Assembly: GCA_963734895.1 (NCBI GenBank)
Contig: CAVTIN010000004.1
Location: forward strand, 360,889 to 424,888
Direction of reading: 5' to 3'
DNA: 64,000 bases
Source of the DNA: an uncultured Chloroflexia bacterium
GTDB taxonomy: Bacteria; Chloroflexota; Limnocylindria; Limnocylindrales; CSP1-4
A program made the translations under genes and the position numbers. A model generated the notes under the pieces. That model was not told the DNA's origin. It did not search any database and worked only from the letters and a program-made list of their open reading frames with translations. Shown one piece after another: positions 1 to 64,000 of this stretch (position 1 is its first letter; each line of letters begins with the position of its first letter).

Positions 1-195
1 GCGCGGCACCATCGACGGGCGCGGTCTCGGGCGGTGGCTGGAGGTCGGGACGCTCGCTCACCGGGTCAGCCTAGGACGAGGTAACGCAATGGGCAAGGTC
101 TGTGGGGGGTCACGAACGCCTGCGGGCGGCCCCCGAAACGCGCCCTTCGTCGACCGGTCGATGGCACCGCTGATCGGCGCGCCGGAGCGCTCGCG

Positions 196-732
196 ATGAG
201 CGAGCCGCCGAAGGTCCGCCGCGCTATCGAGCACGACGTGGACGCGATCGTCGGCCTTCACGCTCGCTCGTGGCAGGTCGCCTACCGCGGGCTCGTTCCC
301 GACGAGATGATCGATCGGGTCGTCTCAGAGCGAGCAGTTCGTGCCGAGCGTATCCGCGCTGTCGTGACCGACGCCGATGGACCGAGGCGAGCCTGGGTGA
401 TCGTCGATCGGGGCGTCGTGGTCGGGTTCTCGATCGTGGGTCCCAGTCGCGATCCGGACGCGGCGGACGACACCGGTGAGGTGCACACCATCTACCTCCA
501 TCCCGACGCGTTAGGAAAGGGCATCGGGCGCGCCCTGTTCGAGCGGGTGACCCGGGACCTCCGTGACCAGGGGTTCGCGCGGGCGATGCTGTGGGTGCTC
601 GAGGCGAACGCGCGCGCCCGACGGTTCTACGAGGCCGCGGGCTGGGCGTTCGATGGCACCATCCGGGACGACGTGCGTCCTGCCGGGATCGTGCGCAACG
701 CTCGGTACCGGCGCGATCTCCGCGCCGGGTGA
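196..732 (+). CDS. GNAT family N-acetyltransferase
   Basis: 178-aa ORF with a GNAT-style acetyl-CoA region (HPDALGKGIGRALFERV) and a C-terminal RRFYEAAGW motif. G/C-rich third positions. Confidence 0.8.
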   Translation: MSEPPKVRRAIEHDVDAIVGLHARSWQVAYRGLVPDEMIDRVVSERAVRAERIRAVVTDADGPRRAWVIVDRGVVVGFSIVGPSRDPDAADDTGEVHTIYLHPDALGKGIGRALFERVTRDLRDQGFARAMLWVLEANARARRFYEAAGWAFDGTIRDDVRPAGIVRNARYRRDLRAG

Positions 733-739
733 CGCTGGC

Positions 740-1303
740 TCAGGTCGACTCGTGTGCCGGACGATCGAGGTGGAACACCAGCTCCTCGCCGTCGAACTCG
801 TCCATCTGCACGCCCACCTGGTGGAAGCCGAATGCGCGGATGATCGCCAGGGAGGCGTCATTGCCGGGCGAGACCGAGGCGCGGAACCGGTGGCAGCCCT
901 GCGACTCCGCCCACTCGAGCAACGCCGCAACGCACTCGGTCGCGATCCCGCGCCGGCGATAGGCCGCCTCGACCCGATAGCCGATCTCTGCCCGACCGTC
1001 ATCATCGGGCGGCGCATGGAACCCGATCGTCCCGATCAGCTCACGCCGCCCATCGGGGTGTGTCCAGATGATCCCGCGTCCCAGCCAGGGCTGGCTGGCG
1101 GGGTCGGCCGCGAGCGTCGGGATCCGGTAGTCGAGGAAGTGGCCCAGCTGCTCGCGAAGGTCGGACGGCAGCGTTGCGCCCATCTCACGTGCTGCTCCGT
1201 CGCGGTCGCCCCCGACGAGCGCCTGCATGAACGCGAGCGACATCGAGGCGAGCTCGACCCGTGGTGTGCGGATGACCAGGGTCGCCGGGGGAAAGGGATG
1301 CAT
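740..1303 (-). CDS. GNAT family N-acetyltransferase
   Basis: 187-aa ORF with YRRRGIATECVAALLEWAE and NDASLAIIRAFGFHQVG motifs, typical of RimJ/RimL-like GNATs. Confidence 0.8.
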   Translation of the reverse strand: MHPFPPATLVIRTPRVELASMSLAFMQALVGGDRDGAAREMGATLPSDLREQLGHFLDYRIPTLAADPASQPWLGRGIIWTHPDGRRELIGTIGFHAPPDDDGRAEIGYRVEAAYRRRGIATECVAALLEWAESQGCHRFRASVSPGNDASLAIIRAFGFHQVGVQMDEFDGEELVFHLDRPAHEST

Positions 1304-1363
1304 CGGGGCGAGGATACCCGGGGGCGTGCCCGCGGTCAGTCCTCGCGGGCGACCATCGGTGGG

Positions 1364-1618
1364 TCAGGAGAGGCGCATCCACCGGCCCAGCCACAGCTCG
1401 GCCTCTCCCGAGCGGCGGTCGGCGTCGAACTGGTCGAGGCCCTCGCGTTCGGCGGCCGTCGGGGCATCGAGCGCATCCGTGTGGGCGCTCGCGAACCTCG
1501 ACCGGAAGCGGCCGGAGAGGCGCTCGAGGAGGCCGAGGCCGCGTTGTGTCGCCGCCGGTGTCCCCGTTGTCATGTTCAGTCCGGCTTCGCGGACCCGGTA
1601 ATCCTTCGTGGCGACCAT
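1364..1618 (-). CDS. hypothetical small protein, divergent from MarR
   Basis: Open frame with strong GC3 bias, taken from the internal ATG (MVATKDYRVREAG...). No family recognised. The start could be 1660. Confidence 0.4.
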   Translation of the reverse strand: MVATKDYRVREAGLNMTTGTPAATQRGLGLLERLSGRFRSRFASAHTDALDAPTAAEREGLDQFDADRRSGEAELWLGRWMRLS

Positions 1619-1649
1619 CGCATTGCCCTCTGCGACTCCGGGACCAGAT

Positions 1650-1742
1650 CTCGATGTCAAGACTCTCGATCTCGAAGTATATTCGGACTCTACGACCTAA
1701 AGACTCTCGATGTCAAGAGGTATGACCAAGAGAATCTTGACA
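1650..1742. promoter_or_regulatory. candidate MarR operator/promoter region with recurring TGTCAAGA half-sites
   Basis: Locally AT-richer intergenic region. The 13-nt CTCGATGTCAAGA occurs at 1650-1662 and 1706-1718, and AAGACTCTCGAT at 1659-1670 and 1700-1711. The inverted copy TCTTGACA at 1735-1742 forms an inverted pair with 1711-1718. TTGACA (1737-1742) lies 17 nt from ATACTC, just upstream of the MarR ATG at 1771, which suggests a short or absent leader. Confidence 0.5.
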
Positions 1743-1770
1743 CCATGCCTGGATTGTTGATACTCGAGAC

Positions 1771-2346
1771 ATGGACGACGACGACGAACAGCTCGACAAG
1801 GTCGATCAGTGGCTCAGGGTGTGGGAGCGTGAGATCCCGGATCTCGACTCGCTGACGGAGGGGATCGTCGAGCGGATCAACATCCTGGACAAGGCGTTCG
1901 ACCGGTCGATGCAGGAGACGATGGCCGCGTACGGCCTCGACCGGCGTTCGTACGGCCTGCTCGGCCGGCTGCGCAGCTACGGACCGCCGTACCAGCGCTC
2001 GCCCGGCCAGCTGGCATCGGACATGCACCTGTCCAGTGGCGCGATGACCAATCGCCTCGACCGCATGGAAGCCGCGGGCCTGATCCGTCGTCTTCCGGAT
2101 CCCGACGATCGACGGGGCACCATCATCGAGCCGACCGAGGAGGGTCACGCGACGTGGGATCGGACCGTCGGTACGCAGGCGCGCCGCGAGGCGATGATCG
2201 CGTCGGTCCTCGATCCCGCCGAGCGCGCGGAGCTGTTCCGCCTGCTACGGCACCTCATGCGGGCGTTCCCCGATGAAGGGCACACGCTCCCCGCGGAGCA
2301 TGCGGCCAAGGCGGAAGCCCATGCGGAGAGCGGCCGGACCGCCTGA
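1771..2346 (+). CDS. MarR family transcriptional regulator
   Basis: 191-aa ORF with a winged-helix segment SPGQLASDMHLSSGAMTNRLDRMEAAGLIRRLPDPDDRRG, characteristic of MarR. Confidence 0.85.
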   Translation: MDDDDEQLDKVDQWLRVWEREIPDLDSLTEGIVERINILDKAFDRSMQETMAAYGLDRRSYGLLGRLRSYGPPYQRSPGQLASDMHLSSGAMTNRLDRMEAAGLIRRLPDPDDRRGTIIEPTEEGHATWDRTVGTQARREAMIASVLDPAERAELFRLLRHLMRAFPDEGHTLPAEHAAKAEAHAESGRTA

Positions 2347-2367
2347 CCCGACGATCGGCGGCGAGGC

Positions 2368-3333
2368 TCAGGCGCCGGAGCCGGCGGCCTGCCGTTCGGC
2401 GTCGCGAAGATAGGCCAGGACCCGCGGGTCGATCCAGCCGGACGCTGCCGTTCGCTCCTCGAGGTTCTCGACGGCCATCCAGGCGAGGAAGCGCTCCTGC
2501 CAGCCGGCGTCCCAGCCCTCGGGAAGTGGCCGGGGTTCACCCACGAACGGACGGTCCTGCTCGGGCTGGCTTTCATCAGGCCACATCGGTGCGTAAACCG
2601 GCTCGCCGGTGGTGTCGGGTCCCCACCCGAGCCGTCCGAGGGCGGCCCGGAGCTCACCGGCCAGCGCCGCGTCCACGGCGATCAGCTCGGACACTGCTGG
2701 GCGCTCCAGGTACAGGTGCGTCAGGTCGAGCAGCCGGCCGAGCTCGGCGATCGGGTCCGGGTGGTCGTCCACGCGAAGGTCGATCCAGCGGTCGTTGCCC
2801 CCGCCGTAGCCCCCGCCCTCACGAACGATCAGAAGCGCGGCCGACTGGCGCCCGCGTCGGTCGCCGCCGGCGGCGTCGGCGGCCGCGAGGCACGCGACGA
2901 GGAGCTCCGGGAACGGCTTGGCGCCGGCCTCGAACGTATCCGCCATCCCGTCCACGACCGCCGAACCAGCCAGGATGTTGCCCTGCGCCGCGTAGTCGGC
3001 ACCCGTGCGTCCGCCGGCCCACGCGAAGCACGAGCGACCGGTGAAGGTCGCCGCCCCGCCGCGCGCGTCGACGATGCCAGCCTGGCGCTCCTCGCGCATG
3101 CCATCGGCCTCCACGAGCGCGGCCAGCGCCCGCGTGGCGGTATCGCCACCTTCGAGAAGTGCCAGCCCGTCAGGCCCGAAGCGGACGTTCGCGTACGACT
3201 GGGTGGCGATCGCACCAACCCCCGCGCGCGCCCATGGAACGACCGACCCGACGGCCAGGAAGCGTGACTGGACCGCAACGCCAAGGTCACCGGTCGCGCG
3301 ATCTCGCGCGACGATCGAGAACGTCACGGCCAT
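2368..3333 (-). CDS. DUF1028 (Ntn-hydrolase-like) family protein with C-terminal extension
   Basis: The N-terminus MAVTFSIVARDRATGDLGVAVQSRFLAVGSVVPWARAGVGAIATQS matches my memory of the DUF1028 start (TFSIVA..D...G.GVA..S). Confidence 0.65.
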   Translation of the reverse strand: MAVTFSIVARDRATGDLGVAVQSRFLAVGSVVPWARAGVGAIATQSYANVRFGPDGLALLEGGDTATRALAALVEADGMREERQAGIVDARGGAATFTGRSCFAWAGGRTGADYAAQGNILAGSAVVDGMADTFEAGAKPFPELLVACLAAADAAGGDRRGRQSAALLIVREGGGYGGGNDRWIDLRVDDHPDPIAELGRLLDLTHLYLERPAVSELIAVDAALAGELRAALGRLGWGPDTTGEPVYAPMWPDESQPEQDRPFVGEPRPLPEGWDAGWQERFLAWMAVENLEERTAASGWIDPRVLAYLRDAERQAAGSGA

Positions 3334-3580
3334 GCCTCCTGTCGCTCGTGCCGGCGGTCCGGCGGCTGTCCGCCGCGGCGACGGTCGCGCGCCGCGCTGG
3401 CCGACCCATCATCCGCCCGTCAGCGCAGGCGCGCACGCGAGCCATGTGCGCGTTCGGCGAGGCGACGCCGGTGGTCCTCAACCCGGACCGTTCGGGGTTC
3501 GTGGAACCGTCAGACGAACAGCTCGATGCGATCGTCGCGCGTCCACGGCTCGACGGCTGACTGGAAGCGGACGGTCTCGC

Positions 3581-4931
3581 TCACGCGCCGTCGGCCGCGC
3601 CGGGTCCTGCCGCGGCCGCCAGGGCGTCGGCGTACTTTTCGAGGGCGGTGGCCGCCTTCGAGAGCGGCCCCATCACGATCGGGGTGCAGGCGGCCGTGCA
3701 CCGGCGGGCGAACGCCGCCGCCTCGCGCAGCCGCTCCTCCATGACCACCCACGCCGCGTCCCGGTGGGGAAGCAGGTAGTCGACCTCGTAGAACAGCTCG
3801 AACGTCGGTCCCGCGGTGGCACCCGGATGGTCGAGCCCGATCGGCAGCCTGGTGAGCACGGTCCCGAGCGGCTTGACGGCGGTGTACATGAGACCCACCG
3901 CGACATCGGCCAGGACGCCCAGCTGTTCGTCGGTCTCGTCGGTGTGCGCGAAGTAGCGCGACAGGACCTGGAGCAGGACCTCGTTGACGACGTTGAGCAG
4001 GTCCATCGCCCGCGCCGTCCCCGGGTCCGTGATCGTGGGCATCGCCGGGCCGACCGCCGTCGGACGGACGCGAGCGGCGACGACGGGCCGGGCGGGCTCG
4101 AAGTCGGGATCCTCTGCCTGCATCTTCGACAGCTCCTCGAGGATCCCGCAGCAGGCGCCCGAAGTGTGCATCGCGCCATTCGCCGCGTGCCCCCTCGCCC
4201 TGCTCGACGATCGTGTCGATCGCCCGGCGCGCGGACTCGAGGTCCACGACCGCGACCAGCTCCGGCCACCGGAAGTGCTCCTCGGTGGCCTGCGCGTTCG
4301 GCTGGCCGACGAACAGACGCTCCGGCCCGAGCCGCTCGGCGAGATGCTCGAGCCCGACCTCGACCGACCGGTACAGCTGCCCGATCGTCTCGAAGTCCTG
4401 GAGCTGCGGCGCGATCTCGTCTTCCTCGTCGCGCGGCAGCGGCGTCGCCTGCCCGAGCGCGGCGAAGCCCTCCGCATCGTCGAACGCCATGCCCATCGGC
4501 CGCTCGAGATAGGCGAAGTGGCGGAGCGCCGCCTCACCGAACGGGAAGAGGCCGACCTGGACGCCGGCCGGATAGAGATGCGGGGGAACCGGGAAGTTGG
4601 GCCTGGCCAGCCGGGGCGCGCCGCCAACCGCGGTCAGCAGGTTCTGGACCAGGGCGAGGTGGAGCATCTCCTGCTCGGCAATCCCGCTCAGGGTCCTGCG
4701 CCAGCGCTGGGTCGCGGCCGTCTGGGTCGTCGTCAGGCCGTCGGCCTCGCCCTGCTTGAGCGAGAAGGCGGCGTACAGGTATTGGAGCATGATGAGGTGC
4801 TCCAGCTCGGCTGCCTTGCCCAGCGTGTAGATGAGCGCCTCGCGGTGCTCGAGGCGGACCTGGCCGCCGGCCGGCGTGCCGCCGCGGACCTCGATGACGT
4901 GCGCGAGCGGGCCGCGCTGGACCTCCGGCCC
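3581..4931 (-). pseudogene. ferritin-like domain protein (PF12902-like), disrupted by a frameshift and lacking a usable start
   Basis: The N-terminal half is in the frame of ORF 3510..4790 (ELEHLIMLQYLYAAFSLKQ... LHLALVQNLL). The C-terminal half continues in the frame of ORF 3581..4627 (GILEELSKMQAEDPDFEPARP...). The junction lies near 4148-4160. Conserved-looking residues extend upstream of the first ATG as far as an in-frame TGA at 4932-4934. Confidence 0.6.
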
Positions 4932-5168
4932 TCAGACACCGGCGTGGCGAAGCGCCGCGATCAGGCGTTGCGCCTGTTCCCGATCCTTGGCGTTCGGATG
5001 CTCGTGGTCGGCCATGATCCCGCAGTACACGTCGTGGATCGCCTGGGTCATGGTGTCCTCGTCGGCGAGCGCGACGCCCCGCTGCTCGAGCTCGCTCATC
5101 GCGGCGTCGGGACCGTCACGGTGCATCGCTTGGTCGAGGGCTTCGCGCATCGTCATCATCTGGGACAC
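4932..5168 (-). CDS. hypothetical 78-aa protein, in the same frame as the downstream ferritin-like gene
   Basis: ATG-started ORF with GC3 bias. Its TGA stop is in frame with the ferritin-like reading frame that follows. Confidence 0.45.
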   Translation of the reverse strand: MSQMMTMREALDQAMHRDGPDAAMSELEQRGVALADEDTMTQAIHDVYCGIMADHEHPNAKDREQAQRLIAALRHAGV

Positions 5169-5232
5169 CTCCTGCGCCGAATCTAGCCGTCGGGCGCGTC
5201 TTCGTCATCCCGGTGGTGCCGAAAGCTCTCAC

Positions 5233-6114
5233 CTACCCGGCGCTGGCGGCGAGGTCGTCGAAGATCATCCCGATCGATTCCGCCTGCAGCGACAGATGGC
5301 CGTGATCGGCGAGGAGACGGGCGTGGACGCCGGGGATCCGCCCGGCGAGCCAGCGGCCATGGGCGAACGGCACCATCCGATCCTGTTCGCCCTGCCATAC
5401 CGTGACCGGGATCCTGATCGATTCGAGGCCGAAGCCCCACGGCTTCGTGAACGCCAGGTCGTCGTCATGCCAGCCCCAGGTCCCGCTGCGCAGGCTGGCG
5501 CGGATGTCGGCCGCGAGCGAGTCGGCCATCTCGCCCGTGAGGGCCGCGCGGTCCACCTCGGGAACGAGATCGCCAAAGGCTGCGGCGATCTGTGCCCCGG
5601 TTGCCGTATCGAACGCGGGGGCGGCGGCATCGAGGAACGTGGCGAGGTCCGCTGAGCCGGCGACGGCCGCGCCGAACTCCTCGATGTTCTCTGCGCCCAT
5701 TCCGGCCAGGAAGTCGAGGCCGTCCGCTTCGTATGGGGCGACGCTCCCGATCGTCGCCGCGGCGGCCACCCGGTCCGGCAGCAGCGCCGCAGTGGCCAGC
5801 GCGTGCGGGCCTCCGCCGGAGATGCCCAGCGTCAGCACGCGCCCCGCACCCAGCGCGTCGAGGACTGCAACCACGTCTGGCGCAACGTCGGCGACGGCCC
5901 GCCCGGCGCGCCGCGTCGAATCGCCGTAGCCAGGGCGAACGATGCAGACGTAGCGGAGGTCGCGCTCGGCGGCCGCCGCGATCCAAGTGGGTGAGGGGAG
6001 CCCGGCACCAGGCGACCCATGGTGGAACAGGAGGATCCGGCCGCGCTCGGGTCCGACGATCCGAACCTCGAGCTGCCGGCCATCCGGCATCGGGATCAGG
6101 CGCTGTTCGGTCAT
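5233..6114 (-). CDS. alpha/beta hydrolase
   Basis: 293-aa ORF with an HHGSPG oxyanion-type motif, the nucleophile elbow GISGGG, and a C-terminal DHGH. Confidence 0.8.
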   Translation of the reverse strand: MTEQRLIPMPDGRQLEVRIVGPERGRILLFHHGSPGAGLPSPTWIAAAAERDLRYVCIVRPGYGDSTRRAGRAVADVAPDVVAVLDALGAGRVLTLGISGGGPHALATAALLPDRVAAAATIGSVAPYEADGLDFLAGMGAENIEEFGAAVAGSADLATFLDAAAPAFDTATGAQIAAAFGDLVPEVDRAALTGEMADSLAADIRASLRSGTWGWHDDDLAFTKPWGFGLESIRIPVTVWQGEQDRMVPFAHGRWLAGRIPGVHARLLADHGHLSLQAESIGMIFDDLAASAG

Positions 6115-6165
6115 GTCGGCAGCATGCGCCTTCCCCGATTTCCGCGCGCCGCAGACGGCGGGTGG

Positions 6166-7033
6166 CTAGCTCAGGCGGTACTGGTCCACGTCGGTGACCG
6201 GCTCGTAGCCGATCGCCTGGTAGACGTGGTTCGACGTCGGGTTGGCGAGGTCGGTGAACAGGAAGCAGAAGCGTCCGGCCCTGGTCCAGGAGCGCCTGGC
6301 TTGCCGCCGCGACCAGCGCGCTCGCGTATCCGCGCCTGCGATCCTCGGGCGGCGTATAAACGGGCCCGATCCGGATCCCGTTCGGCGTCGGCGACCCGGA
6401 GCCGGCGAACGAGACGACGCGGCCGTCCACCTCCCACAGCCACGCGGTCCGATCACGCTCGTGCAGCCAGCGGTCCACCTTGCGGTCGACGTCAGCACGC
6501 GACTCGTCGTCGGGGAGGGCCTCCCGGCGGAACGCCTCGATCCACGCAGCGAGAAGGGCGCGATCCTGCTCTGCTGCGCGCCGCATGACACCCGGCGTTG
6601 GCCGCGGTGAGATCACCTTCGACAATCGGTAGATCCGCTCCTCGACGACGAGCGCCGCCGGCTGACCGGTCACCTCGGACCACTTGTCGACGAACGGCCC
6701 GACCGTCGCCTTCGGTCCGAGCACGCCCGGCAGGTCGGGAGTCATGCCGCGCACGTCGTCGATCAGCAACCCGACCGCGTCGGCGATCGAGCCCGCGGCG
6801 ACGCCGGGCTCAGACAGGATGAGGTGGTGCGGCGGGGTGCGGACGGCGAGCAGCGCGACTGCCTCCTGGTCGATGACCGCGGCGAGGTAGGGCGGATCAG
6901 GGTAGACCTCGGGATGGTCGCGAAGCGTGCCCAGGATGCCGAGCGGCAGGTTGTGCTCGGCCTCCCGGGCCGCGAGATAGTCGCCGGCCTCCGCGAGCAT
7001 CGCCTCGGCCGAGGGAAAGTGCGTGAGCTCCAC
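6166..7033 (-). pseudogene. GNAT family acetyltransferase with a single frameshift
   Basis: The N-terminal 250 aa are in the frame of ORF 5465..7033 (..RRRGYASALVAAASQALLDQGR). The GNAT C-terminus (FCFLFTDLANPTSNHVYQAIGYEPV..) is in the frame of ORF 6166..6591. The junction lies near 6270-6280. Confidence 0.6.
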
Positions 7034-7176
7034 CGCCCGACCTTACGTCAACGACGCGGCGAGTCAACCCGGGATCCACGACGACGGCGGGGCGGCCGGG
7101 CCACCGGCTCGAGGACGGCACGACCAGCGAGGTCGGCGATCGACCCGGCCGTGCCGGTGGGAACGGGCGACGGGCG

Positions 7177-7650
7177 TCAGCCGAGATGTGGAACGTGGTC
7201 CGGGTAGTGGGCGGTCGAGTCCGAGATGACCGTCTCCGCGAGGCTGCCGTCGAGCCAGGGGTGCGGGTTCTCGGCGAACAGCTCCTCCTCGGACGAGCCC
7301 TCGACGGCGGCCACGAGGCGGGCGAACGAGGCGGCCTCTCCCCTGCGGACATCGGCGGGTGAGCGGCCCCGGTTCTCGGCCAGGATCCGCTCGTTCCAGG
7401 CATCCGCGTCCCACTCCGAATCGTCGCCCGGGTAGGGATCAACGCCGGTGCGGGAGCCCTCGATGACGTTCGTCGAATGGTCGTTCCACCATTCCACGTG
7501 CGCCAGGACGTCCTTGCGCGTCCAGCCCGCCATGTCCAGTGCCGGCCCGGCCAGCGCCTCGTCGTCCACCGCACCGGCCGCGGCCTCGATAGGCGCGTGG
7601 GCATCGTGCATGGCAGCGAGCAGCTCGATCTTGTCCATGGCGCGCAGCAT
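7177..7650 (-). CDS. DinB/ClbS-like four-helix-bundle protein
   Basis: 157-aa ORF with WTRKDVLAHVEWWNDHS and a C-terminal HYPDH, reminiscent of the ClbS/DfsB or DinB superfamily. Confidence 0.55.
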   Translation of the reverse strand: MLRAMDKIELLAAMHDAHAPIEAAAGAVDDEALAGPALDMAGWTRKDVLAHVEWWNDHSTNVIEGSRTGVDPYPGDDSEWDADAWNERILAENRGRSPADVRRGEAASFARLVAAVEGSSEEELFAENPHPWLDGSLAETVISDSTAHYPDHVPHLG

Positions 7651-7737
7651 ACTGGGGGCCGGCGACTCCGCCCGCCCCAGGTCGCGAAACTCGGGCGCCA
7701 GGATTGCTGGAGCGACCTACCAGGATCCCGAGGTCCT

Positions 7738-8916
7738 ATGAGCTCAGCGCCCCAACCCGCCTGCTTCCTGATCGCCGACATCTCCGGGTACACCGGCTAC
7801 CTCGCCGATGTCGAGCTCGACCATGCGCAGGACATCCTTGCGGACCTGATCGGGGCCGTGGTCAGCGCGCTCCGGCCGAACTTCCGGCTGGCGAAGCTCG
7901 AGGGCGATGCCGCGTTCACCCACGCCGCGGTGGAGCGGATCGACGGGTCGATGCTGCTGGACACGATCGAGCGCTGCTACTTCGGGTTCCGCCGGCGCCG
8001 CCGCGACGTCCGCCAGGCGACCTCGTGCGAGTGCAACGCGTGCAGCCGGATCCCGGACCTTGACCTCAAGTTCGTGGTCCACCATGGCGAGGCGATCGTC
8101 CAGAAGGTCGCGGGCCGCCAGGAGCTGCTCGGATCGGACGTGATCGTCGTCCACCGGCTGCTCAAGAACGACATCGTCGAGAAGCTCGGGATGAGCGCCT
8201 ACGCGCTGCTCACGCAGGTGTGCGTCGATGCGGCCGATATCGAGCCGGCGGCTCTGGGCATGCGTGCGCACACCGAGACGTACGACCGGATCGGGGACGT
8301 TCCCGCGTGGGCCCACGACCTGGAGCGCCGCTGGCAGCAGGAAGAAGAGCGCGCGCGGGTGTTCGTGAGCCCCGATGAGTCGATCCTCACGGTCTCGGTG
8401 CCGACCAAGGCTCCGCCGCAGGTCGCCTGGGAGTTCCTGACCAAGCCCGGGCAGCGGATGCTGTGGCAGCCGTGGGTGACCGAGGTCACGATCAAGGGCG
8501 CGACGGGCGGGCGGCGCGGGCTCGGCTCGGCCAACCACTGCCGGCACGGCAAGGACGCGGTGATCGAGGAGATCCTCGACTGGCGCCCCTACGACTACGT
8601 CACCGACCGGACGATCCTCGACACGCCCGCAGGGCCGCTGAAGCTGCCGCACACGATCGAATTCGAGCCGGTCCCCGACGGGACGGTGATCCACATGCGG
8701 TTCGGACCGCCGAAGGCGAAGAAGGACCTCGCGCTCGCCGCGGAGGTCGGCTCCCACTACGGCGACGCGCTCCGGTCGCGGCTCCCGACGCTGGTGGAGC
8801 TGCTCGACGCCGAGCTCGCGGCCCGGGAGACCGACCGCGGCCCCGAACCGGAGCTCGCGGCGCCGAGACCGGACGGACCGCTCGCGGGGCTCCAGTCGCT
8901 GGTCATCATCGACTGA
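7738..8916 (+). CDS. DUF2652 domain protein fused to an SRPBCC (START/polyketide-cyclase-like) domain
   Basis: The internal ATG at 7738 gives MSSAPQPACFLIADISGYTGYLADVELDHAQDIL (DUF2652-like). The C-terminal half (PPQVAWEFLTKPGQRMLWQPWV..) looks SRPBCC. The upstream part of ORF 7477.. overlaps the previous gene. Confidence 0.65.
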   Translation: MSSAPQPACFLIADISGYTGYLADVELDHAQDILADLIGAVVSALRPNFRLAKLEGDAAFTHAAVERIDGSMLLDTIERCYFGFRRRRRDVRQATSCECNACSRIPDLDLKFVVHHGEAIVQKVAGRQELLGSDVIVVHRLLKNDIVEKLGMSAYALLTQVCVDAADIEPAALGMRAHTETYDRIGDVPAWAHDLERRWQQEEERARVFVSPDESILTVSVPTKAPPQVAWEFLTKPGQRMLWQPWVTEVTIKGATGGRRGLGSANHCRHGKDAVIEEILDWRPYDYVTDRTILDTPAGPLKLPHTIEFEPVPDGTVIHMRFGPPKAKKDLALAAEVGSHYGDALRSRLPTLVELLDAELAARETDRGPEPELAAPRPDGPLAGLQSLVIID

Positions 8917-8935
8917 CGACAGGCCGGCCGGGTCG

Positions 8936-11596
8936 TCAACCCGCCTCGCGCTCGGGTTCCCGGCCGCGGATCGGCATGCCGAGGACCGAGGAAAGCTCGC
9001 GCCTGCCCGCGACGCCGAGCTTCCCGTAGACGGCGCCAAGATGGTTGTCGACCGTGCGAACGGAGATCCGCAGCCGGTGTCCGATCTCGCTCGACGATCT
9101 CCCCTCGGCCGCGAGCAACGCGATCTGGAGCTCGCGCGCCGTGAGCGGCACGGCAGTCGTCGTCGCGAGTGGGGGCGTCACCACACCGGGCAGATTCGAA
9201 GAGATCAGGCTCGCTCGCGCGGCGGCCATCCGCGCAGGGACCGGCGCCCCGGCTCGCAGGTGGGCGTCATGCGCATGGGCAGCCGATTCCGCCGCGCACA
9301 GCATGTTCCCCATTCGCTCGAACGCCACCGACACGCGGTCCAGCGCCTTGCCGTCTCCCTCGGCAAGTGCCTCGGCATGCTGGGCCATCGTCGCCACGAG
9401 CTCGCCCTCGACAGATCGGGCAAGCCCGGCCAGCCGGTCTCGAACCAGCTCCGGGTACCCGAGACGGACGGCATCGTGGTACGACCAGGCCGCCCAGACC
9501 AGGTGCGTATCGCTCGCGGCGCGATCGCCGGCAGCCTGGGCCAGGAGGGCGGCTGCGGCCGGTCCCTCCCGGCCCCAGGTGGTCCAGGTGGTGGCGCGGT
9601 CGAACTGGATCCTCGACCGCGCGTCGCGAACCAGGTGCTCGTCGACGATCTCCTGGTGGAACGCACGCGCGTCCTCGTGACGCCCCAGCCACGAGGCCAC
9701 GACGGCCGCGACCCCGGCCTGGATGCCGCGAATCGAGAAGGTATCGCGCTCCCGCGACACCGCCAGCGCCTCGAGGAGGGTCTGCAGGCTCCCGTCGATG
9801 TCACCGGCGAGCATCTGGCCCTCCGCGAGGATCATCGCCCACATCCCCGCCACCTCGGCGGCCCCGGATTCGATGGCTGCCCGCCGACCTGCCTCGCACA
9901 GCGCAATCGAATCGGACAGCTGCCCCACGTAGGCATGCGCCATTGCGCGGTTGATCAGGAGAATGTCCTGCGCGAGCGGCACCTCCTCGCGCACCTGCGG
10001 GGCATGCTCCAGGGCGCGGGTCACCTGGGTCTCCGCGTCCTCGAACCTGCCGAGCATGACGTTGGCAATGCTCGAGTACATCAGGGTATGGACCACCGTC
10101 CGGGGCCCGGCCGTCGGCCGGAGCGCCAGTCGCTCCCCGATTGCCGCGACGCCGGGGAGGTCACCCGCGCCAGTCCGGAACAGCACGAGCAGCGAGTCGA
10201 TCTCGTCGCGCCAGTCCTCGTCGTCGACCCGGGCGGCCGCCGCTTCGAGGATCGTCGACGCTTCGGCCGGGCGGCCGGCCCGGAAGCCGATCAGGTTTGC
10301 CCGCGCGAGCGCGACCGCCGAGATATCCGCGTCGGTGCTCGCAACCGACGCGGCCCGGGCGAGTGCGCGCTCGGCATCCTCGATACGCTGCTGCGCGGCC
10401 ATCGCCCGACCCAGCGCGAGCTGCGCGGCGATGTTGTCCGGTTCCTCGCCCAGCACCGCGCGGGCGAGCCGTTCCGCGAGCGGTGCGTCGAACGCGGCCA
10501 GGGCATGCCCGGCCGCCCCGAGGGCCCGTGCCGCGGGCATGTGTCCGCCCCCGTCCAGCCGCCACAGCGCGAGCCGCAGGAGATCATCGCGCCGCCGCGC
10601 GCCCGTCGCCTCGAGCATGTCGGCCAGCCAACGCCTGATGCGACGTGCGCGGGTCGGTGGCAATGCCGCGGCAACGACGTCGGCGTAGATCGGGTGGGCG
10701 AGGCGAACGCGCTGGCGGTTCCCGCTGCGATCGATCTCCACCAGGCGCCGATCGTCGAGCCGCTCCAGGGCGTCTGGATCGTCGAGCTTCTCGAGCATCC
10801 GAAGGTCGACCCACCCACCGACGGCGATGGCCTCGACGACGCGTCGTTCGGCTGCATCGAGGCGACCCAGCCGCCCCTCGACGAGCTGGCTCAGTCGCTC
10901 CGAGGGCACGAGCCCATCGAGCGCCCGCCAGCCGCTCCCGGCCCGGACGAGCATCCGGCTCTCCAGTCCGCCGAGCACGAGCTCGCGAAGGAACATCGGA
11001 TTGCCACCGGAGCGATGCCACAGCGTGGATCTCGTCAACGGCTCGACCGGCCCGCCGAGGGCGATCTCGAGCAGCTGGCCGGTCTCCTCCTCGGACAGCG
11101 GCTCCACCCGCACCCGCTCCAGCAGCCCGTCCTTCCAGAGCTCCGTCAGGTCCGCTGCTGCCTGGTTGCCCGGACGCCGCGTGATGATCACGAACGCGTC
11201 CGACCTCGCGACCAGGCCGCGCACCAGCGCGGCGGAGTGACTGTCGAGCAGGTGCGCGTCGTCGATGGCGAGGACAATTCGACCGGCGTGGCCGGACTGT
11301 CGCGTGAGCTCCGCAAGCAGCCCGGCGAGCAGCTGACGCTCGTCGGTCGCGCCGGTCGGGAGCGAAATGAGGTGCACGAACGCACCAAACGGAATGTCCG
11401 ATGTGGCGCGCGAGGCGACGATCCACGTCGTTGCCATGCCCGCGCGCAGCGGCTCTCGCCGACCAGCTCGACGGGCGAGCCGGCTCTTGCCCACGCCGTC
11501 CTCGCCGACGATCTCGATCCCGCGGGCATCCTCTTGGGCCAGGAGTCTGCCGAGACGGAGCAGGGTCGAGTCGCGGCCGATGAGCGGCCACTCCAT
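8936..11596 (-). CDS. large ATP-binding LuxR-family (LAL/MalT-like) transcriptional regulator
   Basis: 886 aa. N-terminal Walker A (GEDGVGKSRLA), a long helical-repeat middle region, and a C-terminal LuxR HTH (LTARELQIALLAAEGRSSSEIGHRLRISVRTVDNHLGAVYGKLGV). Confidence 0.85.
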   Translation of the reverse strand: MEWPLIGRDSTLLRLGRLLAQEDARGIEIVGEDGVGKSRLARRAGRREPLRAGMATTWIVASRATSDIPFGAFVHLISLPTGATDERQLLAGLLAELTRQSGHAGRIVLAIDDAHLLDSHSAALVRGLVARSDAFVIITRRPGNQAAADLTELWKDGLLERVRVEPLSEEETGQLLEIALGGPVEPLTRSTLWHRSGGNPMFLRELVLGGLESRMLVRAGSGWRALDGLVPSERLSQLVEGRLGRLDAAERRVVEAIAVGGWVDLRMLEKLDDPDALERLDDRRLVEIDRSGNRQRVRLAHPIYADVVAAALPPTRARRIRRWLADMLEATGARRRDDLLRLALWRLDGGGHMPAARALGAAGHALAAFDAPLAERLARAVLGEEPDNIAAQLALGRAMAAQQRIEDAERALARAASVASTDADISAVALARANLIGFRAGRPAEASTILEAAAARVDDEDWRDEIDSLLVLFRTGAGDLPGVAAIGERLALRPTAGPRTVVHTLMYSSIANVMLGRFEDAETQVTRALEHAPQVREEVPLAQDILLINRAMAHAYVGQLSDSIALCEAGRRAAIESGAAEVAGMWAMILAEGQMLAGDIDGSLQTLLEALAVSRERDTFSIRGIQAGVAAVVASWLGRHEDARAFHQEIVDEHLVRDARSRIQFDRATTWTTWGREGPAAAALLAQAAGDRAASDTHLVWAAWSYHDAVRLGYPELVRDRLAGLARSVEGELVATMAQHAEALAEGDGKALDRVSVAFERMGNMLCAAESAAHAHDAHLRAGAPVPARMAAARASLISSNLPGVVTPPLATTTAVPLTARELQIALLAAEGRSSSEIGHRLRISVRTVDNHLGAVYGKLGVAGRRELSSVLGMPIRGREPEREAG

Positions 11597-11705
11597 CTCG
11601 CGATCCTAACCGACCGATTGTTCGCCGAACACCCGCGTGAGTAGTCCACTACTCATGACAGCCCCCGCATGACATCGCAGGGTCACTTGGACAGGCCCAA
11701 GTTCG

Positions 11706-12320
11706 ATGGAGGTCGAGGTGTCGTCACGCAAGGGGTTCGCCGCACTTGCGGTGCTCGTATTGGTGCTCGCCGCGTGCGGCACAAGTGCCAATCAGTCGTC
11801 GCAGGGGGCGTCCGAGGGGATCGCCGTCCACGGTCATTGGACGGTGGATGTCGTGGATCCGGATGGTCGGCTTGCCACCCACAGCACATTCGAGAACGCC
11901 CTTGACTCTGCGGGGGCTCGTGCCCTCGGATTGATCCTCGGGCGTGGCGCCCAGGTGGTGGATCCTGGCTGGGCAATCGCCCTCGGGACAAACCCCTTGA
12001 ACCCGGATTCTGCACCCTGCCTTCCGCCTGGCGGGACGCCAGACGATTGCGTGGTGGCCGAGCCCGGGATGACAGGTTTCCCCCTGCCCGTGTCCTCGTT
12101 CAACCTCCAGGTGACCAGCACCAGCGACGGGCTTGATCTGGAAGGATCCGTCATCGCCACTCGCACCGGGGCCATCGGGATCGTGAAGACGTTGGTCGTT
12201 CTCAGCGATGGAGGGACATACCTCTTCACCCTCAAGGAGGTCTTCGCCGACAGCGGGGCTCAAATCAATGTTGACGCGGGCCAGAGCATCGAGATCACCG
12301 TGTCGCTGACCTTCTCGTAG
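11706..12320 (+). CDS. putative lipoprotein
   Basis: 204 aa with a signal peptide and lipobox (ALAVLVLVLAAC GTS). No family recognised. Confidence 0.6.
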   Translation: MEVEVSSRKGFAALAVLVLVLAACGTSANQSSQGASEGIAVHGHWTVDVVDPDGRLATHSTFENALDSAGARALGLILGRGAQVVDPGWAIALGTNPLNPDSAPCLPPGGTPDDCVVAEPGMTGFPLPVSSFNLQVTSTSDGLDLEGSVIATRTGAIGIVKTLVVLSDGGTYLFTLKEVFADSGAQINVDAGQSIEITVSLTFS

Positions 12321-12357
12321 GGTGTTTGCAGAAGAGGTCGCAGGGTACTGACAAGCC

Positions 12358-15300
12358 GTGGCCACCCGGCATCGCGCAGTCGCATGGACCCGCCGCCGTG
12401 CGGGTCTGCCTCTCGCCGCAGTGATCCTTGCGTCGGGGATGAGCGGCACGATCCTTCTCCCCGCCGTGGATGCCTCGTCGCCAAACGACACCACCTCCAC
12501 CACAGGCGTCCATCTCCTCCAGATCCCGGGCCTCTTCGGTGGCACCGCAACCGCGATCAACGCCGATGGCTGGGTGGTGGGTACCGCACGCTTCAGCTCC
12601 GCCCCCTCGAATCAGGCATTCCTCTGGAAGGCGAAAGGCTCCACGGTTCCGCTGATCGAGCCTGAGCCAGGGGTCGTCTTCGACAGCGGCGCCAACGACA
12701 TCAACGATCACGGCGAGGTCGTCGGTTGGTTCGACAATGCGGTGACCAACGCCAAGGGTGCCTTTCGTTGGAGCGGCTCGGGGCCGTACGAAGACCTGGG
12801 CATCGTGCCGGGCACCCAGGCGGGCGGGACCATCGAGGCGAAAGCAATCGACAACGGTGGCAATGTCGTCGGCTGGTACCTCGCCGCTCCGGGAGCGTGT
12901 GGTCTCTACACGGGGGCCACAAGCGGGACATGCAGCTTCTATGCGCGCCAGGGTGACACGGGATCCTCCATCGGCAGCATCGGCGTGGTCGATGACGGAA
13001 GCTCCACCGGAGTGAAGTTCCTTGCCACGGACGTTGCGCTGTGGGACGGCGTGGACGGCGTCGTCACGGGGACAGCCGGCGGCCATGGCTACAGTTGGGT
13101 CGGATTCGACCTCCGTTCGAACGCCTTCGAACCGTTCACCGATGCCGGGATTGTCAATGCGGTGAGCAGCAACCTGTACTTCGCGGGCAGCACGGAGACG
13201 GTCGATGGGACCCGTGCCGGGATCTGGTCCGGTGACAACAGCGCCCCGATCTTCGTCCTGCCGACCCTCGGCGGTTCGTTCAGCCAGGCGAATGCGATCA
13301 ACGGATCTGGAGCGGTGGTCGGATCGAGTGAGACGGCGAGTGGTGAGACGCACGCCTTCCTCTGGACGCCGGATGACGGCATGACCGACCTTGGAACGCT
13401 TGGCGGCACCTCGAGCACGGCATTCGGCATTAACGACGCCGGTCTGATCGTCGGCCAGGCCACGTACGCGGGCTCGACCCTGCAGCACCCGGTGGTGTGG
13501 GACGTGGCTGGGACATTCCATCCGGACTTCCCGCCCGAAATCGGTCCGATCTCGCCCAAGACGGTCGCCCCGGGCGAGGCGCTCAGCATCACGCCGACCA
13601 TCACCGATCCCGAAGCCGACCCGTTCACGGTCGCCTGGTCCGATCTGCCCGCCGGCGCCACTCAGGTCGGCAACAGCCTCGAATGGACACCGACCGAGGC
13701 CGACGTCGGGACCTACCAGGTCACGGTCACCGCCGTCGAGGATGGGGACGCTGCCGTCTTCAGCTCGCTGACGGTGGCCATCAATGTCAGTGCCGGGGTA
13801 CGCCTCGGTCCGATCGGGGACAAGGTCGCCACCGTGGGCGTGGAGCTCACGTTCACCGCGACCGCAACGGCTCCTGCCCCGTATTCCCTGACCTATGGGC
13901 TGGCCGGTGGCACATTGGCGCTACCCGGGCCACCCCCGGTCGGCGCCACGATCGATCCGACGACGGGCGCCTTCTCGTGGACGCCAACCCTCGCCCAGGA
14001 AGGGGACCATCCGCTCGTCGTGATCGTTTCGGACCTCTTTTCCGGGTCTTCCGATTACGAGGAGTTCACCGTCGCGGTTCTCCCGGAAGGGCCGGTGAAC
14101 ACGCCGCCGACCGCGGATGCCGGGACGGACCAGACGGTGCTCGTCGGCGACCTCGTCACGCTCGATGGCTCCGCCTCAACCGACGCGGATTCCGACCCGC
14201 TCTCGTACGCGTGGACCCTCGTCTCCGCCCCCAGCGGCTCGACTGCTGCGCTATCGGCGAGCGACACCGCGGCGCCCTGCTTCACTCCAGATGTCGCGGG
14301 TGACTACAGCGTCCAGCTGACGGTCGACGACGGGAACGGTGAGACCGATTCGGACTTGGTCGTCGTGCATGCCGCCGACGCACCCACGGTGGTGGTCATC
14401 ACGATCGGCGAGGCCATCGGCGTGACCGACGCCGTGACTGTCCGGCCACCCGTGGTCATCACGATCGGCGAGGCCATCGGCGTGACCGACGCCGTGACTG
14501 TCCGGCCACCCGTGGTCATCACGATCGGCGAGGCCATCGGCGTGACCGACGCCGTGACTGTCCGGCCACCCGTGGTCATCACGATCGGCGAGGCCATCGG
14601 CGTGACCGACGCCGTGACTGTCCGGCCACCCGTGGTCATCACGATCGGCGAGGCCATCGGCGTGACCGACGCCGTGACTGTCCGGCCACCCGTGGTCATC
14701 ACGATCGGCGAGGCCATCGGCGTGACCGACGCCGTGACTGTCCGGCCACCCGTGGTCATCACGATCGGCGAGGCCATCGGCGTGACCGACGCCGTCACTG
14801 TTTCGGTCCCAACCCTCACCGTCGATCTCGGCGCGTTGTACGACGAGCTTGGGAACCCGACCACCCATGTGTTGGTGGGCGACGACGTCACGCTGATCGG
14901 TGGCGGGTTCGATCCGAACGCCGCGGCGACCGTCGAAATCCGTTCGGATCCGATCCAGCTCGGCACGACGATGGCCGACGACGTGGGCAACATCTCGGTC
15001 CTGGTCACGATCCCGGTCCTGCCGGCCGGCGAGCACACGCTTGCGGCGGTCGGCACGGTGGACGGTCATCCGCACGAGGTGCAGGTTCAGATCACCGTGC
15101 TCAGCCTTGCGGCGGTCGACCTGAGCGACAACAACCCGATCGCGGTCCCCGTCTCCGAGCCGGGCGGTGACAGTGAGCCGTTCGAGCTGACATTCACGGT
15201 CGGCGAGGTCTATCCGGGCCTGGTCAGCGGTGGCCTCGCCGCTGCGGAGGTCGGGCTGTCGCTGGAGCCGGTGGGCCCCGGCTCAACGGTCCAGGCCGAC

Positions 15301-15909
15301 TCGTGCACGACGTCGCTCGACGACGAGCTCGAGGTGACGTGCCGGTTCTCGGACGTACCGGTCAACACGTATGCAGCGGTCGCCAGCGTGGGTGGCCTCT
15401 ACCTGGGCTCCGACGAGGACGTCCTCGTGGTCTATGACCCGAGCCTGGGCTTCACCACCGGCGGCGGTTGGTTCAATTGGCCGGGGACCGGGGACCGCAC
15501 GACCTTCGGCTACACCATGAAGTACAACAAGAAGGGAACGAATTTGAAAGGCAACCTCCTCCTCATCCGGCACCTGCCGGATGGCACGAACTATCGGTTG
15601 AAGTCCAACGCCCTTGACGGCCTCGCCCTGTCCGATCCGTCTGCGGACTTCGGCTGGGCCACCTTCAGCGGCAAGGCGACGTACCAGGAGCCCGGCTGGC
15701 CGGAGCCCGTCGGCAACTACCGCTTCGTGGTCTACGTCGAGGATCACGACACACCCGGCGCGGGCGGGGATCGCTTCTGGATCAGCGTGACCGATGGCGG
15801 TGGCAACCCGGCCGCTCTCTCGATGACCGGCCGTGCGGTCGACGAGGCTGCGCTCCTCGGTGGCGGCAACGTCGCCGTTCCGCACGGAACGCATCGCGGG
15901 AAGAAGTGA
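12358..15909 (+). CDS. large secreted multidomain surface protein (HAF-type repeats, Ig/cadherin-like, PKD-like, 20-aa tandem repeats, conserved C-terminal beta domain)
   Basis: 1183 aa with an N-terminal signal sequence. Contents:
- repeated ..IN..G.VVG.. THAFLW.. modules (HAF extracellular repeat style)
- LEWTPTEADVGTYQVTVTA (putative Ig/cadherin-like)
- NTPPTADAGTDQTV..GSASTDADSDPLSYAWT (PKD-like)
- seven VVITIGEAIGVTDAVTV units
- a C-terminal TGGGWF...FGYTMKYNKKGTNLKGNLL module. Confidence 0.8.
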   Translation: MATRHRAVAWTRRRAGLPLAAVILASGMSGTILLPAVDASSPNDTTSTTGVHLLQIPGLFGGTATAINADGWVVGTARFSSAPSNQAFLWKAKGSTVPLIEPEPGVVFDSGANDINDHGEVVGWFDNAVTNAKGAFRWSGSGPYEDLGIVPGTQAGGTIEAKAIDNGGNVVGWYLAAPGACGLYTGATSGTCSFYARQGDTGSSIGSIGVVDDGSSTGVKFLATDVALWDGVDGVVTGTAGGHGYSWVGFDLRSNAFEPFTDAGIVNAVSSNLYFAGSTETVDGTRAGIWSGDNSAPIFVLPTLGGSFSQANAINGSGAVVGSSETASGETHAFLWTPDDGMTDLGTLGGTSSTAFGINDAGLIVGQATYAGSTLQHPVVWDVAGTFHPDFPPEIGPISPKTVAPGEALSITPTITDPEADPFTVAWSDLPAGATQVGNSLEWTPTEADVGTYQVTVTAVEDGDAAVFSSLTVAINVSAGVRLGPIGDKVATVGVELTFTATATAPAPYSLTYGLAGGTLALPGPPPVGATIDPTTGAFSWTPTLAQEGDHPLVVIVSDLFSGSSDYEEFTVAVLPEGPVNTPPTADAGTDQTVLVGDLVTLDGSASTDADSDPLSYAWTLVSAPSGSTAALSASDTAAPCFTPDVAGDYSVQLTVDDGNGETDSDLVVVHAADAPTVVVITIGEAIGVTDAVTVRPPVVITIGEAIGVTDAVTVRPPVVITIGEAIGVTDAVTVRPPVVITIGEAIGVTDAVTVRPPVVITIGEAIGVTDAVTVRPPVVITIGEAIGVTDAVTVRPPVVITIGEAIGVTDAVTVSVPTLTVDLGALYDELGNPTTHVLVGDDVTLIGGGFDPNAAATVEIRSDPIQLGTTMADDVGNISVLVTIPVLPAGEHTLAAVGTVDGHPHEVQVQITVLSLAAVDLSDNNPIAVPVSEPGGDSEPFELTFTVGEVYPGLVSGGLAAAEVGLSLEPVGPGSTVQADSCTTSLDDELEVTCRFSDVPVNTYAAVASVGGLYLGSDEDVLVVYDPSLGFTTGGGWFNWPGTGDRTTFGYTMKYNKKGTNLKGNLLLIRHLPDGTNYRLKSNALDGLALSDPSADFGWATFSGKATYQEPGWPEPVGNYRFVVYVEDHDTPGAGGDRFWISVTDGGGNPAALSMTGRAVDEAALLGGGNVAVPHGTHRGKK
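14392..14800 (+). repeat. 60-bp tandem repeat, six identical copies plus a diverging seventh, in frame within the CDS
   Basis: The unit gtggtcatcacgatcggcgaggccatcggcgtgaccgacgccgtgactgtccggccaccc repeats with no substitution. Sequence lines 14401-14701 are identical. It encodes VVITIGEAIGVTDAVTVRPP. Confidence 0.95.
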
Positions 15910-15911
15910 TC

Positions 15912-16181
15912 ATGGCAAGGTGGTCGCTACGCCTGACGCTGCTCGCAACGATCCTGACGACGACTGCCTGTGGTGCGCCGCAGGCCACGCCGAGCGAGGC
16001 TCCCGGCTCGCGGCAAGATATACCCACCGTGACGCCGGCGCCCACGACCCTGGCAGCGGTCTCGCCAACCCCGGCACCAGTCGGCCGGCCGAGCCACGCC
16101 GGTGAGGCAACTGGCGGGGGAGGGATGGGGGAGGCCGTCGGTGTGACCGACCACGTGACGATCGTGGTCACGGATCCGTAG
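15912..16181 (+). CDS. small lipoprotein ending in one copy of the GEA(I/V)GVTD.VT motif
   Basis: Signal peptide and lipobox (LLATILTTTAC GAP), a Pro/Thr/Ala linker, and the C-terminus GEAVGVTDHVTIVVTDP. The start overlaps or abuts the stop of the 1183-aa gene; a GTG at 15906 is also possible. Confidence 0.55.
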   Translation: MARWSLRLTLLATILTTTACGAPQATPSEAPGSRQDIPTVTPAPTTLAAVSPTPAPVGRPSHAGEATGGGGMGEAVGVTDHVTIVVTDP

Positions 16182-16217
16182 CGACGAGGTCCAAGACCTC
16201 GTTCTGGGCGTCAGAAG

Positions 16218-16796
16218 GTGAGAGCCGCGCCCTTGTGGGCAGGAAGGGAGATCCCGGTGTCGATCTCGCAGCGGGCGAAGCGTCTGCTCGTTGTCCTCGT
16301 CGCGGGCCTGGCGTTGTCCGCGTGCACGAGTGCGCCCGCCACCAGTCTTGACTCGGGAGCGTCGCAACCCACGGGGAGCGGTACCGAAACCAATGGCCCT
16401 GCAACCGAGCCCACGCCGCGCGCGACGGCGACGGCGACGCCGCAGGCTGGCGAGTCAGCCGGTGCGAGCGTGTCCGGTGATGCCAAATCGAGCATGTCCG
16501 GTGACTGGAGAGGCACCGTGGTCGAGAGCACGGGCTCGCAGGGGATCAAGTTCGTGCTCCTGGAGATCGCGGGGACGATCAGCGGCGACGTCCTGTACGA
16601 ACACGGCAAGGTGGACAACGGGGTCACGGGCACCTGGGATGGCGATACGCTCACGCTTGTCTACAAGGCACGCACCACCGACCTGACGACGACGTACGAG
16701 GGCACGGTCTCCGGCGGCACCTTCAGCGGCACGGTCTCGAGGGAGATCGGAGGCCAGTCGGCACCCGGCGGCAAGTTCGAGGTCACCAGGAAGTAG
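16218..16796 (+). CDS. putative lipoprotein
   Basis: 192-aa ORF with lipobox LVAGLALSAC TSA, a low-complexity linker, then a Gly/Thr-rich beta-looking domain. The true start is probably an internal codon. Confidence 0.6.
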   Translation: MRAAPLWAGREIPVSISQRAKRLLVVLVAGLALSACTSAPATSLDSGASQPTGSGTETNGPATEPTPRATATATPQAGESAGASVSGDAKSSMSGDWRGTVVESTGSQGIKFVLLEIAGTISGDVLYEHGKVDNGVTGTWDGDTLTLVYKARTTDLTTTYEGTVSGGTFSGTVSREIGGQSAPGGKFEVTRK

Positions 16797-16860
16797 GCAT
16801 TCCTGCGTCGTGACCTCCAAGCGCCACGATGAGCCCTGATCAAACCGCCGGTCCGCGCGA

Positions 16861-17064
16861 TCAGCGCGCGGGCGGCGGCCGGTGGGCGGCGCAGAGCTGG
16901 CCGCCGCCGATCACGGTTGCACGGCAGCGCTGCCCGTCGGCTCGTGTCGCCGTGCACCGGCGGCGTCGATACCGCGGGTCGAACCAGCGCGGCGCGAGCC
17001 ACGCGATGAGGCGACGAAGCGCCGACATCGGCCGATCATGGGCCGGGCAGGCGTGCCCGGCCAC
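16861..17064 (-). CDS. hypothetical small Cys/Arg-rich protein
   Basis: GC3-biased ORF with the motif RCTATRADGQRCRATVIGGGQLCAAH (C..C..C..H spacing, possibly metal binding). The start may be the internal ATG at 17028. Confidence 0.3.
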   Translation of the reverse strand: MAGHACPAHDRPMSALRRLIAWLAPRWFDPRYRRRRCTATRADGQRCRATVIGGGQLCAAHRPPPAR

Positions 17065-17069
17065 CGGGC

Positions 17070-17444
17070 TCAGCCGAAGAAGTCGGCGATCGCCTTCGTG
17101 TCGTCGGAGAACGCCCAGCGTTCGGTCACCCGGCCGTCGCGGACGTGATAGATCTCGGCCGTGCGGTAGGTCAGCGATTGGCCGCCGTGCGTTGCGTGCG
17201 CCGTGCCCAGCGCGATCACGTGATCGTCATTCGCGACGACGTCGTGGATCTCGTAGCTGATGTCGTAGCCCTCGAAGTCGGCCATCGACCCGGCCAGCTC
17301 AGCCTTGCCGTTGCGGGGCTCGGCTCGCCCGATCTCGTGCCACACGACGTCCTCTGACACGCGGCTGGCGGCGCCCTCCATGTCGCCGCTGTTCATCGCC
17401 TCGTTCATCTCGCGAACGACCTTCGCGTTCGGGTGTTCTGACAT
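17070..17444 (-). CDS. SnoaL-like / NTF2-fold protein
   Basis: 124 aa, beginning NAKVVREMNEAMNSGDMEGAASRVSEDVVWHE and ending VRDGRVTERWAFSDD, which is a typical SnoaL-like pattern. Confidence 0.7.
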   Translation of the reverse strand: MSEHPNAKVVREMNEAMNSGDMEGAASRVSEDVVWHEIGRAEPRNGKAELAGSMADFEGYDISYEIHDVVANDDHVIALGTAHATHGGQSLTYRTAEIYHVRDGRVTERWAFSDDTKAIADFFG

Positions 17445-17573
17445 GCTCGCCCTCCATCAAGCCGGCGCGCGGACGACGAATGCGCGCGAATGGACGCCGC
17501 CGACTCATGTGCCTCAAGCCTATGCCCCCTGGCTACCCCAACGGCCCCGGGGGTCAGTCGGTGGCCGACGCCG

Positions 17574-17999
17574 TCAGCCGTACTGGCTGAGCTCCAGGAG
17601 GTGGCCGTCCGGGTCGCGCGTGAAGCACCGCGTCTCGAGCCCGTTGACCACCGGCGGCGTGAGGAATGCCGCCCCGCGCGCGAGCAGCTCCCGGTACACC
17701 GCTTGGCAATCCGACACCCGGATCGTCATCGCGTGACTGACGGAGGCGGGATCCACGGGTGGGGCGAACGTCACGTCCGGCTTGTCGGGCGTCGGCCCGC
17801 CACCCGTTACCAGCAGCAGCCAGCTTCCACCGAGCTGGAGGACGGCCGACGTTCCGCCGTACTCGCGGTTCAGCGTGGCGCCGACAACCGACACCCACCA
17901 GGTCCGGGCACGCTCGAGGTCGCTGACGACCAGGATGTGGGTCATCTCGATACCGGTTTCGGGGAACCGCGGCGTCACGGTCGGGCCAGTCGGGTTCAT
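17574..17999 (-). CDS. VOC (glyoxalase/bleomycin-resistance) family protein
   Basis: 141 aa, with HILVVSDLERARTWW.. near the start and ..RCFTRDPDGHLLELSQ at the end. Confidence 0.7.
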   Translation of the reverse strand: MNPTGPTVTPRFPETGIEMTHILVVSDLERARTWWVSVVGATLNREYGGTSAVLQLGGSWLLLVTGGGPTPDKPDVTFAPPVDPASVSHAMTIRVSDCQAVYRELLARGAAFLTPPVVNGLETRCFTRDPDGHLLELSQYG

Positions 18000-18047
18000 C
18001 GAGTTCTCCTTGGCGGCATCCGGTTGGCGGCGACGGGCGTATCCGGC

Positions 18048-19007
18048 CTAATCGAGCAGGTAGCGGGGGACCTCGTTGATGAGCCTCTCACCCGCGGCAA
18101 ACCGGCGAACCTGGTCGCCGGCCAGCGCAAACGCACGGACCATGGCCTCCGGTGAGTCGCCCGCGATGTGCGGGCTGATCAGCACGTTGGGCAATGCCCA
18201 CAGCGGGTGCCCCTCGGGCAGTGGCTCGGGATCGGTGACGTCAAGGACGGCGCGCAGCCGGCCCGCCTCCAGCTCGCGCACCAGCGCCGCCGTGTTCACC
18301 GTGCGACCCCGGCCGCCGTTGACCAGCAGGGCGCCGTCGGGCAGCAGCGCCATTCGTCGCGCATCGAGCAGGCCGTCCGTCTCGCTCGTCAGCGGCAGCA
18401 TGTTGACCAGGACCCCGGCACCGGCGAGCAGCTCGTCGAGGTCCTCGAGACCGTGGACCCCGTCGCGCGCGGTTCGCGAGACCCCGGCGATCTCCACGCC
18501 GAAGGGTCGCAGGCGGTCGGCGATCGCGGTGCCGATCGCGCCCATGCCGACGATGACCACCCGGGTGCCGGCCAGCTCGGACGCCTCGTACGCCGTCCAC
18601 TCGCCAAGTGCCTGTGCGTCGCGGGCGCGGACGAACCCGCGCTGCATGGCCAGGATCGCGCCGACGGCCCACTCGGCGAGGGGCACGTCGTAGACGCCGC
18701 GAGCGTTGCACACCGTCACGCGCTCGGGCACGCGACCTGCCAGCCAGTCGACGCCGGCGCTCAGCGTCTGGATGACCTGCAGCCGTCCCGGCGGCCCGCC
18801 CAGCAACGTGAACAGCGGCTGCTGGATGCGCGTGTAGGAGACGAGCAGGTCCACGCGGGCGAGATCCGGCACGGGCTCGGGCTCCGGTGGGACGGGGACC
18901 ACCTCGACGTTGCCCGGCATCTCGCCCATGTGGACGCGTTCCGGGACGTCGGGCAGGCAGACGACGAGGGGCTCGCCGTTTCCGGCACGTTGATCAGGCA
19001 TGCCCAT
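18048..19007 (-). CDS. D-isomer-specific 2-hydroxyacid dehydrogenase (NAD-binding)
   Basis: Rossmann motif VVIVGMGAIGTAIADRL and the C-terminal catalytic region ..NVLISPHIAGDS.. The start is set at the internal ATG (MGMPDQ..) because the upstream part looks non-coding. Confidence 0.8.
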   Translation of the reverse strand: MGMPDQRAGNGEPLVVCLPDVPERVHMGEMPGNVEVVPVPPEPEPVPDLARVDLLVSYTRIQQPLFTLLGGPPGRLQVIQTLSAGVDWLAGRVPERVTVCNARGVYDVPLAEWAVGAILAMQRGFVRARDAQALGEWTAYEASELAGTRVVIVGMGAIGTAIADRLRPFGVEIAGVSRTARDGVHGLEDLDELLAGAGVLVNMLPLTSETDGLLDARRMALLPDGALLVNGGRGRTVNTAALVRELEAGRLRAVLDVTDPEPLPEGHPLWALPNVLISPHIAGDSPEAMVRAFALAGDQVRRFAAGERLINEVPRYLLD

Positions 19008-19231
19008 ATGGTGCGCGATCGGCAGCCCGGGCGTCACCGGGGAGTGGCGACGCCGCCCGGCCCTGATGACCACCCCGGCCACCGGGGCGCCTCCGACGGG
19101 ACCGTGAGTCTCGGCGACGTCCCGATCGAGCGTGGTTGAAGGGCCGTTCGCAACCCCTGGGCCGTCCCACGCGACCCGGTGCGGTTCCTCCCGGGCACGC
19201 ACGGCCAGATTCCGCGCAGTAGGATCACGCC

Positions 19232-20581
19232 ATGCGGCCGACCCTCCCGGCGCAACCGCCGTTCACCATCCGGGCTCGCGTCCTCACGCCGCTGGCCACC
19301 GGCGGGACCCGATACGAGCCCGACGGCCGGATCGACATTGATGCGCGGGGTCTCATCACACACGTGGGGCCGTGGCGCGCGGAGCCCGACGCCCCAGGTC
19401 AGGCCGGCCAGGAACCAACCGTCGACCTCCGCCCGCTCGTGCTCCTGCCGGGCATGGTCGATCTCCACGTGCACCTGCCACAGCTGCCCGCCGCGGGCGT
19501 CGGTGCCGGTCTTCACCTGCTCGAATGGCTGGAGCGGTACATCTTCCCGCTCGAGCGCGCGTTCGACGAGCCGGCCGCGGAACGCCTCGCCCCGGCGGCG
19601 TTCCGGGCATTCGCCGCTGCCGGCACGACGACCGCGGTGATTTACGGTGCGGTGTACGAGCCGTCACTCGACGCCACGTTCCGGGCCGCGGAGGCGCACG
19701 GCATCCGGGCGGTCATCGGCAAGGTGATGATGGATCGCGGCAGCTACGACGACCGCCTGCCGCCCGAGCGTGTGCTCGAGACGAGCCTCCGCCAGTCCGC
19801 CGACCTGTGCAGCCGCTGGCACGGTCGGGATGCCGGGCGGCTGCGCTATGCCTTCACCCCGCGGTTCGCCGTGTCGTGCAGCGCAGACATCCTGCGTGAG
19901 TCGGCCGCGCTCGCGCGCGCGAGCGGCGCCTATTGGCAGACGCACCTGTCCGAGGACCGGCACGAGCTGCGCGAGGTGGCAAGGCTGCATCCGGACGCAT
20001 TCGACTACCTCGACGTATACGACCGCGCCGGCGCCCTGGGCGAGCGAACGATCATGGCCCATGCGATCCACCTGTCGGACCGCGAGGTGGCGCGACTTGT
20101 CGAGACCGACACCGTGGTTGCCCACTGCCCGGCGTCCAACCTGTTCCTCGCCTCCGGTGCGATGCGGCTGGGCCGGTATCAGGCCGAGGGGATCCGCGTC
20201 GGCCTGGGATCTGACGTGTCGGCTGGTCCGGAGCTCTCGATCTTCGCCAACATGCGCGCCGGCGCCTACACGCAGAGCGGCCTCAGCGTGCGCGACGACG
20301 GGAGCGGGCCCGCGCCGCTCGGACCGCTCGACTGGCTCCGGCTGGGGACCTTCGAGGGCGCGCGTGCCCTTGGCCTCGACGCGGCGATCGGCTCGCTCGA
20401 GAAAGGCAAGGAGGCCGATCTCATCGCGGTGGACCCGCGGCTGGTGGCCCCCATCGAGGGCATCGACTCGAACGACCCGGTCGAGATCATGTCGCGCCTG
20501 GCCTTCCGGCCGCACCCGGCGATGGTTCGCGCAGCATGGGTCCGCGGCCGGCTGCTCGACGGGCCGCCGGGGCCGGCGTGA
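19232..20581 (+). CDS. guanine deaminase-like amidohydrolase
   Basis: 449 aa with LLPGMVDLHVHLPQ (HxH metal site), QTHLSEDRHELREV, AHAIHLSDRE, VAHCPASNLFLASG and GLGSDVSAG. This matches the guanine deaminase/chlorohydrolase pattern. Confidence 0.7.
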   Translation: MRPTLPAQPPFTIRARVLTPLATGGTRYEPDGRIDIDARGLITHVGPWRAEPDAPGQAGQEPTVDLRPLVLLPGMVDLHVHLPQLPAAGVGAGLHLLEWLERYIFPLERAFDEPAAERLAPAAFRAFAAAGTTTAVIYGAVYEPSLDATFRAAEAHGIRAVIGKVMMDRGSYDDRLPPERVLETSLRQSADLCSRWHGRDAGRLRYAFTPRFAVSCSADILRESAALARASGAYWQTHLSEDRHELREVARLHPDAFDYLDVYDRAGALGERTIMAHAIHLSDREVARLVETDTVVAHCPASNLFLASGAMRLGRYQAEGIRVGLGSDVSAGPELSIFANMRAGAYTQSGLSVRDDGSGPAPLGPLDWLRLGTFEGARALGLDAAIGSLEKGKEADLIAVDPRLVAPIEGIDSNDPVEIMSRLAFRPHPAMVRAAWVRGRLLDGPPGPA

Positions 20582-20609
20582 CGGACCCGCGACCAGCCGA
20601 GCGACCCCG

Positions 20610-22208
20610 ATGACACGCGACGTTGCCCTGCTGCTCGAGGGCGGCACCGTCGTGGACGGCACAGGCGCACCCGGCTTCCTCGCCAGCGTTGCCGTTTCCG
20701 GTGATCGGATCGTCCTGCCGGCGCCGGGCGAGACGCTGCGCGCCGCCCGCACCTACGACGCCACCGGCCTCGTCGTCGCGCCCGGGTTCATCGACCTCCA
20801 CAGCCACGGCGGGCTGGTGGTGCTGGCAGAGCCGCGTCACGAGCCGAAGGTGCGACAGGGCGTCACGACCGAGGTGATCGGCGTGGACGGCAACGCGTAT
20901 GCGCCCTTCCCGGACGCCGCCGACCTGCGCGACTTCGTCATCCTCAACGCCGGGCTCGACGGCCGCCCCGACCTCGACTACGACTGGGCCACGGTGGCCG
21001 AGTACCTGGCCCGCTACGACCGCCGAGTCGCGGTCAACATCGCCTACGTCGTGGGCAACTCGCCGCTTCGGATCGCGGCGGTCGGCTGGGACGACGTGGA
21101 GGCCGGCGCGCCCGCGATCGCCGCCCAGCGATCGCGGTTTCGCGAGGCGATGGAGGACGGCGCCTTCGGGCTGTCGACGGGGCTCGACTACCCGCCGGGC
21201 TCGTACGCCACCACCGCGGAGCTGGTCGCCATCGCCACCGAGGCTGCCCGGCTCGGCGGCATCTACCACACGCACGTCCGCTATCCGCTGGGCGACGGCT
21301 TCCTGGACCCGTTCCGCGAGGCGATCGAGATCGGGCGGCGGAGCGGCGCGCCGGTCCACATCACCCACTTCTACCACCGGGCCACGTTCCCGGGGACACC
21401 CGAGCAGATGCTCGCGCTGGTCGATGATGCCCGCGCGGAGGGCGTCGACGTCAGCTTCGACCTGTATCCATCCGAATGGGCGAGCACGCGCCTCGTGATC
21501 ATGCTCCCGCCCTGGATGCAGGCCGGCGGCATCGGACCGCTGCGCGAGCGGCTCGCCGATCGCGCGATGCGCGGCCGGATCCGCGATGAGCTCCGCGCGC
21601 GGGGTCGGCTGTTCGCGGGCGATCGCACCTGGGATGAGCTGCGGATCGGCGCGCTCACCCGGCCGGAGCACCTCGAGTGGGAGGGGCGGACGCTGGGCGA
21701 CCTCATGCGGGCGACCGGTCGCGACGCCGTCGATACGATCTGCGACCTGCTGCTCGCCGAGGACCTCCGGGTCAACCAGGTGACGCCCGGACCGCACCGC
21801 GACGGCATCCGGCGGTTCCTGCAGCATTCCGGGGCGATGATCGGCACCGACGGGGTGATGATCGGCGACAAGCCCTCGCCACGGACCTACGGCAGCTATC
21901 CGCGGATCCTGGGCGAGTTCGTGCGCGAGGAGCGCTGGCTGGGGCTCGAGGCAGCCGTGCACGCGATGACGGGCGCCCCTGCCGCGCGTCTCGGCCTGAC
22001 CGACCGGGGTCGCATCATCGACGGCCTCGCCGCGGACCTCGTCGTGTTCGACCCGGCCACGGTTGGCTCACCGGCGACCTACGACGATCCGCGCCGGTTC
22101 CCGGAGGGCATCCCGCTGGTCCTCGTCAACGGCGTGCCAGTCGTCGATGGCGGTGAGCACACGGGGGCCACGCCGGGTCGCTCGCTTCGACATGGCCGCA
22201 CAGCGTGA
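20610..22208 (+). CDS. N-acyl-D-amino-acid deacylase (D-aminoacylase) family amidohydrolase
   Basis: The ATG at 20610 gives MTRDVALLLEGGTVVDGTG..APGFIDLHSHG.., GLSTGLDYPPGSYATTAEL and HISHF-type motifs. Confidence 0.75.
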   Translation: MTRDVALLLEGGTVVDGTGAPGFLASVAVSGDRIVLPAPGETLRAARTYDATGLVVAPGFIDLHSHGGLVVLAEPRHEPKVRQGVTTEVIGVDGNAYAPFPDAADLRDFVILNAGLDGRPDLDYDWATVAEYLARYDRRVAVNIAYVVGNSPLRIAAVGWDDVEAGAPAIAAQRSRFREAMEDGAFGLSTGLDYPPGSYATTAELVAIATEAARLGGIYHTHVRYPLGDGFLDPFREAIEIGRRSGAPVHITHFYHRATFPGTPEQMLALVDDARAEGVDVSFDLYPSEWASTRLVIMLPPWMQAGGIGPLRERLADRAMRGRIRDELRARGRLFAGDRTWDELRIGALTRPEHLEWEGRTLGDLMRATGRDAVDTICDLLLAEDLRVNQVTPGPHRDGIRRFLQHSGAMIGTDGVMIGDKPSPRTYGSYPRILGEFVREERWLGLEAAVHAMTGAPAARLGLTDRGRIIDGLAADLVVFDPATVGSPATYDDPRRFPEGIPLVLVNGVPVVDGGEHTGATPGRSLRHGRTA

Positions 22209-22325
22209 GCGGCCGGCCATGGAAGCATCGCCTGTGCCGACTGCCCTGCTCACCTCCGACGCAACGCTTGACATGCGAGGGCGCGCGGTTCCACGCTTCC
22301 GGGAATTCGAGGGAGGCGCTCCACG

Positions 22326-24673
<2,348 letters not shown>

Positions 24674-24677
<4 letters not shown>

Positions 24678-25168
24678 CCTGGCAGCTGGTGGTCAACGGC
24701 GACACCGTCTCGGTCGACGCGCCGGGCATGCGACGGCTGCTCGACGTGCTGCGAGAGGACCTCGGGCTGACCGGCGCCAAGGAGGGCTGTGGCGAGGGCG
24801 AGTGCGGCGCCTGCACGGTGCTGCTCGACGGGAACGCCGTCCTGAGCTGTCTCATCCCCGTGTGCCAGGTTGACGGCGCCGACGTGCGCACGGTGGAGGG
24901 CCTGGCCCCCGCGCCGGGTCAGCTGGGCGTGCTCCAGGCGGCATTCCTGGAGGCGGGCGGTGCCCAGTGCGGGATCTGCACGCCGGGCATGCTGATGACC
25001 GCCGAGGCATTCCTGGCGTCGGGCATGGAGCCGACGGACGGCGCGATCCGCGAGGCGATCGCCGGGAACCTGTGCCGGTGCACCGGCTACACCAAGATCA
25101 TCGACTCGATCCGGCTCGCGGCCGAGCGCACCGGTGCCGGCTCCGCTCCGCCCGACGGGCCCGCCTGA
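24674..25168 (+). CDS. xanthine dehydrogenase family, (2Fe-2S)-binding small subunit
   Basis: ATGA overlap with the large-subunit stop. Contains GCGEGECGACTV, QCGICTPG and NLCRCTGY cysteine clusters. Confidence 0.9.
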
Positions 25169-26049
25169 TGCCGCTCGAGCCCCCGGTCGTCTCGCCGCGC
25201 TCGCTCGCGGAGGCGTATTCGCTGCTCGCGGAGCAGCCGTATCGCCCCCTCGCCGGTGGGACGGACCTGCTGGTGCAGCTGACCGGCGAGCTCGGCCCGC
25301 CGCCGGACCGCGTGCTCAACCTGTGGGGGCTCGACGAGCTCCGCGGGATCGTCGTCCGGGATGACGTCCTCGAGCTCGGGGCGCTGGCCACGTACACCGG
25401 GATCCGCCGTTCCGCCGCCTGCCAGGCACACGCGTCCTCGCTGGTCGAAGCGGCCGCGACGATCGGCGCGGCGCAGATCCAGCACCGGGGCACGATCGGC
25501 GGCAACGTGATGAACGCCTCGCCCGCAGGCGACACGCTGCCGGTGCTGCTGGCTCTGGACGCGGTGCTTGTCCTGGGCAGTGCGACCGGTGAGCGCGAGG
25601 TGGCCGCGACCGACTTCTGGCCCGCCTATCGCCGCACCGCGGCTCGCCCGGACGAGCTCCTGGTGCGGATCCGGATCCCGCTCGTAGAGGATCGCGAGCA
25701 GCGGTTCCGCAAGGTCGGCACGCGGCGTGCGCAGGCGATCTCCAAGGTCGTGGTCGCGGCGGCGTGGCATGGCCATGGAGAGTGGCGCCACGTGCGGATC
25801 GCGCTAGGCTCGGTGGCACCGACGCCGATCCGGGTCGCCGCGGCCGAGGCTGCGCTCGAGGGCCATCCGCGCAACCCCGCGTCGATCGAGGCGGCGGTGG
25901 CGGCGCTTTCCGCGGCGATCCAACCCATCGACGACGTCAGGTCGACGGCCGCCTATCGCCGTGAGGCGGCCCGGCGGGTCGTGCGGCGGCTGCTGGCGGA
26001 CGCAGCTGGCATCGATGGCAACGCGACGATCGACGGAGGTGCAGCGTGA
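25168..26049 (+). CDS. xanthine dehydrogenase family, FAD-binding subunit
   Basis: TGATG overlap with the Fe-S subunit. Contains PLAGGTDLLVQL and HRGTIGGNVMNASPAGD motifs. Confidence 0.85.
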   Translation: MPLEPPVVSPRSLAEAYSLLAEQPYRPLAGGTDLLVQLTGELGPPPDRVLNLWGLDELRGIVVRDDVLELGALATYTGIRRSAACQAHASSLVEAAATIGAAQIQHRGTIGGNVMNASPAGDTLPVLLALDAVLVLGSATGEREVAATDFWPAYRRTAARPDELLVRIRIPLVEDREQRFRKVGTRRAQAISKVVVAAAWHGHGEWRHVRIALGSVAPTPIRVAAAEAALEGHPRNPASIEAAVAALSAAIQPIDDVRSTAAYRREAARRVVRRLLADAAGIDGNATIDGGAA

Positions 26050-26894
26050 CCGAGCTCGGACCGAACCGGTACGGCAAGCAGTCCATCCGGCTGGTGCGCG
26101 TCATCCGCGGACCCGTCCACCGCGTCCGAGACCTCACCGTGGACGTCTCGCTCGATGGCGCCTTCGAGGCGGCCTTCGTCGACGGGGACAACTCGTCGGT
26201 GGTGGCCACGGACACGATGAAGAACACGGTGTACGCGCTCGCGACGGAGCACCTCACCGGCGCCATCGAGACGTTCGCGGTCGACCTGGCGCGCCACTTC
26301 CTCGAGGCCGAACCCGTGTCCTCGGCGACGGTCACCATCCGGGAGCATGCCTGGGAGCCGCTCGCGGCCGGTGGCGTCCCGGCGCCCGATGCGTTCCGCC
26401 GAACCGGCGGCGCGACCCGGACCGCCGTCGCTGCTGCCGTCGCCGGCGCCGCCGCCGTCACCGTGGACGGCGGCATCGAGGACCTCGTGGTCATGAAGAC
26501 CGCGCGCTCCGCGTTCTCGGGCTTCCCGCGTGATCGATACACCACGCTTCCCGAGGTCCGCGACCGGATCATGGCCACCCGCATCACCGCGACGTGGCGA
26601 CACGCCACGACCGCGGACTGGGATGCGCGCCACGATGGGCTCGTGCGCACGCTGCTGGCCACGTTCGCGGACCACGACAGCGAATCGGTCCAGCACTCGA
26701 TCTGGGTGGTCGCGAACGCGATGCTTGCCGCGGAGCCCGGGATCACCGAGGTCACCATGCGGCTGCCCAACCTCCACCACTGGCTGGTGGATCTCGCGCC
26801 GTTCGGCGGCACCAACGAGGGCGAGATCTTCGTCGCCACCGCCGAGCCCTACGGCATGATCGAGGCAACCGTCCGCCGTTCCGCGGGCGCGTGA
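26046..26894 (+). CDS. factor-independent urate oxidase (uricase)
   Basis: GTG start overlapping the previous stop. The N-terminus NRYGKQSIRLVRV.. and TDTMKNTVYALA are uricase signatures. Confidence 0.85.
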   Translation: MTELGPNRYGKQSIRLVRVIRGPVHRVRDLTVDVSLDGAFEAAFVDGDNSSVVATDTMKNTVYALATEHLTGAIETFAVDLARHFLEAEPVSSATVTIREHAWEPLAAGGVPAPDAFRRTGGATRTAVAAAVAGAAAVTVDGGIEDLVVMKTARSAFSGFPRDRYTTLPEVRDRIMATRITATWRHATTADWDARHDGLVRTLLATFADHDSESVQHSIWVVANAMLAAEPGITEVTMRLPNLHHWLVDLAPFGGTNEGEIFVATAEPYGMIEATVRRSAGA

Positions 26895-26937
26895 CCCGGC
26901 TCGCGTCGGGGGTCGAGCTCGGCTGACGCGGTGCGCC

Positions 26938-28341
26938 CTAGCGCATCGGCTCCAGTTCGCGCTCGATGAACCGCCCGAAGCCGCGCTGCCCGACGAAGAC
27001 GCCATCGCGCACCACGAACGTGCCGCGGACGATCGTCGAGCGAACGGCGCCCCGGACCTCACGTCCCTCGAAGGGGGTGTAGTCGCTCGAATGATGCAGG
27101 TCCCCGGCCCGGATCGTCCGTCGTGCGGATGGGTCGAACAGCACGAGATCGGCGTCGCGCCCGACCTCGATCGCCCCCTTCACGCGCAGCCCGAACAGTC
27201 GGGCGGGCGTCGTGGCCAGCAGGTCCACGAGTCGCTCGATCGTGATCCTCCCGCCCGCGACGCCCGCCTCGTATGCGATGGCGAGCAGCGTCTCGATCCC
27301 CGGACCGCCGTTCGAGATCCGGTCGAACGACTCGCGCCACGATTGCTTCTCGACGCCGACGCGGTCCGGCACGTGGTCGGTGGCGACCAGCGCAAGCGAG
27401 CCGTCGGCGAGCCCGTCCCACAACGCCTCGGGGTTGCCGGCGGCCCGAAGTGGCGGCGAGATGACGTAGCGGGCGGCGACCTCGGGCGGTTCGTCGTACC
27501 GGTCGTCGGTGAGGGTCAGGTATTGGGGGCACGTCTCGGCGAACACGGGCGGCCCCGCGTCGTGGCCACGGCGGACGGCCTCGAGCGCCTCGGCCGACGA
27601 CAGATGGACGACGTACAGCGGCGCATCCGCGGCGCGCGCCAGCGCGATCGCGCGCGTCGTCGCCTCGGCCTCGACGTACGGGGGACGCGAGCTCGCATGG
27701 AACCGCGGCCCAACCTCGCCGGCCGCGAGATGGCGCGCGGTCAGGGACTCCAGGATGGTCCGGTTCTCGCAGTGGACCTCGAGCATGCCGCCGTGCTCGC
27801 CCGCGGCCGCGAGTGCGCGGAGCAGGGTCACGTCGTCAATGCCGAAGTCATAGACCATGAACGCCTTGACCGTGGGCACGCCGGCGTCGACCACCGCGGG
27901 CAGCTCGGCAACCGGATCCGCCTGCTCGGCCGTGAGCACCAGGCTGAGCGCAACGTCCACGGCCGCGTCGCCGTCGGTGGCCGCCCGCCACTCGCGCAGA
28001 CCCGCGACCAGCGACCGGGCCGCCGCGGGCGACGACCCGGTCCCCGGGTTGTTGAACGCGAGGAACGTGGTCGTGCCGCCGAACGCCGCGGCGACCGAGT
28101 CCGCGAAGAACCGGTCCGGCTCCGCGTCGGTGGCGACCCGCGTGTGGGTGTGGACGTCCACCACGCCCGGCAGGACCAGCAGCCCCGCGGCGTCGACGAC
28201 CTCGCGGGCCGTCGGAGCGAGGTTGCCCAGGTCCGGCTCCACGGCCGAGATCCGCCCGCCGTCCACGGCCACGTCGGCGACCCGGGACCCGCGAGTCGTC
28301 ACGACCGTCCCGCCACGGACGATGAGGTCGGCCACGACCAT
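26938..28341 (-). CDS. cyclic amidohydrolase (dihydropyrimidinase / hydantoinase / allantoinase family)
   Basis: The internal ATG at 28341 gives MVVADLIVRGGTVV..LPGVVDVHTH.. and VPTVKAFMVY (carbamylated-Lys context). TGATG coupling to the upstream DUF3830 gene. Confidence 0.8.
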   Translation of the reverse strand: MVVADLIVRGGTVVTTRGSRVADVAVDGGRISAVEPDLGNLAPTAREVVDAAGLLVLPGVVDVHTHTRVATDAEPDRFFADSVAAAFGGTTTFLAFNNPGTGSSPAAARSLVAGLREWRAATDGDAAVDVALSLVLTAEQADPVAELPAVVDAGVPTVKAFMVYDFGIDDVTLLRALAAAGEHGGMLEVHCENRTILESLTARHLAAGEVGPRFHASSRPPYVEAEATTRAIALARAADAPLYVVHLSSAEALEAVRRGHDAGPPVFAETCPQYLTLTDDRYDEPPEVAARYVISPPLRAAGNPEALWDGLADGSLALVATDHVPDRVGVEKQSWRESFDRISNGGPGIETLLAIAYEAGVAGGRITIERLVDLLATTPARLFGLRVKGAIEVGRDADLVLFDPSARRTIRAGDLHHSSDYTPFEGREVRGAVRSTIVRGTFVVRDGVFVGQRGFGRFIERELEPMR

Positions 28342-28760
28342 CAGCCCTCGGTGATCTCGATGTCCTGGGCACCGTCCCACAGGCATCGGCGACCCATCTC
28401 GCGCAGACGCTCCTCCCAGTCGTCGTGGGGCAGGATCGACGCAAAGTGGTTCGCGGCCAGCTGACCGACCTTGGACGAGGTCGTGCAGGCGCCGTACGGG
28501 AAGAAGATCTCGCATTCGCTGACGCCGCCCGGGTACAGGGCGAGGTGCCCGGGTGCCGGGTGCGACGTGTGGTGCTCCCAGCCCACGTCGGGCCGCAGGT
28601 CGCCGTACGGGATCCAGGTCGCTTCACCGCTCCAGCGGCAGTGGATCAGCTGCGCGCGCAGCGGCAGCATCGCGCGGATGATCTCGATCGTTCGCGGGGC
28701 CTCGGGCTCCCAGCGGGCGCTAAAGTGCAGGTCACCAACACGGATCGACAGCTCGCTCAT
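28341..28760 (-). CDS. DUF3830 (cyclophilin-like) family protein
   Basis: 139 aa: MSELSIRVGDLHFSARWEPEAPRTIEIIRAMLPL..LIHCRWSGEA... This matches my memory of DUF3830 proteins found next to hydantoinases. Confidence 0.6.
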   Translation of the reverse strand: MSELSIRVGDLHFSARWEPEAPRTIEIIRAMLPLRAQLIHCRWSGEATWIPYGDLRPDVGWEHHTSHPAPGHLALYPGGVSECEIFFPYGACTTSSKVGQLAANHFASILPHDDWEERLREMGRRCLWDGAQDIEITEG

Positions 28761-28774
28761 CGGCGGAGGATACG

Positions 28775-29104
28775 GTGCCGAACGGCCGTCCGACCATCTC
28801 CACGCACGTGCTCGATACCGCCGGCGGGCGTCCGGCCCCGGGAATCGGCGTTCGCTGCTGGCGGCTCGACGGTGACTCGGCCGAGGCGATGGGCCGCGGC
28901 GTGACCGACGACGACGGCCGGATCCGCGACCTGCTGGGCGACGAGGCGCTGGTTCCCGGGCGGTACCGGCTGTCGTTCGACCTGGGGACCGGACGCTTCT
29001 TCGAGACCGTGACGCTCGAGGTCCGGATCGACGATGCGACCCGGAGCCACCACGTCCCGTTGCTGCTGGCCCCGTACGGGCTGACGACCTACCGCGGATC
29101 CTGA
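28775..29104 (+). CDS. 5-hydroxyisourate hydrolase (transthyretin-like)
   Basis: 109 aa with ISTHVLDTAGGRPAPG, YHVPLLLAPYG and the C-terminal YRGS signature. GGAGGA lies 4 nt upstream of the GTG. Confidence 0.9.
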   Translation: MPNGRPTISTHVLDTAGGRPAPGIGVRCWRLDGDSAEAMGRGVTDDDGRIRDLLGDEALVPGRYRLSFDLGTGRFFETVTLEVRIDDATRSHHVPLLLAPYGLTTYRGS

Positions 29105-29107
29105 CGC

Positions 29108-29683
29108 GTGGGTGCCGAGGCGTCCGGACCCGTCCCGCTCGGCGTCGCGGAGATCGACGAACTCGACACGGTGGCGTGCGCCGCTGCGCTGGCCCCACTG
29201 TTCGAAGGCGCACCCCGGTTCCTGGCGCGGCTGGTTGCCGTCCGCCCGTACGGGGATGGCACAACCCTGTTCGCCCGCGCCCGCGAGATCGCGCACGCGA
29301 TGCCTGAGCCGGATCAGGTCGAGCTGATCGACGCGCACCCTCGCCTGGGCGCGCCGCCTCGGACCGTGTCGGCGCTCTCGTTCCGGGAGCAGGGCTACGG
29401 CCGCGACGCCGATGGGGCCGCGTCGGACGCGGATGTGGACGAGGACGCGGTCGCCGAAGCCGAGCGCCACCGCGTCGCCGCGGAGCTCGCCCGTCTCAAT
29501 GACGCCTACGAGCGGCGGTTCGGGTTCCGGTACTGCGTGTTCGTCGCGGGCCGGCCCCGCGCGGCGCTGCTGCCCGCGATGGAGGCGAGCCTCGCGGCCG
29601 GCCGCGAGACGGAGCTCCACCGCGCCCTCGACGCCGTGATCGACATCGCCGCCGACCGCTATCGGGCGCTCGGATCCCGCTGA
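29108..29683 (+). CDS. 2-oxo-4-hydroxy-4-carboxy-5-ureidoimidazoline (OHCU) decarboxylase
   Basis: 191 aa with LFEGAPRF, IDAHPRLG and LNDAYERRFGFRYCVFVAGR motifs. Confidence 0.8.
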   Translation: MGAEASGPVPLGVAEIDELDTVACAAALAPLFEGAPRFLARLVAVRPYGDGTTLFARAREIAHAMPEPDQVELIDAHPRLGAPPRTVSALSFREQGYGRDADGAASDADVDEDAVAEAERHRVAAELARLNDAYERRFGFRYCVFVAGRPRAALLPAMEASLAAGRETELHRALDAVIDIAADRYRALGSR

Positions 29684-29850
29684 CCCGGACGACCCTGCCG
29701 GCTTCGGATCCGTCGGTAAGCGGACCAACCCGCTAGACTTTCACCTCCGGAGACTCCCTTGCCACAGGCGCGGTTCGCTCCCGCGGCGGGTCCGACGGGT
29801 CGTGCCGCACGGGGGCATCGATTCGCGGCATCGAAGAGCGCACACATCAC

Positions 29851-31524
29851 TTGGAGGCGAACGTGGAGAACCCGGTCATCGTCGCGATCGACGACGATCC
29901 GCAGGTGCTGCGGGCGGTCGAGCGTGACCTGCGGGGCCGGTTCGGGTCGGCCTACCGGATCGTCGCCGCCGACAGCGGCGCGACCGCGCTGGACGTGGTG
30001 CGACGCCTGAAGCTGCGCAGCTCCTCCGTCGCGCTGTTTCTCGCGGACCAGCGGATGCCGGGAATGACCGGCGTCGAGTTCCTCACCGCGGCACGCGAGA
30101 TCTACCCGGATGCCAAGCGGGTGCTGCTCACCGCGTACGCCGACACCGAGGTCGCGATCACCGCGATCAACACGATCCAGCTCGATCACTACCTGCTCAA
30201 GCCGTGGGATCCGCCGGAGGACAAGCTGTTCCCGGTCCTCGAGGACGTGCTCGGCGACTGGCAGGCCGGGTTCCGGCCCCCGTTCGAGGGCGTGCGCGTG
30301 ATCAGTCATCGATGGTCTGCCCGGGCGCACGAGATCAAGGACTACCTCGCACGCAACCAGATCCCGTACCGCTGGCTCGACGTCGAGACCGAGACCGAGG
30401 CATCCGAGCTCGCCGCCAGCGCCGAGGTCGATGCGACCCTCCAGCCGATGGTCGTGTTCGGCGACGGAACGCACCTCGTCGCGCCGACCAACGCGGAGAT
30501 TGCCGCCCGCGTCGGCCTGCGGACCCATGCCGCCCTGCCGTACTACGACCTGGTCATCGTCGGCGGCGGACCGTCCGGTCTTGCTGCGGCGGTCTACGGT
30601 GCCTCCGAGGGGCTCAAGACGCTGATGGTGGAGCGGGAGGCCCCGGGTGGCCAGGCCGGAACCACGTCGCGGATCGACAACTATCTCGGCTTCCCGGTCG
30701 GCCTTTCCGGCGCCGACCTGGCGCGCCGGGCCGTGGCTCAGGCCACCCGCCTCGGGGCCGAGATCCTGACCCCGCAGGAGGTCGTCGGGGTGACCGTCGA
30801 GGACCCATACAAGGTCGTGAAGCTGGCCGATGGGTCCCAGCTGAGCTGCCAGGCGCTGGTCGTTGCGTCGGGTGTCGAGTACCGGAAGCTGAACCTTCCC
30901 GAGGCCGATCGGCTGGCGGGATCCGGCATCTACTACGGCGCCGCGACCACGGAGGCGTCGTTCTACCGCGGCGAGCGCGTCGCGGTCATGGGCGGCGGCA
31001 ATTCGGCCGGCCAGGCAGCCGTATGGCTTGCCCGTTTCGCCGAGCACGTCACGGTCCTGATCCGTGGCGACTCGTTGGCCGCGGGGATGTCCGCCTACCT
31101 GGTCGACCAGATCGCGGTCACGCCGAACATCACGGTCCGCACCGGCGTCAACGTGGCGGCCATCCACGGCGGCGAGACGCTCGAGGCGATCGACATCGTG
31201 GCCAAGGCCGACGGAGCGCAGGAGCGGCTCGACCTTGCTGCGATGTTCGTGTTCATCGGGCAGGCGCCCCGCACGGACTGGCTGGGTGACCTGGTCGAGC
31301 GTGACAAGGGCGGCTTCGTGCTCACGGGTGTCGATCTCAAGCGTGTCGGTGATCACCCCGAGGGCTGGCCGCTTGCCCGCCAGCCGTACATGCTCGAGAC
31401 CAATGTCCCGGGGATCTTCTGCGCGGGCGATGTTCGCTCGGCCTCCATCAAGCGGATCGCCTCGTCCGTCGGCGAGGGGGCCATGGCGGTGCGGTTCGTC
31501 CACCAGCACCTCGCCGACCAGTGA
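29851..31524 (+). CDS. fused response-regulator receiver / thioredoxin-reductase-like flavoprotein
   Basis: The N-terminal REC domain has VAIDDD and LFLADQRMPGMTG. The C-terminal domain has DLVIVGGGPSGLAAAVYGASEG, VMGGGNSAGQAA and GIFCAGDVR, the two dinucleotide-binding motifs of the TrxR fold. The TrxR CATC position reads AATTEA. Confidence 0.8.
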   Translation: MEANVENPVIVAIDDDPQVLRAVERDLRGRFGSAYRIVAADSGATALDVVRRLKLRSSSVALFLADQRMPGMTGVEFLTAAREIYPDAKRVLLTAYADTEVAITAINTIQLDHYLLKPWDPPEDKLFPVLEDVLGDWQAGFRPPFEGVRVISHRWSARAHEIKDYLARNQIPYRWLDVETETEASELAASAEVDATLQPMVVFGDGTHLVAPTNAEIAARVGLRTHAALPYYDLVIVGGGPSGLAAAVYGASEGLKTLMVEREAPGGQAGTTSRIDNYLGFPVGLSGADLARRAVAQATRLGAEILTPQEVVGVTVEDPYKVVKLADGSQLSCQALVVASGVEYRKLNLPEADRLAGSGIYYGAATTEASFYRGERVAVMGGGNSAGQAAVWLARFAEHVTVLIRGDSLAAGMSAYLVDQIAVTPNITVRTGVNVAAIHGGETLEAIDIVAKADGAQERLDLAAMFVFIGQAPRTDWLGDLVERDKGGFVLTGVDLKRVGDHPEGWPLARQPYMLETNVPGIFCAGDVRSASIKRIASSVGEGAMAVRFVHQHLADQ

Positions 31525-31534
31525 CCCGGCGCCG

Positions 31535-32941
31535 ATGACGCTCGACGATTCGGACCGCGCCCTGCTGCGCCGGGCACCCCTGTTCGCGGAGCTGTCGGAG
31601 GAGGACCTCACCGGGGTTGCCGACACCGGGGAGCCCGTGGAGCTGGCCGCGGGCGAGCAGCTGGCCGGCGAGGGTGAGCCGGGCGACGCGATGTTCGTGA
31701 TCGTGTCGGGCGAGCTTCAGGTCGTGAAGCGGTCGCGAACGTCCGAGGTGCCGATCGCGGCCCTGGGGCCCGGCGAGATCGTGGGCGAGATGGCGATCTT
31801 CGAGGCGCAGCCGCGAAACGCCACGGTGCGGGCCGTAACCGAGACCAGGGTCATCCGGATCGCACGTGAGGAGATCCTCGCGATCCTCCAGACACGGCCG
31901 TCCGTCACCCTGTCGATGCTGCGCACGATGATGGGCCGGCTGCGCAACACGGAGTCGATGCTCAGGGAGCAGGAGAAGCTGGCCGCCCTCGGGACCCTGT
32001 CGGCGGGCCTCGCCCACGAGCTGAACAATCCCGCGGCCGCCGTCCAACGGAGCGCTGCGCTGCTGGAGGACGGCCTCGACCGTTGGGCGACGGCCACCAG
32101 CGCGCTGGGAACGGTGGTCGACAACCAGGACGATGCGGCCCACCTGGCCGAGCTCGGCGCCCAGGTGGCCCGGCACGCCGGGACGGAGGGGGCGCTCGAT
32201 CCACTCGACGCCAGCGACCGCGCGTGGGAGCTGGAGACGTTCCTCGCCGAGCGCGGCGTAGCAGACGCGGGCGAGCTCGCCCCGGCACTCGTCACGGGTG
32301 GCTGGGAGCGTGCGCACCTCGAGCAGATCGAGGCGGAGTTCCCGGGCGAGGCGCTCGAACCGATCCTGTCCTGGGTCGCTGCCGGCAGCGCGGTCCACGC
32401 GCTCGTGGACGAGGTCGCGACCGGTGCCCGGCGCATCTCCGAGATCGTCAGGGCGGTCAAGGAGTACTCGTTCATGGACCAGGCCCCGGTCCAGCAGGTG
32501 GACGTCCGGTCCGGTATCGACAACACGCTCGTCATCCTGCGTGCCAAGCTCAAGGCCGGGGTCACCGTCGTGCGCGACTACCAGCCCGACCTGCCGGAGA
32601 TCGAGGCGCTCGGCAGCGAGCTCAACCAGGTCTGGACGAACATCCTGGACAACGCGATCGGCGCCATGGATGGACATGGCGAGATCCGGATCCGGGCGTT
32701 CGTGCGCGACACCGACCTGGTCGTGGAGATCTGCGACAACGGGCCCGGCATGCCGCCAGAGGTGCGGGACCGGATCTTCGAGCCGTTCTACACGACCAAG
32801 CCACCCGGCAGCGGGACCGGGCTCGGCCTGCACATCTCACACAACGTCGTCGGACGTCACGGCGGTCGGATCAATGTCCGGTCCAGGCCCGGGGAGACGT
32901 GCTTCGAGGTGTGCCTGCCGCTGGAGCGTCGCAAGGCCTGA
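31535..32941 (+). CDS. cyclic-nucleotide-binding-domain sensor histidine kinase
   Basis: The ATG at 31535 starts a cNMP-binding-like N-terminus (LFAELSEEDL..GEGEPGDAMFVIVSGEL..GEIVGEMAIF..RNATVRA). This is followed by the H-box LSAGLAHELNNP and an HATPase_c domain (NAIGAM, DNGPGMP, GTGLGL). Confidence 0.8.
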   Translation: MTLDDSDRALLRRAPLFAELSEEDLTGVADTGEPVELAAGEQLAGEGEPGDAMFVIVSGELQVVKRSRTSEVPIAALGPGEIVGEMAIFEAQPRNATVRAVTETRVIRIAREEILAILQTRPSVTLSMLRTMMGRLRNTESMLREQEKLAALGTLSAGLAHELNNPAAAVQRSAALLEDGLDRWATATSALGTVVDNQDDAAHLAELGAQVARHAGTEGALDPLDASDRAWELETFLAERGVADAGELAPALVTGGWERAHLEQIEAEFPGEALEPILSWVAAGSAVHALVDEVATGARRISEIVRAVKEYSFMDQAPVQQVDVRSGIDNTLVILRAKLKAGVTVVRDYQPDLPEIEALGSELNQVWTNILDNAIGAMDGHGEIRIRAFVRDTDLVVEICDNGPGMPPEVRDRIFEPFYTTKPPGSGTGLGLHISHNVVGRHGGRINVRSRPGETCFEVCLPLERRKA

Positions 32942-33002
32942 GCGTCGCGCCGGATCGGCCGGCGCGCGTGCCACGTCGGGCCGGGCCCGGCATTCCGGGC
33001 CG

Positions 33003-34166
33003 CTATGCGTCCGGCTGGCCGCGTACCCGCCGGCTGACCTGTTGGACGGCGAGGTATCGATCGCGGTCGATTGCCTCGGGGATCCCGCCGCCGTCCATGA
33101 ACACGAAGCGACCGCGGCGCGCGGCGATCTCGACTGACTCGCGCAGCCCGGCCTCGATCTCGTCGAGCGGCCGCTCATAGAGGAACTTGTCGATCCCGCC
33201 TCCCACGAGCGTCAGCCGGGGATGCCGCTCCCGGATCGTGCCGAGGTCCATCCCGTCGGTGCGATCGACGGGGTTGAGCATGTCCACCCCGGTCCCGACG
33301 ATATCGTCGAGGATCGCGTTGATGTTGCCGTGGCAGTGCATGTGGAGCACCCCGCCACCGGCGTGGACCTCCTCGGCAAGGGCCGTGTGCCAGGGCAGGA
33401 AGTACCGCCGATAGACCGCCGGGCTGATGAGCAGGTTCGCGGTCGCGCCGAGGTCGTCGCAGAACCCGATGCAGTCGACGCCGGCGGCCAGCATGTTGCG
33501 AGCCGCCCGAAGGTTCCAGTCGCCGAGGCGCGCCAGCAGGCGCTCCACGAGCTCGGGTTCGAGGAGCAGGTTCGCCAGCCAGTCCTGGTAGTCACTGAAG
33601 AAGTAGTGGACCCCGGAGAAGAACCCATTGACCCAGCCGACGGTGTATTCGCCGGCGGACTTCAGGTACGCGACGTCTTCGGCGAAGCCTTTCCACCGGG
33701 CCGGATCGTCGGGATCTGGCAGCTCGAGCCGGTCCAGGTCGTCGAGCGCCTGCACCGGACGAGCGAGCTGGTGCTTGTACTGGGGAGTGACGTTGTGGTG
33801 GTCCCTGGCACCCGTCTCGTACTCGACCACGAACGATCCTGGAGAACGCTCCACGACGCGGCTGTTGAACTCGCCCGGCCCCGCGTGACCGAAGCAGAAG
33901 TTCGCGCCCCGGCCGACCCCGGTGGCGACCTGGTCGGTGAACCGGTTGTAGCGGATGACGGTGTCCAGCTCGGCGGGCTCGTGAGCGCCAAAGCCGTACA
34001 CGCCGTCCGGGGGGATGTAGTAGAGGTCCTCGGGCACGAGCTCCGGAGGGACCAGCCGGCGGGCATCCGCCTCGGTGTTGAAGCCGATGTTCCAGAACGG
34101 GATGTAGTCGGGGACCTCCCCCGCGAGGGTCGCCGCCATCCGCTCGCGATTGCTCGTCGTTGCCAT
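33003..34166 (-). CDS. uroporphyrinogen decarboxylase (URO-D)-family protein
   Basis: 387 aa. The overall pattern (..IGFCDDLG...LLISP..YR.F..P....L......GG..HMHCHGN...ILDD....G.D.LNPV) resembles URO-D/MtaA-like TIM-barrel proteins. Confidence 0.55.
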   Translation of the reverse strand: MATTSNRERMAATLAGEVPDYIPFWNIGFNTEADARRLVPPELVPEDLYYIPPDGVYGFGAHEPAELDTVIRYNRFTDQVATGVGRGANFCFGHAGPGEFNSRVVERSPGSFVVEYETGARDHHNVTPQYKHQLARPVQALDDLDRLELPDPDDPARWKGFAEDVAYLKSAGEYTVGWVNGFFSGVHYFFSDYQDWLANLLLEPELVERLLARLGDWNLRAARNMLAAGVDCIGFCDDLGATANLLISPAVYRRYFLPWHTALAEEVHAGGGVLHMHCHGNINAILDDIVGTGVDMLNPVDRTDGMDLGTIRERHPRLTLVGGGIDKFLYERPLDEIEAGLRESVEIAARRGRFVFMDGGGIPEAIDRDRYLAVQQVSRRVRGQPDA

Positions 34167-34274
34167 GTGTGCCCTCGAGCTTTGCGAACGACCCGCATTG
34201 CCAGCGGGGTGTACCGACGAGTCTACGCTGATGGTCGGCCTCGCCGGCCCTCGCCGGCCGCTGCCTGCCCTCCG

Positions 34275-35204
34275 CTACGACCGTGCCCGGATCCAGGAAG
34301 CGATGTCGTCGATGACCTCGTGGGCTACGTGGCCCGGCCGCAGGTAGTCCTGGGGCGTTCCCGGGCCGTCCCCAACCACGAAGGCGTGGCTCAGGCCCGG
34401 GTAGGTCCGGAACGTCACGTCCGGCGCCGCAACGAGGCCTGCCCGCCAGCCGTCCATGTCGGTCTCGGTGACCTGGTAGTCCCGGTCGCCCCTGAGAACG
34501 AGCAACGGCCGCCGCAGGGAGGCCGCGAGCGCAGACGGGTCGTAGTCCCGGAGGTCGAGCCAGTAGCTCGCCGGGACGCCGAAGGGGAGCTCGGCTGCGG
34601 GCGTCGACGGCGAGAGCTCCGACGAGGCTGCGACTTCGGCGCTGCGACGGAGCGCCGCGAGTGCCTGCTCCACCTCGGGCGTCGGGTCACCCGCAAGGGA
34701 GGCGAGGTAGGTCGTCTGGTCGAGAATGACATCCGGCAGCGGACGGGTGTTTCCGGCAAGGACGACGAGCCCGCGCGCGGTCGCGCTGCGCTCGAGGATG
34801 CGGGGCCCGAGATAGCCACCGAGGCTGTGGCCGAGCACGAACACGGCCTCCGGGTCGATCCCGTCGGTCTGCCCGAGCAGGTCGATGGCCGCGACGGCAT
34901 CGTCGATGGTCTCGTCGGCGACCGTGACGTCCGGTCCGATCGCTGCCAGCTCGGCGCGGCGGACGAGCGTGCGCTTGTCATAGCGCAGCACGGCGATGCC
35001 CTGTCCGGCCAGTCCCGACGCGAGGTCGGCATAGGGTGTCAGGACGCCAACGGTCCCGTTCCGGTCCACGGGTCCCGAGCCGTGGACGATGACCACGGCG
35101 GGCACCGGCCCCGGCGCCCCGGTCGGGAACGTCAGCGTGCCGGGGAGCGCCCAGGGGGCGGGGCCGACCGTGACGTCGGTCTCGATGAACTGCACCCGGT
35201 TCAT
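34275..35204 (-). CDS. alpha/beta hydrolase
   Basis: The internal ATG at 35204 gives MNRVQFIE... Contains VIVHGSGP, the nucleophile elbow GHSLGG, and C-terminal LSHAF. Confidence 0.75.
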   Translation of the reverse strand: MNRVQFIETDVTVGPAPWALPGTLTFPTGAPGPVPAVVIVHGSGPVDRNGTVGVLTPYADLASGLAGQGIAVLRYDKRTLVRRAELAAIGPDVTVADETIDDAVAAIDLLGQTDGIDPEAVFVLGHSLGGYLGPRILERSATARGLVVLAGNTRPLPDVILDQTTYLASLAGDPTPEVEQALAALRRSAEVAASSELSPSTPAAELPFGVPASYWLDLRDYDPSALAASLRRPLLVLRGDRDYQVTETDMDGWRAGLVAAPDVTFRTYPGLSHAFVVGDGPGTPQDYLRPGHVAHEVIDDIASWIRARS

Positions 35205-35206
35205 GG

Positions 35207-35968
35207 TCAAAGCTCCTGTCGGCGGAAGGCGAGCCAGGCGACGACCAGCGCGCCGGCGATGATTGCGAGGCTGCCGGCGACCGGCTGGGCGAGGTTGCCC
35301 ACGCTCGTCCCGACGGCGAGCGAGCGAGCCGGCCCGAGCAGCGAGGTCGGGAACCAGGACCCGAGCCCGGGGATCGCTCCCAGGATCCCGCCGACGATGA
35401 GCCACGCGAAGCCGACGCCCGCGGCGACCACCGCGGATGGGGCGACGGTGCTGGCGAGGAACGTCACCGCGGCGTAGGTCATCAGCAGGAGCCAGAGCAG
35501 CCCGCAGGCGGCCGCGAACCCGGCCGGGGCAAGGGGCTCGAACAGGATGGCCGTGTATACCCACGCGCCGGTCCCGGCGATCGCCACGCCGAACGCGAGG
35601 AGCAGCCCGATGGCGATGAGCTTGGAGGCGAGATAGGTGCCCCGGCCGGCCGGCCGTGACAGGACGAAGGCGGCGGTGCCGCGCTCCTTCTCGAGGGCCA
35701 CGGCGCCCATCGCGACGACGATCGCAATGACCGCACCGAGCTGGCCGACGTTCTTGGCGAGCTGGTCGAGGGCATCGGCGACCGTGGGGTTGGGCATGGC
35801 CGACGCAAGCCCGCCGCCCGCAGCCGCCCGGACGATGTCCCGCGTGTAGCGCGCGAGGAGGGGGGACGAGATGCCGACGACGGCGAACACGCCCCCGACG
35901 ACGAGCAGGCGCATCGTGCGCCACTGCTCACGGGCCTCCTTCCCGACGAGGATCGCGAGGGTGGACAT
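35207..35968 (-). CDS. ABC-2 type transporter permease
   Basis: 253 aa with six hydrophobic segments. Overlaps the stop of the upstream ATPase gene by 1 nt. Confidence 0.75.
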   Translation of the reverse strand: MSTLAILVGKEAREQWRTMRLLVVGGVFAVVGISSPLLARYTRDIVRAAAGGGLASAMPNPTVADALDQLAKNVGQLGAVIAIVVAMGAVALEKERGTAAFVLSRPAGRGTYLASKLIAIGLLLAFGVAIAGTGAWVYTAILFEPLAPAGFAAACGLLWLLLMTYAAVTFLASTVAPSAVVAAGVGFAWLIVGGILGAIPGLGSWFPTSLLGPARSLAVGTSVGNLAQPVAGSLAIIAGALVVAWLAFRRQEL

Positions 35969-36945
35969 CAGGCTGCCTCCTGGGCGGTTGGTTCGGCGTC
36001 GCGACTGACGAGCGAGAGGAAGACGTCCTCGAGGGTGGGCCGTGCGCGCTCGAAGCGGGCGAGCTCCAGGCCGGAGCGAGCGACCAGCGGAAGGATCGCC
36101 GCGGCCGCCGCGACCTCATCACGGACATGGATCCGGATCGTGCCGTCGACATCCTCGGCACGGTCGGCCCAGCCGGCAGCCATCGTGGCTGCCAGGAACC
36201 GCTCGGCCGCCGTTGCCTGGCCGAGTTCCGGTTCGAGGAGGTAGAGGGGTCGCGCGTGCGCCTCGAGGAGCGTCTCGATCGGCGACGCGGCGACGAGCCG
36301 GCCGTGGTCGAGGATGGCGACCCGGTCGCAGATCCGTTCAACATCGCCGAGGATGTGGGTGGACATGACGATCGTGGCGTTGTCGCGGAGGCCCGCGATG
36401 ATCTCGAGGACGTCGCGACGCCCTTCGGGATCGAGCGCGCTGACCGGCTCGTCGAGGAACAGGACGGCCGGCCGGTGGAGGATCGCCGCGCCGATGCCGA
36501 GGCGCTGGCGCATCCCGCCCGAGTAGCCGCCGACGCGGCGTTGCGCCGCCGCCGTGAGACCGATGTGCTCGAGGACCTCATCGACGCGGGTCCGGAGCTC
36601 CCGGCCCTTGAGACCCTGGAGCCGGCCACTGAACTCGAGCAGCTCGCGGCCGCGCATCCAGCCGAACAGGCGGGGGTTCTGGTCGAGGACGCCGATCCGT
36701 CGCGCAAGCGCCCCCGGATCGGCCCCGACCTCGATCCCCGCCACCAGAGCCGAGCCGGCGGTGGCGTGGCCAAGACCGGTCAGGAGCCGGAGTGCCGTCG
36801 TCTTTCCCGCGCCGTTGGGGCCGAGGAGGCCAAAGACGCTCCCGACGGGGATATCGAGATCGAGGTCATCGAGCGCGACGAGGTCACCATAGCGCTTGGT
36901 CAGGCCGCGAGAGACGATCGCGGTCCCTTGAGTGGCGGCGGCCAT
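35968..36945 (-). CDS. ABC transporter ATP-binding protein
   Basis: The internal ATG at 36945 starts the protein. Walker [10 protein letters not shown], signature YSGGMRQRL and Walker B LFLDEP are present. Confidence 0.9.
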
Positions 36946-36947
36946 CG

Positions 36948-37148
36948 TTACGCGTCCTGCCGGCCGATCGCGAAGTAGGCCAGGGGGCCGAACAGCTCGC
37001 CAAGGACGATGATTGCCGCCCAGATCGCCTTGTTGCCCCACCGGACGGTCCGGTCGGGGTCGAGCAGGTCCCTGAGGGCGAATGCGATCAGGCCCAGCTG
37101 GACGATGATCAGCGGCGTGACGAGGATGAGCAGCTGCGTGGTGCTCAC
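36948..37148 (-). CDS. PLD-nuclease-N-terminal-domain (PLDc_N) small membrane protein
   Basis: 66 aa with two TM helices and W..AIIVLGELFGPLAYFAIGR, typical of this family. ATGA overlap with the ArsR gene stop. Confidence 0.7.
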   Translation of the reverse strand: MSTTQLLILVTPLIIVQLGLIAFALRDLLDPDRTVRWGNKAIWAAIIVLGELFGPLAYFAIGRQDA

Positions 37149-37756
37149 GATTGAACTCCTTTCGAAGTGCCTGAGGGGGTGTTGCGCGCGGCCGGATGAC
37201 CGCTGTTGTCACCGGTCGGGGTAGGGGGCTCGCCGGGAATGCCGATGACCGCGAGACTGCGGGCGCGACGCCCGTCTGACGCGGGCGTGTCGATCCGGGC
37301 CACGATCGCGCCCCAGATCTCCTTGAGCAGCTCGAGGTACTCGGCATCGGAGAGGTAGAGGGACGCCTCGCGGTAGCTGACGCCGTCCGCGCCGAGGTCG
37401 ATCTCGTCGCGCCGGAGATAGCGGGCGTACTCGTCGATCAGCGTGGCCGTGAACGATGCGAAGTAGCGGAGGTGATCCTCGCGGCTCGCCGTCGCCAGGT
37501 CGTCCGGGCCGAGGTTCGCGTTGTGATGCTCCAGCGCGTACGTGCGCTCCACCGCGCCGCGCACGCGGTGCTCGTCGACCACCATCAGGATCTGGCCGTC
37601 GACGAGGGTCGCGAGGTGTCGATAGAGCGTCGCTGCGGGGACGTCGGACAGCTGCGCCGACAGGTCGCTGGCGGTCAGCGCGACCCCGCGACCGAGGGCG
37701 AGGATGATCCGCATCCGGACCGGGTGAAGGATGAGATCGGCGGACGGGGTCGACAT
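37145..37756 (-). CDS. ArsR-type helix-turn-helix transcriptional regulator
   Basis: 203 aa with HPVRMRIILAL..LTASDLSAQLSDVPAATLYRHLATLVDGQIL. First gene of the regulator/PLDc_N/ABC ATPase/ABC-2 permease operon. Confidence 0.75.
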   Translation of the reverse strand: MSTPSADLILHPVRMRIILALGRGVALTASDLSAQLSDVPAATLYRHLATLVDGQILMVVDEHRVRGAVERTYALEHHNANLGPDDLATASREDHLRYFASFTATLIDEYARYLRRDEIDLGADGVSYREASLYLSDAEYLELLKEIWGAIVARIDTPASDGRRARSLAVIGIPGEPPTPTGDNSGHPAARNTPSGTSKGVQS

Positions 37757-37783
37757 GCGTCAGGACCGTTCCTATCTGTGCGA

Positions 37784-37811
37784 CTGATATCGATAGCGGG
37801 AATACTATCAG
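37784..37811. promoter_or_regulatory. AT-rich inverted repeat upstream of the ArsR-type operon
   Basis: CTGATA-N16-TATCAG, with internal GATATC/ATCGAT palindromes, lies 28-55 nt upstream of the start codon at 37756. Confidence 0.35.
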
Positions 37812-38042
37812 GAATGAGACCGGTGTCAAGAGCCCGGCGCTGCTGCGCTCCTGAAATTGACCGCTCTATACAGCCGTGCGCGCTCAGATTCGCCGTCCAC
37901 CCGGCGCTCGGCGACCGGGATATCATCGTGTCGGTGCAGCCGAAGGGCATGCTGGGCCGAGGTGCTGCCCAAGGGCATGCTGGACCGACCAGCGGCGGGA
38001 CGATCGCGGGCGCTCGCCGGGCCCAGCGGTCCCGGCCCAGGG

Positions 38043-38495
38043 TCAGGCGACCGAGCCCGGCATCCGGATCGCGCGCGGTCGGACGACGTGGATCACGAGC
38101 CCCGCGATCCCCAGGGACGCGCCGATGACGCCGCCGACGGGGAGCTCGGCGAGGACCGAGGCCTGCCCCAGCCCCGCGGAGATGGCACCCGCGTACGACC
38201 ACGCCATCATGATCCCGTGGGCCTCGCTGCGTCCCGGTCCCGATCGCCCGGTCACGATGGTCGCGTACGCCCCGATCAGGGTCGCGAGGCTCAGCAGCGT
38301 GAGGTAATGGAACGGGCCGATCGCCCCGCCGGTATCGACGGCCCATGCCGCCAGGTTGAGGTTCGTCATCGCCGCCAGGTACAGGTACCCGAGCCGTCGG
38401 TGGCGCCGCGTTCCCTTCCGGCTGGCGAACAGGAACGCGCCCGCGAGCAGTGCGACGGCCGCAGCCGCCACGTGCAGGACTCCCGGGGCGATCAT
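38043..38495 (-). CDS. integral membrane protein (DUF2306-like)
   Basis: 150 aa with four or five hydrophobic helices and an RRHRRLGY motif after TM1. The family call is tentative. Confidence 0.6.
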   Translation of the reverse strand: MIAPGVLHVAAAAVALLAGAFLFASRKGTRRHRRLGYLYLAAMTNLNLAAWAVDTGGAIGPFHYLTLLSLATLIGAYATIVTGRSGPGRSEAHGIMMAWSYAGAISAGLGQASVLAELPVGGVIGASLGIAGLVIHVVRPRAIRMPGSVA

Positions 38496-39391
38496 GCCGC
38501 GCGAACGGCGGTCGCCGCGCGGGCGTCATGCGCCCCGCGCCGATGCACGATGACTCCGGCGCCGACGCCGATCACGATCAGCGCGACCGTCGACGGCAGC
38601 TCCCAGTCGGTGCCGACCAGCGCCGGGAAGAAGGACTCGAACCCTTCCTCCCAGTTCTGGATGGCATGGAACAGCAGGCCGGGGATGAGCGACCCTCCGC
38701 TCCCGTTGAACATGAGCGTGAACAGACAGCTCAGCCCGACGGCGAGGATCAGGAACAGCACGATCGAGACCGGACCCCGGGAGAGGAGGACCGGCAGGTG
38801 CCACAGGCCCCACAGCACGCCGATGAGGAGGCTCGCCTGAAAGGGCGACATCCTGGCCTGGAGCTGCGGCAGTGCGAACCCACGAAGGCCCAGCTCCTCG
38901 CCCATCGCGCCGCGCAGCAGCAGCGAGACGAGGAGGCCCGCCTGCAGGCTGAACAGGGCGGTGCCGAGGGCCTCGGCCTGAAACGACGATGCCGCGCCGG
39001 CCAGGATCGTGGCGATGGCGAACAGGCCGGCGGGCAGCACGGCGAGCAGGTACCAGCGTGCGCCGAACCGCCAGCGGACCAGCCTCGCGCCAAGCTCGCG
39101 GAGGCCATCGCGGCCGAAGGTCGCGGCGATGATCAGGATCCCGGCGATGGAGAACGAGAAGTCGATGACTCGCGTCATCAGGTACAGCAGCCACCCGGGA
39201 AGCGCAGGGGACACGCCCTCGAACTGCTGCGCCTCCACCATCCGGATGAGGTCGTCGGTGCCGACGCCCGAGCCGCCGGCTGCAGCCGCAACGACGAGCC
39301 ACATGCCCCATGCGATCCCGTAGGCCAGCACGAAGAAGGCAGCCACCGGAGCGAGGCTCGCGCCGCGTGGTTCGGTCGTGGAGATCGGCAT
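38492..39391 (-). CDS. CPBP family intramembrane glutamic endopeptidase (CAAX protease-like)
   Basis: The internal ATG at 39391 starts the protein. Contains GAMGEELGLRGF and LWGLWH motifs and multiple TM helices. Confidence 0.8.
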   Translation of the reverse strand: MPISTTEPRGASLAPVAAFFVLAYGIAWGMWLVVAAAAGGSGVGTDDLIRMVEAQQFEGVSPALPGWLLYLMTRVIDFSFSIAGILIIAATFGRDGLRELGARLVRWRFGARWYLLAVLPAGLFAIATILAGAASSFQAEALGTALFSLQAGLLVSLLLRGAMGEELGLRGFALPQLQARMSPFQASLLIGVLWGLWHLPVLLSRGPVSIVLFLILAVGLSCLFTLMFNGSGGSLIPGLLFHAIQNWEEGFESFFPALVGTDWELPSTVALIVIGVGAGVIVHRRGAHDARAATAVRAA

Positions 39392-39742
39392 CGCGGGGTC
39401 CTCCCTCAGTGGACGCGGCAAGCTCGGAGGCGAGGAGCTCGCCCTGAGAAGACCGACCCGCGTGAAGCCTCGCCCGCGGTCGCGTGCGGCGTCCGGGGTG
39501 CTCCTGACTGCGGTCCAGCCTCCAGAATCGTTGGCGCAGTCTACCGAGGACGTGAGTGGCTGGCCACCCGCTGCCGCGTCCCGAGATCGGCCAAGATACT
39601 TGCCTGCGTCCGTCCAGTGAGAGCACGCTGGGCCGATGGCGATCAGACCCGTCGGCGGCAAGGACGATCCGAGGACCCGGCATGAGTTCCGCGCCAACTT
39701 CCGAGGTCATCTTGTGCCTGCTCGTCGGCACCCTGCGCAGCC

Positions 39743-40489
39743 TCACATCCGCGCTCTCAGCACGTCGACCTCGCAGCCGGGCAAGAACGGGTCAAAGCCG
39801 TGCTCGACCAGCCAACGGATCGCCAGCAGGCTTCGCAACGACCACCACCCGCGGATCACGTCGAGGTCGACATCGGTGCCGTAGCCGGCGGCGAGGTCGC
39901 AAAGGTGCTCCTCGTGTCCGAGCGTCAGGGTGGCGAGGTCGTACAGGGCATCACCTTGGCCCGCCTCGGACCAGTCGAGCACGCCGGTGACCTTGTCGCC
40001 GGCGACGAACACGTGGGCGATCTGCAGGTCACCGTGCGTGAACACCGGTCTCGACGGCCGGAGCGCAGCCTCGGCAACCCGGCGGTTGAGCGCGACCAGG
40101 TCGGCGGGAAGTACGCCACTTGTGACGAGCCAGTGGCATTCGCCGTCGAGGTGCGCTGCCGCCTCGTCGCGACGTCTGCTGGGCCATGGCGGGAGCGGCG
40201 CGTCGTGCAGCATCCGGACGGCAGCACCGGCCGCGGCCCATGCCGCCGCCGACGCGATCGACGGTTCGCCGAGACGTCCGAGTGCCACACCTGACAGGGC
40301 GGCGAGCGCGAGCACGGGCGGCTTCCGCCATAGAATCTCAGCGGTCGGGATCGGCGCCCTGGTCATCGCCTCGACCTCGACGTCGACACGCGCCTGATCG
40401 GGGTCGATCTTCAGGAACACGTCGCCGACGCGCAGCGTCGCGCGCTCGCGATGAGCGACGAGGACCTCGACTTGCTCCACGCCGGCCAT
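39743..40489 (-). CDS. aminoglycoside/choline-kinase-type phosphotransferase (APH family)
   Basis: 248 aa starting at MAGVEQ.. Contains FTHGDLQIAHVFV (catalytic loop) and LDWSEAGQGDALYDLA. Confidence 0.75.
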   Translation of the reverse strand: MAGVEQVEVLVAHRERATLRVGDVFLKIDPDQARVDVEVEAMTRAPIPTAEILWRKPPVLALAALSGVALGRLGEPSIASAAAWAAAGAAVRMLHDAPLPPWPSRRRDEAAAHLDGECHWLVTSGVLPADLVALNRRVAEAALRPSRPVFTHGDLQIAHVFVAGDKVTGVLDWSEAGQGDALYDLATLTLGHEEHLCDLAAGYGTDVDLDVIRGWWSLRSLLAIRWLVEHGFDPFLPGCEVDVLRARM

Positions 40490-40523
40490 TATCGCCGGGC
40501 AATTCGCGGTTCCATTCCTGCGC

Positions 40524-41204
40524 ATGAAGCCCGCACCATCGCTACTGGAGCGAACGTGGCAAGCACCTTGGCCAAACATCCGGTGGGGGTTCCGGATAGT
40601 ACGCGCAGGAAGGTTGTCACGAGAGGTACACGCGTTGGACTCAGGAATCGCAGAGCGCGACGCCGTTGCTCGCATGAAGGCGGGCGACATCGGTGGCCTC
40701 GCCACGCTCGTCGAGCGGTACCAGGTCCAGGCGATCCGGACGGCGTACCTGATCGTCCGCGAACGGCCGCTCGCCGAGGACATCACCCAGTCGGCGTTCA
40801 TCCGCGCATACGAGCGGATCGACCAGTTCGACGCCGGGAAGGGGTTCGGTCCATGGTTCCTGCGAAGCGTGGCCAACGACGCCATCAAGGCCGTCCAGCG
40901 CGCCCGGCGCACGGTGCCGCTCGACGGCGGGTCCGACGATGCGGGCCCGGTCGAGAGCCTCCAGGCCGATCCGGGCCGTGGGCCGCTGGCCATCCTCGAG
41001 GCAGCCGACGACGCCGCGGCCGTGTGGGACGCGCTCGGCCGCTTGCCACCGGACCAACGCGCGGTCATGGTCCTGCGCTACTTCGACGGCCTGAGCGACG
41101 CGGAGATCGCGGCCCAGGTCGATGCGCCGCCGGCCACCGTTCGCTGGCGGCTGTTCGCGGCGCGAACGAAGCTCCGCACCTGGCTCGGCGCGAGGGCGGA
41201 GTGA
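40524..41204 (+). CDS. ECF-type RNA polymerase sigma-70 factor
   Basis: Region 2 (AEDITQSAFIRAYERIDQFD..FGPWFLRSVANDAI) and region 4 (LPPDQRAVMVLRYFDGLSDAEIAAQVDAPPATVRWRLFAARTKL). The exact start is uncertain; a later TTG or GTG is possible. Confidence 0.8.
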   Translation: MKPAPSLLERTWQAPWPNIRWGFRIVRAGRLSREVHALDSGIAERDAVARMKAGDIGGLATLVERYQVQAIRTAYLIVRERPLAEDITQSAFIRAYERIDQFDAGKGFGPWFLRSVANDAIKAVQRARRTVPLDGGSDDAGPVESLQADPGRGPLAILEAADDAAAVWDALGRLPPDQRAVMVLRYFDGLSDAEIAAQVDAPPATVRWRLFAARTKLRTWLGARAE

Positions 41205-41205
41205 G

Positions 41206-41979
41206 ATGAATAGGCAACACCCCGCGAACGATCCCCGCGACGTTCGTCCTGCCCTCGAACAGGGAGCAACCGACATGCAAGCTGAAGCTCTCCGCCAGAC
41301 GCTGTCCTCGATCGCCGAGGACGCCATTCCCCAGACGACCGACCTGTGGCCCCGGATCGCTTGGCGCCTGACCGGGGAGCCAGGTCGGTCGCGGCGCTGG
41401 CTCGGGCTGCGCCTGCCACGGGTCCGGGTCCTCCAGGCCGCCGCGGTCGCGATGGCCCTCGCCGCGATCGTCCTCGTCCAGACGCTGATGCCCGGCCAGC
41501 TCACCGCTGCACAGGCGGCCGACATCGCGCGCAACGACCCGCAGGTGGCGGCGCTGCTGCGCGGCGATATCACCATCGCGACCGTCACGAGCACGGCGAA
41601 TGGCGTCGCGACGGTCGTCGTCGAGGACAGCCAGGGCCAGCAGGTGACGGTCGCGGTCGACCTCCGAAGTCGCGTTGCCACGGTCGTCTACCACGGCCCG
41701 AAGCTGTCCGACGCGCTCACGACCAAGGCCCTCGAGGTGGTGCGCACCGATCCTAGAACCAGCGCGCTCCTCGACCAGGGAGCAACCATCGGCCGGATCA
41801 TGCCGATCCAGGTCAGCTTCCAGGGCGTCGACCCGGCCACCGGCGAGCCGACCCAGGGCTCGGAGACGTGGGCGCAGGTGCCGCTCGAGCTGGACGGCAA
41901 GGAGTGGAGCGCATACGTCAACCTGCCGACGGGTCGGATCGACCAGCTCGTGAACCCGCAGGGCGAGCAGGTCCAGTAA
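41206..41979 (+). CDS. putative membrane-anchored anti-sigma factor
   Basis: Starts 2 nt after the sigma-factor stop. It has a short cytoplasmic N-terminus, a single TM (VLQAAAVAMALAAIVLV) and an extracytoplasmic domain. Confidence 0.55.
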   Translation: MNRQHPANDPRDVRPALEQGATDMQAEALRQTLSSIAEDAIPQTTDLWPRIAWRLTGEPGRSRRWLGLRLPRVRVLQAAAVAMALAAIVLVQTLMPGQLTAAQAADIARNDPQVAALLRGDITIATVTSTANGVATVVVEDSQGQQVTVAVDLRSRVATVVYHGPKLSDALTTKALEVVRTDPRTSALLDQGATIGRIMPIQVSFQGVDPATGEPTQGSETWAQVPLELDGKEWSAYVNLPTGRIDQLVNPQGEQVQ

Positions 41980-42004
41980 CCCTGGCCTCGAGCCCGGGGC
42001 CGCG

Positions 42005-42685
42005 TCAGGCGCGAGTTCGGGCTCGCTCGAGTCCGTCGAGGATCAGGTCGAGCCCGAACTCGAACTCGTCGGCGTAGTCGTAGCCGGGCTGCAGCACGTG
42101 TTCCACCGTGAGCTCGGCGAGATAGGGGTACCTGTCCGCGGGTAGCTGCCGGAGGAGATGAGCCGCGGCCGCCGCTGCCTGTTCGGGGGTGTCCAGCGGC
42201 ATCATCCGCTGCTGTTGGGCGAAGCCGTAGACATAGCTGTCGAGCACGGAATAGGCGTGCGCGGCCAGCTCGATCGAGAACCCGTCCTCCCGGAGGCTCC
42301 GGATCACCGCATCGTGATGCTCCAGCGTGGCCGGCCCCGGATTGGCCCGCGATTCCATGAGGCTCGTGGCCCAGGGGTGCCGTTCGAGCACCCTCAGCGC
42401 CGAGATCGCTCGTTGCCGCATCGCCGCCTTCCAGCCGGCGCCGTCCGGCGGGAGGCCGATCTCGCCGAACACGATGTCCACCATGCCGTCGAGCAGGTCC
42501 TCCTTGTTGGCGACGTGGTTGTACAGCGACATCGCCTCGACCCCCAGCGCACCTGCCAGCTTGCGCATCGAGAGGGCCTCGATCCCGCCGGCATCCGCCA
42601 GCGCGAGCGCGCTACGCACGACACGGTCCCGGTTCAGGCGGATCCGGGGCCCCGCGCCCGGGTTGGGTTGCATGGTCATCTCCAT
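42005..42685 (-). CDS. TetR/AcrR family transcriptional regulator
   Basis: HTH region [47 protein letters not shown] plus a TetR C-terminal helical domain. Confidence 0.85.
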
Positions 42686-42733
42686 CGTCGATCCCGGCGG
42701 CCAACCGCAGGCGGCAGGTTCGGGTATTGACAA

Positions 42734-42778
42734 ACTTACACCGTATGTATATGGTTCGCCAAGACTTACATCGTAAGT
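42734..42778. promoter_or_regulatory. two TetR-operator-like palindromes
   Basis: ACTTACACCGTATGT (42734-42748, imperfect) and ACTTACATCGTAAGT (42764-42778, perfect 6-3-6 palindrome) lie in the AT-richer TetR/DUF4386 intergenic region. Confidence 0.55.
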
Positions 42779-42809
42779 AGTCGTTGACCCGAACAGTCGT
42801 TGACCCGAA
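42779..42809 (+). repeat. 15-nt direct repeat AGTCGTTGACCCGAA x2 immediately upstream of the DUF4386 SD/start
   Basis: Copies at 42779-42793 and 42795-42809. Each contains TTGACC. They are followed by GAAGGAGGG and the ATG at 42821. Confidence 0.8.
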
Positions 42810-42820
42810 GGAGGGATCAG

Positions 42821-43543
42821 ATGCGCGCCCCCAAGCGTCTCGCGAGAATCGCCGGACTCCTCTACCTGATCGTCGCCATCTTCGGCGGCTTTGCCCAGTT
42901 CGGTGTTCGTACCCAGGTGTACGTCGCCGGCGATGCCGCCACCACGGCCGGGAACGTCGTCGCGAACGCCGGGCTCGTCCGCGTCGGCGTGGTTGCCGAC
43001 CTGCTGCAGGCGACGGTCTTCGTGTTCCTTGCGATGACGCTCTACCTGCTGCTCAAGGACGTGAACCGGAACGCGGCCCGCGCGATGGTGGTCCTGGTCG
43101 CGATCGCCACCACGATCATGTGCCTCAACATGGTTTTCCAGTTCGCCGCCCTGCTGGTCGCAACCGACCAGTCCTACGTGACGGCCTTCGGCACCGCCGG
43201 AGCCAGCGCCCTGGTGCAGCTGCTGCTCGACATCCAGCACTACGGGTTCCTCATCGCCCAGATCTTCTTCGGCCTGTGGCTGGTGCCCCTCGGCTACCTC
43301 GCCTTCCGGTCGGAGATGTTCCCGCGACCGCTGAGCGTCCTGCTCGTCGTGGGTGGCGTCTGCTACCTGGCGGACATGCTCGTGCTGTTCCTGGCCCCCG
43401 ACTTCGGCGCCCAGATCAACGAGATCATCGTGATCCCGTCCACGGTCGCCGAGCTCTGGATGGTGGGATACCTGCTCCTCAAAGGGGTCCGGTCCCCGCG
43501 CAGTGCAGGAAGTGTGCCGGCGATGGCGCCTGCCGCCGCCTGA
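42821..43543 (+). CDS. DUF4386 family membrane protein
   Basis: The start is chosen at the ATG with a strong [22 protein letters not shown].. and multiple TM helices match my memory of DUF4386. Confidence 0.65.
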
Positions 43544-45931
<2,388 letters not shown>

Positions 45932-45976
45932 TCCCGGGAGGCGGGGGAGCCGTCGACGGGACGTCGCGCCGTCTCC

Positions 45977-46290
45977 TCAGCCGTGCGGGGGCGCCACGGC
46001 CGGCTCCTCACCAACGCGATCCCGGCCGCCTTCCTTCGCCGCGCAAAGCGCCCGATCCGCGCGATCGACCACGTAGCCGTCCGAATCTCCGGGTCGCCAT
46101 ACCGCCACGCCCGAGGCTGGCGGTGACCGTCTCGGGTACGCCCGGGGGAGATGCCTCCCGGATCGGTTGAGATGACGCGCCGTCATGACACGGGTTGGCG
46201 AGCGACCGACCCTGAACGTGGACGTGTTTGCCCGTCATGATCTCGCCGCCCGTCCGAGCGGCCATCCTCGAGCGACGCCATCGGGAGGTC
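45977..46290 (-). pseudogene. remnant of a GGDEF-domain gene (C-terminal fragment, frameshifted)
   Basis: ORF 45977..46186 ends ..[33 protein letters not shown] (the GGDEF C-terminal ADxALYxAKxxGRNRV pattern). The preceding ..ETVTASLG lies in another frame (ORF 46008..46346). No intact N-terminal part exists. Confidence 0.5.
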
Positions 46291-46291
46291 G

Positions 46292-49200
46292 ATGAGCGAA
46301 CAGCGGGCCGGGGCTGCGAGTCGACGGGGCGAGATGAACCTGGCAAGGCGGCAGGACGACGAACGGGCCGCAGCGGCGCGCCGTGATGAGGCGACCCAGC
46401 GATTCGAGGTGCGGCGGTTCCTCAACCTCCTGATCGTCACGGCCATGATCACCATGCTGATCGATGTCATCGCGTCAATCGCCATCGGCAGTCCCCGGTG
46501 GTTCGCGCCGGTGATCGTGGGAGGATTGGTCGGCGGATGGCTTGCGGCGGGACCCCGCCGCGCGATCGATCACGGCAATGTCCAGGCGATCGTGAGTCGG
46601 GTGGCGATCGTGGTCATCGCCTGGATCCTCGTGGTGGCGTTGTTCCAGCCGTTCCTCGCGCTTGCCCTGGTGCCGGCCTACCTGGTGCCGGTCGCGATGG
46701 GCCTGCCGTACCTCGAAGGGCGAGGGCTTCGTCTGGTCATGGGCCTTGCGTGGGTGGCGGCCATTGGCTCCATGCTCGTCCATCTCCTCCCCGACGACGC
46801 GGCCCCGGCTGTGGTCGAGACAATCGTGGAGGTGGTGGCCCTCGTCACGGTGATCGGGGTCGTCTTCGTCGTCCTGAACCGGGGTGCGGTGACCCTCAAG
46901 GCCTCGGGTCGTGAGTTCCGCCGGCTGTTCCAGCTGTCATCCGACCTCGCCGAGACGACCGATCCGGGGGTGCTCGGCCCGCTTGTCGCGCGGCACCTCG
47001 CCGAGGCGACCGGGTTCGACGACTGCGTCATCTACGCGCTCGCACCAGACACGGACCGCCTCGCCCCGTTCGGATCGCATCCCGTCGAGCGTTCGCTCGA
47101 GACGGCTCCCGAGTCGATCGCGGCGCGGCCCATGCTCGCGCGCGTTGCCAACGATCAGGCGTCGTCCGTGATCGACGTGGCCGACGAGCAGGCGGACCCG
47201 CTCGAACGTGACCGCCTCCGGGCCCTCGGTCGAACAACCATGCTGCTCCTGCCCCTCACGGCCCAGGAGCGCTCGGTCGGGATCGCCGAGCTGACGAGCG
47301 CCGTGCCCCACTCGATCGACGTACGAGTGCTCGCCCTCGCCCGGACGCTGACGTTCGAGGCGGCCATGGCGATCGAGAACGGGCGGCTCTACCAGGAGCT
47401 CCGCCATCGGTCGCTCCACGATCCGCTCACCGGTCTCGCCAACCGGAGCCTGTTCGACGATCGCGCGGAGCATGCCATCGCCCGGCAGGCTCGCAAGGAT
47501 GGGACAGGGGTCGCGGTCCTGTTCATGGACCTCGATGGGTTCAAGACCATCAACGACACGCTCGGTCATGCCCGGGGCGACCGGCTGCTGACCCTCATCG
47601 GCGAGCGGCTGCGGACGGTGGCCAGGGCAGGCGATACCGTGGCTCGTCTCGGCGGTGACGAGTTCGCATTACTGCTCGAGGACGTGGCCTCCGTCGACGC
47701 CGCGCTCGCCGTGGCCGCGCGGGTGGTCGATGCTGTTGCCGAACCGTTCGATCTTGCCGGTCAGCACACCAGGACATCGGTCTCGATCGGTGTGGCGTTC
47801 CGGACTGCGCAGGACGCCACCCTCGACGATCTGCTCGCGGATGCGGATGCCGCGATGTACGAGGCGAAGGCGGCCGGCAAGGGCCGGGCCGTGCTATCAG
47901 CGGGCAGTCGCGTCGCCCAGGATCTGGGCCCCGCAGCCACGTCGGCCGAGGCCATGACCACGCCGCACATCCCTGCGGTCGTCGTCGAGATGCCGAGGCT
48001 GCGAGACGACGGGGGCGAGGCAGGCCCCACGAAACGATCCGGGGACGAAAGGGCTGCAGCCCCAAGCCCCGACAACGCGATCCAGCGAGTCGAGGTGCGG
48101 CGGTTCCTCAGTATCCTGATCGTCACGACGCTGATCGGTGGCACCATGGTCACCATCGCGGCCATCGCCGTCGACAATCCAAGGTGGTTTGCGACGACGA
48201 TCCTTGCCGTCGCGACCTCCACCTGGCTCGCCGCCTTCCCCCGCCGCGCCGTCGACCACGAACCCATCGAGACGGTCGTCAGCCAGGTCGCGATCGTGCT
48301 CACGGGCACCATCGTCGTGGTCGCGATCGTCCAGCCGTTCCTCGCGCTGGTCCTGGCGCCGGCCACGCTGTTGCCGGTCGCGCTCGGTCTTCCCTACCTT
48401 GCGGGGCGGTCGCTCCGCCACCTGATGGTTTCTGCCTGGGTGGCAACCGTGGCAATCGTGTTTGCAGGTCTCTTCCCCGACGACGCGGTCCCGCCCACGG
48501 TCGCGATCCTCGTGCGTATGTGGGTCCTCGCCACCGTGATCGGGCTTGTCTTCTTCCTCCTGTACCGGTCGGCCGAGGGCCTCAAGGCCTCGGGTCGTGA
48601 GTTCCGCCGGCTGTTCCAGCTGTCATCCGACCTCGCCGAGACGACCGATCCGGGGGTGCTCGGCCCGCTTGTCGCGCGGCACCTCGCCGAGGCGACCGGG
48701 TTCGACGACTGCGTCATCTACGCGCTCGCACCAGACACGGACCGCCTCGCCCCGTTCGGATCGCATCCCGTCGAGCGTTCGCTCGAGACGGCTCCCGAGT
48801 CGATCGCGGCGCGGCCCATGCTCGCGCGCGTTGCCAACGATCAGGCGTCGTCCGTGATCGACGTGGCCGACGAGCAGGCGGACCCGCTCGAACGTGACCG
48901 CCTCCGGGCCCTCGGTCGAACAACCATGCTGCTCCTGCCCCTCACGGCCCAGGAGCGCTCGGTCGGGATCGCCGAGCTGACGAGCGCCGTGCCCCACTCG
49001 ATCGACGTACGAGTGCTCGCCCTCGCCCGGACGCTGACGTTCGAGGCGGCCATGGCGATCGAGAACGGGCGGCTCTACCAGGAGCTCCGCCATCGGTCGC
49101 TCCACGATCCGCTCACCGGTCTCGCCAACCGGAGCCTGTTCGACGATCGCGCGGAGCATGCCATCGCCCGGCAGGCTCGCAAGGATGGGACAGGGGTCGC

Positions 49201-50104
49201 GGTCCTGTTCATGGACCTCGATGGGTTCAAGACCATCAACGACACGCTCGGTCATGCCCGGGGCGACCGGCTGCTGACCCTCATCGGCGAGCGGCTGCGG
49301 ACGGTGGCCAGGGCAGGCGATACCGTGGCTCGTCTCGGCGGTGACGAGTTCGCATTACTGCTCGAGGACGTGGCCTCCGTCGACGCCGCGCTCGCCGTGG
49401 CCGCGCGGGTGGTCGATGCTGTTGCCGAACCGTTCGATCTTGCCGGTCAGCACACCAGGACATCGGTCTCGATCGGTGTGGCGTTCCGGACTGCGCAGGA
49501 CGCCACCCTCGACGATCTGCTCGCGGATGCGGATGCCGCGATGTACGAGGCGAAGGCGGCCGGCAAGGGCCGGGCCGTGCTATCAGCGGGCAGTCGCGTC
49601 GCCCAGGATCTGGGCCCGCAGCCACGTCGGCCGGGTGACCGCCGGTCGGCACTCCATTCCGCGCGCTGGTTGAGCCGGGACGGAGCGGTTGCCCGTTTGT
49701 GCACATCCGTGCCGGATCGTTCACGAGCGTACCGGGGACACTGGTGCTCGGGGATCGCGGGCTCCGAGGAACGGAGCGGAGAGGGAACGGGCCCTCACGG
49801 GCCGCAGTCAGTCAGGCGCTCGACCCCGATGCCCGCGCTCTGGGCGGGACGCGCTTCCCGGGTGAGGTCCTCCCTGACGTACACGATGGCGTGGCGATCA
49901 GGGCTTCGGCAGCGCCGCGGCGGTTACAGTGCGACCGTGGAACCCCGCGTTCTGTTGCTCCACCGGTCGTGTGTGAGGCCCCGGGACCGCGCAGTGGGCG
50001 AGCCGTCGCGTCGATACGATGGCGTCGGGGACCGCCTGCAGCCTTGGTCTCGGACGGCGCATCGGACTGTCGTCCCGTATCGATCGCATGGGCAGGAACG
50101 ATGA
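46292..50104 (+). CDS. tandem double membrane-sensor/GAF/GGDEF diguanylate cyclase, read as one 1270-aa ORF in this sequence
   Basis: Two modules are present, 46292-~47950 and ~47990-~49636. Each has about five TM helices, a GAF-like region and GGDEF (RLGGDEFALLL). Module 2 could start at the ATG at 47990. The last ~160 aa (49617-50104) are Arg/Ser-rich out-of-frame read-through. Confidence 0.65.
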   Translation: MSEQRAGAASRRGEMNLARRQDDERAAAARRDEATQRFEVRRFLNLLIVTAMITMLIDVIASIAIGSPRWFAPVIVGGLVGGWLAAGPRRAIDHGNVQAIVSRVAIVVIAWILVVALFQPFLALALVPAYLVPVAMGLPYLEGRGLRLVMGLAWVAAIGSMLVHLLPDDAAPAVVETIVEVVALVTVIGVVFVVLNRGAVTLKASGREFRRLFQLSSDLAETTDPGVLGPLVARHLAEATGFDDCVIYALAPDTDRLAPFGSHPVERSLETAPESIAARPMLARVANDQASSVIDVADEQADPLERDRLRALGRTTMLLLPLTAQERSVGIAELTSAVPHSIDVRVLALARTLTFEAAMAIENGRLYQELRHRSLHDPLTGLANRSLFDDRAEHAIARQARKDGTGVAVLFMDLDGFKTINDTLGHARGDRLLTLIGERLRTVARAGDTVARLGGDEFALLLEDVASVDAALAVAARVVDAVAEPFDLAGQHTRTSVSIGVAFRTAQDATLDDLLADADAAMYEAKAAGKGRAVLSAGSRVAQDLGPAATSAEAMTTPHIPAVVVEMPRLRDDGGEAGPTKRSGDERAAAPSPDNAIQRVEVRRFLSILIVTTLIGGTMVTIAAIAVDNPRWFATTILAVATSTWLAAFPRRAVDHEPIETVVSQVAIVLTGTIVVVAIVQPFLALVLAPATLLPVALGLPYLAGRSLRHLMVSAWVATVAIVFAGLFPDDAVPPTVAILVRMWVLATVIGLVFFLLYRSAEGLKASGREFRRLFQLSSDLAETTDPGVLGPLVARHLAEATGFDDCVIYALAPDTDRLAPFGSHPVERSLETAPESIAARPMLARVANDQASSVIDVADEQADPLERDRLRALGRTTMLLLPLTAQERSVGIAELTSAVPHSIDVRVLALARTLTFEAAMAIENGRLYQELRHRSLHDPLTGLANRSLFDDRAEHAIARQARKDGTGVAVLFMDLDGFKTINDTLGHARGDRLLTLIGERLRTVARAGDTVARLGGDEFALLLEDVASVDAALAVAARVVDAVAEPFDLAGQHTRTSVSIGVAFRTAQDATLDDLLADADAAMYEAKAAGKGRAVLSAGSRVAQDLGPQPRRPGDRRSALHSARWLSRDGAVARLCTSVPDRSRAYRGHWCSGIAGSEERSGEGTGPHGPQSVRRSTPMPALWAGRASRVRSSLTYTMAWRSGLRQRRGGYSATVEPRVLLLHRSCVRPRDRAVGEPSRRYDGVGDRLQPWSRTAHRTVVPYRSHGQER
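46894..47931 (+). repeat. copy 1 of a 1,038-bp perfect direct repeat (GAF-GGDEF coding part)
   Basis: Identical to 48580-49617 (offset 1686 bp). The duplicated reverse-strand ORFs in the track (46937..47569 = 48623..49255) confirm this. Confidence 0.95.
48580..49617 (+). repeat. copy 2 of the 1,038-bp perfect direct repeat
   Basis: See copy 1. After the repeat, copy 1 has CCCC and copy 2 has CCC, followed by 16 more identical nt. Confidence 0.95.
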
Positions 50105-50925
50105 AACCAGCCGACGTCACGATCATTGTGACAACCTTCAACCGGCCGGAATGGCTGGCTGTCTCCGTGTTCTCGATCCTCTCGAGTGCCGCGAATGCGA
50201 GCCGCTCAGGCATCACGACAAGGATCCTTGTCGTTGATGATGGATCCGAGGGTTCGGGTACGCGAGACGTCGCGGCAAGGGCCGGAGTCGACTACCTCCG
50301 AATTGCGGCGAACAGTGGCCGTGCGACGCCCTCGTTCGGCCGCGTCGCGGGCCTTCAGGTGGCCGACAGCCCCTTCGTGGCGTTCTTTGACGACGACGAC
50401 GCAATGCTCCCGCGGTGGATCCCCCTGCACGTCGCCCGCCTGCGCGAAGGCCACGACGTCTGCTCCACCGCGTTCTGGCGGACCGACTCCGAGCTGCTCC
50501 CGACGAGGTTGGTGTCACTGCCGGCCGTGACATTCGGCGACCTTCTCGACGGCCGCTTCGCGGTGAACGACGGGAGCCTCATGCGCCGCTCGGCCCTTGA
50601 CGGGTCAAACCTCGACCCCGAGCTCGAGAACGTCATGCTTGCCGATCTTTGGCTCGACATGGCATTCCGCGGATGCGCGTTCACGCGCTTGGATGAGGCG
50701 ACCTTCCTGTATCGCCGGCACGGCACAAACTCCTCGGATCACCTCACTGCGCTCGACGCCGAGACCCGTCGCGCAGTCCTGGCGCGCCACCGCCAGCGGG
50801 TCATTGCCCGCGACGGTTCGTTGCCTGCGCCCACGCCCCGGCCCGCCCCTCCGCCGAGGCAGCGCTCGCGGCTCACAAGCTGGCGCCGCTTCGCGGGCCG
50901 CGTCCTGAGGAACCGTCAAGGCTGA
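50101..50925 (+). CDS. family 2 glycosyltransferase
   Basis: The ATG at 50101 gives MKPADVTIIVTTFNRPEWL.., VVDDGS and FFDDDD (DxD) motifs. Confidence 0.8.
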   Translation: MKPADVTIIVTTFNRPEWLAVSVFSILSSAANASRSGITTRILVVDDGSEGSGTRDVAARAGVDYLRIAANSGRATPSFGRVAGLQVADSPFVAFFDDDDAMLPRWIPLHVARLREGHDVCSTAFWRTDSELLPTRLVSLPAVTFGDLLDGRFAVNDGSLMRRSALDGSNLDPELENVMLADLWLDMAFRGCAFTRLDEATFLYRRHGTNSSDHLTALDAETRRAVLARHRQRVIARDGSLPAPTPRPAPPPRQRSRLTSWRRFAGRVLRNRQG

Positions 50926-51063
50926 AGCCCCCGGAAAGCGGGAGGGCCGTCCGCCAGGACCGTCCGACAGGACCGCCGACAGGCCGGACGGCCGTAGCCA
51001 CGTCGCTGCCACTGTCCTAGGGTCGGCGACAGACGTCGCCGGAAAACGCAGCAAGGACGGCCG

Positions 51064-54000
51064 ATGGAGATCCGGATCCTCGGCTCCCTCGAGGTCGTCG
51101 AGGGGGGTCTGGTCAGCGCGATCGCGTCCCGGCGTCAGCGTGCCCTGCTCGCACTCCTGCTCGTCCATGCCGGTCGGCCCGTCTCGACCGAGCATATCCT
51201 CGACGCGCTGTGGGGCGATTCGCCGCCGGAGAGCGGTTCTGGCAGCGTCGCGTTCCATGTGTCGCGCCTCAGGGCAGCGCTGGAACCCGGGCCACGCGAC
51301 GAACCCGGAACCGCCAACGGCCGGGGCCCGATCACGACCGAGGCCGGCGGCTACGCCCTGCGGATCGAGCCCGACGCGATCGACGCGGTCCGGTTCGAGC
51401 GCCTGGCGAGGGAGGGTCACGAGCTCCTCGCCGATGAACCCGCCGTGGCCGCATCGCGGCTTCGCGACGCCCTGGCCCTGTGGCGCGGCGAGCCCTTCGA
51501 GGGCCTCACGGACGAAGCGTTCCTTCAGCCGGAGATCGCCCGCCTCCACGAGCTGCGGCTGCGTGCATTCGAGGACCGTTTCGAGGCGGACCTCTCGCTC
51601 GGTCGCGGTCGCGACATCGCGGGCGAGCTTGAGTCCCTCGTGGCCGAGGAGCCGCTGCGTGAGCACCTGCGGGCGCAGCTCATGCGCGCCCTGTACGGCG
51701 CCGGCCGCCAGGCGGACGCGTTGCGCATCTACCAGGATGGTCGACGCCTGCTTGTCGATGAGCTGGGCATCGACCCGTCCGCCGAGCTCCAGGCGCTCGA
51801 GCTGGCGATCCTGCGCCAGGACGTGACGCTCGACGTTGCGCGGCCCTCCTCCGGCCCGCGGAACCCGTACAAGGGCCTGCGGCCGTTCGGCGAGGCGGAC
51901 GCGGGTGACTTCTTCGGGCGTGAGCTGTTTGCAGAGCGGCTGATCGAGCGCCTCGAAGCGGTGTCGCGGGCGGGCGGTCTGCTGCTGCTCGTCGGACCCA
52001 GCGGGAGCGGGAAGTCCAGCGTCATCCGGGCCGGGCTGTTGCCGCTGCTCCGAGCGCCGGCCCCCGGCCACGAGGCATGGCGCGTCGCGGTCATGCTGCC
52101 GGGCAGCCGTCCGACGGAAGCGCTGCTGCGGGCGTTGGACACAGTCGTCACGGCCCCGCAGGGCACGGCCCCGCAGGACACGGCCCCACAGGGCACGACC
52201 CCGCAGGGCTCAGCGTCGGGGGCCGAGGGGGCGGACATCGCGGAGGCGCTCACCCGGGCGGCCGCCGCTGATCCGCGCCGACTGCTCCTGGTCATCGACC
52301 AGCTCGAGGAGCTGTTCGCGCTTGCGACCGATCCGGGCGAACCGTCCGGATTCCTCCGCAGCATCGCCGCCGCACTGACCGGGCCCCCGCCACGCCCGGC
52401 CGTTGTCGCATCGTTGCGAGCCGACTGGTTCGATCGGCCGTTGCTCAGCGCGGAGCTCGGGGCGCTCGTTCGGGATGCCGTCGAGGTCGTGACCCCGCTG
52501 ACCCGCGACGAGCTCGAGCGGGCCATCGTGCGGCCGGCCACCGCGGTCGGTGTCGAGCTCGAGCCTGGCCTGGCGGCAGACCTCGAGGCCGACGTGGCCG
52601 ACCGGCCCGGGGCGCTCCCGCTCCTGCAGTTCGCCCTGACCGAGCTGTTCGAGCGGGCCGAAGGCAAGCGGCTCAGTCGAGAGTCCTACGCGGCCATTGG
52701 CGGCGTGGCCGGTGCGGTTGGCCGGCGGGCGGAGACGGTCTTCGCATCACTCGACCAGCCGGCGCGCGACCTCGCCCGCCAGCTGTTCCTGCGGATGACT
52801 GCCGTGGGCGAAGGGCGGACCGTGGCTGCCCGACGGGTCGTGGTGGACGACCTGCGCTCGATCGAGGCGACAGCCGAGCGTGTCGACGCCGTGCTCGAAG
52901 CCTTCGGACGATGGCGATTGCTGGCCTTCGACCGTGATCCGCGCTCGGGCCGGGCGACCGTCGAGCCGGCACACGAAGCGCTGCTCACGCACTGGCCGCG
53001 ACTCGCCGGCTGGATCCAGGAGGCAGAGGAGGCGCTCTGGATGCAGGCGCGGCTGAGCGCCACGGCCACCGAATGGGAAGCAACGGACCGGGACCCTGGG
53101 TTCCTCCTGGCCGGCAGCCGCCTCGACCTGTTCGAGACATGGAGCGCCACCACCGACATCCGCCTCGACGCGCTCGAGCGCGAGCTGCTCGAGGCGAGCC
53201 TGGTCGAGCGCCGGCGGGCCGAGCAGGCCGAGCGCGATCGCCGCGATCAGGAGCGCCGGCTCGAACGCCGGGCGTCGACGAGGCTTCGGGCGCTCGTGGC
53301 CGTGCTCCTTGCAGGCGTGATCGGGGTCTCGGGGCTGCTCGCCGTCGTCTGGCGCCAGGGGGAGGGCGCCCGCGAGGATCGGGCGATCGCCATGGCGCGC
53401 GAGTTGGCGGTGGCCGCGAACGGGCGCCTCGACACCGATCCGACGCTGGCCCTGCTTCTGGCCGCCGAGGCGGCGCGGGCGACGGCCGACCGGGGGTGGA
53501 TCACGGAGGAGGCGCTCGATGCGCTGCACTGGGCTGTTCAACGGGCGCGGGTCCCGTACCCGTCGGGCGACGTCCCCGTTGCGGTGCGACTCGCGCCGCC
53601 CCCCATCGGTGCCCGCGGCGTCTATCTGCTGCCGGCCCGCGACCTGATCGAGCTCGCCGACACCTCCGCTGGGCGGTCGCTCACCGCTGACGAATGCCGA
53701 ACTTACCTGCACCAGCCGGCCTGTCCGGCGGCGGATCGACGCCAGGTGGACGCGAATCTCGGGGTCATGACCGCCACGGGCGAGGTGGCGATGACCGATC
53801 TCGCGGCGCAGGGCAGCGGAGGTGTGAGCCTGCGGGTCGTCTCGCAGCTGCCCGCCGATCTGGCCGCTGCGCTGACCGACTATGCGGCCCAGGGCGGTGC
53901 CATCTCCTTCACGGATGACGACGGCACCGGCGATCCTCCAGCCCTGGTCGAGCAGGCTGACGTCGCCATCCTTGCTCGCCCAGGCGACGTCACTGACCTG

Positions 54001-55026
54001 GCCCGTGCGGGCCTGCTGCTGTCGCTGGACGAGGTCCTGTCGCCGGCCGACCTCGCAGCGCTCGAGGCGGGACCGCTGGCCGATCTCGGCCGGGTCCAGC
54101 CGTTGGACGCCGCGGGCGCGCGCCTCGTCGGTGCCCCGATCGCGGCGACGGCCTCCGGTCTGCTGTGGTACCCGGCCGACGCCTTCGCCGTTGCGGGCTA
54201 CGAGCCACCGGCCACCTGGGAGGCACTGGAGCAGCTCGTCGAGCGGATGATCCAGGATGGTCGCACGCCGTGGTGTCTCGGCCTGCTTGGGGGTGAGCAC
54301 GATGGGGCCTACGGCGCCGACCTGGTCGAGGACCTGGCCGCCGATCTACTGACCGCGCCCGGCTTTGACGCCTGGGCGGCTGGACGAACCGGTTTCAGCC
54401 TTGCCATCGAGGCTGCGTTTCGCCGCTATCACGCGCTGATCCAGCAGACTGGCGCCGTCCTCGGCGGCCCCGAGACGGCCATTCGAACGCCGGCGGCGTG
54501 GGCGGCACTCCAGATGGGCCGAGGCGAGCTGCCGGAGTGCTGGCTGATCCACGCGAGCGGCGATCAGCGGGCGACCTGGGAACAGGGCATTCGTGAGGAC
54601 CTCACTCCGGTCCGCCTTCCGGTCCGCGCCGAAGGAGCGACCGTGCTGCGTGGGCGTGTGTACACGCTCGTCGTGCTTCGTGACCGGCCCGAGGTCAGGA
54701 CCTTCGTGCAGTACCTGCTCGGCACGGACTTCGCGGGCCGGCTGATCAGCGAGGATTCGGGAAGCGGGCTGGTCCCGCTCGCGTCCCCGGGTGCGGGGGC
54801 GACACGAACCGCTACCGAGCGGGACATGGCCGGCCTCGTGGAATTGGCGCTGGCGGCAGGCACCTTCCTGGTTGACGCGTCCGACCGGATGCCGCGGACA
54901 CTCGGCGTCATCGCGTTCCCGGACTCGGCCATGCGCGTCGCCGGGATCCCGGCAGGCTCCCCGGAGGCCGCCATCGCCGGTGAGCTCGACCTGCTGGAAC
55001 GGATCCGTCTCGAGGCCCTTCCTTGA
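51064..55026 (+). CDS. BTAD/SARP-type winged-helix regulator fused to a STAND P-loop NTPase, one TM helix and an extracytoplasmic solute-binding-protein-like domain
   Basis: 1320 aa:
- N-terminal MEIRILGSLEV..RRQRALLALLLVH..VSTEHILDALWGD (OmpR/SARP wHTH)
- BTAD (ALALWRGEPFEGL..LRAQLMRALYGAGRQADALRIYQ)
- NPYKGLRPFGEADAGDFFGRE..LVGPSGSGKSS (Walker A)
- TM LRALVAVLLAGVIGVSGLLAVVW
- a C-terminal region resembling ABC sugar-binding proteins. Confidence 0.8.
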   Translation: MEIRILGSLEVVEGGLVSAIASRRQRALLALLLVHAGRPVSTEHILDALWGDSPPESGSGSVAFHVSRLRAALEPGPRDEPGTANGRGPITTEAGGYALRIEPDAIDAVRFERLAREGHELLADEPAVAASRLRDALALWRGEPFEGLTDEAFLQPEIARLHELRLRAFEDRFEADLSLGRGRDIAGELESLVAEEPLREHLRAQLMRALYGAGRQADALRIYQDGRRLLVDELGIDPSAELQALELAILRQDVTLDVARPSSGPRNPYKGLRPFGEADAGDFFGRELFAERLIERLEAVSRAGGLLLLVGPSGSGKSSVIRAGLLPLLRAPAPGHEAWRVAVMLPGSRPTEALLRALDTVVTAPQGTAPQDTAPQGTTPQGSASGAEGADIAEALTRAAAADPRRLLLVIDQLEELFALATDPGEPSGFLRSIAAALTGPPPRPAVVASLRADWFDRPLLSAELGALVRDAVEVVTPLTRDELERAIVRPATAVGVELEPGLAADLEADVADRPGALPLLQFALTELFERAEGKRLSRESYAAIGGVAGAVGRRAETVFASLDQPARDLARQLFLRMTAVGEGRTVAARRVVVDDLRSIEATAERVDAVLEAFGRWRLLAFDRDPRSGRATVEPAHEALLTHWPRLAGWIQEAEEALWMQARLSATATEWEATDRDPGFLLAGSRLDLFETWSATTDIRLDALERELLEASLVERRRAEQAERDRRDQERRLERRASTRLRALVAVLLAGVIGVSGLLAVVWRQGEGAREDRAIAMARELAVAANGRLDTDPTLALLLAAEAARATADRGWITEEALDALHWAVQRARVPYPSGDVPVAVRLAPPPIGARGVYLLPARDLIELADTSAGRSLTADECRTYLHQPACPAADRRQVDANLGVMTATGEVAMTDLAAQGSGGVSLRVVSQLPADLAAALTDYAAQGGAISFTDDDGTGDPPALVEQADVAILARPGDVTDLARAGLLLSLDEVLSPADLAALEAGPLADLGRVQPLDAAGARLVGAPIAATASGLLWYPADAFAVAGYEPPATWEALEQLVERMIQDGRTPWCLGLLGGEHDGAYGADLVEDLAADLLTAPGFDAWAAGRTGFSLAIEAAFRRYHALIQQTGAVLGGPETAIRTPAAWAALQMGRGELPECWLIHASGDQRATWEQGIREDLTPVRLPVRAEGATVLRGRVYTLVVLRDRPEVRTFVQYLLGTDFAGRLISEDSGSGLVPLASPGAGATRTATERDMAGLVELALAAGTFLVDASDRMPRTLGVIAFPDSAMRVAGIPAGSPEAAIAGELDLLERIRLEALP
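52150..52209 (+). repeat. 15-nt (APQGT) imperfect tandem repeat x4 inside the STAND gene
   Basis: acggccccgcagggc / acggccccgcaggac / acggccccacagggc / acgaccccgcagggc. Confidence 0.85.
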
Positions 55027-55159
55027 TCCGCAGCACCACGCGACGAGGCTGCTCATCGATCCCTCGACAGTCGCTGAGCCGGCGCTCATGCGCGGCGGGC
55101 ATCGTGGCGCTGCTGATCCGGCCAATGGAGGACCGGGTCGCGAGGCGGAAAGGGGTCAC

Positions 55160-55723
55160 ATGATGCGGACGAGGCATCTCGTGGCCGGCCTGCTCGCGGT
55201 CATGCTGGCCGCCTGCTCGTCGGGCACATCAGCTGCGCCCAGCGCAGCACCGAGCATCGAGCCGACGCCCCAGCCGACGCCAACGACGGCCGCGACACCC
55301 GCGCCGACGGCGTCACCCGCGCCGACGGCGACGGCACCGGGGCTGAGCGTCAAGGTCACGTTTGACGGCGAGACCTGCAGCTATGTTGGCCCGACCGTGA
55401 TCCCGGATGGAACCATGGTGCGGTTCGAGTACGCGCCCGACCAGGAGGTGGGGGGGTCGACCCTCCTCGTCTACGGGATCAAGCCGGGAACGACGTGGGG
55501 GATGACCAGTCCTCCCGGTACGGTCGACGCTTACGAGAACATCCCTGACTGGGTACTCCAGACGACGGCCGCCTTCCTCGACGGAGCTGGGACCCTCCTG
55601 TACACGGTCAGGAGCGTGCAGCACGGCAGCGACGACGTTGACTACCCGGTTGGCGGCTACCACGTGGCTTGCACGACGCCGATCATTTATCCGGCAGTGC
55701 AGCTGACGGTCGCCGGAGCGTAG
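55160..55723 (+). CDS. putative lipoprotein
   Basis: MMRTRHLVAGLLAVMLAAC SSG lipobox and a Pro/Thr/Ala linker, followed by a globular domain. No family recognised. Confidence 0.65.
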   Translation: MMRTRHLVAGLLAVMLAACSSGTSAAPSAAPSIEPTPQPTPTTAATPAPTASPAPTATAPGLSVKVTFDGETCSYVGPTVIPDGTMVRFEYAPDQEVGGSTLLVYGIKPGTTWGMTSPPGTVDAYENIPDWVLQTTAAFLDGAGTLLYTVRSVQHGSDDVDYPVGGYHVACTTPIIYPAVQLTVAGA

Positions 55724-55826
55724 GCCCGCGACCCCACGAGCCCCGTCCGGTCCCCGCCGGGCGGGGCTCGTCTGTCTGCGCCGCAGCTGGCGGTCAGGGC
55801 CGCCAGCCAGGCGCTACGATGCGGCC

Positions 55827-56357
55827 ATGATCGATCTCGTGCTCACGCTTGTCGGTCCGGACCGCCCCGGCATCGTCGACTCCGTGTCGGAGGTTGTGGC
55901 CGCGCACGGCGGCAACTGGCTGGAGAGCCGGATGGTGCACCTCGCGGGCCAGTTCGCCGGCGTCCTGTGCGTGGAGGTTGCCGATGAACAGGTGGCGGCG
56001 CTCGAGGACGCGCTCGGCCGTCTCGAGGGCAGCGGCCTGAGGGTCATCGTCGAACGGAGCGCGCCCGCCGAGGCGCCCCGGCAGCACGCGATGGAGATCG
56101 AGCTGCTCGGCCTCGATCGCCCCGGCCTGGTCCACGAGATCTCGGCGGTGCTCGCGGCGCACCAGGTCAACGTCGAGGAGCTGGCCACCAGTCTTCCCCC
56201 GGCTGCCCACTCCGGCGACCGAATGTTCTCTGCCCACATCCGCGTCACGATCCCCGAGACCGCGGACCTGGCGGCTGTCCGCCAGGGCTTGGAGCTTCTG
56301 GCCGGCGACCTGATGGTGGAGATCCGGCTGGCCGACACCACTGACCCCGCGCACTGA
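55827..56357 (+). CDS. tandem ACT-domain protein (GcvR-like)
   Basis: 176 aa with two ACT-like units: LTLVGPDRPGIVDSVSEVVAAHGGN and ELLGLDRPGLVHEISAVLAAHQVN. Confidence 0.7.
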   Translation: MIDLVLTLVGPDRPGIVDSVSEVVAAHGGNWLESRMVHLAGQFAGVLCVEVADEQVAALEDALGRLEGSGLRVIVERSAPAEAPRQHAMEIELLGLDRPGLVHEISAVLAAHQVNVEELATSLPPAAHSGDRMFSAHIRVTIPETADLAAVRQGLELLAGDLMVEIRLADTTDPAH

Positions 56358-56576
56358 CCCCGCGCCTCGACCCCGCGCCGTCAATTCGCGCGCTTGTTCT
56401 GCAGTCCTTCCCGCGGGCCTTCGGCTTCCAGCGGGAGCCGACAATGGTCGATCGCTGGCCGGCGTCGTCGGGAACGCAGGGACCGGTGCGTAGCTGGGCA
56501 GCCGCCGAGAGTCGTTGTCGCGACGGACGCGGCCGAGAGGGGTATGGTTCGACGGATACGTAGCGAGAGGAGCACC

Positions 56577-57200
56577 ATGCCCAACGAGCAGGAAATCGGG
56601 CGTCGCGTACGCGACAGCATCATCGGAACGATCAAAGGGACGGGCGAGATCACCGAGGTCACGGTGGCGACGCTGTCGTCCGCCGTCCAGCGCACCTTCA
56701 AGGAGGCCGGCTCGGCCGGTTCCACAGCGGCCGATCTGGCCGTTGGCGCCGTCAAGGGGACGATCCGCGCGACAGGCGACGTCATCGGGCTGGGGGCGCA
56801 GACGGCCGCGGAGTCCATCAGCGCTGCCGCGACCGCAGCGGGGGTCGCCGCTGGTTCGATCGGCTACGCGGCCAAGGCTGCGGTCGTGGGCGGTGTCCGC
56901 GGCTCATCCGAAGCCGGCGTCGAGACGCTCGAGGCGATCAGCCGCACGAGCCGGAGTGCGGTCTCGGAAGCGTCCGCGGTGGGTGCCGACATCACGGCTG
57001 CCGCCGTTGGTGCGGTTGAGGGTGCGATCGAGATTGCCAAGGAGACCAGCGTCAGCGCGGAAGCGGCTGCCACAGCGGCTGCGACGGGAGCGATCGACGG
57101 GGCGGGCGACATCGGCGAGGCGGCCGCAACCCGCGTCCGGAATGCGGTGCAGGGCACAATCCGCGGCGTGAAGGTCGTCCTCAAGACGCCGCTCGAGTAG
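56577..57200 (+). CDS. Ala/Gly-rich repeat protein, function unknown
   Basis: GC3-biased ORF with recurring G.(I/V)(K/R)GT(I/G).. and AAxxA segments. The start could be 56544. Confidence 0.5.
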   Translation: MPNEQEIGRRVRDSIIGTIKGTGEITEVTVATLSSAVQRTFKEAGSAGSTAADLAVGAVKGTIRATGDVIGLGAQTAAESISAAATAAGVAAGSIGYAAKAAVVGGVRGSSEAGVETLEAISRTSRSAVSEASAVGADITAAAVGAVEGAIEIAKETSVSAEAAATAAATGAIDGAGDIGEAAATRVRNAVQGTIRGVKVVLKTPLE

Positions 57201-57348
57201 CCTCCCGGCGCGGGTTGCGCCGACCTTGGATTCGCGGGGGTCCCGATCCAGGTGTGGCGTCGGACTGGTTCAGCGCACCCCGTGAGCACTCCGCACGGCC
57301 TCCGCGTGGAGCCGCACCTGACCGGGGGGGTAGGCCCGGCCTCCGGCG

Positions 57349-58530
57349 TCACACCCGCGCAGGCTTCGTCCAAGGGCGCCACGGCCACATCGCTGCCGAG
57401 GTCATGAGCAGGGTGGCGTCCATCAGCACCGCCGACGCGAGGCACCACGCGCAGGTCGCACCGATCACGAACGGCTCGAGGAATGTGAGGTAGGCGGAGA
57501 ACAGCGTTCCGATGACGGCCAGCCCGACGAGCGCCCACTGGCTGATCTCGACCAACGCCCCGCGTGCCCCGCGCGCGACGAGCCAGCAGCCGAGGATCGC
57601 GGCGTACCCGGCCGATCCCAGCACCCCCACCGGGATCTCGAACAGGCGCGCGTAGACGCTCGCGTGCACGAGATTACAGTCGCCGACGGGGCCACAGACG
57701 GCAGATGACCCCGCGAGCTCCACGCTCGCCAGGTATGCGGCGATCACAAGCCCGGCCAGTGCGGTCGCTGCGATCGACGCAGGCAGCCGACCGCTGCCGG
57801 TGCGCCCCCCCGCCCGCACGGCTGCAACCGCGACCCACGCGAGCGAGACAGCGAGGCCGATGAGCACAACGATGGCAAGCGTGCTGCCCAGCGGGTCGCG
57901 GCCGGCCCGCTCGATCGCGTCGGCCACCGGTGATCCGGGAGCCGGGGTCGAACCTGCCGCATCGGCCGGAGCGGCCGAGCCCACCGGCCCCGCGGATGTC
58001 GCTCCCGGCGATGCCGCGGCGGGCACCGGTGTGGCGCTCGGCTGCGAGGAGGGGAGCACCGCCGCGAGACCGGGGATCTCCGGCCAGTCCGACCCGCCCC
58101 CCGCCAGCAGACGCTCCGCGATCGACGGCAGCTGCTGGGGGATCTCCACTGAGCCCACCAGCACCACGTCGCTGACGATCAGCGTAGGCACGCCGAGGCG
58201 CTCGTCCGGGATGCCGAACCGGGTCACCGCCGCCCGGTAGAGCGTCTCGCCGACCGGCAACGTCACATCGACGGCCAGGACCACCAGGCGGTCGCCGAAG
58301 CTGGCCTGGATCGGCGGCAGGTCCTCGGTCATGACCTGGTGGCAGTGCGGGCATGTGGGCGAGTAGAAGAGGACCGCGCGGACAACCGGATCGTCGGCGC
58401 TGACCGGGGCGGCACCCGAACCCGCGAGCAGGACCCCGACAAACGCGAGCGCGACCCAGAACGCGGAGGCGCGTCCGCCCGCCGCGGATGCGCGTCCGTT
58501 CGCTGTGGGCCGGAGCCATGCCAGGGCCAT
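57349..58530 (-). CDS. thioredoxin-like domain fused to a vitamin K epoxide reductase (VKOR) family domain
   Basis: 393 aa with an N-terminal TM and a Trx-like region carrying CPHC (VLFYSPTCPHCHQV). After a Pro/Ala linker comes a VKOR core with the loop cysteines CGPVGDC and the active-site CAWC in the last TM helix. Confidence 0.8.
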   Translation of the reverse strand: MALAWLRPTANGRASAAGGRASAFWVALAFVGVLLAGSGAAPVSADDPVVRAVLFYSPTCPHCHQVMTEDLPPIQASFGDRLVVLAVDVTLPVGETLYRAAVTRFGIPDERLGVPTLIVSDVVLVGSVEIPQQLPSIAERLLAGGGSDWPEIPGLAAVLPSSQPSATPVPAAASPGATSAGPVGSAAPADAAGSTPAPGSPVADAIERAGRDPLGSTLAIVVLIGLAVSLAWVAVAAVRAGGRTGSGRLPASIAATALAGLVIAAYLASVELAGSSAVCGPVGDCNLVHASVYARLFEIPVGVLGSAGYAAILGCWLVARGARGALVEISQWALVGLAVIGTLFSAYLTFLEPFVIGATCAWCLASAVLMDATLLMTSAAMWPWRPWTKPARV

Positions 58531-59153
58531 TCGTCAAGCGGCCCCCAAGGATCAGGGGCCCCGTCCTCCTTTCGGCACCAACAGCATGTTCATGCCGAAA
58601 AGCACCCATCAAGGGCCGCGTGGCTCATCGGGCGGTCCGGGCCGTTGCCCTGGCGGGGCCGGTTCGCCCGGGCCTCGATCCGGTCACGGTGTTGCCACGA
58701 GGGCCTGCTCTGGGCGGCAAGCATCGGGCAGCTGGACCTCCACCACCAGCTCCACATCGGACAGTGTGAGAGAGAGCCGGTTGACCTTTAGATAGTAGGC
58801 AATCCCATTCATCTCCTGGCGGAGGCGGGTTCGCCTCGCTGGAATGGCGCTCGCTATCGGCACACGGCGTGCCCGACTTCGCCGTACGCGCTGACCGAAC
58901 CGGTGCGCGACGGACCGCTCCGCAAACCGAATGGACGTCCGAAGGCACGCGTTGAGCATGCTGCTCACGGCTACACGGCTCAAGCCGCTCAGCTAATCTC
59001 GCCGCCGACTAACACGGCAATGGGGAGGCGCCCTGAAGACATCAGCCCCCGGCTCGTCTCCATGCGACACCCAAGGACTGGAATCGAGCCGATGCACCGA
59101 CATTCCGCTGAAGATCGTGAGAGGGGGGTGAGGGTGTCTTCACAAGGGGAGGG

Positions 59154-59229
59154 TGGAGCGGGAGACGGGGTTCGAACCCGCGACATTCAGCTTGGGAAGC
59201 TGACACTCTGCCAACTGAGTTACTCCCGC
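59154..59229 (-). tRNA. tRNA-Gly (anticodon CCC), CCA encoded
   Basis: The reverse complement reads GCGGGAGTAACTCAGTTGGCAGAGTGTCAGCTTCCCAAGCTGAATGTCGCGGGTTCGAACCCCGTCTCCCGCTCCA. It has a 7-bp acceptor stem GCGGGAG/CTCCCGC, an anticodon stem TCAGC/GCTGA with loop TTCCCAA, and a GGTTCGAAC T-loop. Confidence 0.9.
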
Positions 59230-59295
59230 TCGGGAGGGCGCGATTCTAGCCGGTTCGTGGGCGACGGACAAACACCATGAGGGCAGCACTCCCGG

Positions 59296-61718
59296 CTACT
59301 CGAGGTAGCTAGTAGCACGATCGACTTTACCTCGCCGCGACCTCGACTGCGTAGGCCAAGGCCCGGGACCCCGGCCGTCCTGCGGCCGCCCGAAGAGGTA
59401 GCCCTGGCCGTAGGCGATCCCGATCGAGCGAGCATCTCGAGCTCGGCAGTGGTCTCGATGCCTTCGGCGATCAGCTGAAGGCTTCGCTCCGCCGGCGAAG
59501 TAGCCTGACCCCTGCGATGAGCGCCTGCCGAGCGGGATCGGTGTCGATGCCCCGGATGAGCCCGATGTCGAGCTTCACGAAGTAGGGTGCAGAGCTCCAG
59601 GATGTGGCGAAGGCTCGCATGCCGGCACCGGCATCGTCGACCGCCAGCCGGACGCTCGGCCCGAGTCGCCGCGAGCTCCCGGCGAAGCGCCGGGTAGTCG
59701 TCAATGACGACGTGCTCGGTGATCTCGAGGACGAGTGGTCGCACCTGCTCCGCCAAGGATCGTCCGGAGCATGCCCGATCGGATGAGCGACGGAGAGACG
59801 TTCAGGCTGAGGTACGCCTCGGGTGGCAGGGCTGTCGCCGCCTCGAGGGCGGCATGGAGCGTGGCTGCCTCGAGCTAGAGACCGAGACCGGACCGGGCGG
59901 CGAGAGCGAACGTGACGTCGGGCGGGACGCCGCTCGAGAAGCGCTGAGGGCCTCGTAGCCGACCACCTCCCCGGTGTGGAGCGTCCACGATCGGCTGGAA
60001 GAACGGGTGAAGGCGGCTGCGTCGAGGATCGCCTGGATGCTCGCCCGCGCGGCTTCATCCCGGTAGCGAGCCTCGAGCCCACCGGAAAGCAGAGTCCCGA
60101 GGATCGAGGCGAGCGTCGCAGCACGGGCAGCTCGCCAAACCCATCCTCGACTTGATCGTGGATCCCGAATCCGACCACCCCGATCACGCCGTGGGCCCCC
60201 GCAGTGGCGCGTAGGCCACGGTACGCAGCCCGGTGCCGATGACCTGCTCGCCGTAGGTGCCATCCTGGCGCCGGCACGCCACTCTTCCGTACAGGCGCCG
60301 ACCGACGCGCGCTCGAACAGGTAGCGGCGCGTTTGGCCGGGATCACACGGTTCGACGTGAAGGCGGCCGCGACGAGCCCCTCGACGGCCAGGATGAGCCC
60401 CTGGTCCCCGCCGTCAGCGCGATCACGAAGGCCGACTCGATGTTCGGAAGACCGATCATCTCGGCGCAGGCGTTCGCCGCGATGGTCTCGGGCGAGGCGC
60501 TCGAGTAGATCCGCTTGAGGGCTGTCTCGATCAGCCGCGCTCGCGGGTGCGTCGCGCAATCTCGCTCTCGAGAGCGCGCTCACGGGTGACGTCACGGTCG
60601 GTCTGCATGAAGCCGACCAGGCGGTCGGAAGCATCACGGATCGGGGAGATGACGGCCTCGAGCTCGAGGAGGTACCCGTCCTTGGCGCGATTGATGAGCG
60701 GGCCGCTCCACGTCTGGCCCGTTGCCGCCGCAGCCCAGATCGCATCGAAGAAGGCATGGTCGTGGCGACCGCTGGCGATGATGCTCGGCGTGACGCCCGA
60801 CGATCTCTTCCCTTCGTAGCCGTAGATGCGGCTGAACGACCGATTGACGTACGTGACCGTACCGTCGAGGCCGTGAGATCCACACGGCATCGGCGGTCTG
60901 CTCCACAGCGGCGGCGAGCTGCGCCCGCTCCGCCTCCGCAGCCACGCGTTCGGTGATGTCCTGGACCGTCCCGACGACTCTGACCGGGGCCCCGTCGCCA
61001 TCGCGGATCACCGTCGCCTCGTCGTGGACGATCCGGATGCTGCCATCGGGTCGGAGCACCCGGTACTCGAGCACGCGCGCTCCATCGTCGGCCACTGCCG
61101 CCCACCGCCCTGCCTGGACGCGCGCCCGATCATCGGGATGAACGAACGCGAGAAATGCCTCGGGCGTCCCGGGGATCGAGCCTGGCTCAACCCCGTAGAT
61201 CCGATGGAGCTCATCGGATCGCACGCCCGCGGCTGCCGCGACGTCCCACTCCCAGCTGCCGATGTGCGCGAGCCGCTGCGCCTCGGCGAGATTGCGCTCG
61301 CTCGCGCGGAGTTCGTCGATCAGCCGTGACCGCTCGTGCTCCGAGGCCTGCCGCAGGCTGATGTCGCGGATCGCGCCGTGACGAGGATCCCATCGGCGCT
61401 CTCGGCGGGCTCAGCATGATCTCGATCGGGAACTCCGTGCCGTCCTTGCGCCGGCCGTGAGCTCGATGCCCGTGCCGATCACCTGGTCGAGCGCGACTTC
61501 CGCCGCGGCGCAGGTCGCCCGCGACGAGCCGCTCGGCGAACGGCCCTCGGGGATGATGTTCGTGATGGGCTGTCCGAGGAGCTCATCGCGGTGGTAGCCG
61601 AACTGCTTCTCCGCCTGTGCGTTCAGCAGGACGATCCGCCGGCCTGGTCGACCGCGACCATCGCGTCCGGGGCCGCCTCGATCAAGCCGCGGTACTTCGC
61701 CCCCGACTCGTCAACCAC
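59296..61718 (-). pseudogene. decayed multi-PAS / EAL signalling gene
   Basis: Recognisable PAS pieces (IEAAPDAMVAVDQAG, RKDGTEFPIEIMLSP, AHIGSWEWD..RSDELHRIYG, HGLDGTVTYVNRSFSRIYGY) and EAL pieces (VVGYEALS, LVLEITEH, LAVDDAGAG, FVKLDIGLIRGI, IAEGIETTAELEML, GQGYLFGRP) are scattered over all three reverse frames. I count at least eight frame changes or stops. Confidence 0.75.
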
Positions 61719-61941
61719 CGGTTCCGTGGGTCATTCAGCACGGACTACCTCGTCTCCCCGTCGCTGTGACCGAGGCCTTACCTGCCGCTGTTCGGCGGAC
61801 GTCCCTTCTGACGTGACGCGCTGATCGCCTCGTGCGAGGCTCCTGAACACGACGGACACGCCGAATCCGCGACTTGTCACGCTGTCCGTGCGCCGCCGCT
61901 GCTGTCATTACGCGCCTCATGCTCCGCCGAGTGATGCGCCG

Positions 61942-63264
61942 CTAGCCGGCCCTGAGTGCCTCGCGCATCAGCTCGAAGGCGCGCTCGTGCTCGCCGACGG
62001 CCGCCAGTGCCTCCGCGAGCTCGCCCAGCACCTGCCGGGTCTTCGCCGGCTTGCCCTCGTGCCGCGCCAGGTGGGCCGCGCGCTCGTACAGCACCAGCGC
62101 CTCGCTGCCCGAGCCCTGGGCCCGGCGGGCGCGCGCCAGCGTCAGCACGGCGGCCAGCGCTGCAACGTCGTTCGACATCTCCTCGGCGAGCGCCAGCGCC
62201 CGGGACGCGAGCTCCGCCGCCCCGTCCGGGTCACCCTGGGCGAGCTTGATCTGCGCATCCGTGTCGGCCACGTACGACAGCCACAGCCGGTCGCCGAGAC
62301 GCTCGAAGAACCGTCGCGCCGCGTCGGCGGCCTCGGCCGCCTTGGTGCTGTTCCCGAGCGCGAGATAGGACAGGGCGAGATCCCGCTGGAGCGACGCCGC
62401 CTCGAACTCGGCCTGCGCGGCCCGCAGCAGTGCCAGCCCCGCGGTGCCGGCGCGGATCGCGGCCTCGAAGTCCCCGGTGTGCCGGTAGCTGAAGGCGAGG
62501 TCGAACAGGTAGACGCCCCGTCGACGGTCATCGAGCCCTTCGCTGAGGCCCCGGATCTCCTCCAGATAGGCGAGCGCGATGGCGTGCTCGCCGTCGAGCG
62601 ACGCGTTGCTCGAGAGCGCCATTAGCACCCGCGCCTGGAAGTCCGGCTCCACCCGAAGTCCAGCCCGCAGCCTGGCCAGGATCGCGTCCAGGAGCGCCCG
62701 GGCCTCGACCGTGTTGCCCTGCTCATATTGCCCGCACGACAGCCAGTAGGTAGCCAGCGCTTCCTCCGCGCCGCGTCCCAGGCTCGCGAACAGGCGCGCC
62801 GCCTCCGCTGCGGCACCGACGGCGTCCTTGCCGCGATCGAGTCCGGCAAATCCCTCGGCGAGCCCGAGCAGCAGCTCCGCCCGGGATCCCGTGCCCGAAG
62901 GCAATTCCAGCAGGGCCTGATAGGCATCCACCGCTTCCTGCCAGTGGCCGGCGGCAAGCTCGAGATCCGCCTGGAGCCTCGTCCACTGCTCGACCCTGTC
63001 CTCGAGAAATCGACTGGTCGGCAGACCGAGCCGCTCGGCGATGAAGCTGAGGGCCGCCATCGACGGCTTGCTGTGGCCGTTCTCCAGCGCGCTCACGTAG
63101 GCCTTCGTGTACCGGCCGGCCGCGAGCTGCTGCTGCGTCAGGCCCGCCGCGAGCCTAGCCGTGCGGATTCGGGAACCGATGGTCTGGGCGAGCAGGCGCT
63201 GGTCGGGGCGCGATCTGGCGGTTTGCTGACGGCTCATCAACCGAAGTGTACGACCCAGGGTCAT
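61942..63264 (-). CDS. XRE-family HTH transcriptional regulator with a long TPR-like C-terminal domain
   Basis: 440 aa. The HTH is IGSRIRTARLAAGLTQQQLAAGRYTKAYVSALENGHSKPSMAALSFIAERLG. About 350 aa of Ala/Leu-rich helical repeats follow (..AEALATYWLSCGQYEQGN.., ..ALSYLALGNSTKAAEA..). Confidence 0.8.
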   Translation of the reverse strand: MTLGRTLRLMSRQQTARSRPDQRLLAQTIGSRIRTARLAAGLTQQQLAAGRYTKAYVSALENGHSKPSMAALSFIAERLGLPTSRFLEDRVEQWTRLQADLELAAGHWQEAVDAYQALLELPSGTGSRAELLLGLAEGFAGLDRGKDAVGAAAEAARLFASLGRGAEEALATYWLSCGQYEQGNTVEARALLDAILARLRAGLRVEPDFQARVLMALSSNASLDGEHAIALAYLEEIRGLSEGLDDRRRGVYLFDLAFSYRHTGDFEAAIRAGTAGLALLRAAQAEFEAASLQRDLALSYLALGNSTKAAEAADAARRFFERLGDRLWLSYVADTDAQIKLAQGDPDGAAELASRALALAEEMSNDVAALAAVLTLARARRAQGSGSEALVLYERAAHLARHEGKPAKTRQVLGELAEALAAVGEHERAFELMREALRAG

Positions 63265-63517
63265 TCATGGTTATCCCGTCGATCAACTCCCCGACGGTCA
63301 CGCCGAGGCGCTGCGAGAACAGCCACAACGTGCCCAGCGACGGCATCGTCGTGCCGCTCTCGAGCGCGGACACGTAGCTCCTGGACAGCGGTTGGCCAAG
63401 CTGACCCTGGGTCAGGCCCCGTCTTCGTCGTTGTTCACGCACCCTCCGGCCCAGCTCGATGGCCGTCGGGGATCCGGGGCCCCATCCGAAATGTTTAGCA
63501 ATACTTGACTTACCCAC
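63155..63517 (-). CDS. small XRE-family HTH protein
   Basis: GTG start with HTH LGRRVREQRRRRGLTQGQLGQPLSRSYVSALESGTTMPSLGTLWLFSQRLG. The C-terminal ~45 codons overlap the start of the 440-aa gene and may not all be translated as drawn. Confidence 0.6.
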   Translation of the reverse strand: MGKSSIAKHFGWGPGSPTAIELGRRVREQRRRRGLTQGQLGQPLSRSYVSALESGTTMPSLGTLWLFSQRLGVTVGELIDGITMNDPGSYTSVDEPSANRQIAPRPAPARPDHRFPNPHG

Positions 63518-63534
63518 GGTTCGAAGACTAGCAT
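63505..63534 (+). promoter_or_regulatory. sigma70-like promoter TTGACT-N18-TAGCAT facing the small peptide ORF
   Basis: Hexamers lie at 63505-63510 and 63529-63534 in a locally AT-rich patch. The spacer contains the GTG start (63517) of the divergent XRE gene. Confidence 0.45.
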
Positions 63535-63601
63535 CGCGGTCGATCGTCGGCTTCCGGCGGTTCCCCGGGTCATAGGCGAGCGCCAGCTATTGGAGATTGC
63601 T

Positions 63602-63715
63602 GTGCTTGCTCGCCCCAACCGCATCCGCCCCTTCGTGGTCTCCCTGGTCTCTGCCGGGATCGCCGCCCTCGTCAGCGCAGCCGCCGCACTCGCTCAGACA
63701 CCGTATCCGCACTGA
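63602..63715 (+). CDS. 37-codon ORF: signal-peptide-like sequence followed by C-terminal QTPYPH
   Basis: GTG at 63602 is preceded by GGAG at a 6-nt spacing; a TTG at 63590 is also in frame. The translation is MLARPNRIRPFVVSLVSAGIAALVSAAAALAQTPYPH, with TGA at 63713-63715. The ORF is too short for the supplied track. Confidence 0.4.
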   Translation: MLARPNRIRPFVVSLVSAGIAALVSAAAALAQTPYPH

Positions 63716-63729
63716 ACCTCACCCCGCCT

Positions 63730-63746
63730 GAGCGTCACTGACGCTC
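63730..63746 (+). terminator. perfect 7-bp hairpin just after the small ORF
   Basis: GAGCGTC-ACT-GACGCTC. No U-tract follows, so intrinsic-terminator status is uncertain. Confidence 0.3.
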
Positions 63747-63835
63747 GCTCCGCCATTCGAGTCGTTGCTCGCCTGCGACCCGGGAACAGCATCGGACAGC
63801 GCGGTACACTATGAGTAAACTCCAGCCATTGCCGG

Positions 63836-63871
63836 GGACGGTGGCCCGAATTCGAGGGGAGGCCACCGTCC
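63836..63871. other. strong 11-bp perfect stem-loop
   Basis: GGACGGTGGCC - 14 nt loop - GGCCACCGTCC. Confidence 0.5.
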
Positions 63872-64000
63872 CACCCTCCTTGCGCCTCAAGGCGTCGGTC
63901 GACTGTCTGGGTTCGGGCGTCAGGCACGCGTCGTGCTGTGGCGCTCCAGCGCTACGGGATCCTGCTCGCCGACAATAAATCAGCGTGGTAGATCACCGGT

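Follow-up and report, generated by a model that had tools for sequence, protein, structure and literature searches.

The locus described here lies in a 64,000-nucleotide window of DNA (hereafter, the window) from an uncultured soil Chloroflexota bacterium and, as read from its sequence, is one gene that encodes two tandem modules, each pairing a putative membrane sensor with a predicted c-di-GMP synthase. The synthase halves of the two modules are identical, and we propose with considerable confidence that this identity arose through recent and recurrent gene conversion between direct repeats within the fused gene. The original prediction had already preferred gene conversion of the output module with retention of two sensors, and this reading is now supported by additional tandem loci, by within-genome identity of the copies, by trees, and by a more distant relative (L002) in which the copies have diverged. 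As assembled, the open reading frame extends from 46292 to 50104 (1,270 codons) without an in-frame stop between the units. Its parts are the following.

46292..49638, plus strand: fused ORF, (6TM-GAF-GGDEF)x2, 1,115 codons after restoring one base in the C-run at 49615-49617
46292..46893, plus strand: N-terminal part of module A, a charged cytoplasmic leader and six transmembrane helices, A type in the tree
46894..47931, plus strand: repeat copy 1, coding for the extension of TM6 into the cytoplasm, followed by GAF, a linker helix and GGDEF, with the RxxD I-site motif (RAGD) at 47624-47635 and the GGDEF motif at 47651-47665
47932..48085, plus strand: junction, the unit A tail minus its stop, in frame into the unit B leader
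47978..48579, plus strand: N-terminal part of module B, B type, a leader and six transmembrane helices
48580..49617, plus strand: repeat copy 2, the same sequence as copy 1, with RAGD at 49310-49321 and GGDEF at 49337-49351
49615..49617, plus strand: C-run, CCC, one base shorter than the CCCC at 47929-47932 of copy 1
49636..49638, plus strand: canonical stop TGA of unit B, in the context GCC GGG TGA CCG CCG GTC, out of frame as assembled

The two cytoplasmic halves form an exact and maximal direct repeat of 1,038 nt (46894-47931 = 48580-49617) at an offset of 1,686 bp, or 562 codons, as originally predicted. Both copies also share the predicted 16 nt (GCAGCCACGTCGGCCG) past one additional C in copy 1 (GGGCCCC vs GGGCCC), after which they part (AGGCC... 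vs GGTGA...). The abrupt start of the repeat described earlier was borne out, with identity in 60-nt windows rising from 60–80% upstream to 100% downstream, and the peptides quoted for this edge, ..VFVVLNRGAVT/LKASGREF.. and ..VFFLLYRSAEG/LKASGREF.., are correct. The membrane-coding parts that precede the copies are, as had been stated, homologous yet diverged (69% nucleotide and ~53% amino-acid identity; dS ~0.5), whereas no synonymous difference separates the repeat copies at ~278 synonymous sites. Because the corresponding copies in L002 are 83% identical, ~175 differences would be expected in 1,038 nt; none was observed, synonymous ones included, and on this comparison chance cannot account for the repeat.

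The original prediction described the units as tandem paralogues, a reading that gives way to one of two modules in a single reading frame, as unit A lacks a stop codon in all four assemblies that carry the tandem (window, L086, L001 and L002). The phase between the modules is preserved in the same four, and the junction frame retains the canonical C-terminal peptide (..AAPTA/E..). The junction, whose first 17 nt (47932-47948) are common to the unit B tail, has homologous sequence and an open frame across the window, L001 and L002, and the ancestral TGA is found out of frame within GCC ATG ACC at 47951-47959. That a junction of ~36 codons stays open is by itself not improbable at 70% G+C. The reading frame has 1,115 codons in L001, where it terminates in ..VVPTAG and a stop, and ~1,133 codons in L002. 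The predicted product is a fused protein, and a conserved ATG at 47954 could also permit separate initiation of module B; another ATG, at ~47990, occurs only in the window.

The 1-nt indel noted previously near the end of the repeat does exist, but its consequence had been missed: as assembled, the final 8 codons of unit B are frameshifted, putting the stop at 49636-49638 out of frame. The deletion is probably a Nanopore consensus error, because it is lacking both in the near-identical strain L086, which reads GGGGCAC, one base longer and in frame, and in an Illumina unitig (run X2) that crosses the C-run without a gap and continues into ..GGTGACCGC. The same stop context terminates the single-unit homologues L081 and L082.

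Profile searches identified GGDEF (PF00990, E = 8e-93) in two stretches, the best covering residues 375–531 and profile positions 2–160 of 161, and GAF families in two stretches each (GAF_3, 5.6e-16; GAF, 3e-11; GAF_2, 7e-10). The active-site motif RLGGDEF is intact in both modules, and G454, G455, D456 and E457 are invariant among 97–104 homologues. Many GGDEF family members, though not all, carry an RxxD inhibitory site; here it lies five residues upstream of GGDEF (RAGD-TVARL-GGDEF), with R445 and D448 invariant. The predicted GGDEF domains would be expected to synthesize c-di-GMP from GTP. For the N-terminal six-helix region, comparison with Pfam returned no family and only chance-level matches (PsaL, 0.11; TgpA_N, 0.027), and since it matches no profile we call it a putative sensor from its position. 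In an AlphaFold2 model (pLDDT 88), TM6 is one helix (residues 173–221) that runs through the repeat boundary at residues 201/202. Foldseek matches to the model included 4zmu, 3icl, 4iob and PleD; on GGDEF-only chains the target-normalised TM-scores were 0.8–0.88, and the best PDB match of the cytoplasmic half was the GAF-GGDEF cyclase DcsbIS (4zmu).

Comparison of the locus in related genomes, which the original prediction had recommended, revealed three further assemblies with the tandem architecture. The related MAG L001 has the same offset of 1,686 and an exact 1,015-bp repeat of its own (7616-8630 = 9302-10316). Its cytoplasmic part is 93% identical to that of the window, differing at 72–78 sites, while the two copies in each of these genomes agree with each other at every one of those sites and are 100% identical. 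In L086, a strain 99.7% identical to the window, the copies differ at one SNP (49582) and in the tail, and the N-terminal part of module B differs from that of the window by 15 SNPs (48143-48535). The more distant L002 shares the fused architecture, with GAF-GGDEF copies that have a dS of 0.32 and 72 synonymous differences. The 5' tract end is at 46894 in the window and 13 nt further downstream in L001 (7616), and the 3' end is at 47931(+17) in the window, ~47895 in L086 and ~47908 in L001.

Single-module 6TM-GAF-GGDEF relatives include both A-type and B-type N-domains. The cytoplasmic parts of L081_A and L082_B, which come from the same metagenome assembly although their membership in one genome is not established, differ at 4 of ~1,095 nt (99.6% identical), while their membrane parts differ by ~30%. 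In assembly ERZ25039500, dispersed A and B genes have a near-identical cytoplasmic part, and the cytoplasmic parts of L002_B and L085_A match at 92% identity across both types and genomes.

Separate phylogenies of the N-terminal and C-terminal halves, another check proposed earlier, were incongruent, with sequences grouping by A and B type in the membrane part and by genome in the GAF-GGDEF part. Membrane-part identities were 82–98% among A types, 73–97% among B types and 65–73% between types, and the neighbor-joining tree resolved A and B clades. In the cytoplasmic-part tree, win_A/win_B, L001_A/L001_B and L081_A/L082_B each paired with 100% bootstrap support, as did the cross-type pair L002_B/L085_A. 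The locus thus combines the hallmarks of concerted evolution: greater likeness within than between genomes, tree incongruence, an unconverted relative (L002) and variable tract endpoints.

We propose that membrane parts A and B are old, functionally diverged paralogues, which in relatives also occur as separate single-module genes, and that non-reciprocal homologous recombination between the direct repeats, 1,686 bp apart, made the cytoplasmic halves identical. At the 5' side, conversion tracts would end where TM6 exits the membrane, because the upstream DNA, at ~69% identity, is too diverged for strand exchange; tracts that overwrote a sensor would presumably be selected against, so that selection may preserve the two sensors. 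The 3' tract end would be the end of homology. The fused architecture is older than the homogenization, since L002 has it with copies that are only 83% identical. The differences between the L086 copies indicate that identity is not imposed by the assembler and that tract ends vary between close strains.

An assembly artefact had been raised as a caveat by the original prediction. In such an assembly or polishing artefact, the long-read metagenome assembler would have collapsed a repeat common to several loci and strains and copied it again, giving spurious identity or a chimeric tandem. The L086 and L082 contigs both stop a few bases past the repeat, indicating a tangled assembly graph there; the CCC/CCCC indel in copy 2 resembles a consensus error, and indel errors are visible in the assemblies, for example in PNTB genes that are in pieces in L084. 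No long reads across 46.2-50.2 kb were found. Unitig k-mer depth over the repeat was not the expected two-fold of its flanks in four shallow Illumina metagenomes (~4x) of mixed strains, in which even unique segments show two-fold variation. All four tandem assemblies were apparently produced by one kind of pipeline, Nanopore-only metaFlye with Medaka (PMC12313526), and could share a systematic effect at repeats. Against this, Nanopore reads are typically longer than a 1-kb repeat. The same 1,686-bp tandem and junction recur in four assemblies, which represent three samples or more, and their copies are not forced to be identical, with single differences in L086 and L001 and 17% divergence in L002. 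The L001 repeat is internally identical yet ~75 sites away from that of the window, an outcome not expected from collapse within one sample. Of the four repeat boundaries, two are bridged by Illumina unitigs, from TM_A into the repeat (46641-46950) and from the repeat into the junction (47757-47948), with no unitig covering the junction at 47949-47991 or the boundary between TM_B and the repeat. The caveat is therefore partly lifted by the independent assemblies and some Illumina unitigs, and we consider an artefact unlikely.

A very young duplicate would likewise have zero differences over 1,038 bp, and the original prediction offered as an alternative a very recent partial duplication. A GAF-GGDEF half would then have been duplicated a single time beside an existing second membrane domain, with no repeated conversion. 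This is contradicted by L002, whose homologous junction and 83%-identical copies indicate that the second cytoplasmic half is old, and by L001, which was homogenized independently with slightly different tract ends. Moreover, the order TM_A-CT-J-TM_B-CT (CT, GAF-GGDEF half; J, junction) is unobtainable from TM_A-CT by simple tandem duplication, and relatives have single-module B-type genes with full GAF-GGDEF halves; we regard this origin as very improbable. Purifying selection without recombination deserves practically no weight: the GAF-GGDEF half is under more constraint than the membrane part (omega 0.22–0.44 vs 0.7–0.9), but selection on the protein leaves synonymous differences, of which the window has 0 and L002 has 72, and the 28 non-synonymous differences that separate the window and L001 in these orthologous halves indicate that the sequence is free to change. 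It is also rather doubtful that a third family member or DNA from a relative put the same cassette in both positions. Between the window and L001, dS is 0.023 and 0.065 in the membrane parts, far lower than in the cytoplasmic part (0.175) and the flanking genes that give the background (0.17–0.35), pointing to segments with different histories, and the affinity of L002_B to L085_A and the dispersed genes of ERZ25039500 fit such transfer. Yet the 64-kb window holds no third copy, a database of 5.8 billion sequences contained no protein more than 90% identical to the cytoplasmic part of the window or L001, and a single change with subsequent conversion is more parsimonious than two separate imports of one cassette. 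Such an outside source would still be gene conversion in mechanism.

The evolutionary process itself is already known, and the locus is a new example of it, with no new mechanism. Through RecA-type gene conversion, tufA/tufB and the rRNA operons stay nearly identical within a genome and diverge between species, the pattern seen here for duplicated coding sequence; there, whole genes are homogenized and the copies are redundant, whereas in the window ~62% of each unit is affected and the remainder is distinct. Another parallel is mammalian TLR1/TLR6, tandem receptor paralogues whose divergence is limited by gene conversion (PMC2077338): the output part is homogenized and groups by species while the ligand-binding part diverges. 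Those eukaryotic receptors come from two distinct genes and form heterodimers with a third protein, unlike the bacterial modules of one ORF with an enzyme as output. Segmental concerted evolution is also known from the Helicobacter pylori outer-membrane paralogues babA/babB and homA/homB (PMC2795765, PMC3960876), in which intragenomic recombination homogenizes conserved end segments and a variable segment sets the type. These are surface adhesins at dispersed loci that exchange for antigenic or adhesive variation, whereas in the window a cytoplasmic catalytic half is homogenized between neighboring units of one frame, and nothing points to phase variation. DcsbIS (PA2771, Pseudomonas aeruginosa, PDB 4zmu) has the same GAF-helix-GGDEF arrangement at 26% identity but is soluble and single-module, unlike the tandem duplicate with its 6TM N-domain. 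Single-module proteins of Chloroflexota/Limnocylindria MAGs (P0001–P0120) belong to the same family (50–88% identity) and share the ..PTAG terminus, but they are 520–570 residues long, and each is encoded by an independent gene that has a start and a stop of its own. Only four sequences, those of the window, L086, L001 and L002, showed the fused two-module form, which did not appear among the best matches of either protein search or in JGI contigs.

The surroundings of the gene contain the following features.

43790..45931, plus strand: katG (catalase-peroxidase), upstream neighbor, outside the repeat
46172..46186, plus strand: perfect palindrome ATGACG-cgc-CGTCAT in a conserved upstream region
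46283..46288, plus strand: Shine-Dalgarno-like GGGAGG, 3 nt 5' of the ATG at 46292, the only such site in the locus
50101..50925, plus strand: family-2 glycosyltransferase, downstream neighbor

The palindrome is conserved 5' of the A-type gene (window, L001, L002 and L081) and 5' of the B-type gene (L082), making it a candidate operator. Upstream of unit B we found neither a comparable Shine-Dalgarno-like site nor a promoter-like region. The glycosyltransferase might possibly serve a c-di-GMP-linked polysaccharide function.

With regard to function, we offer as a tentative idea, to which we assign a small chance, that the fusion is functional, as a single-chain cyclase whose two identical GAF-GGDEF halves are driven one by sensor A and the other by sensor B, and that the identity of the halves is selected. 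Because GGDEF catalysis requires two domains together, the chain could behave like a homodimer within one molecule (an intramolecular pseudo-homodimer) and integrate two signals, with recurrent intragenic conversion keeping the halves mutually compatible. It would follow that GAF-GGDEF cassettes may move between family members and between strains as interchangeable output modules, and this would account for the 3–8 times lower synonymous divergence between the window and L001 in the membrane parts than in the cytoplasmic parts.

The locus is an unusually clean and replicated natural case of domain-restricted concerted evolution in a bacterial signaling enzyme, in which sensors diverge at omega ~0.8 while outputs are kept identical. 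It indicates that concerted evolution can act within a single reading frame, between interleaved modules, and at the level of strains, as tract ends differ between 99.7%-identical genomes. Such exchange can mislead trees built from single domains of GGDEF proteins, as well as the assignment of orthologues in MAG catalogues. With the fused (6TM-GAF-GGDEF)x2 architecture comes a testable model of the way in which two inputs from the membrane could be combined on one c-di-GMP output.

Direct string comparison showed that 46894-47931 (copy 1, unit A) and 48580-49617 (copy 2, unit B) form an exact and maximal repeat of 1,038 nt at an offset of 1,686 nt, or 562 codons, as originally described; the repeat finder itself returned only diverged N-terminal matches. 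The boundary peptides given in the original prediction match the translations, and Pfam detects the GAF and GGDEF domains twice each. At the 5' boundary, identity per 60-nt window rises abruptly from 60–80% to 100%. At the 3' end, copy 1 has one extra C, past which 16 further nucleotides are identical until the copies diverge. No third copy was found in the 64-kb window, which has a G+C content of 70%.

The two units had been described as tandem paralogues, but a single frame in the ORF list (46292-50104) spans both, and unit A lacks a stop. Within GCC ATG ACC, the ancestral TGA is out of frame; the frame across the junction reads ..DLGPAATSAEAMTTPHIPAVVVEMPRLRDD.. into the leader of unit B, and the predicted bridging peptide is ..SAEAMTTPHIPAVVVEMPR... 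The junction is also open and in phase in three other assemblies, as follows.

L086, ENA assembly ERZ25039500, found through a katG look-up: 99.7% identical to the window, fused, junction open
L001, a Microflora Danica MAG: fused ORF of 1,115 codons, ending ..VVPTAG and a stop
L002: fused ORF of about 1,133 codons

An open junction of about 36 codons alone is not improbable at 70% G+C, and the argument for one ORF therefore rests on the loss of the stop together with the preserved phase. The junction frame of L002 retains the canonical C-terminal peptide ..GRAAPTA before reading on, so that the frame is genuine and the loss of the stop real. Only unit A is preceded by a strong Shine-Dalgarno sequence (GGGAGG) and a conserved palindrome, and both L001 and L002 lack an ATG where the window has its internal one. 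A conserved ATG at 47954 could allow separate initiation, although ribosomes on unit A must still enter unit B. We conclude that the locus is one fused ORF. Every homologue aligns with the first half of the fused protein only, the top-ranking hits of both protein-database searches did not include the fused two-module form, and an exact look-up of the 1,270-residue ORF returned no record; many unrelated proteins in the databases carry two GGDEF stretches. Among JGI metagenome contigs, a first junction-specific DNA pattern gave 0 matches and a looser one 78, all of them chance matches with no cyclase nearby. The palindrome is perfect (46172-46186, ATGACG-cgc-CGTCAT, about 105 nt before the start codon), with GTCATGA also at about 46233-46239, and is kept upstream of the A-type genes in L001, L002 and L081 and of the B-type gene in L082, the last two being single-module relatives; it is a candidate operator for some regulator.

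Single-module homologues end in GCC GGG TGA CCG CCG GTC, a string that the window has at 49630-49647. For its TGA (49636-49638) to be in frame, the C-run at 49615-49617 must have four Cs, as in copy 1; the ORF would then comprise 1,115 codons and end in ..PAATSAG and a stop. The 1-nt indel noted originally between the copies is present in the sequence as assembled, but is probably a consensus error, as indicated by L086 and by unitigs from two Illumina metagenome runs (X2 and X4). L086 reads GGGGCAC at the C-run, one base longer; the X2 unitig runs gap-free along the copy-1 tail and then reads ..GGTGACCGC, the tail of unit B; and the X4 unitig, with CCCC, ends precisely where A and B branch, which would follow from a 31-mer common to both tails. 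Related MAGs were assembled from Nanopore reads only with metaFlye and one round of Medaka polishing (PMC12313526), and their assemblies have split genes elsewhere. On contig L084 (1-1756), transhydrogenase genes (PNTB/AlaDh_PNT) are called in several short pieces, which indicates indel errors in these long-read assemblies and bears on the weight of single-base indels. The frameshift at 49615-49617 may be a real strain-specific mutation; from these sequence comparisons, a consensus error is most likely.

The best 120 homologues are single modules of about 460–610 residues (mostly 520–570) from uncultured Chloroflexota, under names that include Limnocylindria and Chloroflexia, and their N-termini split into two types corresponding to units A and B. 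The six-helix N-terminal region matched no Pfam family. In an AlphaFold2 model of unit A (pLDDT 88), a long amphipathic leader helix precedes six membrane helices, the last of which (TM6, residues 173-221) is one helix running on into the GAF domain; the boundary of the repeat, at residue 201/202, falls inside this helix at its membrane exit. The positive charge of the leader and the count of six helices predict a membrane domain with both termini in the cytoplasm, a topology that would permit tandem fusion. Among solved structures, that of the GAF-GGDEF cyclase DcsbIS (4zmu) is the nearest, and the GGDEF motif and RxxD site are intact and invariant across the family.

The locus is flanked by katG upstream and by a family-2 glycosyltransferase (50101-50925) directly 3' of the cyclase ORF, whose start the frameshifted ORF reaches as assembled; a c-di-GMP-linked polysaccharide function is possible for this enzyme. 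Further downstream, a 15-nt unit occurs about four times at 52149-52209 (peptide ..TAPQGTAPQDTAPQGTTPQG..), within a 1,320-codon ORF (51064-55026) with Trans_reg_C, BTAD and nSTAND1 NTPase domains. On L081, short ORFs at 7730-8106 that lie between the single A-type gene, which they directly follow, and a response-regulator gene contain a degenerate GGDEF-like fragment with SDSEF replacing GGDEF.

Comparison with related genomes, a check proposed with the original prediction, found the tandem in L001, L002 and L086, with copies identical within, not between, genomes (window and L001). The exact repeat of L001 is 1,015 nt long; it differs from that of the window at 72–78 sites (44 synonymous, 28 non-synonymous), and at each of these differences the base agrees between both copies within each genome. 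The membrane and cytoplasmic parts gave the following nucleotide identities.

Membrane part, A types against A types: 82–98%
Membrane part, B types against B types: 73–97%
Membrane part, A against B: 65–73%
Cytoplasmic part, window A against window B: 100%
Cytoplasmic part, L001 A against L001 B: 100%
Cytoplasmic part, L081 (A type) against L082 (B type): about 99.6%
Cytoplasmic part, L002 A against L002 B: 83%

The cytoplasmic part therefore has no A/B structure. Separate trees of the N- and C-terminal halves, also proposed originally, were built by neighbour-joining with bootstrap: the membrane parts formed an A clade and a B clade, whereas the cytoplasmic parts paired by genome at 100%, as did the cross-type pair of L002 unit B and the A-type sequence of L085.

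The original prediction offered gene conversion with two distinct sensors kept, or a very recent partial duplication. Within-genome identity, the incongruent trees and L002 support gene conversion, which we consider a likely explanation of the homogenised cytoplasmic halves. A recent duplication is contradicted by L002, where the same fused junction joins copies that have diverged to a dS of 0.32, so that the architecture is older than the homogenisation. Selection alone is rejected by the 0 synonymous differences between copies in the window against 72 in L002, and GC-biased conversion left no signal (GC3 of 84% in the repeat, 86–88% in the membrane parts). Compared with the window, L086 differs in copy 2 only, at one SNP and in the tail, and its tract therefore ends about 36–53 nt earlier; either further conversion has occurred since these two strains, 99.7% identical, diverged, or the copy-2 end in the window is partly a polishing artefact.

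That the tandem or its identity arose in assembly is unlikely. The sequences of two ERZ25039500 contigs, L082 and L086, break off no more than 15 nt after the repeat, where the assembly graph is therefore tangled, but the tandem and its junction are concordant in four assemblies from at least three samples, and the copies were not forced to identity in L086, L001 and L002. Moreover, Illumina unitigs span the boundaries from the membrane part of unit A into the repeat (46641-46950) and from the repeat into the junction (47757-47948), and a third, in a close strain, spans that from the repeat into the tail of unit B; the junction core and the boundary from the membrane part of unit B into the repeat had no unitig coverage. 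The repeat did not show twice the unitig depth of its flanks, at about 4x coverage of mixed strains in which unique segments themselves scatter two-fold. Divergent unitigs from runs X1 and X2 were considered as a non-identical second copy and rejected: they carry a variant common in other family members, such as unit A of L002, and are thus uninformative on the window strain.

At several scales, the locus is a mosaic produced by recombination. In the comparison of the window with L001 (locus at 46292-49617 and 7001-10316, respectively), dS is 0.17–0.35 for flanking genes in their true frames and 0.175 for the cytoplasmic part, whereas for the membrane parts it is 0.023 (A) and 0.065 (B), 3–15 times lower. 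The homology block does not extend past the borders of the locus (46169-49681), and its immediate surroundings differ: in place of katG, L001 carries a B12-binding gene together with an unrelated GGDEF gene, and no mobile-element genes were found next to its locus. The low membrane dS and the block ending at the borders therefore seem to reflect recent exchange of the locus, or parts of it, between lineages, and the cytoplasmic part seems to have a different history from the membrane parts. A resident third family member re-converting newcomers would account for the dS discrepancy; no donor for the cytoplasmic part was found in the window, and the best protein-database match was 90% identical. 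Between L086 (12354-12746) and the window (48143-48535), 15 SNPs cluster in the membrane part of unit B, where the L086 allele resembles L001 and an X4 unitig carries three of the 15; this cluster points to a recent inter-strain recombination patch. In ERZ25039500, katG is followed by the A-B fusion on L086 (8001-13836) and, on L082 (3647-7674), by a lone B-type gene whose leader and upstream region are A-like; this gene could have arisen from a fusion by deletion or recombination, or could belong to a different organism.

Upstream of 46894, units A and B are 69% identical, with only short identical stretches, which is less than homologous strand exchange usually tolerates. The 5' end of the tract may thus lie where the DNA becomes too diverged for strand exchange. 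Tracts that overwrote the sensors would lead to loss of the A/B difference, and the whole clade conserves that difference. When the membrane part of A (46397-46893) is compared with that of B (48083-48579), omega is 0.72–0.88, as could result from relaxed or diversifying selection once the two types had separated; orthologous membrane parts gave 0.25–0.5 for the window against L001 and 0.5–0.8 against L002, and the cytoplasmic part 0.22–0.44. This contrast fits diverging sensors on a constrained output. Direct repeats of 1 kb should favour deletion of the intervening segment, and the fact that four genomes still have the tandem suggests that both modules are retained by selection.

Classical gene conversion, as in tuf and rRNA genes, involves whole genes. 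Segmental concerted evolution that homogenises the signalling or anchoring part and spares the recognition part has been described for TLR1/TLR6 (PMC2077338) and for outer-membrane paralogues of H. pylori (PMC2795765, PMC3960876). A literature search on gene conversion and diguanylate cyclase paralogues found nothing relevant. The locus described here represents a well-replicated bacterial case of this already known segmental concerted evolution, and adds to it that the units undergoing conversion lie as modules within one ORF.

What the first reader, a model, noticed from the sequence alone, without database searches (positions are those of the whole stretch)
61942..63871. Possible secreted-hexapeptide / HTH-TPR receptor module (RRNPP- or arbitrium-like layout) in a very GC-rich genome
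Three elements sit together:
- A 440-aa protein with an XRE-type HTH followed by ~350 aa of TPR-like helical repeats (61942-63264, minus strand).
- A second, 120-aa XRE HTH protein (63155-63517, minus strand).
- A divergent 37-codon ORF (63602-63715, GGAG 6 nt upstream) that is too short for the ORF track. It reads MLARPNRIRPFVVSLVSAGIAALVSAAAALA / QTPYPH.

By eye the small ORF has a basic n-region, a ~20-residue hydrophobic core and an A-L-A signal-peptidase-type site. That would leave only a C-terminal hexapeptide as the mature product.

The ORF follows one of the best sigma70-like promoters in the window (TTGACT-18-TAGCAT, 63505-63534). The promoter lies in an AT-rich patch, and its spacer contains the start codon of the small XRE gene, so the two units are physically interlocked. 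A perfect hairpin follows the stop codon.

A short Sec-type pre-peptide with a 5-7 aa C-terminal signal, paired with a cytoplasmic HTH-TPR receptor, is the defining architecture of RRNPP systems (PlcR-PapR, NprR-NprX, Rap-Phr, AimR-AimP). Those systems are established in Bacillota and their phages, not in genomes of this composition. The window ends at 64000, so downstream partners cannot be seen.
Basis: partly seen in the sequence, partly recalled or inferred. Interest (0 to 1): 0.75.

Follow-up and report, generated by a model that had tools for sequence, protein, structure and literature searches.

The report
Secreted-peptide plus HTH-TPR regulator cassette
A tiny gene for a probably secreted six-residue peptide sits back-to-back with a cytoplasmic HTH-TPR regulator, and the pair is conserved across a class of uncultured Chloroflexota, so it looks like Gram-positive-style (RRNPP) peptide signalling in a phylum where none has been described.

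Summary
Two details need correction.

- **The small ORF is a real gene.** A homologous divergent small ORF lies next to the regulator in 77 of 82 assessable related loci, all Chloroflexota (mostly labelled Limnocylindria/Limnocylindrales) metagenome-assembled genomes. Receptor identity falls to 52%.
- **Coding evidence.** Sixty-nine loci encode a 37-43 aa pre-peptide with a strong Shine-Dalgarno site. It has a basic N-terminus, a hydrophobic core and a predicted signal-peptidase site, followed by a 5-11 aa tail.
- **Tail motif.** The tail scaffold is [DG]GGx[TGP]x[FYWIL]P[HRK]. QTPYPH is a shortened local form.
- **A variant clade.** Eight loci have lost the signal peptide and keep a 12-aa ORF, MRSAHTGGGWPS. 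The tail is therefore the selected part, and it can act inside the cell.
- **Promoter.** The peptide promoter carries a conserved dyad, GTnnAG-N5-CTTGAC, over its -35 box.
- **No conserved neighbour.** No other gene is consistently adjacent, and no phage or plasmid copies were found.
- **Receptor.** It models confidently as an HTH plus nine TPRs. It shows no specific homology to RRNPP receptors.

The best reading is an independently evolved, RRNPP-like peptide-receptor autoregulatory cassette (confidence about 0.55). Secretion, re-import and binding are untested.

The parts
61942..63237 (-). Cytoplasmic regulator, the candidate peptide receptor. It is 431 aa, with an XRE-type HTH (about residues 12-78) and 9 TPR repeats (residues 87-429). 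An alternative upstream ATG at 63264 would give 440 aa.
   Evidence: Pfam HTH_3 and TPR_12. More than 1372 homologues, typically 431 aa. AF2 model with pLDDT 91.7 and 18 TPR helices. Foldseek matches to TPR superhelices, including PlcR and Rap.
63155..63517 (-). Small XRE HTH protein of 120 aa with a GTG start. It is a paralogue of the receptor's HTH domain, is apparently leaderless, and overlaps the receptor gene by 83 nt. It is an accessory partner.
   Evidence: Pfam HTH_3, E 1.7e-10. It shows 38% identity to the receptor HTH (E 8e-8) and is conserved in 32 of 67 loci that carry the long peptide ORF.
63493..63509 (.). Conserved imperfect dyad GTTTAGCAATACTTGAC (GTnnAG-N5-CTTGAC), a candidate operator. 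It overlaps the -35 box of the peptide promoter and codons 3-9 of the small XRE gene.
   Evidence: It is unique in the window, with 0 matches expected by chance. The element is conserved in at least 54 loci, and is non-coding where the XRE gene is absent. The eight loci of the 12-aa clade carry a GGCAAG-N5-YTTGAC variant at the same position; a pattern search matched it in two of them and the rest were read from printed sequence.
63505..63534 (+). Sigma-70-type promoter of the peptide gene, TTGACT-18-TAGCAT. On the opposite strand, TAGTCT (63530-63525) overlaps its -10 box and lies 7 nt upstream of the XRE start codon.
   Evidence: It is the only promoter-like hit in 2.5 kb, against 0.1 expected. 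Both hexamers and their spacing are conserved in 54 loci.
63592..63595 (+). Shine-Dalgarno sequence GGAG, 6 nt upstream of the GTG start.
   Evidence: Read directly from sequence. AAGGAG or GGAG sits 5-9 nt upstream of the start codon in nearly all 67 orthologues.
63602..63694 (+). Predicted Sec signal peptide of 31 aa. It has an n-region MLARPNRIRP (+3 charge), a hydrophobic core, and a c-region SAAAALA ending in A-L-A.
   Evidence: The Ala at -1 is the only invariant column. Position -3 is V or A in 157 of 177 peptides, and -1 is A or G in 172 of 177. SignalP was not available.
63695..63715 (+). Predicted mature peptide QTPYPH plus the stop codon.
   Evidence: The tail is conserved as QTPY[PSA]H in the window's clade and as [DG]GGx[TGP]x[FYWIL]P[HRK] elsewhere. 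The GGGWP core is retained in the 12-aa signal-less ORFs.
63730..63746 (+). A 7-bp hairpin, GAGCGTC-ACT-GACGCTC, 15 nt after the stop codon. It could be a weak terminator and has no U-tract.
   Evidence: z = -0.22, not significant. It is also present in L003.
63835..63872 (+). A 12-bp 'perfect hairpin', GGGACGGTGGCC-N14-GGCCACCGTCCC. Only the right arm, GAGGGGAGGCCACCGTCC, is conserved in relatives. Its role is unknown and it probably belongs to the next gene's upstream region.
   Evidence: A sub-threshold Rfam match only.

Best explanation
This is a self-contained peptide-signal / cytoplasmic-receptor cassette that works like an RRNPP quorum-sensing module but arose outside that family.

**Shown by sequence and comparison**
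- A sigma-70-type promoter (63505-63534) precedes a roughly 60-nt leader.
- A Shine-Dalgarno site leads into a 37-codon ORF.
- The ORF's frame, signal-peptide features and C-terminal tail are under selection across Limnocylindria-type Chloroflexota.
- The ORF is almost always divergent from one orthologous HTH-TPR gene, and no other neighbour is conserved.
- A conserved dyad overlaps the -35 box of the peptide promoter.

**Inferred**
1. The pre-peptide is exported by Sec and cut after A-L-A31. This releases QTPYPH, possibly with an N-terminal pyroglutamate.
2. The peptide accumulates outside the cell and is taken up again, presumably by an oligopeptide permease.
3. It binds the concave face of TPR1-5 of the regulator, where the conserved polar and aromatic residues cluster.
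4. Binding changes the regulator's occupancy of the dyad GTTTAG-N5-CTTGAC. That site overlaps the peptide's -35 box and lies at +7 to +25 of the leaderless xre-receptor operon. Occupancy would therefore couple the two divergent units in opposite senses, giving feedback on the peptide and autoregulation of the receptor.
5. The 120-aa XRE protein shares the receptor's recognition helix (YVSALExG) but has no sensor domain. It probably competes for the same operator and sets the threshold.

The wider regulon is unknown.
For: **Synteny**
- 83 loci were examined, with receptor identity from 52 to 100%. Of these, 69 have the divergent 37-43 aa ORF and 8 have a 12-aa derivative.
- Searching from the peptide side, one peptide (P0138) lies next to a called 431-aa HTH-TPR gene in every distinct neighbourhood returned: 3 shown, with 21 further similar places collapsed. 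A second peptide (P0204) lies on four 1.0-1.7 kb contigs, where the divergent neighbour is cut by the contig end and has no family assignment.
- The peptide family comprises 261 clusters at 90% identity, all unnamed.

**Translation**
- A Shine-Dalgarno site is present in nearly all orthologues.
- Frame and length are preserved.
- GC3 (0.77) exceeds GC1 (0.66), which exceeds GC2 (0.57). pN/pS is 0.55-0.9.

**Cleavage**
- The Ala at -1 is invariant.
- Position -3 is V or A.
- Pro or Ser often sits at about -7.

**The tail is the functional part and can act in the cytoplasm**
- The signal-less 12-aa ORF MRSAHTGGGWPS is 94.6% identical at the nucleotide level, while its flanks are 40-60% identical. 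Five of eight codon differences are synonymous.
- This clade is nested among clades that carry the signal peptide.

**Not a leader peptide**
- The next gene is convergent in 30 loci and on the same strand in 33. It belongs to many unrelated families.

**Promoter and dyad**
- They are conserved in at least 54 loci, including loci where the dyad is non-coding.

**Receptor**
- It has no signal peptide or transmembrane segment.
- The AF2 model has pLDDT 91.7.
- Foldseek finds peptide-binding TPR superhelices, the PlcR-PapR-DNA complex (E 4e-7) and Rap-Phr*.
- Conserved polar and aromatic residues are concentrated in TPR1-5.

**Tail diversity**
- There are 121 distinct tails among 177 peptides, all on a fixed scaffold.
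Against: - There is no direct evidence of transcription, secretion, cleavage, re-import or binding.
- No oligopeptide permease was found among the window genes scanned. The rest of the genome is not available.
- The receptor's best structural matches are generic eukaryotic TPR proteins, not RRNPP receptors. The profile match to PlcR covers only the HTH. No RNPP_C- or Rgg-type Pfam domain was reported.
- Receptor and tail scaffold are unusually conserved and single-copy for a pheromone system. RRNPP systems typically diversify rapidly and ride on mobile elements.
- A search for receptor columns that co-vary with tail residues gave nothing clear.
- Five receptors have no detectable peptide gene nearby.
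- The signal-less clade would need another exporter, or would be cell-autonomous.
Confidence: 0.55

Rival explanations
1. One-way regulation. The HTH-TPR protein, with or without the small XRE, controls transcription of the small gene. The secreted peptide has an extracellular job of its own, such as surface, metal-binding, antimicrobial or morphogen activity. It is not sensed by the neighbouring regulator, whose TPR domain binds some other ligand or protein.
For: Regulator genes are often divergent from their targets. The dyad over the peptide promoter fits control of the peptide by the regulator. The TPR fold is generic. No covariation between receptor and tail was detected. The tail scaffold is conserved class-wide, as expected for a peptide with a fixed physical function.
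Against: A clade has lost the export signal yet keeps the GGGWP tail under strong constraint. That is hard to reconcile with a purely extracellular role. No processing, modification or export genes are conserved nearby. A 6-9 residue unmodified peptide is short for a structural or antimicrobial role.
Confidence: 0.22
2. Membrane microprotein. The 37-aa product is not cleaved and stays as a single-pass N-in/C-out membrane protein. It acts from the membrane, for example by modulating a transporter, sensor or protease.
For: The hydrophobic stretch of about 20 residues is long enough to span a membrane. SignalP could not be run. JGI auto-annotation labels a few members 'cytochrome oxidase subunit 4', a label given to tiny hydrophobic proteins.
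Against: The Ala at -1 is invariant, and -3 is V or A with helix breakers upstream. This is the signature of signal peptidase I substrates. The core sequence drifts freely, and selection falls on the tail. The 12-aa derivatives have no hydrophobic segment at all.
Confidence: 0.1
3. Cis-acting leader peptide or uORF. Translation of the small ORF, for example stalling at the xP-x-stop or Gly-rich end, controls a downstream gene or an antisense transcript. The peptide itself would have no function.
For: The C-terminal Pro-X-stop and Gly runs resemble some arrest or attenuation leaders. In the window's clade a gene follows on the same strand in relatives.
Against: The downstream gene is convergent in about half of the loci, often 40-110 nt away, and is never the same family throughout. 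With the signal peptide only 6-9 residues from the stop codon, it could not act as a force sensor. The window's own downstream gene is a deleted remnant while the small ORF is intact.
Confidence: 0.05
4. Type I toxin-like small hydrophobic peptide, or a chance ORF.
For: The size and hydrophobicity resemble type I toxins. ORFs of this size arise often in GC-rich DNA.
Against: The frame, Shine-Dalgarno site, cleavage motif and tail are conserved over at least 69 loci and 261 protein clusters. The hydrophobic part is dispensable in one clade. The cassette is not associated with mobile elements.
Confidence: 0.02

Closest known systems
NprR-NprX (Bacillus cereus group, RRNPP)
   Same: The receptor is about 420-430 aa with an N-terminal XRE HTH followed by 9 TPRs. 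An adjacent gene of about 40 aa encodes a Sec-type signal peptide and a short active peptide.
   Different: nprX lies downstream of nprR in the same orientation, and the active heptapeptide is excised by extra proteolysis. Here the genes are divergent and signal-peptidase cleavage alone would give the final peptide. No specific sequence or fold relationship was found: NprR is absent from the top 50 Foldseek hits. The phylum differs.
PlcR-PapR (Bacillus cereus group, RRNPP)
   Same: Both have an HTH plus TPR regulator and a C-terminal peptide as ligand. Both have a palindromic box at the promoter of the peptide gene, giving autoregulation. PlcR is the best RRNPP hit for the model (3u3w, E 4e-7) and for the HTH profile (2qfc, E 3e-7).
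   Different: PlcR has 5 TPRs and 285 aa. The sequence match covers the HTH only. papR is downstream of plcR. The taxon differs.
Rgg/SHP and ComR/XIP (streptococci, RRNPP)
   Same: Some of these systems have a divergent regulator and small-peptide gene, with the active C-terminal 7-9 residues. SHP and ComS lack a classical signal peptide, as do the 12-aa ORFs of one clade here. Rgg2 and Rgg3 are paralogous regulators that share one operator, which is comparable to the proposed XRE and receptor pair.
   Different: Rgg repeat domains are not canonical TPR_12 repeats. Export uses PptAB and processing uses Eep. The peptides are hydrophobic. No Rgg_C or ComR_TPR domain was detected here.
AimR-AimP arbitrium (Bacillus phages)
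   Same: A hexapeptide derives from the C-terminus of a roughly 40-aa secreted pre-peptide, paired with an HTH plus TPR-like receptor.
   Different: Arbitrium is phage-borne. This cassette is chromosomal, is vertically inherited across a class, and is absent from 2.9 M viral contigs and 72,556 plasmids. aimP is downstream of aimR.
TPR_12 / MalT-type TPR sensor domains of actinobacterial regulators (AfsR/SARP, NsdA, LAL)
   Same: These are the nearest sequence-level relatives of the TPR part: TPR_12, precomputed TPR_MalT hits in homologues, and weak NsdA and AfsR NCBIfam hits.
   Different: Those proteins have other DNA-binding or NTPase modules and no partnered peptide gene. All the scores here are far below the family cut-offs.

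Membership tests
RRNPP(A) cytoplasmic peptide receptors | Cytoplasmic receptor with a C-terminal TPR or TPR-like peptide-binding domain | tested here: met
   TPR_12, E 4.5e-13. The AF2 model has 9 TPRs at pLDDT 91.7 and shows no signal peptide or transmembrane segment.
RRNPP(A) cytoplasmic peptide receptors | N-terminal XRE-type HTH DNA-binding domain (PlcR, NprR, Rgg, PrgX and AimR types) | tested here: met
   HTH_3, E 8e-10. The HTH profile matches PlcR and ComR HTH domains.
RRNPP(A) cytoplasmic peptide receptors | Adjacent small gene encoding an exported pro-peptide whose C-terminal part is the signal | tested here: met
   At the sequence level only. The divergent ORF is conserved in 69+8 of 83 loci, with signal-peptide features and a selected tail.
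RRNPP(A) cytoplasmic peptide receptors | Shared ancestry with known RRNPP receptors (family-specific domains or closest fold) | tested here: not met
   No RNPP_C, Rgg_C or ComR_TPR Pfam hit at E<=1. The top Foldseek hits are LGN/Pins. PlcR ranks 26th and Rap 36th. The PDB profile match to PlcR covers the HTH only.
RRNPP(A) cytoplasmic peptide receptors | Peptide is secreted, processed, re-imported by Opp and binds the TPR groove to switch activity | not testable with these tools
   This needs SignalP, AF-Multimer, peptidomics and binding assays. No Opp genes were seen among the window genes scanned.
RRNPP(A) cytoplasmic peptide receptors | Occurrence in Bacillota and their plasmids and phages | tested here: not met
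   All 80 genome loci come from metagenome-assembled genomes. About 74 are titled Chloroflexota, Chloroflexi, Chloroflexia, Limnocylindria or Anaerolineae. Three are titled Steroidobacteraceae and one Sulfomarinibacteraceae, which are probably mis-assigned bins. The literature describes RRNPP(A) only in Bacillota.
Arbitrium (AimR-AimP-AimX) | Encoded by a temperate phage and controlling the lysis-lysogeny decision | tested here: not met
   No relative was found in viral contigs. The neighbours are chromosomal housekeeping and signalling genes.
Leader-peptide / arrest-peptide cis-regulators | A conserved downstream gene on the same transcript | tested here: not met
   The next gene is convergent in 30 loci and on the same strand in 33, and belongs to many families. 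A convergent NifU gene lies 70 nt away in L086.
Type I toxin small hydrophobic peptides | The hydrophobic transmembrane segment is the essential functional part | tested here: not met
   One clade keeps only a 12-aa hydrophilic ORF carrying the tail motif.

The most novel reading that the evidence does not exclude
Chloroflexota of the Limnocylindria type independently evolved a vertically inherited, class-wide cytoplasmic-receptor peptide quorum-sensing system. It consists of a Sec pre-peptide cut directly to a 6-9-mer, an HTH-9TPR receptor and an operator over the peptide promoter. One lineage has converted it to a signal-less, possibly cell-autonomous 12-mer. This would be the first RRNPP-type communication outside Bacillota, found in abundant uncultured soil and freshwater bacteria.
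Probability: 0.5. Interest if true: 0.85.

Novelty: new variant of a known kind. Interest (0 to 1): 0.72.

Why it matters
Peptide signalling through cytoplasmic HTH-TPR receptors is treated as a speciality of Bacillota and their mobile elements (PMC10075063, PMC9765709, PMC12700828). I found no paper linking it to Chloroflexota.

A conserved cassette with the same logic in Limnocylindria would have three consequences:
- It would extend this mode of cell-cell communication to a second, probably monoderm, phylum that is abundant in soils and lakes and has no cultured model.
- It would be a clear case of convergent evolution of the architecture.
- It would supply a very simple test set for biochemistry. 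The predicted ligands are unmodified 6-9-mers, there are 121 natural tail variants, and the 17-bp operator is defined.

The signal-less clade offers a natural experiment on how a communication system becomes private.

Tried and rejected
- **Window extension.** Looking up the window's own contig to see beyond 64000 found no record. I used the 92%-identical locus L003 instead.
- **Conserved neighbours or regulon.** All-against-all clustering of flanking ORFs found no family in more than 25 of 83 loci. The dyad occurs only once in the window.
- **Second copy.** There is no other receptor or peptide gene in the window.
- **5'UTR structure.** Several hairpins looked compensatory by eye. RNAalifold found no supported structure, and per-sequence folds were no better than shuffles (mean z = -0.13). 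I dropped this lead.
- **Terminator.** The scan found nothing after the ORF, and the fold z-score was -0.22.
- **Rfam.** Only sub-threshold noise.
- **Receptor-tail covariation.** Mutual information gave no clean column and is confounded by phylogeny.
- **Mobile elements.** No phage copies and no plasmid copies.
- **Considered and rejected.**
  - A Tat signal: the twin-arginine motif is not consistent.
  - A lipoprotein: there is no Cys.
  - A prepilin signal: there is no G/F...E5 motif.
  - A double-glycine leader: the leader is hydrophobic, not of the LSxxELxxIxGG type.
  - A Gly-codon attenuator: there is no downstream operon, and the window's tail has no Gly.
  - A RiPP precursor: no modifying enzymes are conserved nearby, and the HaaT-TPR NCBIfam hit scores 36 bits against a cut-off of 1125.
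- **Not attempted.** I did not submit a receptor-linker-peptide fusion to the structure tool, because it accepts only native window or database sequences.


Full report
**1. What is in the window**

The minus strand carries an ORF at 61942-63264. It has an XRE-type HTH (HTH_3, residues 33-84, E 8e-10) followed by TPR repeats (TPR_12, E 4.5e-13). Public gene calls for this family start at the second Met (63237), giving 431 aa.

Upstream lies a 120-aa XRE protein (63155-63517, GTG start; HTH_3, E 1.7e-10). It overlaps the receptor gene by 83 nt.

On the plus strand, divergent from both, a 37-codon ORF runs from 63602 to 63715:
- It starts at GTG 63602, and GGAG lies 6 nt upstream.
- Its product reads MLARPNRIRPFVVSLVSAGIAALVSAAAALA|QTPYPH.
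- It is preceded by TTGACT-18-TAGCAT (63505-63534). This is the only sigma-70-like site in 2.5 kb, where shuffles give 0.1.
- The XRE start codon lies inside the promoter spacer.

The exception is the 'perfect hairpin'. It is a 12-bp stem at 63835-63872, about 120 nt after the stop codon, and it is not conserved in relatives. A 7-bp hairpin at 63730-63746 does follow the stop, but it has no U-tract and is not statistically notable.

**2. Where the window comes from**

The receptor has more than 1372 homologues. The 120 best matches are typically 431 aa and 55-88% identical. Where a source names them, the names are Chloroflexota or Candidatus Limnocylindrales.

A scan of one genome per species found 425 relatives. 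The best 80 loci are all from metagenome-assembled genomes. Most are labelled Chloroflexota, Limnocylindria or 'Chloroflexia', and a few carry other, probably mis-binned, names.

The window has 70% GC. Its other genes are ordinary chromosomal ones: xanthine dehydrogenase, uricase, KatG, GGDEF and PAS signalling proteins, a SARP-STAND regulator, and VKOR. No relative was found in 2.9 M viral contigs or in 72,556 plasmids. The cassette is therefore chromosomal and apparently vertically inherited, and its context is not arbitrium-like.

**3. The small ORF is a conserved gene**

A profile built from the first hits finds the ORF in 69 of 83 loci. It is always on the divergent strand, with its start codon 160-460 nt upstream of the receptor's start codon. 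The evidence that it is translated is as follows:
- Lengths are 37-43 aa.
- Start codons are mostly ATG.
- AAGGAG or GGAG lies 5-9 nt upstream in nearly every case.
- The frame is preserved despite more than 50% nucleotide divergence.
- GC3 (0.77) exceeds GC1 (0.66), which exceeds GC2 (0.57).
- pN/pS is 0.55-0.9, as expected for a signal peptide constrained mainly in hydrophobicity.

In public protein sets the family has 261 clusters at 90% identity. All are 'hypothetical' and none has a Pfam domain.

I also looked from the peptide side. One exact 40-aa peptide (P0138) is indexed in 185 blocks of the collection. It sits divergent to a 431-aa HTH-TPR gene in every neighbourhood examined. A second peptide (P0204) lies on short contigs where the divergent neighbour is cut off at the contig end and could not be identified.

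**4. Anatomy of the peptide**

In an 18-member alignment the only invariant column is the Ala at -1 of the proposed cleavage site. Statistics for 177 unique peptides:

| Feature | Result |
|---|---|
| Residue at -3 | V or A in 157 |
| Residue at -1 | A in 134, G in 38 |
| K/R residues in the n-region | about 3 on average |
| Tail length | 5-11 residues, mode 9 |
| Distinct tails | 121 |

A Pro or Ser often sits near -7. The tails share the scaffold [DG]GGx[TGP]x[FYWIL]P[HRK].

In the window's clade the tail is shortened to QTPY[PSA]H. The pattern is that of a Gram-positive-type Sec / signal peptidase I substrate whose mature product is the tail. SignalP was not available, so cleavage is inferred.

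**5. A clade without the signal peptide**

Eight loci lack the long ORF: L045, L048, L053, L055, L061, L062, L065 and L079. At the same position they carry a 12-codon ORF, MRSAHTGGGWPS (L062: MRTASCGGGWPV). It has the same kind of promoter dyad and a GAGGGAG Shine-Dalgarno site.

Among the seven closest of these loci:
- The ORF is 94.6% identical at the nucleotide level, while its flanks are 40-60% identical.
- Five of eight codon differences are synonymous.
- The receptors are 86-96% identical.

This clade is nested among clades whose peptides end in ...SGGGSWPL or ...VTGGGDFPR, so the loss is derived. It shows that the tail is the selected part. It also shows that the tail keeps its value without Sec export, which is what one expects if its target is the cytoplasmic protein encoded next door.

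Five receptors (L013, L020, L036, L044, L077) have no detectable peptide gene. One locus is cut off by the contig end.

**6. The ORF is not a leader peptide**

The gene after the small ORF is convergent in 30 loci and on the same strand in 33. It belongs to many unrelated families, for example a convergent NifU gene 70 nt away. No flanking family is present in more than 25 of 83 loci.

In the window itself the downstream gene of close relatives has lost about 1.07 kb and is a frameshifted remnant. In L001 and L003 that gene encodes a roughly 400-470-aa protein with a Pro/Thr-rich stretch. The small ORF remains intact. The conserved unit is therefore the peptide gene plus the receptor gene.

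**7. Promoter and candidate operator**

Anchoring on the -35 box aligns 54 loci to a common consensus: GTT[TC]A[GC]nA[AG][TC]AC-TTGAC[TC]-N17/18-TA[GC][CG]AT.

The sequence reads as an imperfect dyad, GTnnAG-N5-CTTGAC, overlapping the -35 box. In the window it lies at 63493-63509 and is unique there. More distant clades have GGCAAG-N5-CTTGAC.

The family has two architectures:

| Architecture | Layout | Distance, peptide start to receptor start |
|---|---|---|
| A | Peptide gene divergent from the receptor gene | 162-194 nt in 34 of 35 loci |
| B | The small XRE gene is inserted between them | 330-455 nt |

In B the dyad DNA also encodes the XRE N-terminus, (M)GKSSIAKH. In A the same element is non-coding. 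The DNA element is therefore what is primarily conserved.

The first gene on the receptor side has a -10-like TAnnCT 6-9 nt before its start codon. This suggests leaderless transcripts, which is an inference. In B its -10 box (TAGTCT, 63530-63525) overlaps the peptide's -10 box back to back. The dyad lies at about +7 to +25 of the xre-receptor operon. Occupancy of the dyad would thus affect the two units in opposite ways.

The recognition helices of the receptor (RYTKAYVSALENG, invariant) and of the small XRE protein (LSRSYVSALESG) are alike. The XRE HTH is 38% identical to the receptor HTH. I therefore infer that both proteins bind the same site.

**8. The receptor**

AlphaFold2 with a 60-sequence alignment gives pLDDT 91.7. 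The model has an HTH (residues 12-78) and 18 helices forming 9 TPRs (residues 87-429).

Foldseek against the PDB:
- The top hits are LGN/Pins TPR superhelices that bind extended peptides (E about 6e-9).
- The PlcR-PapR-DNA complex ranks 26th (3u3w, E 4e-7, 318 columns).
- Rap-Phr* of pLS20 ranks 36th.
- PlcR-PapR (2qfc) ranks 39th.

A profile search of PDB sequences matches PlcR and ComR only over the HTH, and RapH weakly over the TPRs. No RRNPP-specific Pfam domain appears.

Conserved polar and aromatic residues cluster in TPR1-5: E121, E128, Y164, W165, Y171, R203, R239, R240, Y251 and R252. TPR6-9 keep only structural residues. That fits a conserved ligand pocket next to the HTH, but this is inference.

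A mutual-information search for receptor columns tracking tail residues was inconclusive.

**9. Mechanism proposed**

The sequence of events is:
1. The promoter drives a pre-peptide.
2. Sec export and signal-peptidase cleavage release QTPYPH.
3. The peptide accumulates outside the cell and is taken up again.
4. It binds TPR1-5 of the HTH-TPR regulator.
5. Occupancy of the dyad changes.
6. This feeds back on the peptide promoter and autoregulates the xre-receptor operon. The sensor-less XRE paralogue competes for the same site.

The genetic architecture, its conservation and the sequence signatures are shown. Every biochemical step is inferred. I put this at about 0.55.

The main rival (about 0.22) is one-way control of a secreted peptide that has its own extracellular function. 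The signal-less clade argues against it. An uncleaved membrane microprotein (about 0.10), a cis-acting uORF (about 0.05), and a toxin or chance ORF (about 0.02) fit the data less well.

**10. Comparison with known systems**

In layout and inferred logic this is closest to RRNPP systems:
- NprR-NprX for receptor size and repeat number.
- PlcR-PapR for the box at the peptide promoter.
- Rgg/SHP for divergent genes and signal-less peptides.

It fails two membership tests. No family-specific homology was found, and the taxon differs. It should not be filed as an RRNPP member. The TPR part is nearest at sequence level to TPR_12 / MalT-type repeats of high-GC regulators, which suggests convergent assembly.

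The literature held here describes RRNPP(A) as restricted to Bacillota and their mobile elements (PMC10075063, PMC9765709, PMC12700828). No paper links such systems to Chloroflexota. That Chloroflexota are generally regarded as monoderm rests on my own knowledge and was not tested here.

**11. Verdict**

It is a new variant of a known kind. It is well supported as a conserved genetic module, plausible but unproven as a signalling system, and cheap to test. Interest is 0.72.

Noticed in passing
window 63872-64000, compared with L003 2150-3360: Close relatives (L001, L003) have a gene of about 400-470 aa after the small ORF, encoding a protein with a Pro/Thr-rich stretch. In the window this gene has lost about 1.07 kb. 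The window jumps from the conserved GAGGGGAGGCCACCGTCC block straight to the gene's 3' end, which also carries frameshifts. It is a pseudogene remnant.
   Followed up: partly
window 63764-63872: Three non-coding blocks downstream of the small ORF are conserved in L003, L001 and L005, although the sequence around them is variable. They are CTGCTCGCCTGGGACCCGGGAACAGC, GGTACACTATnnGTAAACTC (two TAnACT -10-like motifs) and GAGGGGAGGCCACCGTCC. They may be the promoter and leader of the next gene, or a further regulatory site.
   Followed up: partly
window 59470-61750 (-): PAS_3 and PAS_4 domains appear in two overlapping reading frames (60634-61224 and 60531-61001), with further fragments up to 61718. 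This is either a frameshifted multi-PAS signalling gene or indel errors in the assembly. Many related genomes are long-read 'MFD' bins.
   Followed up: partly
L045, L048, L053, L055, L061, L065, L079 (upstream of the receptor, minus strand); also L052, L056, L070, L071 and others: A conserved element, GGTACCGATGGGTSATTG, lies in the 5' leader of the small ORF in the distant clades. The 12-codon ORF is followed by a conserved GCCGCGGGCGGC...CCTGTGACTCCCAGG block. The function of both is unknown.
   Followed up: no
L031 and L069 (same genome bin, SPRUCE 351): One genome carries two cassettes. One lacks the small XRE gene (tail GGGGTDFPR) and one has it (tail DGGGPPFPR). The two architectures can therefore coexist as paralogous systems with different peptides.
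   Followed up: no
window 51064-55026 (+): A 1320-aa SARP-type regulator: Trans_reg_C and BTAD, followed by an nSTAND1 NTPase.
   Followed up: no
L001-L002 versus the window: Synteny around the cassette is rearranged between close relatives. KatG lies 3 kb downstream of the receptor in L001 and L002, but 16 kb away (43640-45931) in the window. An EAL-domain gene follows the small ORF in L002.
   Followed up: no
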